Assembly: GCA_963666485.2 (NCBI GenBank)
Contig: CAXXUO010000002.1
Location: 480,001-544,000, forward strand
Source: Syntrophorhabdaceae bacterium
GTDB taxonomy: Bacteria; Desulfobacterota; Syntrophorhabdia; Syntrophorhabdales; Syntrophorhabdaceae
Direction: 5' to 3'
DNA: 64,000 bases
Part shown: piece after piece, positions 1 to 64,000 of the stretch
Layout: every line of letters starts with the position of its first letter
Numbering within the stretch: the first letter of the stretch is position 1
Position numbers and translations under genes: made by a program
The notes under the pieces: model-generated
What the model was told of the DNA's origin: nothing
Database searches by the model: none
What the model saw: the letters and a program-made list of their open reading frames with translations, nothing else

Positions 1-321
1 GAGCCACACCGGGGAACCGTCTTTCCGGACGATCCTGTATGGTTTGTGGATAAACCTGTATGCACCCTTTTTGGTTGCGGTTGCGACTTCCCGCTCGACA
101 CGACGCCTGTCCTCCGGGTGAAGGATATCCGCGTAAAGAACGGCGCCCGATAAGAAATCTTCCGGTGAAAATCCAAAGACTTCCTCTACGTTTGGCGAGA
201 CATATTCAACAGGCCAGCCCGGTCCGTTGAACCATTTAAAAACAACGACCGGGCCCGAAAGAAAGATATGCCATATTTTCTGTTCGAAATTTTCAGTCTT
301 TACACGGGCGGAACGCCTCAT
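1..321 (-). CDS. PAS (PAS_3-like) domain signalling protein, N-terminal part; runs off the window edge
   Basis: Manual translation from ATG at 321 (GGGGAG RBS upstream): MRRSARVK...SGPVVVFKWFNGPGWPVEYVSPNVEEVFGFSPEDF...ILHPEDRRRV...YRIVRKDGSPVWL, with typical PAS motifs (YVSP, HPED, YRI.RKDG..W). Not in the ORF track. Confidence 0.85.
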   Translation of the reverse strand, partial: MRRSARVKTENFEQKIWHIFLSGPVVVFKWFNGPGWPVEYVSPNVEEVFGFSPEDFLSGAVLYADILHPEDRRRVEREVATATKKGAYRFIHKPYRIVRKDGSPVWL

Positions 322-430
322 GATCTCCCCCTGACGGACACCTAATAAAACATTATCTGAATAGTACAGGATTATGCAACCAAAATAAGATTCGGGATAT
401 CGATGCCGGCATGGTCGATATAGAATTTAA

Positions 431-507
<77 letters not shown>

Positions 508-624
508 TTGAGAAGGGTTACATTATACCATAGAAAGCAACCAGGCCAAGAATTTTTGCGAAAAAACCGTGCACGCCGCGCTTCCTTTTGGGCCCTGCAC
601 GTGATATCCTTGAAAAACCACATC

Positions 625-2589
625 ATGAAAATAAAACGACGGCATGGCACGTATTTTATCGGAATCGGCGTCACCATTATATTCATCGTGCTTGCCCTTA
701 TAAGATTCCTGCCATTTGAGCGCCTCGAATTGCTTCTTTACGATGTGCGCTACCAGCTTCGGGGTAAATCCCCGGCGCCCGCAGAAATTGTCATTGTCGG
801 GATCGATGACCGGAGCCTGCAAGCTATAGGAAGATGGCCCTGGGACCGGGACAAGATGGCCGATCTCGTAACCCGGGTAAATTCGCTGGGGGCGCGGGTC
901 ATCATGCTCGATCTCATTTTCAGCGAACCATCCCCCCATGATGCCAACCTGGCAAAGGCCGTTAAACAGAAAGGAAACGTCGTCCTGCCTTTCGTTTTCG
1001 ATTTCGAGGGAAATCCGTCTTCGCGCATGGACGATGCCTTTCTCGACAATGCCTTCCTTGTGGTCAAGAATGAGAACCTTTTCAACATACACAGGCCTAT
1101 AAAAGCCAAAGGCGTCCTTCTGCCGATTCCCGCATTTGGGCAAGGCGCCGGGGCAATGGGATACATCAATATGCTCCCCGATGCGGATGGGAAGCTTCGG
1201 TGGGAACCTCTCGCCATAGAATACGAAGGCCAGCTTTATCCCTCCATGGATCTGCAGGTCGCCCGGATGTATAAAGGGATCTCCCCGGCAGAAATGAGCA
1301 TTAACGCCACCGATTCGGTCACTTTAGGAAAGTCCGTTCTGAAGACCGACCCGTTCGGAAAGATGCTTATTCCCTATTACGGTCCTCACGATACATTTCC
1401 CATCATCTCCGCCCTCGACATATTTGAAGGAAAAGTCGATCCCGGATCGATCCGTGACAAGATCGTACTCATCGGCCCGACGGCGGTCGGGATACACGAC
1501 AAGATCGTGAGCCCCTCTTCGGCCCTCATGTACGGCGTGGAAAAACATGCACACATGATCGGCGCTATCCTGCACGGGCAAAATATCCGGTTCGTCGGCC
1601 GGCTGATGAATATCATGGTCATCCTTCTTGTCGGAATTATCTTCACGTTGTTCATGGTTAACCTGCGGGCCGTCACGGGCGCCGCCATGGCGGCTGTCTT
1701 CATAATCGTTCTTTTTACCACCGGGTATATCCTGTTCTTCATATCGCGGCTCTGGATAGATATCAGCTATGCGGGCAATGCGGTCATTCTCATATATTTC
1801 GTGGCGACTGCCTACCGGTACGCAACGGAAGAGCGCTACGCCCGGCAGATACGGAGCATGTTCTCGAGTTATGTCACGGAAAAGATAGTCAACGAACTCA
1901 TCAAGAACCCGGACCTCGCCAAGCTCGGTGGTGAAAAACGGGAAGTGACGGTGCTCTTTTCCGACGTCAAGGGGTTTACAAACTTCTCGGAGCATCATTC
2001 CCCGGAACAGGTCGTCGCCATCCTCAATGAATACCTGACGGAAATGACGAACATCATCATCCGCTGGGACGGCACGCTCGATAAATTCGTCGGGGACATG
2101 ATCGTTGCCTTCTGGGGCGCACCCCTTAACCAGCCTGACCATGCCGAACTGGCTATAAAATGTACCTTGCATATGAAACAGCGGCTTGCCCAATTGCGGG
2201 AGAACTGGATGAAGCAGGGGCGAGTCCCTCTCGATGCAGGCTTCGGGATCAATACCGGCGAGGTACTCGTGGGAAACATCGGTGCCGAAGGAAAAAAAAT
2301 GGACTACACTGTCATCGGGGACAACGTGAACCTCGGTTCACGCGTGGAAGGATTGACCCGTAAATACGGCTGCGACCTGATTATCACGGAGGGTACGCTC
2401 AACAAGATCCGGACGCAGCTCGAAGAAAACAAATTTGGCCACATGCTTGTGCGCGGCCTCGATATTGTCGCGGTGAAGGGGAAAGCGGAACCGGTCCGCA
2501 TCTACGAGGTGTCCTCCCTGGACGAGGGGAGCAGCTGCCAGATAATAGAATGTGAAGAGAAAGAGGCCACAGTCTTTAAAGAAAAATAG
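625..2589 (+). CDS. CHASE2-domain class III adenylate/guanylate cyclase (membrane-bound)
   Basis: N-terminal TM; CHASE2 motifs (IVIVGIDDRSLQAIGRWPWDR, PDADGKLR, DKIVLIG, GVEKHA); three TMs; cyclase motifs VLFSDVKGFT, DKFVGD, GINTG, YTVIGDNVNLGSRVEG, VKGK. The upstream ORF extension overlaps the tRNA, so the start is set at ATG 625. Confidence 0.93.
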   Translation: MKIKRRHGTYFIGIGVTIIFIVLALIRFLPFERLELLLYDVRYQLRGKSPAPAEIVIVGIDDRSLQAIGRWPWDRDKMADLVTRVNSLGARVIMLDLIFSEPSPHDANLAKAVKQKGNVVLPFVFDFEGNPSSRMDDAFLDNAFLVVKNENLFNIHRPIKAKGVLLPIPAFGQGAGAMGYINMLPDADGKLRWEPLAIEYEGQLYPSMDLQVARMYKGISPAEMSINATDSVTLGKSVLKTDPFGKMLIPYYGPHDTFPIISALDIFEGKVDPGSIRDKIVLIGPTAVGIHDKIVSPSSALMYGVEKHAHMIGAILHGQNIRFVGRLMNIMVILLVGIIFTLFMVNLRAVTGAAMAAVFIIVLFTTGYILFFISRLWIDISYAGNAVILIYFVATAYRYATEERYARQIRSMFSSYVTEKIVNELIKNPDLAKLGGEKREVTVLFSDVKGFTNFSEHHSPEQVVAILNEYLTEMTNIIIRWDGTLDKFVGDMIVAFWGAPLNQPDHAELAIKCTLHMKQRLAQLRENWMKQGRVPLDAGFGINTGEVLVGNIGAEGKKMDYTVIGDNVNLGSRVEGLTRKYGCDLIITEGTLNKIRTQLEENKFGHMLVRGLDIVAVKGKAEPVRIYEVSSLDEGSSCQIIECEEKEATVFKEK

Positions 2590-2612
2590 ATCCCCGAAAA
2601 TCTACCTGTATT

Positions 2613-4238
2613 TCAGAACCGGGTCCCGGGTGCATACGCCTTGCCGGACGCTGTGCCATTAAGGGTGGAACCTGATGTGTATGTACCGTTGGCTTTACCG
2701 TCAAAAGCAGTTTGCAGCTGATTATATGGCGGAGACCCCATTTTTCCGGCGGGTACGTTGCCGTTCAACACTGTGCCGGTCCATTGCACACCATTACAAG
2801 AATCGAACCTGAAGGTGGCGGTCGACCCTACAGGAGAAGAAGATGTCATCGCATACGTGCTCCCGGCTGCGGATGACGGGACTATCCCGCCAACCCGCGC
2901 AGTCCAGGAATAAGGGGCCGCGCCGGCACCGGTCCCCCAGAATCTGATCTGACTGAGGGTTAAGCTGTACGGACTCCCCATCCAGTAGATGCTCGATATG
3001 GCGCCTACCTGGATCGTTTGCGTCACGACCGGGTCCTGTGTGAGGGTGCTCGGCACGACGCCTGATGCAGTTCCGTTGATACTCCCTGTTCCTGCGACAA
3101 CACCGCCGAACGTGCCCGAAGCCGTCCCGCTGAATGAAAAAGCCTGTTTGTAACCTCCAACGCCTGTAGGAGCCGAACCGTTGGAAATGGTCGCGTTCCA
3201 TGTACCGCTATATTCACCGGTGTCGGAGCCGCCATTAACATTGACAAAAGCCGACGTGCCGTTTCCGCTCGCAATGAAAGCGAATCCATTACGCGTTCCG
3301 CCGTGGAAATTCCAGTAATTGCCCGTGACGGAATCCGCCTGCCAGATCGTCGGCTGACCGGTCATGCTGGGACCGTAGAATTTGACATTGTTAATGGATA
3401 CTGTGATACCCGTTTCAGAATTCCCGATCCCGCCCGTCATATACGGGACACTCCCCACGAAGACGTTCGGAATCGTCGTCAATATCGTCGGGGGAGGCGT
3501 GGTGGTGAATGTCTCGCTTATGGGATTCGCCATGGCCGTCTGGACCACGATATTGTTCGGCCCTGCGACGCTCGTACCCGGGCCGGTGCCGGGTGCAGGA
3601 CCACCTGACCCTCCGACGTACGATACATTGCCGGGGACGGGGCGCGAGGGCATACCGCCAAAACCGACAACGAAGGAGACGAAACCGGCGCTGACATTCT
3701 GTACGATCCCCGGCTGGTTCGGGTTATAGAAGTAACCACGTCCTGTCGAGAAGAAAAGGCCTGTTATCATCTGGGCAAAGCCCACGGTCATCCCGGAGCC
3801 GCGGATGCCGGCGACGGCATTGGGTGTATGGACCTCGAACTTGTTCCCTTCCGCGAAGGACGATACCTTTTTGACGAATTCCTGGCTCGATACTGCCTCG
3901 ACCTTGCCCCGGTCCATCTTCATGACCTGGTTGCTCCGGGTCCCGTCATCGGAATACTGACTTATCTGGATGCGGGTTGCCGGGTGTATCCTGAGGATGT
4001 TCTTGTTGAAGAACGTTATTTCAGCCCGTGAGTTCGTCTTGGCACGGAAGATGTCCCCGACGTCGACGTTGTCCCCGGGGGACACGTTGCCGACCGTGCT
4101 CTGCCCGGCTTTCAGGACATCGACCCTGCCTTCGAGCTTCGTGATCTTTCCGACGGGGGCGGCATTAACGAGGATAGGCAGGAGGAATAGAAGAAAGGCC
4201 AGAAATAAAATTGCTCTTACATTTAATGTTTGCAACAT
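2613..4238 (-). CDS. Secreted FecR-domain protein with two C-terminal beta-rich repeats (paralog 1)
   Basis: Signal peptide (VNA/APVGK), FecR motifs (GD.FRAKTNSRAEITF, FEVHTPNAVAGIRG), Pro/Thr linker, two Gly/Thr/Ser-rich repeats ending GTASG; GAGGAGG RBS. Confidence 0.85.
   Translation of the reverse strand: MLQTLNVRAILFLAFLLFLLPILVNAAPVGKITKLEGRVDVLKAGQSTVGNVSPGDNVDVGDIFRAKTNSRAEITFFNKNILRIHPATRIQISQYSDDGTRSNQVMKMDRGKVEAVSSQEFVKKVSSFAEGNKFEVHTPNAVAGIRGSGMTVGFAQMITGLFFSTGRGYFYNPNQPGIVQNVSAGFVSFVVGFGGMPSRPVPGNVSYVGGSGGPAPGTGPGTSVAGPNNIVVQTAMANPISETFTTTPPPTILTTIPNVFVGSVPYMTGGIGNSETGITVSINNVKFYGPSMTGQPTIWQADSVTGNYWNFHGGTRNGFAFIASGNGTSAFVNVNGGSDTGEYSGTWNATISNGSAPTGVGGYKQAFSFSGTASGTFGGVVAGTGSINGTASGVVPSTLTQDPVVTQTIQVGAISSIYWMGSPYSLTLSQIRFWGTGAGAAPYSWTARVGGIVPSSAAGSTYAMTSSSPVGSTATFRFDSCNGVQWTGTVLNGNVPAGKMGSPPYNQLQTAFDGKANGTYTSGSTLNGTASGKAYAPGTRF
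3438..4164. repeat. 727-bp direct repeat, copy A (constant FecR cassette of paralog 1)
   Basis: Matches 6584-7310 at offset 3146 with no difference seen by eye; the ORF track also reports identical shadow ORFs in both copies. Confidence 0.9.
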
Positions 4239-4349
4239 TTTTCAGCCTCCTCATACAGACTTTTCTTCGCCAAAAATACGGCCCATGTCACGAACCAACG
4301 ACTTTATTGTCCTTATATATTTTTATCGTAACACGATTTATCGTTTTTG

Positions 4350-5534
4350 TTAAGGGTATGCTTTTCCCGAGGCTGTACCCGTACTAATACTGCGGCTGCC
4401 GCTTACCGTATACGTACCCGAGGCCTGTCCGTCGAACCTCGTCGCTGTCTGGTTATAAGGAAGAGCCCCCATTCCGCCGGCGGGCACATATCCATTCGTC
4501 ACTGAATTGGTCCACGATCCGGTGGTGGGTGTTATGGCAGTTGAGGAAGTCATCGTAAGAGTAGCGGTTGTCCTTGGACTCCCGCCTGACACGGGTGCAG
4601 GTACATGGGGACTTCCGGTAGCCCTATCCCCATAAATCAGCGCGGACCATGCATAGGGTAATCCATTCACGCTCGATCCCCAGAATTTTATATCGTACAT
4701 CTTGACATAGTTATAATACGGTGAACCGCCTGTTACACTGATTTGCGATACATAGCCCACCAAGACATTCGGCGTCGCGGGGGGCGGTGTGGTGGTTAAT
4801 GTCTGGTTTATGGGATTTGCTATGGCCGTCTGGACGACGATATTATTCGGCCCGGCTACGGTCATTGTGCCAGTACCGGTGCCGGGTGCAGGGCCTCCTC
4901 CTGGCCCGGCGACATACGACACGTTGCCGGGAACGGGGCGTGATGGCAGTCCGCCTGTACCGATAATAAAGGAGACAAAGCCGGCACTGATATTCTGTAC
5001 GATCCCCGGCTGGTTCGGGTTGTAAAGGTAACCCCGCCCTGTTGAAAAGAAGACGCCTGTCGCCATGTTTGCGAAAGCAACGGTCATGCCGGAACCACGG
5101 ATACCTACCGCTGCATTGGGTGTATGGACCTCGAACTTGTTCCCTTCTGCGAAGGACGATACCTTTTTGACGAATTCCTGGCTCGATACCGCCTCGACCT
5201 TGCCCCGGTCCATCTTCATGACCTGGTCGCTCCGGGTCCCGTCATCGGAATACTGACTTATCTGGATACGGGTTGCCGGGTGTATCCTGAGGATGTTCTT
5301 GTTGAAGAACGTTATTTCAGCCCGTGAGTTCGTCTTGGCACGGAAGATGTCCCCGACGTCGACGTTGTCCCCGGGGGACACGTTGCCGACCGTGCTCTGC
5401 CCGGCTTTCAGGACATCGACCCTGCCTTCGAGCTTCGTGATCTTTCCGACGGGGGCGGCATTAACGAGGATAGGCAGGAGGAATAAAAAAAAGATCAGGA
5501 AGCCAACAAATCTCAAAGTGAACCTTTGCAACAT
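4350..5534 (-). CDS. Secreted FecR-domain protein with one C-terminal beta-rich repeat (paralog 2)
   Basis: Same N-terminal FecR module, a divergent linker and a single C-terminal repeat ending GTASGKAYP. Confidence 0.85.
   Translation of the reverse strand: MLQRFTLRFVGFLIFFLFLLPILVNAAPVGKITKLEGRVDVLKAGQSTVGNVSPGDNVDVGDIFRAKTNSRAEITFFNKNILRIHPATRIQISQYSDDGTRSDQVMKMDRGKVEAVSSQEFVKKVSSFAEGNKFEVHTPNAAVGIRGSGMTVAFANMATGVFFSTGRGYLYNPNQPGIVQNISAGFVSFIIGTGGLPSRPVPGNVSYVAGPGGGPAPGTGTGTMTVAGPNNIVVQTAIANPINQTLTTTPPPATPNVLVGYVSQISVTGGSPYYNYVKMYDIKFWGSSVNGLPYAWSALIYGDRATGSPHVPAPVSGGSPRTTATLTMTSSTAITPTTGSWTNSVTNGYVPAGGMGALPYNQTATRFDGQASGTYTVSGSRSISTGTASGKAYP
5113..5485. repeat. Partial third copy of the FecR cassette (373 bp, paralog 2)
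   Basis: Matches 3817-4189 at offset 1296 with 4 substitutions seen. Confidence 0.85.
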
Positions 5535-5764
5535 TCTTTCTCCTTATTTTTCCCTGTTCAAAGGACGGTTATTTTTCAGATATTGCCCTGCGGGATGCCT
5601 GTTAGCACATTTTTCTATAAACCGCCGACATGGCTGGACCGCCACAAAAGACTCCCGCGTAGACCTTTTTGCAGCCGCAACGACGAGCAATGTGTGCGAA
5701 GTAGATCGAAGCCGGTTAGTGGGAGCCTCTTTTTCTTAAACTCGTGACCACCGGTTTTTTATAA

Positions 5765-7381
5765 TCAACGACCAGTACCCCCTGAAGCGGTACCCACAAT
5801 TGAGTTGTAACCACCACTCGTCGTATATGTACCCGCCGCCCTTCCATTAAACCTTGTTGCTGCCTGATTATTTGGGGTGGCACCCATTCCACCGGCGGGA
5901 ACTACGCCGTTGTTCACGTACGCCGTCCACGATCCGCCGCTCATCGAATTTAAATTCATCGTCGCGGTCGATGTCGGTGTCCCGCCTGACAGGTTATATG
6001 CTGTCGTGTAGCTTGACGTCGATCTGCTGCCATCCACCTTTCCGGTCCATGCGAAGGGTTGGGCACCGACGCTCGGTCCCCAGAATTTTACCTGGTACAG
6101 GGAGATAAAGTCATAATACGGGGGGCCGGACGAAGCGGACATACTTGCTATGGCGCCCACCTGTACGGCCTGGGTCACTATCGGGTCCTGTGTGAGGGTA
6201 CTCGGCACGACGCCTGATGAGATACCGGACAGCGACCCGGTATTAAGCCAGTTCGCGGCCCATGTCCCCGAGGCGGTCCCGCTGAATGTGAAAGGCTGCC
6301 TGTACTGCCCCACACCCGTCGGCGCGCTGCCGTTGGCGACCGTTGCCGTCCACGTCCCGCTATAATCCGTGTCGCTTCCCGTTGCCCGGACATATGCGGA
6401 CATGCCTCCTCCGGAAACCATAAAACCAAAACCCCCCGGAGTCGGCCCGGGGATATTATAAAATCTTCCCGTGACAGAATCGGCCTGCCATGTTGTCGGC
6501 TGACCGGTCATGCTGGGACCGTAGAATTTGACATTGTTAATGGATATATTCAAGCCGATATCGGCGTTGCCTACACCGCCCGACATATACGGGACACTCC
6601 CCACGAAGACGTTCGGAATCGTCGTCAATATCGTCGGGGGAGGCGTGGTGGTGAATGTCTCGCTTATGGGATTCGCCATGGCCGTCTGGACCACGATATT
6701 GTTCGGCCCTGCGACGCTCGTACCCGGGCCGGTGCCGGGTGCAGGACCACCTGACCCTCCGACGTACGATACATTGCCGGGGACGGGGCGCGAGGGCATA
6801 CCGCCAAAACCGACAACGAAGGAGACGAAACCGGCGCTGACATTCTGTACGATCCCCGGCTGGTTCGGGTTATAGAAGTAACCACGTCCTGTCGAGAAGA
6901 AAAGGCCTGTTATCATCTGGGCAAAGCCCACGGTCATCCCGGAGCCGCGGATGCCGGCGACGGCATTGGGTGTATGGACCTCGAACTTGTTCCCTTCCGC
7001 GAAGGACGATACCTTTTTGACGAATTCCTGGCTCGATACTGCCTCGACCTTGCCCCGGTCCATCTTCATGACCTGGTTGCTCCGGGTCCCGTCATCGGAA
7101 TACTGACTTATCTGGATGCGGGTTGCCGGGTGTATCCTGAGGATGTTCTTGTTGAAGAACGTTATTTCAGCCCGTGAGTTCGTCTTGGCACGGAAGATGT
7201 CCCCGACGTCGACGTTGTCCCCGGGGGACACGTTGCCGACCGTGCTCTGCCCGGCTTTCAGGACATCGACCCTGCCTTCGAGCTTCGTGATCTTTCCGAC
7301 GGGGGCGGCAAAGGCAAGATTTGCGAAAGTAAATAGAATTGCACACACCAGAAAGAGGTACTGCAAAATTATTCTTTTCAT
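5765..7381 (-). CDS. Secreted FecR-domain protein with two C-terminal beta-rich repeats (paralog 3)
   Basis: Signal peptide (AFA/APVGK); FecR module and linker identical to paralog 1; divergent C-terminal repeats; GAGGTG RBS. Confidence 0.85.
   Translation of the reverse strand: MKRIILQYLFLVCAILFTFANLAFAAPVGKITKLEGRVDVLKAGQSTVGNVSPGDNVDVGDIFRAKTNSRAEITFFNKNILRIHPATRIQISQYSDDGTRSNQVMKMDRGKVEAVSSQEFVKKVSSFAEGNKFEVHTPNAVAGIRGSGMTVGFAQMITGLFFSTGRGYFYNPNQPGIVQNVSAGFVSFVVGFGGMPSRPVPGNVSYVGGSGGPAPGTGPGTSVAGPNNIVVQTAMANPISETFTTTPPPTILTTIPNVFVGSVPYMSGGVGNADIGLNISINNVKFYGPSMTGQPTTWQADSVTGRFYNIPGPTPGGFGFMVSGGGMSAYVRATGSDTDYSGTWTATVANGSAPTGVGQYRQPFTFSGTASGTWAANWLNTGSLSGISSGVVPSTLTQDPIVTQAVQVGAIASMSASSGPPYYDFISLYQVKFWGPSVGAQPFAWTGKVDGSRSTSSYTTAYNLSGGTPTSTATMNLNSMSGGSWTAYVNNGVVPAGGMGATPNNQAATRFNGRAAGTYTTSGGYNSIVGTASGGTGR
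6584..7310. repeat. 727-bp direct repeat, copy B (constant FecR cassette of paralog 3)
   Basis: Identical by eye to 3438-4164. Confidence 0.9.
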
Positions 7382-7439
7382 CGCATCACCTCAAGACTAT
7401 AAATACGTTATTGCTTCACAAAGCCGCCTGTGCTTCGGT

Positions 7440-9029
7440 TTAAAACCGGTACTCAATACCCAGTCCATAGATTTCACGGGTATAATCGTATAAATCTATG
7501 TTCGATTTATTCCTCCAGTAATTATACTGCAGAACAAGATCGGTATTCTTGTAAATGCCGTAGAGAAGGGCAAAATTGAAGCTGTAAATCTCATCCCGTC
7601 TTGTATCGCCAAAATAGGTATTGTCGTACTTGTAATTTACGAAAGCCGCGTCCAGTGAACCCTGGGCCCTTAACGTGCCTATTATCGGGTATAGCGCATC
7701 GACACCGAACCGGTTTTCAGTATTCACCCAGTTGCGCCCTATCGTATCGTCCTGGGCATACAGGTATCTCAGGGTCACGAATGCTTTGCTGTCTTTGAAG
7801 GTATACGTCCAGCCAAGGCTCCCGGAATAACGGTTCCCGCTTCGGTCCTCACCGTCGGGAGGCTCCGGGTGCAGTTCGGTATCGAAGTATTTCTTACGCA
7901 TGTACCCGACGCTTACCTCGCCGTAACTGTTTGGCGTGGTAATGAACCTGAACGTCGGGGTTACAGATTTTGCTTCAAGATAACGCGTCTGGTTCCACCA
8001 GTTCAACTCCTGGTAAAACATGTTCCCTTTTACACCCTGGAGACTGACATAGGAATATGTAAGCGGTATACTGAATCCGAAGCGGTCCCATGAGTAGCCG
8101 GGAACAACGCTGAAGGTGTTCGTCATGTTGTTATACTCGGTCAAGTTGCCCCGCGACCCGTCGGCCCGGTTATACATCTTGCCGAGATACCGGTCGGTAT
8201 AGAACGAATAATATGCCGAAAGACTGAACGGTGTTTTGTAAGAAAATGGCGCGGTATAACCAATCCTGGCACCGAAATTAAGGGCGCTGTCCGCCTGCCC
8301 CGACATGAGGTCGGTCATGGGGCCGGCCCCTACAATCGGCACGTTCGTATCGTACTTGTATCCCGTACCGACAGCGAACCGCCAGACCTTTTCGCGTTCC
8401 GCCCTGTCGGCGACCTGTTTCTCGTAGTCCCGTGCGTATAATGCCGCGTCCGTCGCGGGATCGAGGTTGATCGTTGCGCGCAGGCGCGACTGGGCTTCCT
8501 TATATTTCCCCTGTTCCGTGTATATGCCGGCGATCTGAAGCTCGGCCTGCTGTGATAATTTAGGGTCAAGTTTTTTGGCCGTCTCAAACGACTGGATCGC
8601 CTCATCGGGCTTTTTTGCCTTGGCAAAAACCATGCCTTTCAGGAAATTGAAGCGGGCCGTATTTATTCCTCCCTTATCACCAACCTCGATCCACTTTTGA
8701 GCCTCTGCCAGGTTGCCCGTATGGTACAGGACATCGACGAGCTCAACGACGGCGTCATCGATGCGTGGAGTTAAGGTCGCGGCATCCCTGAAATAGGGAA
8801 TTGCCTCATTGTATTTTTCCATAACCTTATATGTGAGGCCGATCTGATAGGCTATCCGGGACGATGTCCTGTCCGCTTCTCTCGCTTTAAGGAAATACGC
8901 CAGGGCCTCTTCGTAATTCTCCTGTTGGAGTTCCTTGAGGCCCTCATCAAAGGCAGTCTGGGCGCGCAGGCAAGGAACCAGTGTAAACAGGAGAATAGCG
9001 GCCAGGGAAATCATGGCTATTTTTTTCAT
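7440..9029 (-). CDS. TPR-repeat outer-membrane beta-barrel protein (Slam/DUF560-like)
   Basis: Signal peptide; N-terminal TPRs (YEEALAYFLKA, YNEAIPYFRDA, YKEAQSRLRA); then amphipathic beta-strands starting at WRFAVGTGYKYDTNV; C-terminal BAM-type signature YGLGIEYRF. Confidence 0.8.
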   Translation of the reverse strand: MKKIAMISLAAILLFTLVPCLRAQTAFDEGLKELQQENYEEALAYFLKAREADRTSSRIAYQIGLTYKVMEKYNEAIPYFRDAATLTPRIDDAVVELVDVLYHTGNLAEAQKWIEVGDKGGINTARFNFLKGMVFAKAKKPDEAIQSFETAKKLDPKLSQQAELQIAGIYTEQGKYKEAQSRLRATINLDPATDAALYARDYEKQVADRAEREKVWRFAVGTGYKYDTNVPIVGAGPMTDLMSGQADSALNFGARIGYTAPFSYKTPFSLSAYYSFYTDRYLGKMYNRADGSRGNLTEYNNMTNTFSVVPGYSWDRFGFSIPLTYSYVSLQGVKGNMFYQELNWWNQTRYLEAKSVTPTFRFITTPNSYGEVSVGYMRKKYFDTELHPEPPDGEDRSGNRYSGSLGWTYTFKDSKAFVTLRYLYAQDDTIGRNWVNTENRFGVDALYPIIGTLRAQGSLDAAFVNYKYDNTYFGDTRRDEIYSFNFALLYGIYKNTDLVLQYNYWRNKSNIDLYDYTREIYGLGIEYRF

Positions 9030-9145
9030 GGAACCCCCGTTTAGCCAGTAAATTATTGTTGGTATTAAAAGCTTTTAACAAATCTTTACCTGGTTGGCAA
9101 GGGAAATAGTAGGGAAATCGCTGAAAAAAAACCGCAACGGGAAAT

Positions 9146-9913
9146 TCAGACCGTGAGCGTCTCGTCCTGCTTCAATATTCGTATGTTACCCCTGCCTGAC
9201 CGGGTAAATTCCCGGACGATCTCCCTGCCGAATATCGGCTTGATGTGGGTGACATAAAAAATTCTGTCACTAAGGTCATAGCGATCAATCGTTTCCATGA
9301 GGATCGACGGGGTCATATGCCCTGATATCAACGCGAGGTCTTTCAGGCGGTCCGGGAATGAAACATCCGCGATAATAAAACGAATGTCCTTTTCATCGCG
9401 GGCAAACTCCCAGAACCTCTTCGTCGGCCCCGTATCCGCGGTGAACATGAACCCCTGGCCATCGGGCTGCCGCACCACGTATCCCACCGTGTAGACGGTA
9501 TGGGTCATGAGGATAGGTTTTACTGTGATGCCGTCCAGGTCTGATAACTTTTCGAGGGGTATATCCCGCAGCTTTATTATCGCGTCCATCGCGGAGGGGA
9601 TGACGGTAAAGTCAGGCCATATCAGGTTGTTAAGCAGGTTGTTGGTTATGATATCGAGAACACGGGCGGCACTGACGAGCTCGATGCTGTGCCCTCCCAT
9701 CATGGCAAGTTCATCAACGAGCGGGAAAAGCCCTTTGAGGTGGTCCATGTGGGTATGGGTAACCAGGATGTGCCTTATTTCCAGGAGATCTTTCCGGCGG
9801 ATCGAGTCCGTGGTTGTCCCTGCGTCGATAAGCAGGGACCTGTCAATCAGAAAACAGGTCGTCCTATGTCTGCCGACATAATTGCCGGAACAGCCTAGGA
9901 TTTTTATGTTCAT
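9146..9913 (-). CDS. Metallo-beta-lactamase-fold 3',5'-cyclic-nucleotide phosphodiesterase (class II-like)
   Basis: MNIKILGCSG start, LIDAGT, THTHMDH metal motif, N..IWPDF motif, HTV, FTADTGPT, GHMTP, THIKP. Confidence 0.82.
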   Translation of the reverse strand: MNIKILGCSGNYVGRHRTTCFLIDRSLLIDAGTTTDSIRRKDLLEIRHILVTHTHMDHLKGLFPLVDELAMMGGHSIELVSAARVLDIITNNLLNNLIWPDFTVIPSAMDAIIKLRDIPLEKLSDLDGITVKPILMTHTVYTVGYVVRQPDGQGFMFTADTGPTKRFWEFARDEKDIRFIIADVSFPDRLKDLALISGHMTPSILMETIDRYDLSDRIFYVTHIKPIFGREIVREFTRSGRGNIRILKQDETLTV

Positions 9914-10013
9914 TAGCTGATTGTACGTGATGCCCTGCAAACGTGTCAAGACATTGTAATCAATAATGTAAAACCCGCAAGATTGCGAAACGATATATTT
10001 TGGCAACTATCAC

Positions 10014-10042
10014 TTGACGGTGCCAGCCGAAAGCATTATATT
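10014..10042 (+). promoter_or_regulatory. Putative sigma70 promoter for the FmdB-family gene
   Basis: TTGACG-N17-TATATT upstream of GGAGG RBS and ATG 10079. Confidence 0.5.
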
Positions 10043-10078
10043 ACTGAGACTTAGAAACATTTTTGTTGGAGGAACACC

Positions 10079-10399
10079 ATGCCTATCTATGAATACCAGT
10101 GTACGGACTGTGGAAAAACGTTCGAGATCTTCCAGAAGATAAGCGATGAACCACTTACCGAATGCAAGGTATGCAAGGGACGGCTTACAAAGCTTATCTC
10201 GAATTGTGCGTTTCATCTCAAGGGAACCGGTTGGTACGTGACCGACTACAAGAAACCTGTTGATACCGCAGGCAGGAACGGCAGCAGCAAGCCCGTCGAA
10301 AAGACCGAAAGCACCCCTGCTCCGGTACCCGAGGCAAAGACCGAAACAAAGACCGAATCCACCACAGCTACATCGACTGCCGCAGGAGGCGCAGCATGA
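10079..10399 (+). CDS. FmdB-family zinc-ribbon protein
   Basis: [12 protein letters not shown]...ECKVCKG...[13 protein letters not shown], with a low-complexity tail. Confidence 0.9.
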
Positions 10400-10548
10400 C
10401 AAAAGGCGATAAAGTGACATTCCCGTTCGGAAAAAAGACCATGGAAGGTACCGTGGAGCAGGTCAACCAGAAGACCGTCTACCTAAGGGCCGACTTCCCG
10501 AAACAGAAGGGGAAATTGGTTATCAGGAAGATAAAAGACGTCAAGTAA
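10396..10548 (+). CDS. Small basic 50-aa protein (KOW/SH3-like), missed by the ORF track
   Basis: ATGA overlap with the upstream stop, [59 protein letters not shown]. Confidence 0.75.
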
Positions 10549-10553
10549 AAACC

Positions 10554-10669
10554 GGTTCAAGGTTCCAAGTTCAAGGTTCAAGGCAAAAAAATAACCCTCA
10601 TTTCATGTCGCTGTAATGAGGGTTATTTTTTGTTTTTAACTTTGAACCTTGAACTTTGAACCTTGAACC
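10554..10669. repeat. Inverted heptamer arrays (RGTTCAA)n ... (TTGAACY)n around a terminator hairpin
   Basis: GGTTCAA GGTTCCA AGTTCAA GGTTCAA at 10554-10581; TTGAACC TTGAACT TTGAACC TTGAACC at 10642-10669. Confidence 0.85.
10585..10631. terminator. Bidirectional intrinsic terminator between the small gene and carB
   Basis: AAAAAAATAACCCTCATT ... AATGAGGGTTATTTTTT hairpin with A/T tails, between convergent genes. Confidence 0.75.
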
Positions 10670-10674
10670 ATTTT

Positions 10675-13600
10675 TTAGTAGTAATCTTGGAGCGCCCGCA
10701 CCCTTAGCGTCCCGTTTTTCATCGCTTCGATGGCGTTGACCACTGCCTGCGCGCCTGAGAGTGTCGTGGTGTACGGGATCTTGTGCTGTACGGCACCGGA
10801 GCGGATCGCAACCTCATCGACTTTCGGGTTTCTCCCGCTCGGGGTGTTTATTATATATTGGATCTGGCCGTTCTTGATCATATCGACGATGTGCGGCCTG
10901 CCTTCGGATACCTTGTTCACGAATTTCACGTCTATGCCGTTGTTTACAAGTGCCTTGCCCGTACCTTTCGTGGCACATATACTGAAACCGAGGTCCGACA
11001 GTTTCTTGGCGATGAAGACGATGTTCCGCTTGTCCTTGTTCTTGACGCTCAAGAACACGGTCCCCTCGGACGGGAGGTCCTGACCGGCTGCAAGCTGGGA
11101 TTTCCAGAAGGCCATGCCGAAATTCTCGTCAATCCCCATTACCTCGCCCGTGGATTTCATCTCGGGGCCGAGTATCGTATCGACCCCGCTGAACTTGTTG
11201 AAGGGGAAAACCGATTCTTTCACGGCCATATGTTTCGGGACACGCTCTTTCTCTATTCCGAGGTCCTTCAAGGTCTTGCCAACCATCAATTTGGCGGCCA
11301 CCTTCGCCCACTGGACCCCCGTTGCCTTGCTCACGAACGGAACGGTCCGGCTTGCCCGCGGGTTTACCTCGAGGACGTAGATCATGTCGTCCTTTACCGC
11401 ATACTGGATATTCATCAGGCCGACGACGTTCAAACCCCTGGCGAGGCGATGGGTATAATCGCGGATCCGCTCGAGGACCCTGTCATCGAGGGAATAAGGA
11501 GGGAGCGCCGATGCGCTGTCCCCCGAATGGATGCCGGCCTCTTCTATGTGTTCCATGATCCCGGCGACCACGCACTGGTCCCCGTCAGCCACCGCATCGA
11601 CATCGATCTCGATAGCCTCTTCGAGGAATTTATCGATGAGGATAGGCTTTTCGGGTGACGCCTCCACGGCCCGCTCCATGAAAGACGCAAGGTCTTCGTC
11701 ATTGTACACGATCTCCATCGCCCTCCCGCCAAGCACGTAGGACGGCCTCACGACAACCGGGAAACCGATGGACGCGGCTATCTTCCGGGCTTGTTCAAAA
11801 GACGTCGCGATCCCGTTCTCGGGCTGGCGGAGGTCAAGCTTCTTGAGGAGCCTCTTGAACTTGTCCCTGTCTTCCGCTACGTCGATACTTTCCGGCGTCG
11901 TTCCAATGATCTTGGCCCCGGCTTTTTTCAGAGCTGTCGCCAGGTTGAGCGGTGTCTGCCCGCCGAACTGCACGATAACCCCGTCCGGTTTTTCCGTGTT
12001 CGCTATATCGAGGACATTCTCGAGGGTCAAAGGTTCGAAGTACAGTTTGTCCGACGTGTCGTAATCCGTGCTCACGGTCTCCGGGTTGCTGTTGACCATG
12101 ATGGTCTCGAAACCCAGCTCCTCGAGGGCAAAGGCGGCGTGCACGCAGCAATAATCGAACTCGATACCCTGCCCTATCCTGTTCGGGCCCCCGCCGAGGA
12201 TCATGATCTTTTTCCTGTCGGACACGCGCGATTCATCCTCGATCTCATAGGTCGAATAAAAATAGGGCGTATAGGCCTCAAATTCCGCCGCGCACGTATC
12301 GACAAGCTTGAAAACGCTTGTGAGCCCCATGCGCTTCCTCAGGTCCCTTATCTCCTGCTCGCCGGTCCCCGTTATTTCGGCTATTTGCCTGTCGGAATAA
12401 CCGAGCCGTTTGGCCTTCCTGAGGGTCTCGAATGAAAGAATGTCATCACTGCCGGGCTGTCGGGCGATATTCTTTTCCAATTCTTCCTCAAAGAGAACTA
12501 TCTCTTCGATATTCTTGAGGAACCACCGGTCAATCTTCGTTATCTCGTAAATCTCGTCTATATTCATACCAAGGCGGAACGCGTGCCGCATGTAGAACAT
12601 CCGCTCCGCATTCGGGACGATCAGCTTCTTCCGGACATGATTGAGGTCATCCTTCCCTGCAAGCTTTTCATGGACGAGGCCCGACCTGCCTACCTCGAGC
12701 GAGCGCAAACCTTTCTGGAATGCCTCCTTGAACGTCCTCCCGATAGCCATGGCCTCGCCGACCGATTTCATCGCGACCGTCAGCGTCTCGTCCGCATCCC
12801 TGAATTTTTCAAAGGTGAACCGCGGGATCTTCACAACACAGTAATCTATGGTCGGCTCGAACGAGGCCGGGGTCTGCTTTGTAATGTCGTTCGGTATCTC
12901 GTCGAGCGAGTATCCTACGGCAAGCTTTGCCGCTATCTTGGCGATAGGGAACCCTGTCGCCTTCGATGCGAGGGCGGAGCTTCTCGATACCCTCGGGTTC
13001 ATCTCGATAACGACTATCCTGCCGTTGTCCGGGTCGACCGCGAACTGGATGTTGGAACCGCCCGTCTCGACACCGATCTCGCGGATGATCTTGATAGACG
13101 CATCGCGCATGACCTGGTATTCCTTGTCGGTGAGGGTCTGGGCCGGCGCGACCGTGATGCTGTCGCCGGTGTGGATCCCCATGGGGTCAAGGTTCTCGAT
13201 GGAGCAGATGATGACCACGTTGTCGTTGCGGTCCCGCATGACTTCGAGCTCAAACTCCTTCCATCCGATAACCGATTCCTCGATAAGGATCTCGGTGATA
13301 AGGGAGCTTTCAAGGCCCTTCTGGGCGAGGGATTCGAACTCTTCCATGTTGTAGGCAACCGACGCGCCTGTACCGCCAAGAGTAAAACTGGGACGGATGA
13401 TAAGGGGGAAGCCGATCTCGCGGGAGACTTTACGGGCATCTTCCATCGTATAAGCAAGGCCGCTTCGCGGGACTTCGAGGCCTATTTTTTCGATGGCCTC
13501 CTTGAATTCCTCGCGGTCCTCCGCCTTTTTTATCGCTTTATAATCGGCGCCGATAAGCTCGACACCATATTTTTCCAGAATGCCCCGTTCCGAGAGTATC

Positions 13601-13899
13601 GTCGCGAGATTAAGCCCCGTCTGCCCGCCGAGGGTCGGAAGGATCACGTCCGGTTTCTCCGCCTTTATTATCTCTTCGATAACCTCGGGTATGAGCGGTT
13701 CGACGTACACCCTGTCAGCCATGTCGGGGTCGGTCATGATCGTGGCCGGGTTCGAATTAACGAGAACGACCCGGTACCCCTCTTCACGGATCGCCTTGCA
13801 GGCCTGGCTTCCCGAATAGTCGAATTCGCACGCCTGGCCTATGACGATCGGGCCCGACCCGATGATGAGCACGCTCTTTATGTCTGTTCTTTTAGGCAT
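10675..13899 (-). CDS. carB: Carbamoyl-phosphate synthase large subunit
   Basis: [30 protein letters not shown]; duplicated ATP-grasp domains and MGS domain; 1074 aa. Confidence 0.99.
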
Positions 13900-14998
13900 T
13901 GCCTGTCCTCTTGAAAGAATCCATCATGGCCCTGAATTTCTCGAACAGGCCATACGCGTCGTGCGGTCCCGGGGATGCCTCGGGATGATACTGCACCGAG
14001 AATATCGGGTGGGTCTCGTGTTCGATGCCTTCGACGGTCCCGTCGTTCAAATTCACGTGGGTGACACGGACAGCCTCACCCCTTATCGAATCCATGTCCA
14101 CGGCGAAACCGTGGTTCTCGGATGTTATGTGTATCCTGCCCGTATTCAGGTCCTTGATCGGCTGGTTTGCCCCGCGATGGCCGAACTTGAGCTTGTAGGT
14201 CTTCCCCCCGTAGGCAAGGCCCAACAGCTGCTGGCCAAGGCATATCCCGAAGATGGGCACCCGTCCGAACAGCCCGCGTATCTCGGGTATCGCGTACCCG
14301 ACCGCCTCAGGGTCGCCCGGGCCGTTCGACAGAAGGACCCCGTCAGGTTTCAGACCAATAATATCCGTAGCCGAGGTACTGGCCGGCACGACGGTGACGC
14401 GGCACCCGATCTGGCGCAGGATCCTCAAGATATTCCGTTTCACACCGAAATCCATGACCACGCAATGGAGGGGCTTCACCTCTTTGCCGCCACCATCGAA
14501 CTCATACACGGACGGGCATGTAACCTCGCTCACGAGGTCCACCCCGACGATGCCGCGTGATCCCTTCGCCTTTTTCACGAGGCTTTCCGGGTCGTGATCG
14601 GCGGTTGATATGATCCCCCGCATCACGCCGCGGACCCTCAAATGCCGGGTAAGGGCCCTCGTGTCGATCTCTTCGACCGCGATGATATTGTGTTTCCTGA
14701 AATAGTCGCCGAGGTCCCCGGCAGCCCTCCAGTTGCTGGTTATCTTCGAAAATTCCCGGGATATAAATCCTTCGACTTTGGGAGCATCGGATTCAACATC
14801 CTCGGCGTTGATGCCGTAATTGCCGATGAGCGGATAGGTCATCGTCACGATCTGGCCCTTGTACGACGGGTCTGTCATGATCTCCTGGTAGCCGGTCATG
14901 CTCGTATTGAAGACGATCTCGCCTTCTTTTTCGCCTTCGAGGCCGAATCCGACCCCTTCGAATATGGTGCCGTCCTCGAGCGCTACAAATGCTTTCAT
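13892..14998 (-). CDS. carA: Carbamoyl-phosphate synthase small subunit
   Basis: [11 protein letters not shown]..., [39 protein letters not shown]; start set at ATG 14998. Confidence 0.98.
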
Positions 14999-15660
14999 TG
15001 ATGTCCCCTGCACATTTTTACGCACATGCCGCATATATGGTGACCGATGTTCCTTTCCTTCCGGAACCTGTTCAGCATATCGTAGCACCCGTAATGATCG
15101 AATTCACTCCTGTTATCCTTGATCGCACCGGCAGGGCATCCCGCGATGCAGGCGCGGCATTCACCGCAATCTTCGCCAAGCTCGTCGCCGGCCTCGAGGG
15201 GCATGTCGGTTAAAACCGTACTGTAGCGCGCGCCCGAGCCGAAGCGCGGGTTGACGAGAAGATTGTTTCGCCCTATCCAACCGAGCCCTGCCATGACCCC
15301 TATTCTTTTATGGTTGATGTGCCCCCTCTGGTTCTTCCAGTCAACCACCTGGGACGCGGCAAACGGGACTGCCCGGAAACCTTCCCTTTCGATCGCCCGC
15401 CCGAGAAAGTACCCGATCATGTCGAGCCTGTAATTGAGCTGACGGTAATGATGCAGATAAAGCTGGGTAGGACCGTCCTCAAGCGTATCGAGGACCCCTC
15501 CCGACAGGACAAGGCCGAAGGATACCGCGCAGGGCAGATCGTTAACCGTGAGGCTGCCGATACCGGTCACCTCTTCACCGTAGCCGGACATGCCGGCAAT
15601 ACCGAAGAGATCGACATCGAGTTCGTGCAGCCATTTTTCAATCTTTTCGTTATTGCCCAC
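14995..15660 (-). CDS. QueG-like/reductive-dehalogenase-like 4Fe-4S protein
   Basis: AGLGWIGRNNLLVNPRFG, VLTDMPL, CGECRACIAGCPAGAI, CGMCVKMC; GTG start 8 nt after GAGGAG. Confidence 0.75.
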   Translation of the reverse strand: MGNNEKIEKWLHELDVDLFGIAGMSGYGEEVTGIGSLTVNDLPCAVSFGLVLSGGVLDTLEDGPTQLYLHHYRQLNYRLDMIGYFLGRAIEREGFRAVPFAASQVVDWKNQRGHINHKRIGVMAGLGWIGRNNLLVNPRFGSGARYSTVLTDMPLEAGDELGEDCGECRACIAGCPAGAIKDNRSEFDHYGCYDMLNRFRKERNIGHHICGMCVKMCRGHQ

Positions 15661-15681
15661 CGACAGCACTCCTCATCAGGT

Positions 15682-17544
15682 TTACGTCAATCCCGTTTTC
15701 TTAAAATGGACCATCAGGGCGGTGATCGAAGCGGGAGTCACTCCCGGTATACGGGACGCCTGTCCCAGGGTCAGGGGCTTAACCCGCGAGAAACGTTCGA
15801 CGACTTCCCGGGAAAGGCCTGAAACCTGGCCATAATCAAGCTCACGCGGTATGCGCCGGTCATCGAGCTTTTTCGCCCGGGCTACCATTTCCTGCTGGCG
15901 GTCCGTATAGCCCCGGTATTTTACATCAATTTCGATCTGATACGCCACATCATTGTCAATATCCGCAACCCGCGCATCGATATTTTTCAGCATACCCAGC
16001 GTGACGCCCGGCTTCCTGAGCAGGTCTTCCAGTGTCGCAGGGTTCGTGATCCCCTCGATGCCATGGTCCTGAAGCAGTTGTTTGGTCGCCTTTGTCGGCT
16101 TGAGGCGGATGCCTTTAAGCAGGCCGAATGCCTCGTCTATCTTTTTTTTCTTTTCTCTGACCTTTTTATAGCGCTCTTCTCCGACGATCCCCAGGCTGTG
16201 TCCTTTTTCCGTGAGCCTCAGGTCGGCATTATCTTCCCGCAAAAGGAGCCTGTGCTCCGCCCTCGAGGTAAACATCCTGTACGGTTCATCCACGCCTTTC
16301 GTGACGAGGTCGTCGATCATGACCCCTATATACGCCTCGTTGCGTCCGAGAATGAATTCGCTGTCACCCCGGACCTTCAAGGAAGCGTTGATGCCCGCCA
16401 TCATCCCCTGCGCAGCCGCCTCTTCATAGCCGGTCGTCCCGTTTATCTGTCCTGCCAGGTAGAGATTGGCGACCCGCTTGGTCTCAAGCGTCGGGTATAA
16501 CTGCGTCGGAAACACAAAATCGTATTCAATGCCATAGCCGGGCCGTACGATCTTCGCATTCTCGAGCCCGTCGATGGTCTTGAGCATCGCGGTCTGAATG
16601 TCGAGAGGCAGGCTTGTCGATAGGCCGTTGGGGTAATACTCGATAGTATCGAGGCCTTCCGGCTCGATAAAGATGCGATGCCTCGTCCTTTCGCTGAACC
16701 GTACGATCTTGTCTTCGATCGAGGGGCAATACCGTACGCCCGTTCCTTTGATGACGCCCGTAAAAAGGGGAGAGCGGTCAAACCCGGTCCTGATCACATC
16801 GTGCGTCCCTTCGTTCGTGTAGGCGAGATAACACGGGACCAGCCGGTTCGTTATCCTGTCGGTCATAAAAGAGAAGGGAACCGGGGGGTCATCGCTCACC
16901 TGCGGCGCCATACGGGAAAAATCTATTGTCCGGCCATCGAGCCTCGGGCACGTCCCCGTTTTTAACCTGCCGATTTCAAACCCCATCTCGCGCAGGCTGT
17001 CCGAAAGTCCGTTCGACGGAAGATCACCAAGCCGTCCGCCTTCAAAATGTTCGAGCCCAACATGGATAAGCCCATTGAGAAAGGTCCCGGTCGTGAGAAT
17101 GACGGCCTTTGCCCAAAAATGCTCCCCCATCATGGTCTCGATCCCGGCAACCGCACCGTTCTCGACTATCAGGCGCCGGACGGTCCCCTGCCTGATCGCG
17201 AGGTTTTGCGTCTCTTCGAGCCTGCGTTTCATCCGCCGGGCGTAACGCGCCATATCGGCCTGGACCCGGGTTGCCCGGACCGCGGGGCCTTTTTTCATGT
17301 TCAGCACCTTGAACTGGATCCCGGCGGCATCCGTGTTGAGGGCCATTTCACCGTCAAGGGCGTCTATCTCCCTGACAAGGTGGCCTTTCCCAAGCCCCCC
17401 GACGGCGGGATTGCAGGACATGAACGCAATATGGTCGACATTCATCGTAAGGAGAAGCGGCCGCGCACCCATGCGTGCGGCAGCAAATGCGGCCTCGCAT
17501 CCTGCATGGCCGGCACCTGCTATAATAATGTCAAATTTGTCCAT
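15682..17544 (-). CDS. mnmG: tRNA uridine-5-carboxymethylaminomethyl(34) synthesis enzyme MnmG (GidA)
   Basis: [56 protein letters not shown]; start set at MDKFD. Confidence 0.98.
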
Positions 17545-17766
17545 TGCGTACGTCCGAAGGCCGTATATTGTAGCAGGATTCACGATGGTTTTCCACCTCT
17601 GACGCAAAATACGTATTCTATTATTAATATTCATGATATCATGGCCAGAGAGCTTCCCGGCAGGCCGCCTTGCATTCGTCCGGCACGGGCCAAAAGGTAC
17701 AATAATGTTGCATTTCCGGTCCCGGTGATTATTTTTTGATAAAGCCTTACCCGAAAGGAGGAAGAA

Positions 17767-18024
17767 ATGGAGGAGAAAAAGATCGGAACTGTCGCAGTAT
17801 ATTTCGCGAAGATCGGCGTTGCCGCGATAAAAGTCACCGATGGGGAATTGAAGATCGGGGACAGGATCAAGATAAAGGGGCATTCCACCGATCTCGAGGA
17901 GACCATCGAGTCCATGCAGGTCGAGCATAAGAATGTAGACAAAGCCACCCCCGGGATGGATGTTGGGCTCAAGGTCAAAGAGAGGGTGCGCGAACACGAT
18001 GTCGTTTACGTAATAACGGAATAA
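17767..18024 (+). CDS. Small translation-factor-like beta-barrel protein (similar to the U32 peptidase C-terminal domain)
   Basis: [17 protein letters not shown]...[11 protein letters not shown]...ESMQVEH...G.DVGLKV..RVRE.D.VY; AAGGAGG RBS. Confidence 0.8.
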
Positions 18025-18028
18025 AGCA

Positions 18029-18121
18029 GGCGGTAGACCATAGTCTCCAGGCGATAGGTAATGATTTTCCGTTAGCCTTTCGCCGTTAGCCGTTAGCCAT
18101 ATTCATTACCTGTTGCCTATT
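18029..18121. repeat. Degenerate GCCGTTA/GGCGATA heptamer repeats
   Basis: GGCGGTA..GGCGATAGG followed by CCGTTAGCCTTTCGCCGTTAGCCGTTAGCC and CCTGTTGCCTATT. Confidence 0.6.
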
Positions 18122-18177
18122 CCCTTTTATATGCTATATATATCGTCAGAGACCCTAATAATTAGGGAGGGATGACG

Positions 18178-18762
18178 ATGGATGAAAAAGAGTTGATGTG
18201 GCGTTTCAGGGACGTTTTTGAAACGACGACCCCGATACTCGAAGAGTTGGAAAAAGGTTTTTTTTCTCAGCAGGCACGAAGCATCCAGGAATGCGAGAAA
18301 AAATTCGGAGATCTTCTTATCTCCCGTGTCCCTTACGTCGAGAAGATCATCGGGGAAAAACAGAAGACCGAGGCCGACATGACCTATGTCCGGCTCCTGC
18401 CCGCGCTTCAGACGATCGCACTCGCCATCGAGAACCTGATGTATAAAATGGAATCCAAGATCGTATCCAATATACTCTTCAGCGAAAAGGCCCTTTCGGA
18501 GATCAGGAACCTTTTTCATATCATGAAGGAACAATTCAGGGACACCAGGGATTATGTCATGACCGGGAACCCGGCATTGAAGGACGCGGTCGCAATGCAT
18601 ATGGAGCATATGTTCAGGATGATCGAAGAACATGCGATAGTTCACCAGAACCGGCTTATCACGGGTATATGCATGCCGCAGGCGTCGTATATCTACCTCG
18701 ATATAACCGATTCTTTAAAGAGGATAGCGCGCGGACTGACCGACTTCGTCAGCAAGGTTTGA
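18178..18762 (+). CDS. Stand-alone PhoU-like helical protein (resembles the Na/Pi cotransporter C-terminal domain)
   Basis: All-helical sequence; HQNRLITGIC...YLDITDSLKRIA; GGAGG RBS 7 nt before ATG 18178. Confidence 0.6.
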   Translation: MDEKELMWRFRDVFETTTPILEELEKGFFSQQARSIQECEKKFGDLLISRVPYVEKIIGEKQKTEADMTYVRLLPALQTIALAIENLMYKMESKIVSNILFSEKALSEIRNLFHIMKEQFRDTRDYVMTGNPALKDAVAMHMEHMFRMIEEHAIVHQNRLITGICMPQASYIYLDITDSLKRIARGLTDFVSKV

Positions 18763-18765
18763 TCA

Positions 18766-20146
18766 TTGGGCATCTCTCACCGGTCGCTTGCCGCCGCAAT
18801 AGACAACTCTGCCATTCTCCAAAGATTCTCTGATCTTCCTTTCCGGGGCGAGGTATTCCTTGTGGGAGGCGCGATCAGGGAGTTCGCCCTGGGCTTGAGC
18901 CCGAGGGACTACGACCTCGCCCTGTCCGATCCCCAGGACCTGGCCGTTATCGAGCAAACATTCCGGAGGAATGCCTTTTTGCTCGGGAAGAAACCCATCC
19001 AGACGCACAGGATAGCCGCGCCCGATATCATGCTGGACATGACCATACTGGAGAATTCCATCGACAGCGACCTCAAGCGACGGGATTTTACGATGAACGC
19101 GATCGCGTTCGACTTGAGGAAGCACACGGTGATCGACCCGCTCAAAGGACTCGACGATATTGACCGAAAGCTTATCCGCTACCCTGACCGCGCAAGCGTT
19201 GCGAGCGATCCGTTGCGCATGCTCAAGGCAATACGACATTTTGCGGCACTCGACGGATTCACTCTCCACCCCGCATTGCAGGAGGCCATAGCATCATCGA
19301 GGAGCCTCATCCGAACCACGGCCCCCGAAAGGATCAAGTATGAACTCGATCTTATCATGGAGTCGCAGGGGGTTTCGCGGGGCATGAAGATACTCGATAA
19401 AACCGGGCTTTCTTTTTGAGATCGTTCCGGAAATCGTGGCCCTTCACGCCATGGACATTGAAAAACAGTTTTCACTGGAAACATACGGCCATACAGTGGA
19501 CGGGTTTGCCTTCCTTTATTCACGTGGAACGGAGTACGTCGGGGACCCGGCATCACTCAAGGACGTCGGGTACGCCCTTCTCTTTCACGACCTGGGAAAA
19601 GCTCATACATATTCATATGACGAAAAGAAAGGGCTCGTTCATTTCTTCAATCACGAACGGGTCTCCCGCGACATAGCCTCCGCGGTCATGGACCGCCTGA
19701 GGTTCAGCACTCACGAATCCAGGCGGATATGCGCCCTCATCGAGCACCATATGCGGATCTTTTTAATAAGCTCGTCGGATGCCACGGAAAAGGCAGTCCG
19801 CCGGCTGATCTACAAGATGGGGGACCTGACACCGCTCCTCATAGTGCACACCCTCTGCGACATGTACGGAAGCTCCGGCGGCGAGGACAACCCGTCCACC
19901 CTTCAGGTTATCCAGAATTGCAATGCGATCATGTCAGCGTACCACGAATCAAAAAAGAAGCCGCTGCCGCGGCTCGTATCGGGGAACGATCTTCTGAGCA
20001 TGGGTTTCGCCGAGGGCCGCTTCCTCGGTGAATGCCTCGACATGATCCGGGACAGGCAGGTGGCCGGTGAGATCTCAACCCGGGACGAGGCGTTGCAAAT
20101 AGCGGAAAAACTTTTGAGATCCGGCCACAACAACCTGACCGAATAA
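18766..20146 (+). pseudogene. Class II tRNA nucleotidyltransferase (CC-adding type) with HD domain, interrupted by a +1 frameshift near 19409-19419
   Basis: ORF1 has LVGGAIRE, RDYDL, RRDFTMNAIA, DPLRMLK, PERI..EL. ORF2 (+1 frame) continues FEIVPEI...HT...LLFHDLGK...G.DL..G..G..L. Deleting one T in CTTTCTTTTTGAG restores GLLFEIVPEI. May be a sequencing indel. Confidence 0.75.
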
Positions 20147-20219
20147 ACGTTCTACGTTCTACGTTGAAAAAAATCGCAATATGTTCTAATCTTTTCCAAG
20201 AACCGAGAACGTAGAACGT
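20147..20219. repeat. Inverted heptamer repeats (ACGTTCT)n ... (AGAACGT)n
   Basis: ACGTTCT ACGTTCT ACGTT at 20147-20165; AGAACCG AGAACGT AGAACGT at about 20199-20219. Confidence 0.7.
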
Positions 20220-20224
20220 CTTTG

Positions 20225-21286
20225 ATGAAACGCTCCGTCACATCCCTTCCCCTCCACACCGGCCGCGCCCCTGCATGGCTTTTCGAAAAGATGAAACGCC
20301 TGTGCGGCGCGTTGACAGAGATCATTATCATGGAGCACGGCTCAAAGGAACTGCTTGCCCGGCTCGCCGATCCTCTATGGTTCCAGGCCCTGGGGTGTGT
20401 TGTCGGCTTCGACTGGCACTCAAGCGGACTTACGACCACCCTGTGCGGTGCGTTAAAAGAGGGCCTCGCCACCCTTGGCGACGACATCCCGCTTGCTGTA
20501 TGCGGCGGGAAGGCAAAACGGGCCATTAAGACGCCGGATGACATCCGGTCGTACGGGGAAAAGTGGGGAATGGATGCATCGGGCATGGTAGAGATGAGCA
20601 GGATCTGCGCGAAAATAGATAATACGGCGATACAGGATGGCTACAACCTGTACCATCACACGTTCGTCTTTACTCCTGACGGCTCATGGGCCATTATCCA
20701 GCAGGGTATGAATGGAGAAAAGAAGGACGCACGCCGTTACCAGTGGCTCTCCCAGGAAAACCTCGACATACTGTCCGACCCGCACACCGGCATTACCTGC
20801 GATCGCACACAGGAGGTGCTCAATTTCGTGAGCGCCGGGAGTGCCGGTTCCCGTGACGCCATCGTTGATTTCAGTACCCGGACACCGGATGCAATGGCCA
20901 AAACCTGGCGCGATATCGCGCTCAGTATGCCGAAGCGTCACTATATAGCGCCGCAGGACGTCAATACAAACCGGCTGATCAAGGCCTTCACGACCATCCA
21001 CGAGGCAAACCCGCAGTCATTTCGTGATGTCATCGACATACGCGGGGTCGGCCCCCGTACCACGGGCGCGCTCGCCCTGATATCTGAACTCGTATACAGC
21101 GCACCGCCGAGCTTCAAAGACCCCGCACGTTTCAGCTTCGCCCACGGCGGAAAGGACGGCTACCCCTTTCCCGTTGACCGCCCCACATATGAAAACTCGA
21201 TAGACTTCCTGAAAACCTGCATTGATAAGGCCAAACTCGGTGACAGGGACAAGATAGAAGCTTTCAGAAGGATGAAAAATCTATGA
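20225..21286 (+). CDS. DUF763 family protein
   Basis: LPLHTGRAPAWLF, RLADPLWFQALGCV.GFDWHSSG.TT, K.DN.A.QDGY.LYHH, DPARFSFAHGGKDGYPFPVD. Confidence 0.9.
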   Translation: MKRSVTSLPLHTGRAPAWLFEKMKRLCGALTEIIIMEHGSKELLARLADPLWFQALGCVVGFDWHSSGLTTTLCGALKEGLATLGDDIPLAVCGGKAKRAIKTPDDIRSYGEKWGMDASGMVEMSRICAKIDNTAIQDGYNLYHHTFVFTPDGSWAIIQQGMNGEKKDARRYQWLSQENLDILSDPHTGITCDRTQEVLNFVSAGSAGSRDAIVDFSTRTPDAMAKTWRDIALSMPKRHYIAPQDVNTNRLIKAFTTIHEANPQSFRDVIDIRGVGPRTTGALALISELVYSAPPSFKDPARFSFAHGGKDGYPFPVDRPTYENSIDFLKTCIDKAKLGDRDKIEAFRRMKNL

Positions 21287-21293
21287 AAGATAT

Positions 21294-21357
21294 TTCAAGG
21301 TTCAACGTGTTTCTCATTCATTTTTTACGTGGAACGTGGAACCTGGAACGTGGAACC
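21294..21357. repeat. Heptamer repeats at a convergent junction (TTCAAGG / CGTGGAA x4)
   Basis: TTCAAGGTTCAACG, then CGTGGAA CGTGGAA CCTGGAA CGTGGAA at 21328-21355. Confidence 0.75.
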
Positions 21358-21362
21358 ATTTT

Positions 21363-22061
21363 TTAGTAATCCGGCTCCCCCGGCTTCGTAATGCGCCTGT
21401 AATCGTTGAGATCCAGCGCATGGTCCGTTCCGGGCTCAATCGTTGCATCTTTCGAATAGCCGTATTTTTCCCAGTAGCCTGTCCCGCCCTGTTCCCGGAG
21501 CTCTAACCTGACGATGCTCTTGACACTCTTGTACCCATACTTCGAAGGCATAAGAAGTCTCAGCGGCCCCCCGTATTCGGGTGGGAGGGGATGGCCGTTC
21601 ATATCGTACGCGAAGAGGACCCGGGGGTTCGCCAGTTCCTCGAGCGAGATATATTCATAATAGTCGTCGGCTGAATAGAAATACAGATGCCGCGCGCCCG
21701 GCCCCGGCTTCACGATGTCGAAGAGGGCCTTCGGCCTGAACCCTCCCCATTTCGCCTTGCTCGACCATGATTCGACGCACTTCATGCGTGACGCCTGGGT
21801 AACGGCCGGTATTTTTCTCAGCGAGGCAAGGCTGAAACTCTGCGGTTTTTCGCATAAACCGGTGACGGAGAGAGACCACTTTGCGGGGTCCACGGGCCGT
21901 ATGGGCTTTATGAAACGGATGTAAAAACCTTCCCTGTCCTCGTTGTCGAGCAGTTTTTGGAGCTCTTTCGGCTCTGCCGAGTGCGGGATCAGAAAAGAGA
22001 CGCTCAGGACACAGATAAATCTCATAACGTCGCGCCTGCTCATGTCTTTGAAAAAGTCCAT
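21363..22061 (-). CDS. Sulfite-oxidase/MsrP-family molybdopterin-dependent oxidoreductase
   Basis: Tat-like SRRD; W.L.V.GL, MKCVESWS, AYDMNG.PL...GGPLRL..P.KYGYKSVK, GYWEKYGY. Confidence 0.85.
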   Translation of the reverse strand: MDFFKDMSRRDVMRFICVLSVSFLIPHSAEPKELQKLLDNEDREGFYIRFIKPIRPVDPAKWSLSVTGLCEKPQSFSLASLRKIPAVTQASRMKCVESWSSKAKWGGFRPKALFDIVKPGPGARHLYFYSADDYYEYISLEELANPRVLFAYDMNGHPLPPEYGGPLRLLMPSKYGYKSVKSIVRLELREQGGTGYWEKYGYSKDATIEPGTDHALDLNDYRRITKPGEPDY

Positions 22062-22183
22062 AATATAAGTATAGTCACAAACTTCAAAAAAAGAATAAAA
22101 TTAACGCATTGCCCTGATTTAAAAAATACCTCAATATATGGTAATCTATGGCGGGTCCTGACAATTTTTTTTAAGGGGTTGGC

Positions 22184-23065
22184 ATGAAAAGAAGAAATTT
22201 CTTAAAACTTGCTCTATCCACGATCATAGCAAGTCAACTTCCGTCTACCGTATTCTCCGAGAGTCCGTCATCCACGGTCGCAGTTTCCGAAGGCACAGAC
22301 TATGCCGCCGTTACGCGCAAGGTCATCGCCGCATTGGGTGGAATGAAGGCGTTCGTCAAGCCGGGAAATACGGTTGTCGTCAAGCCGAATATGGGCTGGG
22401 ACAGAAAGCCTGAATACGCGGCGACAACCCATCCCGCCGTTATAAAAGCGATCGTCGAAGAATGCCTCGCGGCGGGGGCCAAAAAAGTGAAGGTTTTCGA
22501 CAACACCTGCAACGATGCCCGCCGCTGCTACGAGAACTGCGGGATCCCGGGGGCGTTGAAAGGCATGAAGAACGTCGACGTCAGGCTCGTCGAAAACGAC
22601 CGTTTCAAGAAGACCGCCCTGAAAGGAAAATTCCTGAAGGAGTGGGCGCTTTATGATGATTCTCTGACGGCGGACGTCATGATCAACGTACCGATCGCAA
22701 AGCACCACGGCCTGACCGGGTTGACCCTCGGGCTCAAGAACATGATGGGCATCATGGGAGACAGCCGCGGCTATATCCACCGCAGCATCGAAGACGCACT
22801 GTGTGATGTCAACAGCGTTGTCAAAAGCCATCTCGTCATCATCGATGCCACCCGTATCCTTTTGAACCATGGACCGCAAGGGGGCAATCTTAAGGACGTT
22901 AAGGTCCTCAACAAAGTGGTGGCGTCGCGGGACATCGTCGCGGCGGACGCCTATGCGACAACCTTGTTCGGCATGAAACCGGATGAGATCTCGACCACGG
23001 TTGCCGCCTACAAGCGCGGACTCGGTGAGATGAACCTCGGCAAGATAAAAATAATAAAGGCGTAA
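22184..23065 (+). CDS. DUF362-domain protein with Tat signal
   Basis: MKRRNFLK; VVVKPNMGWDR, TTHPAVI, INVPIAKHH...TLGLKNMMG, D.VAADAY. Confidence 0.88.
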   Translation: MKRRNFLKLALSTIIASQLPSTVFSESPSSTVAVSEGTDYAAVTRKVIAALGGMKAFVKPGNTVVVKPNMGWDRKPEYAATTHPAVIKAIVEECLAAGAKKVKVFDNTCNDARRCYENCGIPGALKGMKNVDVRLVENDRFKKTALKGKFLKEWALYDDSLTADVMINVPIAKHHGLTGLTLGLKNMMGIMGDSRGYIHRSIEDALCDVNSVVKSHLVIIDATRILLNHGPQGGNLKDVKVLNKVVASRDIVAADAYATTLFGMKPDEISTTVAAYKRGLGEMNLGKIKIIKA

Positions 23066-23066
23066 G

Positions 23067-23147
23067 GGGTTCAATGTTCCGGGTTCCGGGTTCAAAGAAT
23101 AAGAACACAAATGCCGGCGTGGAACGTGGAACGTGGAACGTGGAACG
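23067..23147. repeat. Inverted heptamer repeats GGTTC.. / CGTGGAA x4
   Basis: GGTTCAA TGTTCCG GGTTCCG GGTTCAA, then CGTGGAA x4 (23118-23145). Confidence 0.75.
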
Positions 23148-24663
23148 GTTCTTTACCCCGTCCCGCATCTCCCAATTATTCTTCCTCGCTCTGTTCCTGG
23201 TCCTCTTCGTCATGACGGACTATCGCGGCCATGATGAAATAAATGTCGGGGTCAACAGCTTCTTCAGAGCGAACCCGCTGGTCATGGTGAGTTATGCGCT
23301 GGCCGTAAAGTCTCTTTCATGGCTTCTTTTCCCTGCCTTGCTCATGGCCGTAGTGACCGTATTCCTGGGACGTTTTTTCTGCGGCTGGATCTGTCCGCTG
23401 GGAACGCTTCTCGACCTCGTTACCGTAAAGATCGCAAAATCGGGACCGGTACAGTTCCTACGGGGAAAACTGAAGCATTACCTCCTCCTGACGCTTCTCG
23501 TCATGGCACTCTTTTCGGTCAATGTGTCAGGCATCTTCGACCCGATCGCCCTTTTGGTCAGGGCTCTGACCTTTTTCTTCTATCCGATTATCGGCCTCGC
23601 AGCACGCTCAGGCTGGTCGGGGCTCTACACGCTTGTTGGCGACAACCGGGACAGCGTATTGTTTCTCCACGATTTCCTGCGTGCCTACATCCTGCCGTTC
23701 CGCGAAACGCTCTATCCTCTTGCCTTCCTGTCCGTCGCCATCATTCTCGTTATCTTCTTTCTCGAGCGGTTCGAGAAAAGGAACTGGTGCAAGAATATCT
23801 GCCCGCTGGGAACGTTGCTCGGATTACTTGGCCATTTTTCGATATTCAGGCGAATGCCGGGCAAACTCTGCAGCGATTGCGGGGATTGCCGGAAACATTG
23901 CCCCACCGCCTTTGACGAGGACGTGCTTCAATCGGGAAACTGCATACGCTGCATGAATTGCCGGACCGCCTGCACTTTCGGGCGGGTCAGTTTCCGCCTG
24001 AGATCGCCCCTGGCTTTACCGGCCGGAGCGCGCAGGAAAGAACCCGTTCTATCCCGGCGCATATTCCTGGGAAGCATAGCATCGGGCATCATACTGGCAA
24101 AGGGATTTTCATTCCGCAGTCCCGAATCCCAGAACCGCCTTTTGCGCCCGCCGGGGGTCACCGACGAAAACGCCTTTCTCGCGAAATGCGTCCGGTGCGG
24201 GGAATGCATGAAGGTGTGCCTGCGTTCGGCCCTCTACCCGGACCTTTCGCTCGGCGGCATCACGGGCATTTTCATGCCGGTCGTCATTCCGCGTCTCGGA
24301 TACTGCGAGTATAATTGCACCCTCTGCGGCCAGGTCTGTCCCACCGGCGCGATCCCCCGTCTCCCGCCGGAGGAAAAGAAAAAGGCGGTAATAGGCAGCG
24401 CCGTTATCGACAAGAACATCTGCCTCCCCTATGCAAAAAAGCTCAGCTGCCTGGTCTGCGAGGAGCACTGCCCGGTGCCGGACAAAGCGATCCGCTTCGA
24501 AAAGATAACGGACATAAATTATGAAGGCAAAAAGGTTGCCCTGAAAAGGCCGTATATTATTGAAGACCTGTGTACCGGCTGCGGAATCTGCGAAAACAAA
24601 TGCCCCCTCGAAGGGCGCTCGGCTATCGAGGTCTTTTCCCGGAAAAACAAGCGGTCGACCTAG
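23140..24663 (+). CDS. Membrane polyferredoxin (NapH-like TM part fused to a MauM/NapG-like 4Fe-4S domain)
   Basis: GRFFCGWICPLG, WCKNICPLG, several CxxCxxCxxxCP motifs, LRPPG..E..F..KC.RCG.C; start uncertain (GTG 23140 or ATG 23074). Confidence 0.85.
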   Translation: MERFFTPSRISQLFFLALFLVLFVMTDYRGHDEINVGVNSFFRANPLVMVSYALAVKSLSWLLFPALLMAVVTVFLGRFFCGWICPLGTLLDLVTVKIAKSGPVQFLRGKLKHYLLLTLLVMALFSVNVSGIFDPIALLVRALTFFFYPIIGLAARSGWSGLYTLVGDNRDSVLFLHDFLRAYILPFRETLYPLAFLSVAIILVIFFLERFEKRNWCKNICPLGTLLGLLGHFSIFRRMPGKLCSDCGDCRKHCPTAFDEDVLQSGNCIRCMNCRTACTFGRVSFRLRSPLALPAGARRKEPVLSRRIFLGSIASGIILAKGFSFRSPESQNRLLRPPGVTDENAFLAKCVRCGECMKVCLRSALYPDLSLGGITGIFMPVVIPRLGYCEYNCTLCGQVCPTGAIPRLPPEEKKKAVIGSAVIDKNICLPYAKKLSCLVCEEHCPVPDKAIRFEKITDINYEGKKVALKRPYIIEDLCTGCGICENKCPLEGRSAIEVFSRKNKRST

Positions 24664-26972
24664 TCGCAGTCCGGCGAAATACGCTGCGGGACCCCGTATA
24701 AAACTCGTTCTATCGCATCGCTCAATTCAGTCATGCCGTACGGTTTTGCGATCACCCCGGCAAAGCCGTACTCACCGAACATTGCCATGACGGGATCATT
24801 GGAATACCCGCTTGATACTATCGCTTTCACGGCAGGTTCGATCTCAAGCAGCCGCAGTATGGTCTCCTTGCCTCCCATACCCCCGGGTATCGTAATGTCA
24901 AGGATGACGATATCGAACGGCCTGCCGGAATTGCGCGCATCGGCATATTTTTCTACTGCCTCGTTGCCGTCCGACGCTGTCTCCACCTCACATCCGAGGC
25001 TTTCGAGCATATCCCGGGTTATCTGAAGAATCATGTCCTCATCATCCATATGAAGGACCTTCGTCCTTACCGCCGGCACATCGTGTTCCCTGGCGGGCCG
25101 GTCCGGTCCCGGCTGTTCCCGCGATGCCTTCAGAAATATAGAGAAGGTTGTCCCGGAACCCGGTTTCGATTCGACGGTAATGTGGCCGTCATGGTTCTTG
25201 ATTATCGAATAGGATGTCGCGAGCCCGAGACCGCTGCCCTTTTGCTTTGTCGTAAAGTAGGGATCAAATATTTTCCCGGTATGTTCCGGGGCTATGCCGG
25301 TCCCGTTGTCCCGCACAGATATCCTGACATAATTGCCGGGGGCAAGGAATATCCCGTGCTCCATTGTCCCGTTCGCGATACTCACATTGCCGGCTTTTAT
25401 CGTGACCACGCCGCCGCCCGGCATCGCCTGCTGGGAGTTCATGACGAGATTGTTGATCACCTGGCCGATCTGCCCTTCATCGATATCGACCATGAAAAGA
25501 TTCGGGGCAAAGGAAAACTGGCATTTCACGCCCGACCCGGTGAGCGCGAACCTTGCCGATTCCCGCAACACCTTTTGAATGCCCATCGTCTTTTTGACCG
25601 GCGCGCCGCCGCGGGAAAACGTCAGGAGCTGGTACGTAAGGTCCTTGGCCCTCATGATCGCCTGCTCGGCGTCCACAAGACGTTTCAACAACTTTTCATC
25701 GCCCGGGTTAACCGTCAGCCGGGCAAGGGAGATATTGCCGAGGATCGCCGCCAGGATATTATTGAAATCGTGGGCAATCCCTCCTGCGAGGATGCCAACC
25801 GATTCAAGCTTGTTCATCTTTTGCAATTCTTCGTCTAATTTCTTTTTTTGCGTGACATCGCGGAAAACAAGGACAACCCCTGTTATCCTCCCCTTCCTGT
25901 CCCGTATGGGCGCCCCGCTGTCTGCAATTATCAGTTCCCGGCCTGTCCTCGATACCAGGACCGTGTGGTCGCTGAATTCGGTCACCTCGCCCAGGCGCAG
26001 GACTTTTTCCACCGGATTCTCACAGGGGATACGGGTCTGTTCATCGACAATACAAAATATCTCTCCCAGGTCTTTACCGATAGCGTCACTCTGGGCCCAT
26101 CCCGTCAATTGCTCGGCGACGGCGTTCATGAGGATTATCTTTCCTGTCCGGTCGGCAGCTATCACGCCGTCCCCGATCGAACGCAGCGTAACGGTAAGAC
26201 GCTCAGTTTCATTGGCAAGCGCCTCCTCGGCTGCCCGGCGAAGCGTGATATCTTCACACGTGACGATGTAATCGCCGTTCTTATGCTTCACCGTAATGAA
26301 ATCTATAAATTTTACCGACCCGTCTTTGCACGTCACAGGGAAGCTCTTCGTCATTTTTTCACCGGCGGGCGTTGCCTCGTCAACTGTCTTCCAGGCCCTG
26401 ACAGCACTATCCCTCAACCGTCGATCGGGATATGCCCTGTTGAGCCAGGCCGCCCGGTCCGGTATATCGGCCAGTGTATATCCAAACATTTCCGTAAATT
26501 TCGGGTTTATATAAAGATACCTGCCCTTCTCATCGTACATCGCCATACCGAACGGGGCATTCTCGATAAGGATCTGGAACCTCTGGCGCTCTGCGCTCAG
26601 TTTTTCTTCAGCCAGTTCTTTTTCGGAGATGTCCCGTACAAGGCAAAATAGAAGGCGTTCTGTATCAAATGAAACCGGGCTGGCGGTGATCTCGACAGGG
26701 AATGTCGTACCGTCCCTCGCCATATGATGCGACCTGAACGTACGCGGTCCAGCCCTGAAAGCCTCTTGAATTACGGGCTTCAATCGGCCTGTTCTGAAAT
26801 CCGGGTCAATGTCCCCCACAGACAGCTCCACGAATTCCTCTTTAGAATATCCGAGCCTTCTGCACGCCGACTCGTTTGCAAAGACGAAATGACCGTCGGC
26901 CTTCACCCAGAACATCGAATCGGAGGCATGCTCCACTGAATAGCGAAAGATCAGCATTTCCCGGTCGGTCAT
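24660..26972 (-). CDS. Multi-PAS hybrid sensor histidine kinase/response regulator
   Basis: Three PAS domains, LAGGIAHDFNN H-box, N/G1/F/G2 boxes (DNGTGI, FDPYFTTK, GSGLGL), C-terminal receiver (MDDE, ILDITIPG). Confidence 0.93.
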   Translation of the reverse strand: MTDREMLIFRYSVEHASDSMFWVKADGHFVFANESACRRLGYSKEEFVELSVGDIDPDFRTGRLKPVIQEAFRAGPRTFRSHHMARDGTTFPVEITASPVSFDTERLLFCLVRDISEKELAEEKLSAERQRFQILIENAPFGMAMYDEKGRYLYINPKFTEMFGYTLADIPDRAAWLNRAYPDRRLRDSAVRAWKTVDEATPAGEKMTKSFPVTCKDGSVKFIDFITVKHKNGDYIVTCEDITLRRAAEEALANETERLTVTLRSIGDGVIAADRTGKIILMNAVAEQLTGWAQSDAIGKDLGEIFCIVDEQTRIPCENPVEKVLRLGEVTEFSDHTVLVSRTGRELIIADSGAPIRDRKGRITGVVLVFRDVTQKKKLDEELQKMNKLESVGILAGGIAHDFNNILAAILGNISLARLTVNPGDEKLLKRLVDAEQAIMRAKDLTYQLLTFSRGGAPVKKTMGIQKVLRESARFALTGSGVKCQFSFAPNLFMVDIDEGQIGQVINNLVMNSQQAMPGGGVVTIKAGNVSIANGTMEHGIFLAPGNYVRISVRDNGTGIAPEHTGKIFDPYFTTKQKGSGLGLATSYSIIKNHDGHITVESKPGSGTTFSIFLKASREQPGPDRPAREHDVPAVRTKVLHMDDEDMILQITRDMLESLGCEVETASDGNEAVEKYADARNSGRPFDIVILDITIPGGMGGKETILRLLEIEPAVKAIVSSGYSNDPVMAMFGEYGFAGVIAKPYGMTELSDAIERVLYGVPQRISPDCD

Positions 26973-27111
26973 ACTAAATCCTACATTATTACAAGGGGGT
27001 GTTGTAAGAAAAATTTTCAAAAAAGAGTCAACATTTTTGGGCCGTTGGCTGTCTTGATTAAAACGTGCAAATGTTTATAATATACACGACAATTCGTTTG
27101 TCGGGGGTTAT

Positions 27112-27960
27112 ATGAATACATTTAAGACCTTTTTTCTCATGGTTGTCCTGACTGTTATCCTTGTCGGACTCGGCGGAGTTATAGGGGGCAGGTCGGGGGC
27201 GATGATCGCCTTCGCGGTCGCCTTTGTCATGAACTTCGTCAGTTACTGGTTCTGCGACAAGATCGTTTTGAAAATGTACGGGGCACGGGAGGTTACTGAA
27301 AGAGAAGCGCCTCAGTTGTACAACTCGGTCGCGTCCCTCGCCGGACGTGACGGGCTTCCCATGCCGCGGGTGTACATTATCGAGGACGACAGCCCGAATG
27401 CGTTCGCAACAGGAAGGAACCCGGAGCACAGCGTCGTCGCGGTGACGACGGGCATCCTGCGCATACTTACCCGGGAAGAACTCGACGGGGTGCTGGCGCA
27501 CGAACTCTCCCACGTCAAGCACCGTGACATCCTCATACAGAGCGTGGCCGCAACGTTGGCCGGGGCAATAACCATGATAGCCAACTGGGCCCGATTTGCC
27601 GCATTCTTCGGCGGCGGGCGCGATGACGATGAGGGAGGCAATATATTCACGGTAATCATCTTTTCGGTTATCGCGGCATTCGCCGCAATGCTCATCCAGC
27701 TTGCCATATCACGTTCGCGGGAATACCTTGCAGATGACGGAGGGGCACATCTCTGCGGGAATCCCCTGTACCTCGCCGGTGCCCTGCGCAAATTGACGGC
27801 CGGCGTCGCACGTCATCCCATGAACGACGCCAATCCTTCAACCGCTCCGCTTTTTATCGTGAACCCGTTCAATGCCGGCGGTGTGCTGGCGTTGTTCAGC
27901 ACACACCCGCCCATCGAGGAGAGGATCAAAAGGCTGGAGGATATGGCCTATCGACGCTGA
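27112..27960 (+). CDS. htpX: Zinc metalloprotease HtpX
   Basis: [35 protein letters not shown]. Confidence 0.96.
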
Positions 27961-29215
27961 TTTCGGCAATCTCCTGCGGGCTGTTTCTATCCGGATCATC
28001 CGTGACGTTGAATCCGGCCGATTCCTTGACGAATCCATTGACAGCATCTTTTCCCGGTCAGACTTAAGCGGCCCGCAGCGGGCCCTCATCTACGAGATAG
28101 CCTCCGGTGTTGTCCGCTGGCGGGGGTATCTCGACCTCGTTATCGCGCGCTATGCCGCAAAACCGATCCAGAAAGACGTCCGGTACCTCCTCTGGTCCGC
28201 GATCTACCAGGCGGGCTTTATGAAAAAAGCTCACTATCATGTTGTGAAGGAATCCGTCGAGTATGCAAAAAAGGAGCACGGCAAGCCGGTGGCCGGTTTT
28301 GTGAACGCGATGTTGAGAAAATTTGTCAACGACGAGGAGCTGAAGGCTATGCCCGAAGCGGACAAGGTCCGCGCAAGTTTTCCCGGCTGGCTGCGCGAAA
28401 GATGGTCAAGTCGCCTTGGTGGTCGTGAGGCCGACGAGCTTCTTTCTGAATTGATGCGTGAACCGCGGTTTGCCCTCCGGGTGGATACGTCCCGCATCTC
28501 CCGGGAAGAGGCTGCAGAACGGCTTTCCAATGAGGGGGTCGCCACGATTCCCGGGCGTTTTGCGCAATCCGCACTGATAGTCGACCGGATGCTGCCCGTA
28601 TTCGCAACATCCCTCTTCCGCGAAGGGCTCGTGAATGTTCAGGGTGAGGCGTCCCAACTGGCGGGTATCGCGGTTCGGGAGGCGGCCGGGATGCGGGTCC
28701 TCGATGCATGTTCCGGGTCCGGTACCAAGACACGCCAGGTAGCGCAGTTATGTCCCCATTCTTCAGTCTATTCAATGGACATTGATCTGAAACGCTTGAG
28801 GCTATCCGCCCTTGACGGTACCGTTCTCTGCGGGGATTCACTCAATGCCCCTTTCAGAAAAAAGAGCTTCGATACCATCCTTGTCGATGCCCCCTGCTCG
28901 TCCCTGGGCATTATCCGCAAGCACCCGGAGATAAAATGGAGGCGGACGCAGGGAGATATCCGGAAATTCGCGGAACTCCAGCTTGCAATGCTCACATCGC
29001 TCTGGGACCTTTTGCCCGAAGGTGGCAGAATTATCTACAGCGTCTGCTCCTTTGAGCCCGAGGAAACCCTCGATGTCATTCACAACCTTGCAAAAGAAAA
29101 GAAGTTTGCACTTGAAAATCCTCTCCCGTTCCTGTTTAATAAGGATTATTTCATCTCGCAGCCCCACGAGACAGGTATGGACGGTTTCTTTATAGCGCGA
29201 TTAAGAAAGCTATGA
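27872..29215 (+). CDS. rsmB: 16S rRNA m5C967 methyltransferase RsmB/Sun (start uncertain, possibly about 27950-27974)
   Basis: NusB-like N-domain (GFVNAMLR), [47 protein letters not shown]. Confidence 0.88.
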
Positions 29216-29901
29216 AGCTCATAAAGATAATACTCTGTATTATAGCGCCCGTTATCGTCTTCGGCCTGTCGACGTACCTGACGATCAGCCTTACCCTGAA
29301 GTTCCAGCAGACAACGATCTGCCCCGATGTACGGGGCAAGACGGTTGAGGACGCCCGGGACATGATGAGGAAAAAGGGGCTCAACCTCGTCGTTCTCAGG
29401 TATGAACGGCGCAATGACGTGCCCTACAATCACATCACCGTTCAGAAACCGGATGCGAACATATCGACCAAGAAAGGGCGCGTCGTCTATGTTATCGTGT
29501 CGGAAGGCCCGGAACTGATGAAGACCCCGGCTTTCGTCGGGCTCACCATCGAGGAGGCCCAGAGAGCTTTCAGCGAAAAACACCTTGTTCTCGACAAAAC
29601 TATTATGGTCCCGGGCTCAAAGGCCGGCAGGGTCATTGCGCAACTTCCGGCGCAGGGAAGCGACATCCTCGAATACGGCAAGGTCACGCTTTTTGTCGGC
29701 ACGGAACCGCGGTCATACTATCTCATGACGGACAAAAGGGTCAATTACAACGAGCTTGCCGACGAACTGGAATCAAAGGGTATCAAATATAAGATAAATT
29801 ACGCGAGAAGCGAAAATTCCGGGACGCGGGGCATAGAGTACTCGATACCGCCCCGGACGCTGTTCGCCTCGACCGAAGAGATCATTATCAACATCTATTG
29901 A
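29212..29901 (+). CDS. PASTA-domain membrane protein
   Basis: N-terminal TM; PDVRGKTVEDA, Q.P, V.V.VS.GP, P.FVGLT.EEA. Confidence 0.85.
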   Translation: MKLIKIILCIIAPVIVFGLSTYLTISLTLKFQQTTICPDVRGKTVEDARDMMRKKGLNLVVLRYERRNDVPYNHITVQKPDANISTKKGRVVYVIVSEGPELMKTPAFVGLTIEEAQRAFSEKHLVLDKTIMVPGSKAGRVIAQLPAQGSDILEYGKVTLFVGTEPRSYYLMTDKRVNYNELADELESKGIKYKINYARSENSGTRGIEYSIPPRTLFASTEEIIINIY

Positions 29902-29917
29902 CCCGGAGGGAGGCTTT

Positions 29918-30580
29918 ATGAAGGATGTATTGATCGCACCGTCCATATTATCCTGCGATTTCCTGCGCCTCGGACAGGAAATACGGGACGTCGAGGAGGC
30001 CGGGGCGGACTGGATCCATGTCGACGTCATGGATGGCCATTTCGTGCCCAATATTACGATCGGGCCTTTGATGGTAGAAGCCCTCCGCAGGATAAACACC
30101 AAGCCGCTGGATGTCCACCTCATGATCGAAAATCCTGCCGATTACGTCGAGGCATTTGCCAAAGCGGGCTCCGATATCATCACGATCCATGCCGAGGCGG
30201 ACGATCATCTCTACCGGACCCTGGACATGATCAAAGAGTCGGGGGTCAGGGCCGGGATATCGTACAATCCGGCCACCCCCTTGACCGGCCTGAAACACAT
30301 CATCCACATCGTGGACCTGGTGCTTATCATGACGGTCAACCCGGGGTTTGGCGGCCAGAAATACATTCCGGCGATGGCCCCGAAGATCACAGAAGCGCGC
30401 AAGATCATCGACAAGGCGAGCCGTTACATCGATCTCGAGGTCGATGGCGGCATCAAGGCGTCAAATGCGGCGGAGGTCGTTAAAGCAGGGGGAAACGTCC
30501 TTGTCATGGGGACCGAGATATTCCACAGCGAAGACTATCGCAACAAGATCGACGAGGTACGCCTCAGGATCGGTTATTGA
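29918..30580 (+). CDS. rpe: Ribulose-phosphate 3-epimerase
   Basis: IAPSILS.DF, HVDVMDGHFVPNIT, DVHLMI, MTVNPGFGGQ, EVDGG. Confidence 0.98.
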   Translation: MKDVLIAPSILSCDFLRLGQEIRDVEEAGADWIHVDVMDGHFVPNITIGPLMVEALRRINTKPLDVHLMIENPADYVEAFAKAGSDIITIHAEADDHLYRTLDMIKESGVRAGISYNPATPLTGLKHIIHIVDLVLIMTVNPGFGGQKYIPAMAPKITEARKIIDKASRYIDLEVDGGIKASNAAEVVKAGGNVLVMGTEIFHSEDYRNKIDEVRLRIGY

Positions 30581-30583
30581 TGT

Positions 30584-31231
30584 ATGGACCTCAGGCGGCA
30601 AAAAACATATAAAAGCGTCTTTGACGCCGCAAAAGATGCACTGATCAAGAGCGCGAATATCCCGGAGAAATTATTCCGCGCGGGCCTGCGTTTCGACGAA
30701 CGCGGAAAAGATATCCGGGTGTTTGTCCCTTTCTTCAATGAAACGATCACCCTTACCCTGCCCTCGGGAACCTTTGCCGGTGAGGCCGGCGCCAATGTCA
30801 CGCTTGTCACCCGCATCATAATCCTTCATTATATCAACAGTGCGTCTGGCATCCCTTTCGCCGGCGAGAAAATAGCGTATGGCGACATACCCGCCTGCAT
30901 GCACTATGATCCCATTTTTGAAAGAAGGGTCCTTAAGCCCCTTGCCAGGGCCTTCGGGTATGATAAATATTCATTTAAGGAGGCGGGCAGCCTCATGGGG
31001 GGGCGTGAGGAAGAGTTCGGAGATGCGTCCTTCACCCTGTTCGCTTTTCCCAAGGTCCCCGTCACATTCGTCCTGTGGGAAGGTGACGAGGAGTTCCCTC
31101 CGCAGGCGAAGGCGCTTTTCGACCCGTCGATCACCGGGTACCTACCCCTTGAGGACATCGTGGTGATCGCGAAACTTGCGGCAGGAAGGGTCCTGAAAAC
31201 GGCAATGAAACAATTTCGTGACGAGGATTGA
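30584..31231 (+). CDS. DUF3786 family protein
   Basis: IIILHY, GDASF...FPKVP...LWEGDEEFP.....LFD......L..ED. Confidence 0.8.
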   Translation: MDLRRQKTYKSVFDAAKDALIKSANIPEKLFRAGLRFDERGKDIRVFVPFFNETITLTLPSGTFAGEAGANVTLVTRIIILHYINSASGIPFAGEKIAYGDIPACMHYDPIFERRVLKPLARAFGYDKYSFKEAGSLMGGREEEFGDASFTLFAFPKVPVTFVLWEGDEEFPPQAKALFDPSITGYLPLEDIVVIAKLAAGRVLKTAMKQFRDED

Positions 31232-31233
31232 TA

Positions 31234-32418
31234 ATGATATTTAAACAATTTAATTTTGAGGGATGCCTTGCTTACATCATAGCCGGTGAAAGCGGCGGAA
31301 AGGGAGCGATCATAGATCCCTCCCACGACGAAAAACCTTTTCTCGATTTTATCGCTGCTCATTCGCTGAAGATTGACTACGTGATCGATACCCACACGCA
31401 TGTCGACCATATCTCCCTTGCCCCGAAACTTGCAGACATTCTCGGGGCAAAAACGGTGATGGGGCGTCTGACATCGCTGCAGAGAGAAATAGGATCGGAG
31501 GTCACCGATCTTTTCGGGATCGAGAAGATCCTTGCCGAGAACGCCCGGAACCGGATCGATGTCTACCTGGGAGACGGTGATGAGCTTCATATCGGGGATA
31601 TCACTCTTAAAGCGATCGAGACGAAGGGCCACACGCAGGACCACATATCTATTCTTGCCGGCGACCGTATCTTTTCCGGCGACACGCTGCTGATCGGGCA
31701 GTGCGGAAGGACAGACCTGCCGGGAGGAAGCTCCCAGGACATGTACGACAGCCTTTTCGGGAAATTCATGGCGTTATCCGACGATCTTTTCGTGTATCCC
31801 GCGCACGATTACAAAGGGAATATAAATTCGTCTTTAGGGTTTGAAAAAACGAACAATGTCTGCTTCAAGACAAAAAGGACCCCTGCCGAATTTGAAAAAT
31901 TCCTCAAGGGGCTCTTTCCTCCTCTTAACGCGAGTACGGGTAAACTGCAGTGCGGCCTGTCCATGGAACCGGACCAGCAATCCGGCGACATCGGCCCGCT
32001 CATGAAAGGCTTCTGTATTTCGATGGAGGGTTTTCTCGCAGCACCTCACAGTGAAACCGTGATCCAACCCGAGGAGTTGCTCCAAAAAATACAGGCGCAT
32101 GAACAGATGTTCATAGTCGATGTTCGCGAGCCGAAGGAATTGGATGAGACCGGTTTCGTTGAGGGTGCCGTCAATATTCCCGTCCGGCAGGTAGCGGCGC
32201 GTATTGAAGAATTTCCGAAGGACCTCTCCACACCCATAGTGGCATACTGCGCCAGCGGACACCGCTCATCGCACGCCGCCGTATATCTACGGGCATACGG
32301 ATACCGCAACGTCAAAAATTTGGAATACGGCATGCACGGGTGGATGGATAGAAATTATCCGCTAAAGAAAGGTTCAAAGTTCAAAGTTCAAAGTTCAAGG
32401 TCGCGGGAAATCTCCTAA
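31234..32418 (+). CDS. MBL-fold hydrolase (persulfide-dioxygenase-like) fused to rhodanese
   Basis: DTHTHVDH, GHT, FSGDTL...CGRTDL, YPAHDY; rhodanese DVRE, GAVNIP, YCASGHRS, G..GW. Confidence 0.88.
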   Translation: MIFKQFNFEGCLAYIIAGESGGKGAIIDPSHDEKPFLDFIAAHSLKIDYVIDTHTHVDHISLAPKLADILGAKTVMGRLTSLQREIGSEVTDLFGIEKILAENARNRIDVYLGDGDELHIGDITLKAIETKGHTQDHISILAGDRIFSGDTLLIGQCGRTDLPGGSSQDMYDSLFGKFMALSDDLFVYPAHDYKGNINSSLGFEKTNNVCFKTKRTPAEFEKFLKGLFPPLNASTGKLQCGLSMEPDQQSGDIGPLMKGFCISMEGFLAAPHSETVIQPEELLQKIQAHEQMFIVDVREPKELDETGFVEGAVNIPVRQVAARIEEFPKDLSTPIVAYCASGHRSSHAAVYLRAYGYRNVKNLEYGMHGWMDRNYPLKKGSKFKVQSSRSREIS

Positions 32419-32451
32419 TAACCTTGAACCTTGAACCTTGAACTTTGAACC
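32371..32451. repeat. Inverted heptamer arrays (RGTTCAA)4 ... (TTGAACY)4
   Basis: GGTTCAA AGTTCAA AGTTCAA AGTTCAA GG, then CC TTGAACC TTGAACC TTGAACT TTGAACC. Confidence 0.85.
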
Positions 32452-32453
32452 GA

Positions 32454-33479
32454 TTATCTTAGTACTATCTTCCCCTTCGGTTCTTCGATAAACGTCCCGA
32501 TGACATAATGCTCGACGCCAAGGCGGATGGCGGTCTCTTCGAATTTTTTCCTGTCGGCCGGTGAGATCGCTATCATGAGCCCGCCGGATGTCTGCGGGTC
32601 GAATATGATATCGAAAAAGAAATCGGACCGTGCCGTCACGATGTGTTCTTTGTAGAAATCCCGGTTCCTGTATAGCCCGCCGGGGACAAACCCTGACGCT
32701 GCGAAACCAACGGCTTCTTCGAAATACGGCAATGCATCGGTGCGCAATTCGACCCCGATCGCATCGCGGATCATTTCCTTCAAATGACCGGCGAGCCCGA
32801 ACCCCGTGACATCGGTGCATGCATGGACATCGACGGTCAGCATGGCCTCGGCGGCTGTCCTGTTGAGCGCGGCCATGACCTTCGCAAGGCCAAGCGCCCG
32901 GTCCCGATCGAGGAGTTTTCCTTTTATTGCCGTGTTCATGATCCCTGTTCCCAGGGGCTTCGTCAGGATCAGAATGTCGCCAGGCTTCGCTCCCTCGTTC
33001 AATATGACCTTGTCGGGATGGACTATACCGGTGATGGCGAGTCCATATTTGATCTCTTCGTCGTCGACACTGTGGCCGCCGAGCAGGCTTACCCCGGCCT
33101 CCCGGACCTTGTCGGCACCACCGCGGATGATCTCTTTCAAAATGGCTATGTCGAATTTGCCCGGCGAAAAGCATACGAGGTTCAGCGCCGTCTTCGGGAC
33201 GGCGCCCATGGCGTAAATATCACTTAAAGCGTTCGCGGCCGCTATCTGGCCGAACCAGTAGGGGTCGTCGACGACGGGTGTAAAGAAGTCCACCGTCTGG
33301 ACGAGCGCGATCTCATCCGTTATCTTGTAAACCCCGGCATCTTCAAACCCTTCGATCCCGACAAGAACATGGTCGTCCGCGGGTATGTCGATCCCGCACA
33401 GGATATTGGCAAGGTCACCCGGACCTATCTTGGACGCTCACCCGCCGCCGCGGACAAACTTCGTCAGTTCGTTGTCCAT
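32454..33479 (-). CDS. selD: Selenide, water dikinase (selenophosphate synthetase), selenocysteine-containing
   Basis: ATG 33479 with GGGAGG RBS: MDNELTKFVRGGG-(TGA 33438-33440)-ASKIGPGDL...EDAGVY...QTVDFFTP...ANALSDIYAMG...GGHS...TKPLG.G...TDVTGFGL.GH...DPQTSGGL. Confidence 0.96.
33412..33426 (-). promoter_or_regulatory. Putative bacterial SECIS apical hairpin in selD
   Basis: AGGTC-CGGGT-GACCT stem-loop starting 12 nt after the in-frame UGA, with a G-rich loop. Confidence 0.6.
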
Positions 33480-33506
33480 GTGCCCCTCCCTTAACGCTCC
33501 CGACAA

Positions 33507-33797
33507 TTACCGGGGAAGCATCTTCTTTTCTCTTCTCCTGGGCTGCGGGGCCTCTTCCAATTCAATATAGCGCTCCTCTATCTTCTCGATCCCCGCATAA
33601 TAACAGCAGTTGACGCTTTTGTAATTGTTGTCGAAGACCCGGACCTTTCCATCCTGGAAATTGATACGGACATAGCAGAACCCGCCGGGGAGCTCGGACC
33701 GTCTCTCCTCGATAACGACCCCCATGCCCCAGCGCATAAACCTCTTATGGTACACGTGATCGCCAACCTGTAAATATAAGGAATAATCCGCAATCAT
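33507..33797 (-). CDS. DUF3553-like small SH3-fold protein
   Basis: GDHVYH..F..WGMGVV.E......G...V.I.F.DG..R.F. Confidence 0.65.
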   Translation of the reverse strand: MIADYSLYLQVGDHVYHKRFMRWGMGVVIEERRSELPGGFCYVRINFQDGKVRVFDNNYKSVNCCYYAGIEKIEERYIELEEAPQPRRREKKMLPR

Positions 33798-33898
33798 CGG
33801 ATAAGCATAGCACAGAAAAAATGGAGGGACAAGACGGCCGGACTTAAGGAAGGCTAGTTGGTACGATAAGTTCGCGAGAGGAATAAATAAAAAAAATC

Positions 33899-33927
33899 GG
33901 CTATAGGCGATGGGCTATAGGCGATGG
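33899..33927. repeat. Heptamer-period repeat GGCTATA GGCGATG x2
   Basis: GGCTATAGGCGATGGGCTATAGGCGATGG. Confidence 0.6.
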
Positions 33928-33940
33928 GAAAACCGAAAAA

Positions 33941-33978
33941 AATAAAGACGCTGGATTCCCGCTTCGCGGGAATGACGG
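33941..33978. repeat. REP-like palindrome
   Basis: AATAAAGACGCTGGATTCCCGCTTCGCGGGAATGACGG; same family as 41802-41841; a degenerate copy lies at about 34073-34103. Confidence 0.65.
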
Positions 33979-34141
33979 CCCTGAAAGGCATATAGCCGCC
34001 TTAGTCTTTAGCGGTTATATGTAAAAACAAAGACCTCTCGCACTGCGGACAGGTGCGCTACTTACGGAATATCGTCACCCCGGTGCTTGACGCCGGAATG
34101 ACGGCCTAGGGAGGATTGCGAAGGATCAACTGATAGTTTTT

Positions 34142-34196
34142 CGCCGTACGCCGTTAGCCGTTAGCCGTTAGCCGTTAGCCGTTAGCCGTTAGCCGC
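34142..34196. repeat. (GCCGTTA)n heptamer array next to a terminator
   Basis: GCCGTAC followed by six GCCGTTA units. Confidence 0.85.
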
Positions 34197-34198
34197 AT

Positions 34199-34224
34199 AA
34201 AAAAAGGGGACCCGAAGGTCCCCT
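34199..34224 (-). terminator. Intrinsic terminator of the acyl-CoA synthetase operon
   Basis: Minus strand AGGGGACC-TTCG-GGTCCCCT followed by a T-tract. Confidence 0.85.
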
Positions 34225-34242
34225 GTTTTTATGCATATTCTC

Positions 34243-35850
34243 TTACTGATGATCCGCCCATTTGCCGAAACGCTCGCGGAGGATCCTGTGGAGGATCTTG
34301 CCAGCGCCGGAACGCGGCATTTCTTCGTCTTTGATGAAGTGGATGTTCTTCGGTACCTTGAAGCCGGCGATCTTGCCCTTGCACCACTCGCCAACTGCCT
34401 TGGCATCCATCGTTTTGCCTTCATGGAGAACGATGACCGCTGTTACCTGCTCGCCCCATTTTTCATGAGGTACGCCGATGACGGCAACGTCTTTGACGTC
34501 CGGATGTCCGCCCACACAGTTCTCAACTTCTGACGGGAAGACATTCTCGCCGCCGGAGATGATCATGTTGGCTTTTCTGTCAACCAGTGTGTAGTAGCCT
34601 TCCTCATCCCTCATGGCCATGTCGCCGGCGCTGAAGTACTCGCCCTTCATTGCGGCTTTTGTCTTTTCGGGGTCTTTCCAGTACTGCTCGAAGATCTGCG
34701 GGCTGCGTGAGTAGAGCTCGCCGACGACGTTCGGTTTGTCGATGAGGGTCCCATCTTCGTCATAAAGCTCGATGATGTCGGTGCCGACGACCTCACGGCC
34801 GATGGAGCCGAGTTTCGTCATCTGTTCGTGCGGTTTCAGGATCGTGACGATGCCTGCTTCCGTTGAACCGTATGCTTCGTACAGTGCGGAGTTCGGGAAC
34901 ATCTTGAGGATGCCCTGTTTCGTGTCGCGGCGTGCCGGAGCAGAGGAGCACAGGAGCTTCTTGATCGCGTTCAGGTTGTATTTTGCCTTTACTTCGTCCG
35001 GGAGTGCCAGCATCATGATGTAGTGTGTCGGGACGAGAGACGTAAAGGTTACGCCAAAGTCTGCAAACGTCTTGATAAGGTCTTCCGGGTTGAAGGAGAC
35101 CATGTTGTAGGCCATGACGGTGCCGCCGACCCATGTGACAACGAATGAATAGAACAGGGAGTTGACGTGGCAGCACGGCATGACGAGCAGGTTGCAGTCG
35201 TCAAAATTGAAGCTGTGATCGTAGATCATGATGAAATACTGGGAGAAGAGGTTTGCGTGGCTCTTCATAACGCCCTTGGGCAGGCCGGTTGTTCCGCCGG
35301 TGTACATGATGACCCAGATATCGTCTGCTTCCACTACCGTCGCGGGCTCTGCCGCGCTTGCCTTGGCAAGCATCTGCTCGTAGTTGATGTAGCCGTCATA
35401 GCTCGGGCTGTCAACGGCAAAGTTGATGTAGTGCTCGACGGTCTTCAGGCTCTTCTTCATTCCATTGACCTGGTTGATCCAGGGGAATTCCTTGCCGTCC
35501 GCTTTGTCAATGCCGCTCTGGACGATAAAGACTTTCGCTTCGCAATGGTTGATGATGTACTCCATTTCGACCGGCGCAAGTCTGAACATCAGCGGCACGC
35601 AGAGGAAGCCGCCCTTTGCTGCGGCGGCATAAAACTCGAGCCACTCAACGCAGTTGTATGCGAGTACGGCAAACCTGTCGCCTTTTTTCATTCCAAGATC
35701 AGCAAGGGCATTTGCCAGCCGGCAGGCCCTTTCATTCCACTGCTTGAAAGTCCACTGTTTGTAAAGGTCTTTAATACCAATTTTGTCGGGCCATTTAAAC
35801 GCATTCACTCTCAACACGTCTTTAGCCGTCATCCAATGACCGTTCTTCAT
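34243..35850 (-). CDS. AMP-dependent acyl-CoA synthetase (paralog A)
   Basis: YTGGTTGLPKG, YGSTE, GELYSR, AGD, DRK..MIISGGENV.P.EVE, PRSGAGK. Confidence 0.93.
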   Translation of the reverse strand: MKNGHWMTAKDVLRVNAFKWPDKIGIKDLYKQWTFKQWNERACRLANALADLGMKKGDRFAVLAYNCVEWLEFYAAAAKGGFLCVPLMFRLAPVEMEYIINHCEAKVFIVQSGIDKADGKEFPWINQVNGMKKSLKTVEHYINFAVDSPSYDGYINYEQMLAKASAAEPATVVEADDIWVIMYTGGTTGLPKGVMKSHANLFSQYFIMIYDHSFNFDDCNLLVMPCCHVNSLFYSFVVTWVGGTVMAYNMVSFNPEDLIKTFADFGVTFTSLVPTHYIMMLALPDEVKAKYNLNAIKKLLCSSAPARRDTKQGILKMFPNSALYEAYGSTEAGIVTILKPHEQMTKLGSIGREVVGTDIIELYDEDGTLIDKPNVVGELYSRSPQIFEQYWKDPEKTKAAMKGEYFSAGDMAMRDEEGYYTLVDRKANMIISGGENVFPSEVENCVGGHPDVKDVAVIGVPHEKWGEQVTAVIVLHEGKTMDAKAVGEWCKGKIAGFKVPKNIHFIKDEEMPRSGAGKILHRILRERFGKWADHQ

Positions 35851-36156
35851 AACAAAACCCTCCTTAGTGTGATTGATGGAAATCCCGGTATGTCTCCCAC
35901 CTTATTTTGAATACGGTGGTTCTTTGTACAGGCAATGCCTGAACGATGCCTTTTGATAGTATGCCCGGCAATGGATCCGTTGTTAAACTGCCAGAGATAG
36001 GAACAGCACTTGAAGTTAAGCTTCTGCCGCTTCTCACGTAACCCCTTATTTCAAAAACTAATCTTTACTTTTACCTTAACGGGACTTGTAAAGTCAATGA
36101 AATCCCGCGGGTGGATAAGAGGGCGGGGATATTGATCCCCGCCCCGATTGTGCGTC

Positions 36157-37764
36157 TTACTGGTTGTCGCCCCATTTGCCGTAACGCTCGCGGAGGATCC
36201 TGTGGAGGATCTTGCCCGCGCCTGATCTCGGCATTTCTTCGTCGGGGATGATATAAATATTTTTCGGTACCTTGAAGCCTGCGATCTTGCCCTTGCAGTG
36301 TTCGGTGATCTCTTTCGGTGTCAGCTGTTTCCCTTCGTGAAGGACAACGACTGCCGTTACCTGTTCGCCCCATTTTTCGTGGGGTACGCCGATGACCGCA
36401 ACGTCTTTTACAAATTCATGGGAACCTACGCAGTTCTCAACTTCCGACGGGAAAACATTCTCGCCGCCGGAGATGATCATGTTGGCTTTCCTGTCGACCA
36501 GGTAATAGTAACCTTCTTCGTCACGGTAGCCCATGTCGCCCGCGCTGAAATACTGGCCCTTCATTGCGTTCTTCGTCTTTTCCGGGTCTTTCCAGTATTC
36601 TTCGAAGATCATCGGGCTGCGGGAGTAGATCTCGCCGATCTGGTTCGGCTCGGTAATGAGCTTGCCGTCTTCGTCGTAGATCTGGAGAATGTCGGTCCCG
36701 ATCGCCTCGCGGCCGATGGAGCCGAGTTTTTTCATCTGTTCTTCCGGTTTCAGGATCGTTACGCATCCCGCTTCCGTCGACCCGTATGCCTCGAAAAGCC
36801 GTGAGTTCGGGAACATTGCGAGGATGCCCTGCTTCGTGTCGCGCCGCGCCGGTGCCGAAGAGCACAGGAGCTTCTTGATCGCGTTCAGGTTGTATTTTGC
36901 CTTTACGTCGTCCGGGAGTGCCAGCATCATGATGTAGTGCGTCGGAACGAGGGAGGTAAATGTGATCCCGTGGTCCGAGAATGTCTTGATGAGGTTTTCC
37001 GGGTTGAATGAGACCATGTTGTAGCACATGACCGTGCCGCCGACCCATGTCACGACAAATGAGTAGAACAATGAGTTTACGTGGCAGCAGGGCATGACCA
37101 GCAGAATTGTGTCGTCGAAATTGAACTCATGATCATAGATCATGATGAAATACTGGGAGAAGAGGTTTGCGTGGCTCTTCATAACGCCCTTGGGCAGGCC
37201 GGTCGTTCCGCCGGTGTACATGATGACCCAGATGTCGTCCGGGGTGACTTCGACTTCCGGCTCGGCCGGACTTGCCTTTGCAAGCATCTGCTCGTAGTTG
37301 ATGTAGCCGTCGTAGCTCGGGCTGTCAACGGCAAAGTTAATGTAATGCTCGACGGTCTTCAGGTTCTTTTTCATCCCGTTGACCTGTTCGATCCAGGGGA
37401 AATCCTTCCCGTCTGCAGGATCAGCACCGCTCTGCACGATAAAAGCCTTTGCTTCGCAGTGATTGATGATGTATTCCATCTCAACCGGCGCAAGCCGGAA
37501 CATAAGGGGCACGCAGAGAAAGCCGCCCTTTGCCGCTGCGCCGTAGAAATCCATCCATTCCACGCAGTTGTAGGCGAGCACCGCAAAGCGGTCGCCTTTT
37601 TTCAGACCTAAATCGGCGAGGGCATTCGCAAGCCGACAGGTCCTGTCATTCCACTGCTTGAACGTAAATGCCTTGTACAGATCTTTTGCGCCAACTTTGT
37701 CCGGGTACTTAAATGCTTGAATCCTTAGAACATCCTTCGCTGTCATCCAGTGGCCGTTCTTCAT
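36157..37764 (-). CDS. AMP-dependent acyl-CoA synthetase (paralog B)
   Basis: Same motifs; 535 aa, colinear with paralog A. Confidence 0.93.
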   Translation of the reverse strand: MKNGHWMTAKDVLRIQAFKYPDKVGAKDLYKAFTFKQWNDRTCRLANALADLGLKKGDRFAVLAYNCVEWMDFYGAAAKGGFLCVPLMFRLAPVEMEYIINHCEAKAFIVQSGADPADGKDFPWIEQVNGMKKNLKTVEHYINFAVDSPSYDGYINYEQMLAKASPAEPEVEVTPDDIWVIMYTGGTTGLPKGVMKSHANLFSQYFIMIYDHEFNFDDTILLVMPCCHVNSLFYSFVVTWVGGTVMCYNMVSFNPENLIKTFSDHGITFTSLVPTHYIMMLALPDDVKAKYNLNAIKKLLCSSAPARRDTKQGILAMFPNSRLFEAYGSTEAGCVTILKPEEQMKKLGSIGREAIGTDILQIYDEDGKLITEPNQIGEIYSRSPMIFEEYWKDPEKTKNAMKGQYFSAGDMGYRDEEGYYYLVDRKANMIISGGENVFPSEVENCVGSHEFVKDVAVIGVPHEKWGEQVTAVVVLHEGKQLTPKEITEHCKGKIAGFKVPKNIYIIPDEEMPRSGAGKILHRILRERYGKWGDNQ

Positions 37765-37828
37765 GAGTGTGTTCCTCCTATCGAGTGTGAGTTAGTAGAT
37801 GTACGGTTGTCCTAGGGATATCGATAGT

Positions 37829-39100
37829 TTATTCCACCAGCTCAAGCAAATGATGTACCTTCTGTGGCATTTTGTTTAACAAAACGTTATCAAGCAGGTT
37901 GATCATGCAGCCCGGGCAGGCGGTAACAACGATATCCGCGCCAGTCGCTTTTATTCCATCCATTTTCTTTAATGCTATCTTCTTCGTCAGGTCATAGTGA
38001 TAGACGCTGAACGAGCCGCCCATGCCGCAGCACAGGTCGGCATTGGGCATTTCAACATATGTCAGGCCCTTGAGTGCTTTCAGTATCGCCCTCGGCTGGT
38101 CCTTTATGTTCTGGTACCTGATGAGGTGGCAGGGATCGTGCCACGTCGCGGTCTTGCCTTCGAATTCTTTTTTCAGCTTGAATTCCTCGGGCGGGACCTT
38201 CAGGATGTCGATGATGAATTCGGTGCTGTCCTTCACCTTCTTCTCGAACTCGGTATATCTTTTCTGCTGGTCCTCATTGTCGGGAAGGTATTTCTGGTAA
38301 TCCTTGAGTGTCGAACTGCACGTGCCGCACCCGGTCACGATATAATCGACATCGAGGTCCTTGTACGCTTTAATGTTGAGGTCCGCGAGCATGCGGCCCG
38401 TCTCGAGATCACCGCTGAAATAGATAGCGGCGCCGCAGCAGTTCTGGTCCTCGGGAACGATAACCTCGCATCCGTGCTTCGTAAGAAAGTCAATTATCTT
38501 AAGACCGAGTTCCGGATAGACGAAGTCCATCGCACATCCCATAAAAAAACCAACTTTAAACTTTGCCTGCTGGCCATTCTGCGGCTTGTAGACCGGTTTC
38601 ACCTGGTCGCGCAGGAACGTCTTTGACAATGACGGGAAATTCCTTTTGCCAAGCCCTTTCACGAAATCGGGGAGATGCTTGATCTTCCCTTCTGTAGTCG
38701 GCATCATCCACTGGAATTTCTGCATGAGACGGGCATATTTCCCGAATGCCTTCCTGTTGGCCATGACCTTCCGGAAAGCGAAATTCTTGATGGCACCGAG
38801 GCCTTTTTCCTTGACCATCTCGGCGCGCGCGGCGACGACAACGCGGTCGATCTGTGTTTTCGCCGGGCAGTTTGCAGCACAGCGTTTGCACAGGAGGCAC
38901 TTGCCGATGATGTCGGCCATTTCAGGGGTCCATTCCTGTTTGCCTGCGAGCGCCTGTTTAACGAGATAGTTCTTCCCGCGGGCAACGGAGGTCTCCATTT
39001 TCTCTTCCTGGTACACCGGGCAGAAGAAGCTGCAGAACCCGCATTTCATGCACTGATTTGCGTACTGCTCTATTTTTTTAAGTTCTTTCAGGTCTTTCAC
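37829..39100 (-). CDS. GlcF/HdrD-like Fe-S subunit (2x 4Fe-4S plus two CCG domains)
   Basis: CMKCGFC...CP, CLLCKRC...CP, QNCCG, HDPCH, CCGMGG, TACPGC. Confidence 0.9.
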   Translation of the reverse strand: MKDLKELKKIEQYANQCMKCGFCSFFCPVYQEEKMETSVARGKNYLVKQALAGKQEWTPEMADIIGKCLLCKRCAANCPAKTQIDRVVVAARAEMVKEKGLGAIKNFAFRKVMANRKAFGKYARLMQKFQWMMPTTEGKIKHLPDFVKGLGKRNFPSLSKTFLRDQVKPVYKPQNGQQAKFKVGFFMGCAMDFVYPELGLKIIDFLTKHGCEVIVPEDQNCCGAAIYFSGDLETGRMLADLNIKAYKDLDVDYIVTGCGTCSSTLKDYQKYLPDNEDQQKRYTEFEKKVKDSTEFIIDILKVPPEEFKLKKEFEGKTATWHDPCHLIRYQNIKDQPRAILKALKGLTYVEMPNADLCCGMGGSFSVYHYDLTKKIALKKMDGIKATGADIVVTACPGCMINLLDNVLLNKMPQKVHHLLELVE

Positions 39101-39121
39101 TCTTAAACCCCCTTGTATAAA

Positions 39122-40504
39122 CTACTCCCAGATCTTGCCCGGGTTCATGATGTTGTTCGGGTCGATAAGGGCCTTGATACCCTTCATCATGTTTATGACG
39201 GCGGGCTCGGTGACCTTTCTCATGAATTTCTGTTTCTCGAGGCCGACTCCATGTTCTCCGGAGAGCACTCCGCCAAACTCAACGGCGGCGCTTTCAATGA
39301 TCTCATCCACTGCCTTTAAGGCGCGATCATAATGATCCTTATTGGCGGGGTCCGTCAGAACGGCCGGATGGAGGTTCCCGTCACCGGCGTGGCCGAGGAC
39401 GACGATCTCGACATCGTATTTCTTTGCGATATCCCTGATCTTCCTGACGAAGGCGGGGATGTTTCCGCGCGGTACCGTAACGTCTTCCGCGAATACCTGT
39501 TTCGCTTTTCCGAAGACAGCGGCGAAACCGGCGCGGCGGGCCATCCAGTACTTGTTGGCTTCGTCCATGTTCGGTGCAATGCGGGCTTCTTTTGCGCCAT
39601 ATTTCTTTGTGATCTCCGCGATCTTCTCCGCTTCTTTCTCGACGACCTCAGCCATGCCGTCCACCTCGAACAGGAGGCACGCATCGGCATCCTTCGGGAG
39701 GCCGATCGGCATCATCTCTTCGATCCGGTTGATGACCCAGTTGTCGATCATTTCGATCTTACAGGGGATAACGCCGTTCTCGAGTACGCGGAACACGCCT
39801 TCGCCGGCGACCGAAACATCGTCATAAACAACGCAGAGCGTCTTTCTCGCCTGGGGCAGGGGGTTCAATTTCAATTCGGCCTTGGTGATGACTCCGAGCG
39901 TTCCCTCGCCGCTGATGAAGATATGAAGCAGGTCGTAACCGACGACATTCTTCAATGTTCTGCCGCCGAGGTGAATAACCTCGCCGTTCGCAAGGACAAC
40001 TTCGACACCGAGGATATACTGTTTTGTAACACCGTATTTCACACCGGCAGGGCCGCCTGCGTTCTCAGATATGATACCGCCCATCGTCGCGCCGAGGAAG
40101 CTCTGGGGATCGGGCGGGAAGAAAAGGCCGTCTTTCATGAGCCTCAAGGTGAGGTCCTGGAGGACGACGCCCGGCTCGACCGTGGCGGTCAGGTTTTCCT
40201 TGTCGACTTTGAGTATCTTGTTGAACTTCGTCATGACCATAACAATGCCGCCATGCCAGGGAACCGATCCGCCGCTGACATTTGTGCCGCCGCCCCTCGG
40301 GGTGACCGGGATCTTTTCGGCATTGGCAATTTTCATAATGCGGGACACTTCATCAGTCGTCGTAGGAAACACAACGACATCGGGTTCGTGGATCCAGCTT
40401 GTCGTTCCGTCGTAGGAATAGGCTTTAAGAGCTTCAGGCGCTGTCAACACATTGTCTTTACCGACAATCTTCTGTAATTCGCTGATCACTGACTCTTTTA
40501 ACAT
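39122..40504 (-). CDS. FAD-linked 2-hydroxyacid dehydrogenase subunit (GlcD/LctD family)
   Basis: PRGGGT..SGG, FPPDP.S...T.GG..ENAGG, KNVVGYDL, GEGTLG, EDVTVPR, GHAGDGNLH, SGEHGVG.EK, DP.NIMNPGK. Confidence 0.93.
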   Translation of the reverse strand: MLKESVISELQKIVGKDNVLTAPEALKAYSYDGTTSWIHEPDVVVFPTTTDEVSRIMKIANAEKIPVTPRGGGTNVSGGSVPWHGGIVMVMTKFNKILKVDKENLTATVEPGVVLQDLTLRLMKDGLFFPPDPQSFLGATMGGIISENAGGPAGVKYGVTKQYILGVEVVLANGEVIHLGGRTLKNVVGYDLLHIFISGEGTLGVITKAELKLNPLPQARKTLCVVYDDVSVAGEGVFRVLENGVIPCKIEMIDNWVINRIEEMMPIGLPKDADACLLFEVDGMAEVVEKEAEKIAEITKKYGAKEARIAPNMDEANKYWMARRAGFAAVFGKAKQVFAEDVTVPRGNIPAFVRKIRDIAKKYDVEIVVLGHAGDGNLHPAVLTDPANKDHYDRALKAVDEIIESAAVEFGGVLSGEHGVGLEKQKFMRKVTEPAVINMMKGIKALIDPNNIMNPGKIWE

Positions 40505-40550
40505 CCCTGGTACCCCCTGATTTTTGATATTGTTACTAATTTCACGTTCT

Positions 40551-40580
40551 TTTATATCGTGTTCAACCGCCCTTTGTCAA
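40551..40580 (-). promoter_or_regulatory. Putative sigma70 promoter of the GlcD-like operon
   Basis: Minus strand TTGACA-N18-TATAAA. Confidence 0.5.
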
Positions 40581-40736
40581 TAGAAATCAAAAGCCCCAAA
40601 ACCCCCTGATATCAAGTATTTCGCTCTTATTACAGGCTTGCGGCCGGCGCGGGAAAATGGTATTTAATCACATGTTTCGCATGCTGAACAAAGGGGCCGG
40701 GAGCAGCCGGACCATATTTCTCAAATCGGGTGCTTT

Positions 40737-41645
40737 ATGAACGTTCTGGGAACGATAGCACCCATTTTTATCATCATAGCGTTCGGTTTTTTGCTGACCT
40801 ACAAGCGGGTGCTGTCGGAGAGGTTCATATCGGAGGCAAACCGGTTTCTCTTTCAATTTCCCCTGCCTTTCCTCATTTTCATCGGGATCGTCAAAAGCGG
40901 GCTTGCAAGCACCGGGTGCCTCCCGATCGTCGCGGTGACCGCACCGTCCCTTGTAGTCGTGGGCTGTGCCCTCGTGATAGCAAAAATGGCCCGGTACAAC
41001 GGGGCCAAACTGGGAAGCTTCGTCCAGTCAACTTTTCATGGAAATGTCACATATATCGGCCTCGCCGTGCTGTTCTACATGTTCGGCGAAGAGGGGCTTC
41101 AAAGGGGGAGCCTGCTTGCCGGCACCCTTATCCTCTTTAATAATGCACTCGCCATCACGATCCTCGCCCTTTCATCGGGCAGGCATCAGAGCCCTTTCAG
41201 GATCGCGGTGTCCATTCTTACAACACCGATCATCATGGCCACCTTCGCGGCGATCATCATAGTTTTACTGGACATTTCGCTGCCGGCCGTCATCATGAAA
41301 AGCGTGGAGACGGTGGCCAACATATCCCTTCCGCTGGCTCTTATAATAATAGGCGGCTCTATATCGCCCGCCATGCTCCGCACGACATTTCGCCCGGCGA
41401 TCATCACGACCGTTCTCAAAATGCTCGTCCTTCCCGGGATCGCGTTCCTGTTCTACCGGATGTGCACCCCGGACATCACCCAGGCAATCCCCGCCATGGT
41501 CCTGCTTGCCACCCCGACCGCAATAACCGCATATATAATGGCCCGCGAGATGGGCGGCGATGCCGAGCTCGCATCCGGCTGCATCACGCTGTCGACGTTC
41601 GCCTCACCGGTGGTGTACTGGTTTTGGATGATGATGCTGTCATAA
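40737..41645 (+). CDS. AEC (auxin efflux carrier) family transporter
   Basis: About 10 TMs; P.F.II..G, GN..YIGL, PLALI.IG, K..V.P, PTA...YIMA..MGGD..LA. Confidence 0.88.
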   Translation: MNVLGTIAPIFIIIAFGFLLTYKRVLSERFISEANRFLFQFPLPFLIFIGIVKSGLASTGCLPIVAVTAPSLVVVGCALVIAKMARYNGAKLGSFVQSTFHGNVTYIGLAVLFYMFGEEGLQRGSLLAGTLILFNNALAITILALSSGRHQSPFRIAVSILTTPIIMATFAAIIIVLLDISLPAVIMKSVETVANISLPLALIIIGGSISPAMLRTTFRPAIITTVLKMLVLPGIAFLFYRMCTPDITQAIPAMVLLATPTAITAYIMAREMGGDAELASGCITLSTFASPVVYWFWMMMLS

Positions 41646-41854
41646 CCATCCCCGTCATTCCGGCGAAAGCCGGAATCCAGTGTCTTTTGGCTTTTTCTTT
41701 CTTCTAAATGCATACCGGAATAATAAAAGGCAATAGTCCGGTCAAGGTAAGTGTTTCGATCCTATCTGCTTGAATGCCATTTAACTTTAATGAGTAATAA
41801 AAATAAAAGACACTGGGTCCCGGCTTTCGCCGGGATGACGGCGGGGAATGGTTA
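41643..41854. repeat. Inverted pair of REP-like palindromes spanning a convergent intergenic region
   Basis: GTCATTCCGGCGAAAGCCGGAATCCAGTGTCTTT (from 41654) and the inverted AAAGACACTGGGTCCCGGCTTTCGCCGGGATGAC (to 41839). Confidence 0.8.
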
Positions 41855-42667
41855 CGGTTTGATTTCGTTGAGTTTTTCGATGACCGGCTCGAACCCTATC
41901 CGTTCGGCGTCGAGGGTTTCAATAACCACCTTGCCGGCATAGCCGAGGTCCTTGAGACCGCGCAGTATCCGTGCCATATCTATCAAGCCATCATTGAAGT
42001 CGTGATCATCCCGGGTGCCGTCGTTGTTGTGAAGATGAACATGAAAAAGATGGTCAATGCCCATCCTGCGGACATCGTCCAGGATCGAGCCTTCCGGGTC
42101 CGGGTCTTTTGCGGCCCGTTTCGAAATATAGGCGTGGCCGATATCGAGGGCGACGCCGATGCCGGGGGCCCGGGTACGGATATCGTCAAACTCGTCGAGC
42201 TGCTGGAAATAGAAGTAGGACATGAACACATTTTCGAGGGCGACCCTGACTCCCAAAGCCTGCGCCTCGTCGGCGACGCCCTTGAGTTCCACGAGGAACC
42301 GGTCGCGCAGCCCTGCGTCGAATTCCTTGAGTTTGCGAAAGAACGAATACCCGGGGTGGATCACGACCGGGTCCGCGCCGAGGCGCGCGCTGAGTTCAAG
42401 GCACGCTGAAACCCGTCCCCGCGACAGGCGGAGGATCTCATCGAGGTAACTTCCGAGGTTCGTTTCCAGGAAGGGGCCGTGCATCGAAAATTGGATCCCC
42501 TGATCACGGAGCGTTCCTACCTTTTCTATAAGCCTGTCGTCATAATGAAAGAGGTGCGGAGGTTCGTAGGAAAGCTCGATGGCCCTGAACCCGGACTCAA
42601 GGATACGATCAATGACCCCCGTCAGGCTGTCGTTCGTCAGGAAATATGTGGAAAAGCCGAAATTCAT
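41852..42667 (-). CDS. Sugar phosphate isomerase/epimerase (AP endonuclease 2 TIM barrel)
   Basis: AIEL, SMHGPF, VIHPG, VALEN, LDIGHA, HVHLHNN.G..D.H, G.ID, VIE. Confidence 0.88.
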   Translation of the reverse strand: MNFGFSTYFLTNDSLTGVIDRILESGFRAIELSYEPPHLFHYDDRLIEKVGTLRDQGIQFSMHGPFLETNLGSYLDEILRLSRGRVSACLELSARLGADPVVIHPGYSFFRKLKEFDAGLRDRFLVELKGVADEAQALGVRVALENVFMSYFYFQQLDEFDDIRTRAPGIGVALDIGHAYISKRAAKDPDPEGSILDDVRRMGIDHLFHVHLHNNDGTRDDHDFNDGLIDMARILRGLKDLGYAGKVVIETLDAERIGFEPVIEKLNEIKP

Positions 42668-42674
42668 AGAAAAA

Positions 42675-42745
42675 GGGCTATAGGCGATAGGCGATAGGAT
42701 CAAAAATTTCTTTTCCTATAGCCTCTTGCCTATTGCCTATAGCCT
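42675..42745. repeat. Inverted heptamer repeats GGCKATA / TATWGCC
   Basis: GGCTATA GGCGATA GGCGATA GG ... CCTATAG CCTCTTG CCTATTG CCTATAG CC. Confidence 0.75.
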
Positions 42746-42753
42746 CGCAGCCT

Positions 42754-43401
42754 TTATTTCTTGAGCGCCTTTATTATGTCGTCCCGGATCTGCATGCTGT
42801 CCAGGGATGCTATCTTTATGAGGAGACCTTCTTTTTTATAGAAATCGATCAGGGGAGCGGTCTTTTCGTTGTAGGTCTCGAGCCGCTGCTTGATCGCTTC
42901 TTCTGTCTCATCCGCGCGCTGAACGGCCGGGGAGCCGCATTTGAAGCAGGTTCCGTCCGGTTTTGGCGGCTTGCTTTTAATGTTGTATATTTCCTGGCAG
43001 TCGGGGTTCGAGCATGTCCGCCTCGTGGTCAGCCTGTCGAGGATGACCTCCGTCGGGACGTCGAGGTTGATCGCAGCGTCGAGTTTCATCCCGATCTTCT
43101 CGAGGAGTTTTTTCAATGCCTCTGCCTGGGGGATCGTCCGCGGGAAACCATCGAGGAGAAAACCTTTCTGGCAGTCCGGCTCTTTCATCCGTACTTCCAT
43201 GATGTCCATGATGAGGTCGTCGGGGACGAGTTCGCCGCGCTCCATATACCCTTTTGCCTTTTTGCCCAATTCCGAGCCTGCCTTAACGGCGTTGCGCAAA
43301 ATGTCACCTGTCGAGATCTGTACTGAACCGTCAAATTCTGTCAGAGATTTCGCGACTGTGCCCTTGCCTGCTCCCGGTGCTCCCAATAATACGATACGCA
43401 T
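42754..43401 (-). CDS. adk: Adenylate kinase (zinc-lid type)
   Basis: LLGAPGAGKGT, ISTGDILR, GELVPD, LDGFPRT..QA, Cys-containing lid, R.DE. Confidence 0.97.
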   Translation of the reverse strand: MRIVLLGAPGAGKGTVAKSLTEFDGSVQISTGDILRNAVKAGSELGKKAKGYMERGELVPDDLIMDIMEVRMKEPDCQKGFLLDGFPRTIPQAEALKKLLEKIGMKLDAAINLDVPTEVILDRLTTRRTCSNPDCQEIYNIKSKPPKPDGTCFKCGSPAVQRADETEEAIKQRLETYNEKTAPLIDFYKKEGLLIKIASLDSMQIRDDIIKALKK

Positions 43402-43560
43402 GATTGATCCTCCTTTGCGTTATATATGATCGATTGCGAAATTTCCTGAGTCTACCAAAAAAATCCAAAAAAATCACCGACAAAAACATAACCGCCGCCT
43501 CTGGCGCCACTCTGTCGCGTTCTTGACATGTCCCGCACGGCGGGTCATAATTGTATCGCC

Positions 43561-45546
43561 GTGAAAAAATATACGATCCACCGCGATGTGTCGCCGGTCA
43601 AGACCACGATCGATTACGAACGCGAATTGAATGAGGAGCAGCGCAATGTTGTCCTCTCCGGTGACGGGCCGATCCTCGTCATCGCGGGGGCCGGCAGCGG
43701 CAAGACCCGGGTCGTCACCTACCGGGTCGCACGCCTGCTCGAGAGGGGCGTCCCACCCGGCGGGATCCTGCTCCTCACCTTCACGAACAAGGCGGCCCGG
43801 GAAATGCTCCATCGCGTTGAGCACCTCATCAAGATGGACACCCGGTACATATGGGGGGGGACATTTCACCACATCGGTAACCTTGTCCTGCGTCAGCATG
43901 CCGACCGGGTAGGCTATCACAGGAATTTCACGATACTCGACAACGAAGATGCGAAGGATGTCGTGGAGCTTGCGGTAAAGGAATCGGGCGTGAACACGAA
44001 GAACAGGATGTTCCCCAAGAGCGGCGTCCTCAAGGAACTGTTCAGCTACGCAGCGAACACGATGCAGACGATCGAGGAGGCGATCCGGGAACGCAATCCC
44101 TTCTTTTACGACCTCGTCGACGAGATGGCGTCGATCCACGCTATATACAACCGCAAGAAGCGGGAAACGAACGCGATGGACTTCGACGACCTTCTTGCCT
44201 GCTGGCACAGGATACTTGCTGAAGATACCGAGCTTTGCAAGCTCTACGCGATGACGTTCATGCATATCCTGGTCGACGAGTACCAGGACACGAACCGGAT
44301 ACAGTCGGAAATAATAGACTTCATGGGTTTTATCAACAGGAACGTGATGGTCGTCGGTGATGATGCGCAGAGCATTTATTCATTCCGCGGGGCCAATTTC
44401 CAGAACATCCTCGACTTCCCCAAAAAATATAAAGAGGCAAACATTTTCAAACTAGAAACAAACTACCGCAGCACCCCCGAGATACTGGACCTCGCGAATG
44501 ATTCGATCTCATACAACATCAACCAGTTCGAGAAAAACCTCCACAGCATGAGGCAAAACGGCGTCATCCCGGTCGTCGCACCTTCGCGGGACGTGATCCA
44601 GCAGGCCGAGTTCGTGGCTCAAAGGATCCTGGAACTATCGGATGAAGGTATCCCGCTCGACAGGATCTCAGTCCTTTACCGCGCGCATTATCATTCGATG
44701 GAAGTCCAGATGGAACTGACCCGCCGGGGAATACCGTTCGATATCCGAAGCGGCCTGAGGTTCTTTGAACAGGCACACATCAAGGACGTCGTGTCGTTCC
44801 TGCGGGTCCTATCCAATCCTAACGATGAGATCTCATGGAGGCGGATGTTCCAGATATTCCCGCGTATCGGGAAAAAGACGGCGGACACTATTTATGCATA
44901 CCTGAAAGAGAACGCCGATCCCTTCGAGCCTCTCATCTCCCGGAAGATCGCGGAAAAGTTCAAGAGCATCAGAAAAGAGAACATAGACGTTTGGGCAGAC
45001 CTTTTTGCCGAGCTGAAAGGCCTGCAGAACAACGAGGCCCCCGGGGACATGATCTCGGCCGTCCTCAAGCACGGCTACATTGAATACCTGAAATTCACGT
45101 ATCCCAATTACGAGGCCCGCCTCGAAGACGTAGGCCAGCTCATCAATTTCTCGACGAAATACGACTCCCTCGATGCATTCCTCAGCGAACTGTCCCTCAT
45201 GAGCGGCTTGTCCGGTGAGGAGGTCGTAGCGGCAGGCGATTTCGACGAAGAGAGGGTCATCCTCAGCACGATCCACCAGGCAAAAGGCCTCGAGTGGCAG
45301 GTCGTCTTTATTATATGGTGTGCGGAAGGAAGGTTCCCCAACCCGAAGGCCGTCGAAGAAGGCGCGATCGAGGAAGAGAGGCGCCTTTTCTATGTAGCGT
45401 CAACGCGTGCCATGGACGAGCTCTACCTGTGTTATCCGATTCTCGCCTTTGACCGCCAGGCAGGCCACATCATCATGCGCCCGTCACGGTTTTTGGCGGA
45501 ATTGAAAGGTTCGCTCTATGAGGAGTGGTCGATCGGCGAATACTGA
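43561..45546 (+). CDS. UvrD/PcrA/Rep-family ATP-dependent DNA helicase
   Basis: AGAGSGKT, TFTNKAAREM, VDEYQDTN, VGDDAQSIYSFRGA, NYRS, TIHQAKGLE, EERRLFYVA.TRA. Confidence 0.95.
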   Translation: MKKYTIHRDVSPVKTTIDYERELNEEQRNVVLSGDGPILVIAGAGSGKTRVVTYRVARLLERGVPPGGILLLTFTNKAAREMLHRVEHLIKMDTRYIWGGTFHHIGNLVLRQHADRVGYHRNFTILDNEDAKDVVELAVKESGVNTKNRMFPKSGVLKELFSYAANTMQTIEEAIRERNPFFYDLVDEMASIHAIYNRKKRETNAMDFDDLLACWHRILAEDTELCKLYAMTFMHILVDEYQDTNRIQSEIIDFMGFINRNVMVVGDDAQSIYSFRGANFQNILDFPKKYKEANIFKLETNYRSTPEILDLANDSISYNINQFEKNLHSMRQNGVIPVVAPSRDVIQQAEFVAQRILELSDEGIPLDRISVLYRAHYHSMEVQMELTRRGIPFDIRSGLRFFEQAHIKDVVSFLRVLSNPNDEISWRRMFQIFPRIGKKTADTIYAYLKENADPFEPLISRKIAEKFKSIRKENIDVWADLFAELKGLQNNEAPGDMISAVLKHGYIEYLKFTYPNYEARLEDVGQLINFSTKYDSLDAFLSELSLMSGLSGEEVVAAGDFDEERVILSTIHQAKGLEWQVVFIIWCAEGRFPNPKAVEEGAIEEERRLFYVASTRAMDELYLCYPILAFDRQAGHIIMRPSRFLAELKGSLYEEWSIGEY

Positions 45547-45551
45547 AAAGA

Positions 45552-45640
45552 CGGTTCAAGGTTTAAAGTTCAAGGTTCAAAGTTAAAAAAACAGCCCCCA
45601 TCCACCAATCCAGCTTTGAACTTTGAACTTTGAACTGGAA
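45552..45640. repeat. Inverted heptamer arrays at the helicase/mreB convergent junction
   Basis: GGTTCAA GGTTTAA AGTTCAA GGTTCAA AGTTAAA ... TTGAACT x3. Confidence 0.8.
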
Positions 45641-45654
45641 AGTTTTTATCAACG

Positions 45655-46686
45655 TCAGTTGATAAAAACTTTCTTGTATTTCGGCATCTCTTCCAGCGCT
45701 TTCCCGCAGCCCATCGTAACGGATACAAGAGGGTCATCGGCTACTATGACGTTGATCCCGGTCTCGTTCTCGATCCTCTGGTCAAGGCCCTTGAGGAGTG
45801 CGCCGCCGCCGGTCAGCACCATGCCGGTCTCATTCAGATCGGAGACGAACTCGGCGGGAAGCTTCTCGAGGGCACGCCGGACCGAATCGAGTATCGCCGA
45901 GATCGGCTCCTCGATCGCTTCGCGCACCTCTTCCTTCGATATCTTGATGCTCCTCGGTATGCTCGTCAGGAGGTCTTTTCCGACAACGTTGATGAAATCA
46001 CTCAGGGAGTCTATCGGGTAGGCCGAGGCCCCTTCTATCTTTATCTTTTCCGCGGCGATGACGCCTATGGCGAGCTGGTGCTTTTTCTGGAGGTACCGGA
46101 CGATCGCCTCGTCAAGCTCATCGCCTGCCACCCGCAGGGATTCGCTGTATGCTACCGCCGAGAGGCTTATGATCGCCACTTCCGTCGTGCCGCCGCCGAT
46201 ATCGATGATCATGTTACCGCGGGGAAGCTCGATGGGCATTCCTGCGCCTATCGAGGCGGCCATTGGCTCCTCCATCAGGTACACGTCACGGATGCCGACC
46301 TGGAAGCACGCATCGATGACCGCTTTCTTCTCGACCTGCGTTATGCCCGACGGTACGCCGACAACCATCCTCGGCTTCGATATCTTCCGCTCGTTGCTCA
46401 CAACCTTCAGGAAGTACTTGATCATGGCCTTCGCGACGTCGAAATCCGCGATGACGCCATCTTTCAGGGGGCGAATTGCGCTGATATTGGGCGGGGTGCG
46501 CCCGATATACTCCTTTGCCTCTTTCCCGACCGCGATGACCTTGCCCGTGTTATTATCGATAGCCACAACGGAGGGCTGATTGAGGACAATGCCCTCGCCC
46601 TTCATATAAATAAGGGTATTGGCCGTGCCAAGGTCCATGGCAAGATGAGTGGAAAACATCCCGAATATATTTCTGAAGAACCCCAT
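45655..46686 (-). CDS. mreB: Rod shape-determining actin-like protein MreB (no mreCD nearby)
   Basis: DLGTANT, RPLKDGVIADF, EEPMAA.IGAG, DIGGGTTE, LTGGGALL. Confidence 0.93.
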   Translation of the reverse strand: MGFFRNIFGMFSTHLAMDLGTANTLIYMKGEGIVLNQPSVVAIDNNTGKVIAVGKEAKEYIGRTPPNISAIRPLKDGVIADFDVAKAMIKYFLKVVSNERKISKPRMVVGVPSGITQVEKKAVIDACFQVGIRDVYLMEEPMAASIGAGMPIELPRGNMIIDIGGGTTEVAIISLSAVAYSESLRVAGDELDEAIVRYLQKKHQLAIGVIAAEKIKIEGASAYPIDSLSDFINVVGKDLLTSIPRSIKISKEEVREAIEEPISAILDSVRRALEKLPAEFVSDLNETGMVLTGGGALLKGLDQRIENETGINVIVADDPLVSVTMGCGKALEEMPKYKKVFIN

Positions 46687-46700
46687 CCCCCTTTTCCTCC

Positions 46701-48068
46701 CTATTCGATGTATTTTCGTATCTTCTTTTCTTCTATCCTGTCAAACAGTTCCCACGGGTCAGGCGAATCATCGGGGTAGCTCACTGTGCCGAGCTCGATC
46801 ACGCCCGCCCCCGGCGAAAGCCCCTCTTCTGCAAGGCTCTTGCCGATGGCGTGGTAAAGAAGCTTCATCATGTTCCGTGTCTCGTATGTCTCTCCACCTC
46901 GAAGCAAGACAAAGAACCGGCCGCCGTTCTTTCGGGCCACGAACGTTTTTCCGCCCGCGCAATAACGTATGACCTGGCATATTCTCCGCAGAAGTTCGTT
47001 GGTCCCGTCACAACCCATTTTCCGGTTATACAGGGCCATATTCCCGAGCTTAACACAAAGTATGGAAAATCTCTCTTTTTTCCTTGCCATCGATTCGACA
47101 ACACCGAGAAAAACAGGAAACTGCACAGCGCCGGTCACCGGGTCAAAATCACGGATCCTGTCGAGGTGTTCCCGCATCCACTGCGCGGTAAAATACAATG
47201 AGAACAGGGATGAAACATTTCTCAGGGGCCCTATGGCGCTCTCCCTCAGCTTCATCTCGTTGAGCGAAATAAACCCCAGGACACCGAACGCGGTATCTTC
47301 CGTGATAAGGGGAAATCCGAAGAACTGGCGCGCCTTGAACGGTTCGTTCGGGAAGAGGACCGGCTTTTCCCTCAAGTACGCGCTGTCGTGCGGCAGAAGC
47401 AGTTCGTGCCCCCCTTCGAGAACAAGCGAGGCTATGGCGGAAGCCTGGCACTCTTTCTTGACGACATCGTCTTCCGGGATTCCCGCGACGTCCTGGACAA
47501 CGAGCCGTCCTTTCCTTTCCGTCCCGATGAAGCAGAAAGAGCCCCCGGAGAGGCCGAGTATCTCGGACAGGACCTCCGGCGTCGAGACCCTGGATGTGTT
47601 GAGGGCGCTCAGGAGGTTCATTATCCTTCTTTCCGCAAAAAGCTCGTCGATCGTTTCCTCGGCGTGCTCGGCCCTCTCTTCTTTCTGTATCTCCTCGTGG
47701 ATGAGCGACGCGAACGAGGCCAGTATCTTCTTTTCCTTGTCGGTGAAAACGTACTTCTTCTTGCTGTCCACAATGATCACGCCGTTCGTGTCCATCGGGT
47801 AACCCATGAAAGACTTGATGCCTTCATTCGCCCCGTAATAACCCAGCGCATCCTCGTCCTTATCGAAATTGGGGATGATAAGGGGCGCATTGTGCTTGAT
47901 GACCCATCCCGGCAGGGTACTTTCTATAGGAACGGGCCGCCTCTGGTCGAAGCTCCGGGCGAACGTGACCGAGGATATGCAATTGAGCATATCTTTTTCA
48001 CGTATATACAGGGCGACGGTAAATGCCTCGTAGATATTGAAGATAAGCTGCGAGAGTCTGTCGATCAT
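46701..48068 (-). CDS. GAF-domain protein with degenerate GGDEF-like C-terminus
   Basis: Two GAF-like regions (KSFMGYP, QFFGFP); D..TG, N...G....N.LL, and ARKNGGRF in place of the GGDEF motif. Confidence 0.7.
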   Translation of the reverse strand: MIDRLSQLIFNIYEAFTVALYIREKDMLNCISSVTFARSFDQRRPVPIESTLPGWVIKHNAPLIIPNFDKDEDALGYYGANEGIKSFMGYPMDTNGVIIVDSKKKYVFTDKEKKILASFASLIHEEIQKEERAEHAEETIDELFAERRIMNLLSALNTSRVSTPEVLSEILGLSGGSFCFIGTERKGRLVVQDVAGIPEDDVVKKECQASAIASLVLEGGHELLLPHDSAYLREKPVLFPNEPFKARQFFGFPLITEDTAFGVLGFISLNEMKLRESAIGPLRNVSSLFSLYFTAQWMREHLDRIRDFDPVTGAVQFPVFLGVVESMARKKERFSILCVKLGNMALYNRKMGCDGTNELLRRICQVIRYCAGGKTFVARKNGGRFFVLLRGGETYETRNMMKLLYHAIGKSLAEEGLSPGAGVIELGTVSYPDDSPDPWELFDRIEEKKIRKYIE

Positions 48069-48115
48069 TCTATAACCGAATTATGTCATTAGGGAACAAC
48101 CGGTGTCAATTGATA

Positions 48116-49063
48116 TCAACCGTATTCCTCGAACCCTGCCGAATAGGGTATCCCGAGTTTCTCAAGGGTCCGGCAGTAGCCGCACATACCCCCGCCTGAC
48201 GGGTACCCGCACACGCCGCAATAACCGGCACCGGCATCGGTCTTCCGGGAGCTACCCTGCCCGGACCGCTGTTTCACCTCTTCAAGTTCCTTCAGGTATC
48301 CCTTGATGAACATGAGCTTCGTTCCCGGCGAGCCTTCCTCGATCTTCCCCAGGATGTTCTTGTACGTAATTGTCTTCGCACCTTTCGAAAAAGGGCATTC
48401 CTCGTAAATATAGTCAATGCCGGATATGATGGCATATGCCGCGACCTCACGCTCCGAGCACAGAAAGAACGGCTTTGCCTTGCGCGACAGGTGGCCTTCG
48501 TCCTCGTCGAGGGATATATCCTTCTTCCACAAGTATTCCTTTTTCCAGTAAAGGACATTCCCGAACAGGGCGGCGGCCTCGTCGTCGAGATTGTGCCCGG
48601 TCAGCAAAAGGTTGTACCCTTTTTCCATGCAGATCTTGTTCATGACATATCGCTTGATCATGCCGCATGCCGAACATGGCGCCCTGCGCAGCACCTTTGC
48701 AACCTCTGCAATGTCCCGCTCAAAGACCCGGGGAACGTGAAATATGTGGACCTTCCTGCCGATCGTGTCCGCAACGGCCTTGATCTTCGCGAGTGACGTC
48801 AGTGAATAGTCGCCGATGCCAAGGTTGACGTAAACGCCGTCGGCTGCGATGCCCATCCTGTGCAGCAGCACCCACAGTGAGAGTGAGTCCTTTCCTCCGG
48901 ACACGGCGACGACGGGACGATCGCCTTCCCGGATAAGTCCATACCGCCTTATCGTTGTCTGTACTCTTTTTTCAAAAAAGATGAGGAAGTGTGTATCGCA
49001 GAACGCTGTCTTATGCGACCTTAAGGCTACGCTCGCGGTCTCGCCGCAGACCCGGCATTTCAT
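48116..49063 (-). CDS. TtuA/Ncs6-like tRNA thiolation PP-loop ATPase
   Basis: N-terminal CxxC/CxxH Zn finger, SGGKDS, PCSACG..KRY, TGHNLDD, ECP, C-terminal CxxC..CxxC. Confidence 0.88.
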   Translation of the reverse strand: MKCRVCGETASVALRSHKTAFCDTHFLIFFEKRVQTTIRRYGLIREGDRPVVAVSGGKDSLSLWVLLHRMGIAADGVYVNLGIGDYSLTSLAKIKAVADTIGRKVHIFHVPRVFERDIAEVAKVLRRAPCSACGMIKRYVMNKICMEKGYNLLLTGHNLDDEAAALFGNVLYWKKEYLWKKDISLDEDEGHLSRKAKPFFLCSEREVAAYAIISGIDYIYEECPFSKGAKTITYKNILGKIEEGSPGTKLMFIKGYLKELEEVKQRSGQGSSRKTDAGAGYCGVCGYPSGGGMCGYCRTLEKLGIPYSAGFEEYG

Positions 49064-49248
49064 CCGCCCGAAACAACCCGTATGACGCGTACATTGTCGC
49101 CGGCCCGAAGGCGATGATCTTCCGTGACGAGCCTGTTGTTGGCGACGACGAGGTGCCCTTCTTTACTAATGGATAGTTCCTCGAGCAACCGCGACACGAG
49201 CATCGGCTTTTCAAACGTGTATTCCCTGCCGTCCCAATTGACATTCAT
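49060..49248 (-). CDS. ThiS/MoaD/TtuB-like ubiquitin-fold sulfur carrier
   Basis: 62 aa ending VIRVVSGG; overlaps the start of the TtuA-like gene. Confidence 0.88.
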   Translation of the reverse strand: MNVNWDGREYTFEKPMLVSRLLEELSISKEGHLVVANNRLVTEDHRLRAGDNVRVIRVVSGG

Positions 49249-49286
49249 GGGTATTTCTTTAGCATATGGACATGATGAAGTCAAAG

Positions 49287-49506
49287 GGCGGCGTACGGCT
49301 GACGGCGTACGGCTGACGGAAAAAACAGAATAACTTCGATCGATGGACTGTAGGCGACAGGAAAGTACTCGTTGCCCCGGTATTGTTTTGTGTATTGGTC
49401 CCGATCATACAGGACAGTCAGTCCCTCCTTGGTCGAACCTTCATGCAGTTTCTTTAGCCTTCCTTGCGCCTTTCGCCGTACGCCGTTAGCCGTTAGCCGT
49501 ACGCCT
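49287..49506. repeat. Inverted heptamer repeats in a divergent intergenic region
   Basis: GGCGTAC GGCTGAC GGCGTAC GGCTGAC at about 49290-49318, versus GCCGTAC GCCGTTA GCCGTTA GCCGTAC at about 49475-49505. Confidence 0.75.
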
Positions 49507-49608
49507 TGCTTTTCCCATTTTCATGCTTATATTTCTAGCAGATTTTCGGATGTACATTGTTTGACACGAAGAAAACAATTTAAGACGAAGCTTTAAGAGG
49601 TGCATAGA

Positions 49609-52194
49609 ATGAATTGGGAAAAACTGACGATCAAGGCCCAGGAAGCGATGCAGGAAGCTCAGAAAAGAGCGGAATCGATGGGCCACCAGAGCATAGAGAA
49701 CGAGCATCTTCTTCTCGCGCTCATTTCCCAGAAGGAAGGGATCATACGCCCTATCCTCGAAAAACTCGGCGCAAAGGCAGACATCATTGCCCGGGACCTG
49801 GAGCGCGAACTCAAGAAAGTCCCCCGCGTCGAGGGGGGGCTGGGGCAGACATACATTTCGCCGCGCTTAAAGCAGACACTCGACACGGCCTCCACGGAGG
49901 CGGAAAGACTCAAGGATGAATTTGTCAGTACCGAACACATGCTGATCGGCGTAGCCGACTCCAAGGATTCTCCTGCGGCCGCGATATTGCGCGCGTATGG
50001 AGTTACCAAGGATAGTATCTACACAGTCATGAAGGACCTTCGTGGCACCCAGCGTGTCACCGACCAGGCGCCGGAAGAAAAATACCAGGCCCTGCAGAGA
50101 TATTGCCGCGACCTTACCGAAGAGGCGCGCAAGGGTAAACTCGACCCTGTGATCGGCCGGGACGAAGAGGTACGCAGGGTCATGCAGGTCCTGTCCCGCC
50201 GGACCAAGAACAACCCGGTCATTATCGGCGAACCGGGGGTCGGGAAGACTGCCATAGTCGAAGGGCTCGCACAGCGCATCATATCGGGGGACATACCCGA
50301 GACCCTTAAGAATAAAAGGGTCCTTTCCCTCGATCTGGGGTCGCTTCTTGCCGGGGCAAAATATCGCGGCGAATTTGAGGACAGGTTAAAAGCCGTTCTC
50401 AAGGAAATAGATGAGGCGTCGGGAACGGTCATCCTCTTTATCGATGAGTTGCATACGATCGTGGGCGCCGGCGGTGCGCAGGGGGCGGTAGACGCCTCAA
50501 ACATGCTGAAGCCCGCCCTCGCTCGCGGCGAATTGCGGTGCATCGGCGCCACGACGCTTGATGAATATCGTAAATATATAGAAAAGGATGCGGCTCTCGA
50601 GCGGCGTTTCCAGCCGGTATATGTGGGCGAGCCGTCCGTCGAGGAAACGATCGCCATCCTGCGGGGTTTGAAGGAAAAATACGAGCTGCATCACGGGGTA
50701 AGGATCAATGACCCGGCGATCATCGCCGCTGCCACGCTGTCGCACCGCTACATAACAGACCGCTTCCTCCCGGACAAAGCGATAGACCTCGTCGACGAGG
50801 CTTCGTCGAGGCTTCGTATGGAGATAGACAGCGTACCCACGGAGATAGACGAGATCGACCGCAAGATAATACAGGCCCAGATCGAAATGGAAGCGCTCAA
50901 GAAAGAAAAAGACCCTGCGTCAAAGGAGCGCCGGAAGAAGATACAGAACGAGCTCTCTGCCCTCAAATCTGAAGTGACGGAAAAAAGGAAGCACTGGGAG
51001 AAGGAAAAATCCCTCATCACGGGAATCTCGGAAACGAAGGAAAAGATCGAACAGGCCCGCAGCCACGCGGACGAACTGGAACGCAAGGGTGATTTCGGGC
51101 GGGTCGCCGAGATCCGCTACGGGACGATCTCCGCCCTCGAACAGGAGCTGAAAAAGAAGAACGATGAGCTTGCGGCAGCCCAGAAGGGCAAGAAGATGCT
51201 TAAAGAAGAGGTCGATGAAGAGGATATCGCCCGTGTGGTGTCCAAATGGACGGGCATCCCCGTATCCAAGATGCTCCAGGGGGAAATGGACAAGCTCGTC
51301 CGCATGGAGGAGAACATCCACCGCCGGGTCGTAGGGCAGGACGAGGCCATCGAAGCGGTCGCCAACACCATACGGCGGGCGCGGGCGGGCCTCCAGGACC
51401 CGAACAGGCCGCTCGGGTCGTTTCTTTTCCTGGGGCCGACCGGCGTCGGAAAAACAGAGCTTGCCCGGGCACTGGCGGAATTCCTGTTCGACGATGAACA
51501 GGCGATCGTCCGGATCGACATGAGCGAATTCATGGAAAAACACTCCGTGTCACGACTGATCGGCGCACCTCCCGGGTACGTGGGATACGAAGAAGGAGGA
51601 TACCTCACCGAGGCAATACGCAGGCGTCCCTACTCCATCATACTGCTCGACGAGGTTGAAAAGGCGCACCCCGACGTGTTCAACGTCCTTCTCCAGGTGC
51701 TCGATGACGGGCGCCTGACCGATGGCCAGGGACGCACCGTGGATTTCAAGAACTCCGTCATCATAATGACCTCGAACATCGGGAGCCAGTGGATAACCGA
51801 CCTCACCGAGCGTGATTATGAAGAGATGAAGCGACGCGTCGGTGACGCGGTAAAAGCCCATTTCAAGCCCGAGTTCATTAACCGGATAGACGATATCATT
51901 ATATTCAGAGGACTCACGGTCGAGAATATCAAGGCGATCGTAAAGCTTCAGCTCGACCTCATGGCAAAAAGGGCCCAGGACCGCAACATTACCCTCCTGT
52001 TCACCGACGGTCTCAGGGAGATGATAGCGAAAGAAGGATACGACCCCGCTTACGGGGCACGACCTCTCAAGCGCCTGATACAGAAGAAGATCCAGGACGC
52101 ATTGGCCCTGATGATACTTAAGGGTGAAGTGAAAGACGGGGATACGGTAACGGTGGACGCGGATGCGGCGGGCAATGTGACGTTTGGACGGTAA
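49609..52194 (+). CDS. clpB: ATP-dependent chaperone ClpB
   Basis: Clp N-domain, [15 protein letters not shown], long coiled-coil M-domain, [29 protein letters not shown]. Confidence 0.98.
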
Positions 52195-52425
52195 GGCTAA
52201 CGGCTAACGGCTAACGGCTAACGGCTAACGGCTAACGGCTAACGGCTAACGGCTAACGGCTAACGGCTAACGGCTAACGGCTAACGGCTAACGGCTAACG
52301 GCTAACGGCTAACGGCTAACGGCTAACGGCTAACGGCTAACGGCTAACGGCTAACGGCTAACGGCTAACGGCTAACGGCTAACGGCTAACGGCTAACGGC
52401 TAACGGCTAACGGCTAACGGCTAAC
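52195..52425. repeat. Perfect tandem array (GGCTAAC)33
   Basis: 231 bp of GGCTAAC starting immediately after the clpB TAA. Confidence 0.95.
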
Positions 52426-52446
52426 AAAGAATAGCGAAGATAGAAG

Positions 52447-52474
52447 AAAAGGCAAGCGGAAAGCTTGCCTTTTT
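52447..52474 (+). terminator. Intrinsic terminator after clpB
   Basis: AAAAGGCAAGC-GGAAA-GCTTGCCTTTTT. Confidence 0.85.
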
Positions 52475-52561
52475 AATTTTTGTTTGGGTTGATGGATTTT
52501 TTATATCTCGGATTCTTTCGTTTCTGTTAGCCTTTCGCCGTTCACTTTCACGTCTTTTTTT

Positions 52562-52593
52562 CCGTTAGCCGTTAGCCGTTAGCCGTACGCCGT
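52562..52593. repeat. Inverted copies (GTTAGCC)3 plus GTACGCC of the clpB-adjacent array
   Basis: CCGTTAGCCGTTAGCCGTTAGCCGTACGCCG. Confidence 0.8.
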
Positions 52594-52603
52594 TTTTTTC
52601 ATC

Positions 52604-52632
52604 TTGACCTTTTTCCCCCCAGTTGTTATATA
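52604..52632 (+). promoter_or_regulatory. Putative sigma70 promoter of tRNA-Val
   Basis: TTGACC-N17-TATATA, 11 nt upstream of the tRNA. Confidence 0.55.
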
Positions 52633-52643
52633 TGGAGTGCTGT

Positions 52644-52718
52644 AGGCGCTTAGCTCAGTGGGAGAGCGCTTCCCTGACGCGGAAGAGGTCAAGGGTTCAA
52701 TACCCTTAGCGCCTACCA
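52644..52718 (+). tRNA. tRNA-Val (anticodon GAC), CCA encoded
   Basis: AGGCGCTTAGCTCAGTGGGAGAGCGCTTCCCTGACGCGGAAGAGGTCAAGGGTTCAATACCCTTAGCGCCTACCA; anticodon arm CTTCC-CTGACGC-GGAAG. Confidence 0.97.
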
Positions 52719-52857
52719 TTTTTTTATATGTCTGTTCGCACTATCGGCGAATATGAGATTAACAAAAGTTAATTCCCATACTTTCAATAACAAACAGAAC
52801 TTATTGGTACGGATTTCCAAGAGCAAGCCGGACCTCTATTTCGGGGCCTTGCCTGTG

Positions 52858-54234
52858 ATGACGCGCCGGGTTTTTTTCTGTATTGTCCTGACCCTTATCC
52901 TGCTTCCCCTGATCGCTTTCGCGCAGACTGCGGTGCAGCCGAAGCAGTCTGCCGCATCAAATACCGCGCCAGCTGCCACTCAGACACCGGCCACCGCCCC
53001 GACGTCGGGCACGGCGCAGCAATTGGGCAACAGTCCCCCGGCTACCTCCCCTCAACAGCCGCCCACTAACATCAAAGAGGCCGGTCTCGCAGCACCCGTT
53101 CCTGCCGGCAATGCCGCACAGGGAGATGTCCCTCAAGCTGTAAATACGCCACCCGCAGCCGAGGCGAGCCCCATACAGTTCAAGCTGAGCACCGACGGGA
53201 CCGTCGCGACCATTCTCTTTGACAAAGACAGCATTGACGCGATGAAAACCGTTATTGCCCAGCTCGAACAGAACGGGGTCCTGGGCAAGGTCAAGGGGAT
53301 CGTTTATTCCGCTGCCGGAATCACCCCGATGCTCGTCCTGATAGGGGAAAAAGATGAACTCGCCCAGAAGCTGGCGATAGTCCGGCAGTTCATACCGGAC
53401 CAGAGCCAGGCACACATGGTGGTAATATCGGCAAGCCTGCGCGAGCTGCAGGACGAGGACGCTTATTATGTTGGTCTTAACCTGAGCCCGGATATCCTGG
53501 GGATAACGCTCGGCGGTACCGGTGCGAGTGCGACCTTTCAGAATTATGATCCCGGCGGAGAGAATCTTAAGACCCAGTATCAGACGAATATCTCTGCGCA
53601 GTTTCCATCTAATTTTACCTTTTCCAGGATCGCCCAATTTCAGGAGGCCTACAACAGGGGCAAGGTCCTTGTGGCCAGCGAGGTTTATACCCGCAACGGG
53701 ACGAAAGCTCTCCTGACAAATATCCAGTCTATCCCGATCTTCACCGTCGACACCAATAAGAATATCTCCACACAGTATCAGAACCTGGAAACAAGCGTCG
53801 ACGTGATACCGACCACGATAGATTATAATAGGGAAAACCCGGAGGATAGTCAGGTAAGAGTGGATGCCCTGGTCAAGATCAGCGTCGTAACAGGGACCCA
53901 GTCATATTCAACCTCCTCCGCGCCATCGTACGCGACGAAAACATTCGCCACGACCCGCGTACTCAAAGCGAACAATGAGCGGTACATAGTAGGGACATTT
54001 GTCAATGATGCCACATACAAAGCACAGCAAGGCATACCTTTTCTCTCGAAAATACCGCTCCTGAAATATCTCTTTTCCCAGGAAACAAACGATGCGCAGC
54101 GCAAAATAGCTATTCTCACGCTTGCCGTCAGGCTTGTCCCGATGAGCGTCAAGGACCTCACGATACAGGTGGACAGGATCGACCCACTGGAGGAACTCTA
54201 TAAACGAAAGGGTACTAAGCCGGGAGAAAGATAA
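52858..54234 (+). CDS. Secretin-family (type II/III secretion/pilus) outer-membrane protein with Pro/Ala/Thr-rich N-terminus
   Basis: Signal peptide (AFA/QT); secretin-like motifs K.LVASEVYTRNG..A, L.V.P, GIPFLSKIPLLKYLF. Confidence 0.72.
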   Translation: MTRRVFFCIVLTLILLPLIAFAQTAVQPKQSAASNTAPAATQTPATAPTSGTAQQLGNSPPATSPQQPPTNIKEAGLAAPVPAGNAAQGDVPQAVNTPPAAEASPIQFKLSTDGTVATILFDKDSIDAMKTVIAQLEQNGVLGKVKGIVYSAAGITPMLVLIGEKDELAQKLAIVRQFIPDQSQAHMVVISASLRELQDEDAYYVGLNLSPDILGITLGGTGASATFQNYDPGGENLKTQYQTNISAQFPSNFTFSRIAQFQEAYNRGKVLVASEVYTRNGTKALLTNIQSIPIFTVDTNKNISTQYQNLETSVDVIPTTIDYNRENPEDSQVRVDALVKISVVTGTQSYSTSSAPSYATKTFATTRVLKANNERYIVGTFVNDATYKAQQGIPFLSKIPLLKYLFSQETNDAQRKIAILTLAVRLVPMSVKDLTIQVDRIDPLEELYKRKGTKPGER

Positions 54235-54453
54235 TCCTCCCGTTGCAATTCCAGGTTTCTCGCCGGGCCGCTTCGTTCCCATGCGCATACGCCAAAGCCT
54301 TTTTGGGATGCAACCCTTAAACCCCGTTTTCCCCAATCTTTTTAACTATAAGAATTGACAAGAGAAACTGAAAAATGGTAATAATATCTTTCTGTTCAGA
54401 CATTGTTTCTCAGGTTTGAAATTAGCAGTTAAAGCAGTTCTAAGGATCGTATA

Positions 54454-56169
54454 ATGGACGAAAACCTCGATATGATACGGCACAGCACGTCTCACCTCAT
54501 GGCGCAGGCGGTGCGGGACCTCTTTCCCGGGGTCAAGGTCGCCATAGGGCCTTCCATTGAAACCGGATTTTATTATGATTTTGACTATGACCCGGGGTTT
54601 ACGGATGAAGACCTGGCGAAGATAGAAAAACGCATGGGCGAGCTTACCGAGATGAATATCCCGATCGAACGCAGGATAATCAAGCGGCAGGACGCCATCA
54701 GGATGTTCGCCGAGATGGGCGAACCCTATAAGGTCGAACTTCTCGAGGCCCTCTCTGACGACGAAGTGAGCATCTACACGCAGGGCAATTTCACTGACCT
54801 CTGCCGGGGGCCCCACCTCGAGTCGACGGGGAAGATCAAGGCGTTCAAGCTTTTGAGCCTTGCGGGGGCATACTGGAGGGGCGACGAGCACAACAAGATG
54901 CTCACCCGTATCTACGGAACGGCATTTGCCGACCGGAAGGCGCTCAAGGAATACCTAACATTCCTCGAGGAAGTTAAGAAAAGGGACCACAGGCGGCTCG
55001 GGAAAGACCTCGATCTTTTCAGCATATCCGACGAGGTCGGGGCCGGATTGGTCATCTACCACCCGAAGGGCGCCCTGCTCCGCTGGCTTCTCGAAGATTT
55101 CGAGCGCAGGGAACACCTCAAGCGCGGTTACGATTTTGTCGTCGGACCCCACATCCTGAAGCTCGACATGTGGAAAAAGTCCGGCCATTTCGAAAATTAC
55201 CGCGAAAATATGTACTTCACGAAGGTCGACGAGGTCGAGTACGGCATCAAGCCGATGAACTGCCTGTCGCACATCATGGTTTACAAGTCCCAGGTGAGGA
55301 GCTATCGCGAGCTGCCCCTGCGGTACTTCGAACTGGGGACCGTCTGCCGGCATGAAAAATCCGGGGTCCTTCACGGGCTCATGCGGGTCCGGGAATTCAC
55401 CCAGGACGATGCCCATATATTCCTGCGCCCCGACCAGCTCCATGACGAGATCCTTGCGATCATCCGGTTCGTTCAGGACGTTATGGACATCTTCGGCTTC
55501 AAGTTCGAAATGGAGATAAGCACCCGGCCGTCCAAGTCCATCGGGAGTGACGAGGATTGGGAAAGGGCCGAAAAAGCCCTGAAAGAGGTCCTTGACAGCC
55601 AGGGCCTGCCGTATGACCTGAATGAAGGTGACGGAGCATTCTATGGACCGAAGATAGACATCAAGCTCAAGGACGCGCTGGGAAGGAAGTGGCAATGTGC
55701 GACCATCCAGTGCGACTTTGCGCTTCCCGAACGCTTTGACCTCCATTACACCGATTCCGACGGCCTCAGAAAAAGGCCTGTTATGCTCCACCGGGTTGTC
55801 CTCGGGGCGCTCGAGAGGTTCATGGGGGTCCTGATAGAGCACTATGCGGGAAAGTTCCCCGTCTGGCTGGCACCCGTCCAGGTCGTTGTCATGAACATCA
55901 CCGATGACCAGGCCGCATATGTCCGGTCAGTGTCCGATGCATTGAAAAGGGAAGAAATCAGGGTCGAAACGGACCTGAGAAATGAAAAACTTGGTTTAAA
56001 AATCCGCGAAAGTGTGGTAAAGAAAATCCCCTATATGGTGATCGCGGGCAAGAATGAGGTGGAGAGCAACACCCTCACCGTTCGCGTGCGCGATGGCGGT
56101 GAGCTGAAAGATATCAGTCTCGAAGATTTTATTGGGCGGGTTAAGGATGAAATTTCAAACAGGAGGTGA
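54454..56169 (+). CDS. thrS: Threonine--tRNA ligase (short form without N-terminal TGS domain)
   Basis: [58 protein letters not shown]. Confidence 0.98.
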
Positions 56170-56174
56170 GCCTT

Positions 56175-56696
56175 ATAGCAGGTAATAAAGATTTCAAAGA
56201 CATCAACGTCAATGAAAAGATCCGCGTCCGCGAGGTGCGTCTTATCGACGAAAACGGGGAACAGCTGGGCATTGTTCCGACAGTGGACGCCTTAAGGATG
56301 GCGCGGGAAAAGGAGCTCGATCTTGTAGAGGTTTCGGGTAAATCGGCCCCTCCTGTCTGCAAGATCATGGATTACGGGAAGTACAAATACCAGCTGGCAA
56401 AAAAAGCCCAGGAAGCCAAAAAGAAACAGACCGTGATCCAGATAAAGGAAATGAAGATCGGGCTCAAGATCGAGGAGCATGATTTTCAGTTCAAGATGAA
56501 GCACCTGAGGGAATTTCTCGAAGAGGGCCATAAGCTGAAGATCATCATCATGTTCCGCGGAAGGGAGATCCTCCACGTTGACATGGGAGAGAAGCTCGCT
56601 CAAAAAGTTGTGGACTCATTGAAAGATGTAGGGGAACTCGAACAAAGGTCCAGGTTTGACGGCAGAAACATAGTTATGATTTTTGCCCCCCTTTAA
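56175..56696 (+). CDS. infC: Translation initiation factor IF-3 (probable ATA start)
   Basis: N..IR..EVRLI, LDLVEV, PPVCKIMDYGK.KY, MFRGRE; GGAGG lies 8 nt before ATA 56175. Confidence 0.96.
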   Translation: MAGNKDFKDINVNEKIRVREVRLIDENGEQLGIVPTVDALRMAREKELDLVEVSGKSAPPVCKIMDYGKYKYQLAKKAQEAKKKQTVIQIKEMKIGLKIEEHDFQFKMKHLREFLEEGHKLKIIIMFRGREILHVDMGEKLAQKVVDSLKDVGELEQRSRFDGRNIVMIFAPL

Positions 56697-56714
56697 TAGA
56701 AGGAGGATAGATAA

Positions 56715-56912
56715 ATGCCTAAAGTAAAAACCCATAGGGGGCTGGCGAAGCGCGTAAAGGTCACCGCGGGCGGCAAGATAAAACGCGGCAAGGCCTATCA
56801 TAGCCACCTGCTTTCATGTAAGACGCCGAAGATGAAACGCCGGCTTTCAAAGGCCGATACCGTGAATTCGGCAGACGCAAAGAGACTCAAGTCGTTAATA
56901 CCGTATTTATAA
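56715..56912 (+). CDS. rpmI: 50S ribosomal protein L35
   Basis: [17 protein letters not shown]; located between infC and rplT. Confidence 0.97.
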
Positions 56913-56928
56913 AGAGAGGTACAGTACC

Positions 56929-57288
56929 ATGCCAAGGGCAAAAAGAGGATTCAAGGCGAGACAGAGAAGGAAGAAAATATTCAAGCTTGCAAGGGGCATG
57001 ACGCAGCGCAGGAAGAATGTATACAGCGTCGCGAAGAGAGCCGTCTTCAAGGCCCTCAAGTATGCTTATATAGGGCGCAAGGAACGCAAGCGCGATTTCA
57101 GGTCACTGTGGATAGTCCGCATCAATGCCGCATGCCGTTCCTACGGTATACCCTACAACCGTTTCATCAACGGGCTGAAAGTGGCCAACATAGCCCTCAA
57201 CAGGAAATCCCTCGCCGATATGGCCGTCAACGATCCCGCCGGGTTCGAGCAGGTTGTCGCAAAGGTGAAGGCCGCCGTAACGCACTAG
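56929..57288 (+). CDS. rplT: 50S ribosomal protein L20
   Basis: [34 protein letters not shown]. Confidence 0.98.
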
Positions 57289-57296
57289 GGTGACGC

Positions 57297-58307
57297 TTGG
57301 ATATTAGCGGACTTAAAGAAAAGATCGAAAGCGAAATATCCCGGATAGCAAATGCTGATGATGTCAAACAGGTCAAGGTGTCCGTCCTCGGCAGGAAGGG
57401 GATCATTGCCGAGTACCTGGACAAGCTCAAAACCCTTGATAAAGACAAGCGCCGCGACGCAGGCAAAGCGATCAATGACGTAAAATCCTGGGCCGACCAG
57501 AGGCTCGGCGAACTGGAGAAACAGTTCGAAGAGATCGAGAGAGGCAAACGGGAGGCCGCCACCCGGATCGATATAACGATGCCGGGCTCTGCACCGCTTT
57601 TCGGCAAAAAGCATCCGATCACACTGACCCTCGAAGAGATAATCAGGATCTTCTCGTCGCTCGGGTTTTCCGTTGCAGAGGGGCCTGATATCGAGACGGA
57701 GCATTATAATTTCGAGGCCCTCAATATCCCTTCGGACCATCCGGCAAGGGATATGCAGGACACATTCTATATAAATCCCGGTGTAGTCCTGAGGACCCAT
57801 ACATCGCCCGTTCAGATACGGACAATGGAGTCACAACTTCCACCGGTCAAGATCATCGCCCCGGGGTGCGTGTACCGGTGCGACAACGACATCTCGCACA
57901 CCCCCATGTTTCACCAGGTCGAGGGACTGATGGTCGATAAGAACGTCCGGTTTTCGGACCTGAAGGGTATATTGAGCATCTTCATACATGAAATGTTCGG
58001 GCCTGATACGCCGCTGAGGTTCCGTCCGAGCTATTTTCCGTTCACCGAGCCCTCGGCCGAGGTCGATATCGGCTGCGTGATATGCCGCGGCGAAGGCTGC
58101 CGGGTCTGCAAGGACACCGGCTGGCTCGAGATACTGGGGTCCGGCATGGTACATCCCCAGGTTTTCCGGAATGTCGGGTACGACCAGGAAGAGATCACCG
58201 GTTTTGCCTTCGGCATGGGCGTCGAACGCATCGCCATGATCAAATTCGGAATAGACGACATCCGCCAGTTCTACTACAACGATGTCAGGTTTCTCGCTCA
58301 GTTCTGA
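57297..58307 (+). CDS. pheS: Phenylalanine--tRNA ligase alpha subunit
   Basis: HPARDMQDTFY, LRTHTSPVQIR, HTPMFHQVEG, FRPSYFPFTEPS, GFAFGMG.ER. Confidence 0.98.
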   Translation: MDISGLKEKIESEISRIANADDVKQVKVSVLGRKGIIAEYLDKLKTLDKDKRRDAGKAINDVKSWADQRLGELEKQFEEIERGKREAATRIDITMPGSAPLFGKKHPITLTLEEIIRIFSSLGFSVAEGPDIETEHYNFEALNIPSDHPARDMQDTFYINPGVVLRTHTSPVQIRTMESQLPPVKIIAPGCVYRCDNDISHTPMFHQVEGLMVDKNVRFSDLKGILSIFIHEMFGPDTPLRFRPSYFPFTEPSAEVDIGCVICRGEGCRVCKDTGWLEILGSGMVHPQVFRNVGYDQEEITGFAFGMGVERIAMIKFGIDDIRQFYYNDVRFLAQF

Positions 58308-58317
58308 GGTGTGATGA

Positions 58318-60699
58318 TTGAAGGTACCAGTTGAATGGCTGAATGAATTTGTTGTCATTGACGTTGACATAGACGACCTCGCAAAAAGCCTGACGATGCG
58401 CGGGCTCGAGGTAGAAGGCGTCGAAAAGATAACGCCCGGTTTCACGGGTGTCGTGGCGGCAACCGTAACGAAGATAGAACCCCACCCGAATGCGGACAAC
58501 CTGTCGCTCTGTTCCGTAAGTACAGGCAAAGAAGATCTTGCGATCGTTTGCGGGGCGCCAAACGTCTCTGTCAATGCCCGGGTCCCGCTTGCAATGGTTG
58601 GCGCCGAGCTTGGCAGCGATTTTAAGGTCACCAAACGCGCCGTGCGCGGGATCGAATCATACGGAATGCTCTGTTCGGAAAAGGAGCTCGGCATATCGGA
58701 CGACCACACCGGGATCTTCATCCTTCCCGACGAGATAACTCCGGGAACGGATCTTTCCCGATCACCCATAGCACACGATACCGTGCTCGACATCAGCGTT
58801 CCGCCCAACAGGGGCGATTGCCTGAGCGTCCTCGGTATCGCTCGCGAAGTAGCAAGTGCATTGCGTCAGAAGGCAAAACTCCCCGTTTTCACTCTGACCG
58901 CCGGGACCGATGAAAGGGTCGAAGACCTAGCGCAGCTCACAATTCAGGACCTCGCCGCATGCCCGCGGTACATCCTGAAATTAATACGGGGTATTTCCAT
59001 CCGCCAGTCTCCCTTCTGGATGCGCCGCAGGCTGACCCGGTGCGGCATGAGGCCGATCAATAATATCGTCGACATAACCAACTATGTCATGCTCGAACTT
59101 GGCCAGCCCCTTCATGCCTTCGATTTCGACCGGCTGTCTGAATCGAGGATCGACGTCAGGGTCGCCCGTGAACGCATGACCTTCAGGACGCTCGACAGCA
59201 TCGACAGGCCGCTCGAGCAGGGTGACATCCTCATTTGCGACGGCTCGGGCCCGGTTGCCATTGCGGGTATCATGGGCGGGGAAAATTCCGAGATCACTGC
59301 TTCGACAACGAACATGGCGCTCGAAAGCGCCTATTTCAACCCCTTCTCGATACGGGCGACGGCCCGGCGCCTCGGCATACGCTCCGAGGCCTCTTTGAGG
59401 TTCGAGAAAGGCATAGACATCGATAATGTCGGATATGCCGCCGACAGGGCGATGTTCCTGATGCATGAGCTCGGCGGCGGAACCGTGTTTAGCGGACAGC
59501 GCGAGATATTCGAAAAGAAAGAGCCGCGTTCCATTTACATTACATACAGCAATATCAACGGTCTTCTCGGGACTCACATCAGCCATGAAGCGGTCATGCG
59601 TTCCTTAAGGTCCATCGACCTGCATGTCATGAAAGAGGATGAGAACGGGTTCACCATATCCATCCCGAATTTCAGGCACGATATTGGCGAAGCCGCAGAC
59701 ATTATCGAGGAGATCTCCCGTGTTCACGGCTTTGAGCATATCCCGGACACCAGCCCGGTAACCGTCCTCAAGCCGCAAAAGCTTACGAACAGGGAACGTT
59801 CTACCGCCATCGTCCGGGAATACTGCCTGGGAACCGGTTTTTTTGAGATCATCAACTTCTCATTCTTCTCTACCAGGGACATCGAGCTTTTCCGCATACC
59901 CGAAAACGACGAACGCAGCCGCTGTGTGCCCATCATGAACCCCATTTCGCGCGATTGGGGGGTCATGCGCACGATGATGATGCCGGCGGTCTTGAAGAGT
60001 TTCGCGTACAACATCAACCGCGGCTCGAAAAACCTGCGATTCTTCGAAAAAGGAAAGGTATTTTACCTTGACGGGCCCCGCAATATACGGGAAGAGACCA
60101 TCCTCTGTTTCGCGTTGACCGGAAGGGAGAAGGAATATTTTTGGAAAGAGAAATACCCGGAGTATGATTTCTTCGATATGAAAGGGGTCGTAGAAGGTCT
60201 GCTGGAGCGGCTTGGCGCAAACTGCGAGTTCGCCCCAACCGCTGAACCCTTCCTTGACCAGGGTTGTTCCGCTGACGTCATGATCGATGGCGTCAAGGCC
60301 GGCTGGATAGGCTCGATCCGGGACGACATCGTGAAAGTCTATGAAATTGAACAAACTATTTATTGCGCTGAGTTACGATTTGATATAATCTTACAAAAAG
60401 GGAACCTTACACTTCAGTACAAGCCGATACCCCGTTTTCCGCAGGCGACCCGGGATTTTTCGTTCTTCGTGGACGACTCCGTGCCGATAGCCGCGCTTGT
60501 AAAGAAGATAAAGGGTATCTCACCCCTTATAGTTTCCGTCGGGATATTCGATATGTTCCGAAAGGAGAAGCGAAGTGTATCCATACGGGTTGTATTCCAG
60601 TCATATGAAGAAACTCTCACCGACGAGCGCGTCAATTCCCTGCAGGAAAAGATCATCGGCGAGATGACAAATATTGATGGAATTTCGTTAAGGGCATAA
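58318..60699 (+). CDS. pheT: Phenylalanine--tRNA ligase beta subunit
   Basis: HPNADNL, CGAPN, GM.CS..ELG, PNRGDCLS, VD.TNYVMLE.GQPLHAFD, RFEKG.D, FP...RD. Confidence 0.97.
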   Translation: MKVPVEWLNEFVVIDVDIDDLAKSLTMRGLEVEGVEKITPGFTGVVAATVTKIEPHPNADNLSLCSVSTGKEDLAIVCGAPNVSVNARVPLAMVGAELGSDFKVTKRAVRGIESYGMLCSEKELGISDDHTGIFILPDEITPGTDLSRSPIAHDTVLDISVPPNRGDCLSVLGIAREVASALRQKAKLPVFTLTAGTDERVEDLAQLTIQDLAACPRYILKLIRGISIRQSPFWMRRRLTRCGMRPINNIVDITNYVMLELGQPLHAFDFDRLSESRIDVRVARERMTFRTLDSIDRPLEQGDILICDGSGPVAIAGIMGGENSEITASTTNMALESAYFNPFSIRATARRLGIRSEASLRFEKGIDIDNVGYAADRAMFLMHELGGGTVFSGQREIFEKKEPRSIYITYSNINGLLGTHISHEAVMRSLRSIDLHVMKEDENGFTISIPNFRHDIGEAADIIEEISRVHGFEHIPDTSPVTVLKPQKLTNRERSTAIVREYCLGTGFFEIINFSFFSTRDIELFRIPENDERSRCVPIMNPISRDWGVMRTMMMPAVLKSFAYNINRGSKNLRFFEKGKVFYLDGPRNIREETILCFALTGREKEYFWKEKYPEYDFFDMKGVVEGLLERLGANCEFAPTAEPFLDQGCSADVMIDGVKAGWIGSIRDDIVKVYEIEQTIYCAELRFDIILQKGNLTLQYKPIPRFPQATRDFSFFVDDSVPIAALVKKIKGISPLIVSVGIFDMFRKEKRSVSIRVVFQSYEETLTDERVNSLQEKIIGEMTNIDGISLRA

Positions 60700-60708
60700 G
60701 GAGGAGGA

Positions 60709-60996
60709 ATGACGAAAATAGATATCGTGACCGATCTTTACGAAAAGCTCGGATTTTCCAAACGGGAGTGCGCGCATATCGTCGACCGGTTCTTTGAAAT
60801 CATAAAAGACACTCTTGCAACGGACGAGAACGTCAAGATCTCCGGTTTCGGCAACTTTTTCGTGCGCAAGAAAAAAGCGCGCCGGGGCAGGAACCCGCAG
60901 ACGGGTGAAGAGATCAAGATAACGGAACGCAAGGTATTGAGCTTCAGGTTAAGCCAGGTACTAAAGGATGAAATAAACAACAGCAGGGCGGAATGA
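60709..60996 (+). CDS. ihfA: Integration host factor subunit alpha
   Basis: VKISGFGNF, RRGRNPQTGE; located after pheT. Confidence 0.92.
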   Translation: MTKIDIVTDLYEKLGFSKRECAHIVDRFFEIIKDTLATDENVKISGFGNFFVRKKKARRGRNPQTGEEIKITERKVLSFRLSQVLKDEINNSRAE

Positions 60997-61319
60997 ACGG
61001 AAGAGAAATTCCCGACCGGGTCTTTTACCGTATCAAGGAAGTCTGTACCCTGACAGGGCTCAAGCCCCACGTCCTGAGGTACTGGGAGCAGGAATTCAAG
61101 GACATCAAACCCGTCAAGAGCCCGACCGGGCAGAGGCTGTACAAGAAAAAAGATCTCGAGATCATCTTTACGATCAAGAAGCTCCTGCACGAAAAACGGT
61201 TCACGATAGATGGAGCAAAACAATATCTCGCCAACCACAAACGTATTCTCAATGAGATCCGCGAGGAACTTACGGAATTAGTAGCAATGCTGAAACAAGA
61301 GGAGAAAGAAAAGAAATGA
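60993..61319 (+). CDS. MerR-family transcriptional regulator
   Basis: Y.IKEV.......HVLRYWEQEF, GQR.Y...D, LL....FTI.GA; conserved position after ihfA. Confidence 0.92.
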   Translation: MNGREIPDRVFYRIKEVCTLTGLKPHVLRYWEQEFKDIKPVKSPTGQRLYKKKDLEIIFTIKKLLHEKRFTIDGAKQYLANHKRILNEIREELTELVAMLKQEEKEKK

Positions 61320-61933
61320 AAAATGTTATTATCGCTTTAGTGTTGGCCGCCCTGGTAGTTTCCTGTACACCCGGGCCCACTTATTATGCCAAGAGCGAAT
61401 CCGACAGCATCAAAAAGAACTACAACGACAAGCATGTCCAAAGCCTGTACCAGTCAAACTCGAGCCTTTTTAAGGAAATATACAACCGGTATAACTCTGC
61501 CAATGTCGGCGTCTACCAGGACGGGATCGGGATAACCACCCTTCAGGACTATGACAATACGACCCTCCACTATTTAATGGTCTACGTACGTCCCAAAGAC
61601 GCGTCATTCGACATGAACACGACGAAACCCGAACAAAGGATTGCGGCGATTTTGAAGAATTTCGTCCCAAAATATATAAAAATGCTCAATTCCCGGGACC
61701 TCGACAAGGATGATATCGAAGGTCTCGCCTTCGGTGTTTACTGGGCAGCCAGGGACCATTCCCAGTGCGATACATATGGCGGCCACGTCGAATACCTCTA
61801 TATCTTCTTCCCGAAGAACGCCGCTCAGGCATACCTGAATGGCAATTTGAGCCTCGCGGAAGCGATCGACCAGTCCGAGGTCATGTCGAGCACCGATCTC
61901 AAGCCGGCACAGGCCATCCGGCCCGTCTTCTAG
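61316..61933 (+). CDS. Hypothetical lipoprotein
   Basis: MKNVIIALVLAALVVSC lipobox-like signal; ATGA coupling to the MerR gene. Confidence 0.7.
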   Translation: MKNVIIALVLAALVVSCTPGPTYYAKSESDSIKKNYNDKHVQSLYQSNSSLFKEIYNRYNSANVGVYQDGIGITTLQDYDNTTLHYLMVYVRPKDASFDMNTTKPEQRIAAILKNFVPKYIKMLNSRDLDKDDIEGLAFGVYWAARDHSQCDTYGGHVEYLYIFFPKNAAQAYLNGNLSLAEAIDQSEVMSSTDLKPAQAIRPVF

Positions 61934-61955
61934 GCGGATCATTACGAAAAACGAG

Positions 61956-61987
61956 CGCCGCAGCTAAAAGCTGCGGCGTTTTTTTTG
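61956..61987 (+). terminator. Intrinsic terminator (probably bidirectional)
   Basis: CGCCGCAGCT-AAA-AGCTGCGGCG followed by a T-tract. Confidence 0.85.
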
Positions 61988-62023
61988 CGTCTTCTTTAAA
62001 ACGGCCCCGAAAGACAAACAGAC

Positions 62024-62845
62024 TTACTGGAACCATCCGCCTTTTTGAATGAGGTTCTTCACCGTCATCTCGGGAAAAGGCGCCGGTATGAACGAAAGCA
62101 CAAATACGGCGAGCACGATGACCGCCAGTTTCTTCCGTCTTCCGTCAAGCGACGTTTCATCATCGAGGGGACCGGGATGATTCCGGCCGAAGATCATGAG
62201 GAGCACAACGAGCATAAACCAGCCAATATTGTGGAATATCGCAAGAAGGCCAAGGCCCGCGATGACCCCGTAAAAGACCCACTTGCTCCGGCGGCCGAAC
62301 ACGGCGTACACGACATGCCCCCCGTCAAGCTGACCCACGGGAAGAAGGTTGAGCGATGTCACAAAAAGCCCGACCCAGCCGGCATATGCAAGAGGATGCA
62401 GCATAAGTTCGTGCCCGTCCGGTATCCGGCCTATGAGCCAGGCCTCGAGTACCTTGAAAAGAAGGGGTTCCCCGAGCTCCATGTATGACGCCGCCGGGAC
62501 ACCTGCGACCGTTGTGACCGTAGATAGGCTTATTCCTGCTATGATAAACGGGACTGCAGCGATAAAACCGGCCAGGGGCCCGGCTATGCCGATATCGAAA
62601 AGGGCTTTTCTGTCCGTTATTATCCCTTTCATCTTGATCAGGGCGCCGAACGTGCCGAAGGGCGGCAGCGGCAGAGGTATAAAGAAAGGAAGTGTGCTCG
62701 GGATCCGGTGGCGACGCGCCATCACGTAGTGTCCCATTTCGTGGCACAGGAGTATTGTCATGATGGCGGCACTGTAAACGTAGCCGCCCACAAAGATAGT
62801 TGACGCTATCGTAACGACAAATAACAGGATGTGCAGATAGATCAT
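62024..62845 (-). CDS. Site-2 protease (M50) family membrane metalloprotease
   Basis: HEMGH, GTFGA.I, FDIG.AGP, NLLPVGQLDGGH. Confidence 0.93.
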   Translation of the reverse strand: MIYLHILLFVVTIASTIFVGGYVYSAAIMTILLCHEMGHYVMARRHRIPSTLPFFIPLPLPPFGTFGALIKMKGIITDRKALFDIGIAGPLAGFIAAVPFIIAGISLSTVTTVAGVPAASYMELGEPLLFKVLEAWLIGRIPDGHELMLHPLAYAGWVGLFVTSLNLLPVGQLDGGHVVYAVFGRRSKWVFYGVIAGLGLLAIFHNIGWFMLVVLLMIFGRNHPGPLDDETSLDGRRKKLAVIVLAVFVLSFIPAPFPEMTVKNLIQKGGWFQ

Positions 62846-63808
62846 CTAGACCTTGAGCAGGCCGTACTCCATGAGGACCCGGTCATGTTTTGTTCCCGAC
62901 TTTATTTTTACGTCCAGCGAACATAAGAACTCGTAAAAATCTATCAGGCTCTTCCTCGGCAGTTTGCGCGCCGTGGTGAAAAGCTTGTATGCATAATACG
63001 GGTGCTGGAACGGCAAATAACGTTTTTTGCCAGATGTGTCGATCTCGATCTCTTCTTTCCATTGTTTGAAGGCCGAAGCAAAAGGCGGATACGCCCGGGC
63101 ATCCGGAATATGCGGCTCGAGGTCCTTCGCCTGGATCAAAAGACGCATCTGGTTTACAAGATAGCTGTGTATCGCGAGGATGTGCTGTCCATTCTCCACC
63201 AACCCTTCGAAGATGGCAAGGACCTCTTTCTTGTCCATCCGGGAGAATGCGTCAAACAGCACCATTAAAGTGTCTTCATGGGTCTCGGTGACAACGGTCT
63301 GAATATCCTTCGAATCGATCGTAGGTCTGTCGCCCACATATGCGATGAGCTTCAAGACCTCCTGGTCCAATATCGATTCGTCGCGGATCCTCGATGTCAG
63401 CAGCGTAAATGCCTTGTCGGTCATTTTCTTGCCGTTGCGCTTGATGGCTGTACGCACCCTCTCCTTGATCCTCTTTTCCCTGTCTTTTTCCAGGATAACA
63501 GGGTTCATCTCAAGGATGTCGCAAACGCCAGGCGATTCTTTTGTCAGGTAAACGATCAGCCCCGCCCGGTCTTTCAGGGCATCGAGGTTCGGCTTCAGTG
63601 CCTTCACATCAGCAACGTCCGGGTCTATGACGACTATCACGAGGTTCTCGGCGAGAAAAAGATTCGAGGCTTTCTCGATAACAACCTGCCGTAAGTCTTT
63701 CCCCTGGGCGATGGCAATTGCGGGGTGCTCATGAAAACGGCCGGCAAGGACATGGATATCCTCGATAATGTTCTCTTTGGCCCCCAGGGCAAGCAGCATT
63801 GTCTTCAT
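62846..63808 (-). CDS. holA: DNA polymerase III delta subunit
   Basis: NLF....VIV, A...L......L.QE..KL..Y, I...DI..V, D..IKSG..D...ME; 320 aa. Confidence 0.75.
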   Translation of the reverse strand: MKTMLLALGAKENIIEDIHVLAGRFHEHPAIAIAQGKDLRQVVIEKASNLFLAENLVIVVIDPDVADVKALKPNLDALKDRAGLIVYLTKESPGVCDILEMNPVILEKDREKRIKERVRTAIKRNGKKMTDKAFTLLTSRIRDESILDQEVLKLIAYVGDRPTIDSKDIQTVVTETHEDTLMVLFDAFSRMDKKEVLAIFEGLVENGQHILAIHSYLVNQMRLLIQAKDLEPHIPDARAYPPFASAFKQWKEEIEIDTSGKKRYLPFQHPYYAYKLFTTARKLPRKSLIDFYEFLCSLDVKIKSGTKHDRVLMEYGLLKV

Positions 63809-64000
63809 GCACGGTTAGGATATCATCGGCAGGCTTTGTTTTCAACCCGGAGAAAGAACCGGTTATCCTGAAACAGGCGACAAGTACGGCTTGTAATCTA
63901 AAATAATTAATATTTTACTTGAAAAATAACAATAAGTTGTATTACATTCTAACACATAGGGTATTCGCAAGAAAAGTAAAAAACTTTATACAAATTTGCA

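Follow-up and report, generated by a model that had tools for sequence, protein, structure and literature searches.

In Campylobacterota, a cluster of genes for a CHASE2 cyclase, a phosphodiesterase (PDE), a FecR protein and a TPR protein has been proposed to constitute one pathway, as described in the section devoted to it by Mo et al. (2022, PMC9239204). The NsrA protein of Sinorhizobium meliloti is a signal receptor that is required together with the cyclase CyaK, according to the relevant passages of PMC7529298 (for its role, see also those of PMC13001267). In the same species, the FecR protein SMc02177 and the TPR protein SMb20495 are described, in the part of PMC5498481 that deals with them, as Clr targets that are not needed for signal perception. 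An operon of Burkholderia encodes a LysM-FecR protein and a CHASE2 histidine kinase (a section of PMC5192318), and the export of TbpB by Slam requires Skp (a section of PMC9090332).

We analysed a 64,000-nucleotide stretch of a Syntrophorhabdaceae genome (contig CAXXUO010000002.1, positions 480,001 to 544,000; hereafter, the window). A block at 625–9913 contains genes for a CHASE2 cyclase, a class II PDE-like hydrolase of the MBL fold, a TPR/Slam-like barrel protein and three FecR proteins (F1, F2 and F3; Table 1). ORF and Pfam searches located all of these where an earlier note on this DNA had placed them, and the profiles that it had proposed for searching (CHASE2, Guanylate_cyc, FecR, DUF560/Slam and class II PDE) were all matched. 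The plus-strand cyclase gene and the minus-strand F3 gene are convergent, with stop codons separated by 23 bp (2590–2612), as had also been noted. On the minus strand, the genes are arranged in the order MBL hydrolase, TPR/barrel, F1, F2 and F3. This gene order recurs across the genus and the family, indicating that the block is not a chance assemblage. In the genome collection used, the nearest relatives carry the label Syntrophorhabdus or Syntrophorhabdaceae.

Table 1. Features of the block and its borders (positions in the window)
Feature	Position	Strand	Length (aa)	Basis or details
tRNA-Arg(CCG)	431..507	-		ARAGORN; divergent from cyclase; left boundary of block
CHASE2 class III nucleotidyl cyclase	625..2589	+	654	Pfam, catalytic motif positions, CyaK identity
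FecR-head protein F3	2613..4238	-	541	head 3624-4160; two tips 3054-3473, 2634-3020
727-bp identical tract, copy in F3 (head + linker)	3438..4164	-		identical to 6584-7310
FecR-head protein F2	4350..5534	-	394	head 4920-5456; linker; one tip 4356-4772
FecR-head protein F1	5765..7381	-	538	head 6770-7306; linker; two tips 6206-6619, 5774-6172
727-bp identical tract, copy in F1 (head + linker)	6584..7310	-		identical to 3438-4164
TPR + outer-membrane beta-barrel, Slam/DUF560-like (predicted)	7440..9029	-	529	Pfam SlipAM, ESM Atlas, alignment
MBL-fold hydrolase, class II cyclic-nucleotide PDE-like	9146..9913	-	255	Pfam, conserved ligands, PDB relative
Sigma70-type promoter TTGACA-N18-TACAAT	9920..9949	-		11/12 match; ends 6 nt before PDE ATG

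The spacing of the promoter upstream of the PDE gene is kept in 22 of 30 homologous upstream sequences, a Shine-Dalgarno sequence occurs in 1 of the 30, and the transcript led by the PDE gene is predicted to be leaderless. F1, F2 and F3 each have a signal-peptide-like N-terminus and a FecR match (E about 2e-7 each). They do not have the arrangement of FecIRA-type FecR anti-sigma factors, in which a membrane-anchored FecR adjoins an ECF sigma factor and a TonB receptor: the signal peptide is of the cleavable type and is directly followed by the FecR head, and neither an ECF sigma gene nor a TonB-receptor gene was found among the ORFs of the block.

The cyclase matches CHASE2 (E 1e-64) and Guanylate_cyc (E 2.5e-22) and shares 30% identity with S. 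meliloti CyaK over 91% of its length. All six catalytic residues are present (D447, K487, D491, T562, N569 and R573), in agreement with its earlier identification as a cyclase. Because these residues are kept, an active adenylate cyclase with ATP specificity is predicted by the established class III rules, and the enzyme likely makes cAMP. The MBL protein matches Lactamase_B_2 (E 3.5e-13) and PDEase_II (E 9.4e-8; 32 bits against a cut-off of 23.7), and its residues H53, H55, D57, H58, H138, D160, H199 and H223 are invariant in 18 of 18 aligned rows. With an HxHxDH motif, downstream His/Asp ligands and the PDEase_II match, it has the features by which a candidate class II PDE is recognized. In the PDB, its family profile has yeast class II PDE1 as the best relative (4OJV, E 3.5e-14) and RNase Z as a close second (E 1.8e-12), which supports the earlier assignment to the class II PDE family; against NCBIfam NF041851, the protein scores 36 bits, far under the cut-off of 400.

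The TPR/barrel protein matches SlipAM/DUF560 with 26.3 bits (cut-off 22; profile positions 1–278 of 288) and BBP2_2 with 34.2 bits. It ends in GIEYRF, and its strand count, made by eye from the alignment, is about 14. The family is divergent, SlipAM being matched at E ≤ 0.001 in 8 and BBP2_2 in 18 of 28 homologues, and the nearest ESM Atlas clusters are SlipAM/DUF560 clusters at 0.95–0.96. The protein thus has the DUF560 barrel with N-terminal TPRs that characterizes T11SS/Slam, and it is predicted to be a Slam-like export channel. Many family genomes that contain the barrel and the FecR head carry a dedicated Skp gene at the locus. The loci fetched had been selected for these genes; of the 14 distinct Skp-like ORFs in them, 13 come immediately after a gene for a tip-bearing protein, and all five tested by profile matched OmpH. 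The window's locus has no Skp gene, and the host genome carries one elsewhere.

The C-terminal tips of F1–F3, which the earlier note had called different and connected with several external cues, are not unrelated sensing modules. They proved to be one or two repeats of a single conserved domain that is absent from Pfam and resembles an export signal. A search found 558 clusters with this domain; among the 150 best representatives, it lies no more than 20 aa from the C-terminus in all but one (149). The last tip of F1 was modelled as an eight-strand barrel (pLDDT 95). One face is conserved as hydrophobic or small, another is made up of Ser/Thr, and the last residue is not aromatic, features that point to a soluble barrel; an outer-membrane-inserted barrel was ruled out by the polar outer face and the non-aromatic last residue. 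An adjacent exported protein with a predicted C-terminal eight-stranded barrel, as known from T11SS/Slam, is therefore encoded here as well, and the tip domain is predicted to behave like an export signal. The best fold matches of the tip were mostly small beta-barrels, that to TbpB being non-specific, and the cargo barrel matched neither TbpB_B_D nor, by fold, TbpB specifically. Foldseek gave no match for the tip at E ≤ 0.001, the ESM Atlas no usable match for the tips and sequence searches of the PDB with the tip, head and barrel domain nothing significant; the single-sequence fold of full-length F1 had a pLDDT of 31.

All of the 67 full-length head-bearing tip proteins lack a lipobox, and their lengths lie between 388 and 6,991 aa. 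Their passenger domains include Ig-like, PKD and beta-propeller domains, and self-BLAST detected no internal repeats in any of the six large passengers tried. In 66 proteins, the stretch of 60 residues that follows the head is poor in aromatic residues and is charged or Pro-rich, as would be expected of a threaded tether. The exported proteins likely reach the cell surface.

The linker between head and tips is of low complexity in F1, F3 and F2, consisting of Pro/Thr/Gly in F3. F1 and F3 are identical over 727 bp, with no synonymous or other change in the 183 head codons, and the F2 head differs from theirs by 27 synonymous and 14 non-synonymous codon differences, a 192-bp stretch being identical in all three. 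An assembly artefact was ruled out as the source of the triplication. Short-read contigs of the source sample, among which none of those listed spans the whole array, include all three distinct 3′ ends at single depth, and their coverage of the shared heads is about 2–3 times as deep. A second sample, from a different study, contains a relative that has all three distinct ends in the same order. In this relative, the F1/F3 head stretch is collapsed at double depth yet differs from that of the window at 31 of 561 bases, a pattern that fits concerted evolution. Its tip-containing pieces differ from the window by 5–10%, and its cyclase, barrel and PDE by 2–4.5%. No recombination joint between the copies was found among the contigs listed, and such contigs drop rare variants.

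The genus has 19 other genomes with which the window can be compared: 13 contain one head gene (assembly-broken in two), three contain two and none contains three; the three genomes without a head match are 66, 74 and 96% complete. A tree built from 22 heads unites the three copies of the window in one clade (98/94) and places the second copies found in G008, G009 and G016 outside it; the terminal tips of the window genes are on long branches. A conserved three-copy design was thus rejected, and the earlier proposal that three interchangeable FecR sensors are a feature of the system does not hold for most relatives, which have one gene; a single copy is the commonest state in the genus and the triplet is lineage-specific. 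The triplet is a recent local tandem expansion, in which gene conversion is likely to keep the heads of the window alike while the outermost tips diverge.

The co-conservation and synteny on which the earlier reading depended were found in the family. The barrel and FecR-head profiles matched the same 42 of 69 family genomes (lists compared by eye), and, in loci of this order, a FecR-head gene directly follows 37 of the 38 distinct barrels with downstream sequence, a count that excludes the distant loci L118–L140. A cyclase orthologue is present in 48 of the 69 genomes, including 41 of the 42 that are FecR-positive (in the 42nd, it is cut at a contig end), and FecR head, barrel and cyclase are all missing together from two genera (17 genomes). 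These co-occurrence counts come from related genomes, in which kin are non-independent. The PDE was found in 38 of the 42 genomes with head and barrel and also in five of nine genomes of a genus without the rest. G032, G064 and G022 have an unlinked cyclase, and in G061, G063 and G034 it occurs alone.

Two natural dissections of the block are instructive. In G012, a second barrel is followed by a tip-bearing protein without a FecR head, and the 20 kb fetched contain no CHASE2 gene. Conversely, G078 and G079 (100 and 98% complete, respectively, the latter in one contig) retain, next to the cyclase, a FecR gene that is short and has no tip; searches of both genomes found no barrel and no tip. 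These cases suggest that the tip goes with the barrel and FecR with the cyclase. Two observations count against a clean split: the second barrel locus of the host genome includes a head and lacks CHASE2, and the FecR proteins that occur with distant barrels have no detectable tip. The protein adjoining another CHASE2 cyclase of the host genome (L005) gave no convincing alignment to the head, and the prediction of a complex between CHASE2 and the FecR head, which scored 0.13 against a mark of 0.32, is neutral on contact.

We give about even chances to the reading that the block encodes a Slam/type 11-like export unit whose cargo is probably kept on a tether by a FecR head that sits in the periplasm and tunes the cyclase. 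What the sequences show directly is the gene content, the domain order, the co-occurrence, the C-terminal placement of the tip and the low-complexity linker. With the tip fold, the barrel family and the enzyme activities taken as predicted, we infer export, retention, a FecR–CHASE2 contact and the direction of signalling as follows. The FecR-head proteins would cross the inner membrane by Sec, and the C-terminal eight-strand tip would address them to the TPR-barrel and lead their entry. The cargo would then likely stay threaded through the barrel, retained by the folded FecR head that precedes the linker, with the head in the periplasm. There, the head could modulate the CHASE2 cyclase, so that surface proteins may signal back, and the class II-like PDE would reset cAMP. 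The three copies would place gene-converted heads and diverging tips on one machine; with heads kept alike and outermost tips divergent, the ends that the cell shows at its surface would come in three variants. A further step, which we put forward tentatively and consider doubtful as a whole, is that a type 11-like channel has become a signalling device, with non-lipidated cargo, a new tip family and the head as CHASE2 partner. Cargo of 0.4–7 thousand residues would be tethered in the channel, duplicated and gene-converted cargo genes would supply several variant antennae per cyclase in these relatives of syntrophs and, the tethered head being the partner of CHASE2, surface contact would be read out as cAMP.

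In the main rival reading, the cargo is an output of cAMP. The FecR-head proteins may be adhesin-like cargo that the barrel exports to the surface or releases, with the FecR head acting only as an anchor or chaperone-binding part, and the cyclase and PDE may adjoin the cargo because cAMP regulates its expression or use. This reading, which we regard as rather unlikely, would suit the giant Ig/propeller passengers, which resemble adhesins, the S. meliloti FecR and TPR genes, which are Clr targets dispensable for perception, the second barrel locus of the host genome, which has no cyclase, the unlinked cyclases of several relatives and the 12 cNMP-binding matches of the host genome, which imply that receptors exist. 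It accords poorly with the persistence of FecR beside the cyclase in G078 and G079, where barrel and tip were not found, with the conserved promoter upstream of the PDE gene, in which no canonical CRP site was seen by eye, and with the CHASE2 kinases that also pair with FecR genes and have no cAMP link in the account given in a section of PMC5192318.

In the earlier note, the locus was taken for a split NsrA. NsrA does combine FecR, TPRs and a barrel, as the note had stated; it is a single 1,200-aa protein with the FecR domain at its N-terminus, and its gene adjoins cyaK. When the barrel profile of the window was compared with the single NsrA sequence, the TPRs aligned and the barrels (roughly 600 aa versus 315 aa) did not; the FecR domain of NsrA aligned weakly with the window head (probability 36%). 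The idea therefore applies in a loose sense only. Closest to it is a periplasmic relay without export, in which the barrel would be the receptor, the FecR proteins would bridge its TPRs to CHASE2 and the tip would dock in or under the barrel. Propeller/Ig passengers of 1,000–7,000 aa would make little sense in the periplasm, and this consideration, together with the FecR-less tip protein behind the G012 barrel and the failure of the NsrA barrel to align, makes the relay decidedly unlikely, even though NsrA fuses FecR, TPR and barrel, distant loci pair barrels with tip-less FecR proteins and fold searches give the tip no specific likeness to TbpB. Lower still we place the possibility that the triplet is a variation cassette only, whose identical heads let exposed tips be swapped or deleted for escape from phages or predators, with no distinct sensing. 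The F1/F3 identity without a synonymous change, the long branches of the terminal tips and the greater divergence of tip pieces in the second sample all fit such a cassette, but the relative from the other study retains the same three tips in the same order, no recombination joint was detected among the contigs listed, and the cassette is compatible with tethered cargo and does not replace it.

If the tethered-cargo model is true, it would answer what CHASE2 domains recognize, which was unknown according to the part of PMC5192318 that considers it, and what serves as T11SS cargo outside host-associated proteobacteria, which is largely unassigned. It would also add a new family of export signals that comprises at least 558 sequence clusters and, in relatives of anaerobic syntrophs, includes giant members resembling adhesins. 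The window is a convenient test case because it encodes three minimal cargo proteins (head, linker and one or two tips) with one shared head. As a local duplication, the triplet contributes little to this significance.

The four-gene core of the block is already published. The cluster of Mo et al. (PMC9239204) has the same four gene types as the window, a likeness judged from the gene types described, and the section concerned mentions no Slam-like barrel, C-terminal export-like domain, giant passengers, Skp or tandem FecR genes. No paper joining FecR, Slam/DUF560 and CHASE2 was found in the open-access literature. FecR, CHASE and cyclase are absent from the main text consulted of two T11SS surveys, and a preprint on Slam hemophores has one, unrelated, mention of FecR. 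The lasting additions are the tip domain family, the giant passengers, the link to Skp and the natural dissections. With T11SS/Slam (DUF560, PF04575; cargo of the TbpB, fHbp and hemophilin types), the locus shares a TPR-barrel protein that scores above the SlipAM cut-off, neighbouring Sec-exported proteins whose C-terminal part is predicted to be a soluble barrel of eight strands, and the Skp link, whereas its type of cargo differs in having an N-terminal FecR head, no lipobox and a length of up to 7,000 aa. The LysM-FecR/CHASE2 kinase operon of Burkholderia, as far as described, likewise has a secreted FecR-domain protein directly beside a CHASE2 sensor and differs in its kinase output, its LysM partner domain and the absence of barrel and PDE. 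NsrA–CyaK and the window have in common a CyaK-like cyclase whose gene neighbourhood encodes FecR, TPR and an outer-membrane barrel; in NsrA, FecR belongs to the same chain as the barrel, whereas in the window these are separate genes and FecR is fused to the presumed cargo. LapA-type type 1-secreted adhesins, which have a C-terminal export signal, a long passenger and an N-terminal periplasmic retention domain, resemble the proposed logic; they use a different secretion machine and retention fold, and their release is controlled by c-di-GMP, whereas the output proposed here is cAMP synthesis.

A conserved promoter motif of the form TTGACA...TANNNT lies 5-8 nt 5' of the start codon of the gene for the predicted class II cyclic-nucleotide phosphodiesterase-like MBL-fold hydrolase (PDE). 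It is shared by 22 of the 30 distinct upstream regions compared among homologues, a count that left out three PDE ORFs removed by the start regex. A Shine-Dalgarno sequence is present in 1 of the 30. From this pattern the PDE mRNA is predicted to be leaderless. Promoter-to-start spacing of this type was found in none of the 15 cyclase control rows, two of which are internal ATGs. The position of the PDE orthologue is taken in two genomes, G079 and G078, by another MBL-fold gene that is divergent from the cyclase. The genome carrying the window (G000) also contains a PDE paralogue (~31% identity), and the ORFs around it look GC-rich; this region is possibly foreign or mis-binned DNA.

G000 yielded nine class III cyclase matches and four CHASE2 matches. 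A cyclase of similar size to that ahead of the window is present at the matching position in G011.

Locations of the features
Feature	Location	Strand	Remarks
PDE promoter motif	window 9913-9949	-	
Second TPR/barrel and giant FecR-head gene	L001 9782-20000 and L002 1-3575 (G000:C1 871.8-885.6 kb)		
VgrG-like spike gene, then DUF2169 and pentapeptide-repeat gene	L002 9451-14943	-	
MBL-fold gene	L141 8192-9226 (G079)		
MBL-fold gene	L142 9700-10704 (G078)		
PDE paralogue	L009 8785-9558 (G000:C3)		
Second cyclase	L008 11950-14787	-	cNMP-binding, two GAF, PAS domains; ~4-7 kb ahead of window start
Another CHASE2 cyclase run (G000)	L003 8451-17904	-	TPS-domain protein, CHAT-TPR, CHASE2-cyclase, DUF928

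The second TPR/barrel gene of G000 shares 42% identity with the first and is followed by a gene for a FecR-head protein of ~4,060 aa, which contains many beta-propeller repeats and Ig-like domains and ends in the same tip domain (a predicted eight-strand soluble barrel) as the FecR proteins of the window. The next gene encodes a GAF histidine kinase, and no CHASE2 gene was found at this locus. The VgrG-like/DUF2169 pair lies ~6 kb beyond the giant protein.

In another genome (G091:C22, L149), a barrel gene is followed in tandem by a cargo gene (2,886 aa), a chaperone gene (Skp), a second cargo gene (1,827 aa) and a second Skp gene; the duplication thus covers the cargo gene and its chaperone gene together. 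Several family genomes also carry FecR-head genes of 1,134-2,398 aa that are not located near a barrel gene (L150, L152, L155 and L156), and the tip was detected in three of these genes. This arrangement suggests that one barrel serves dispersed cargo.
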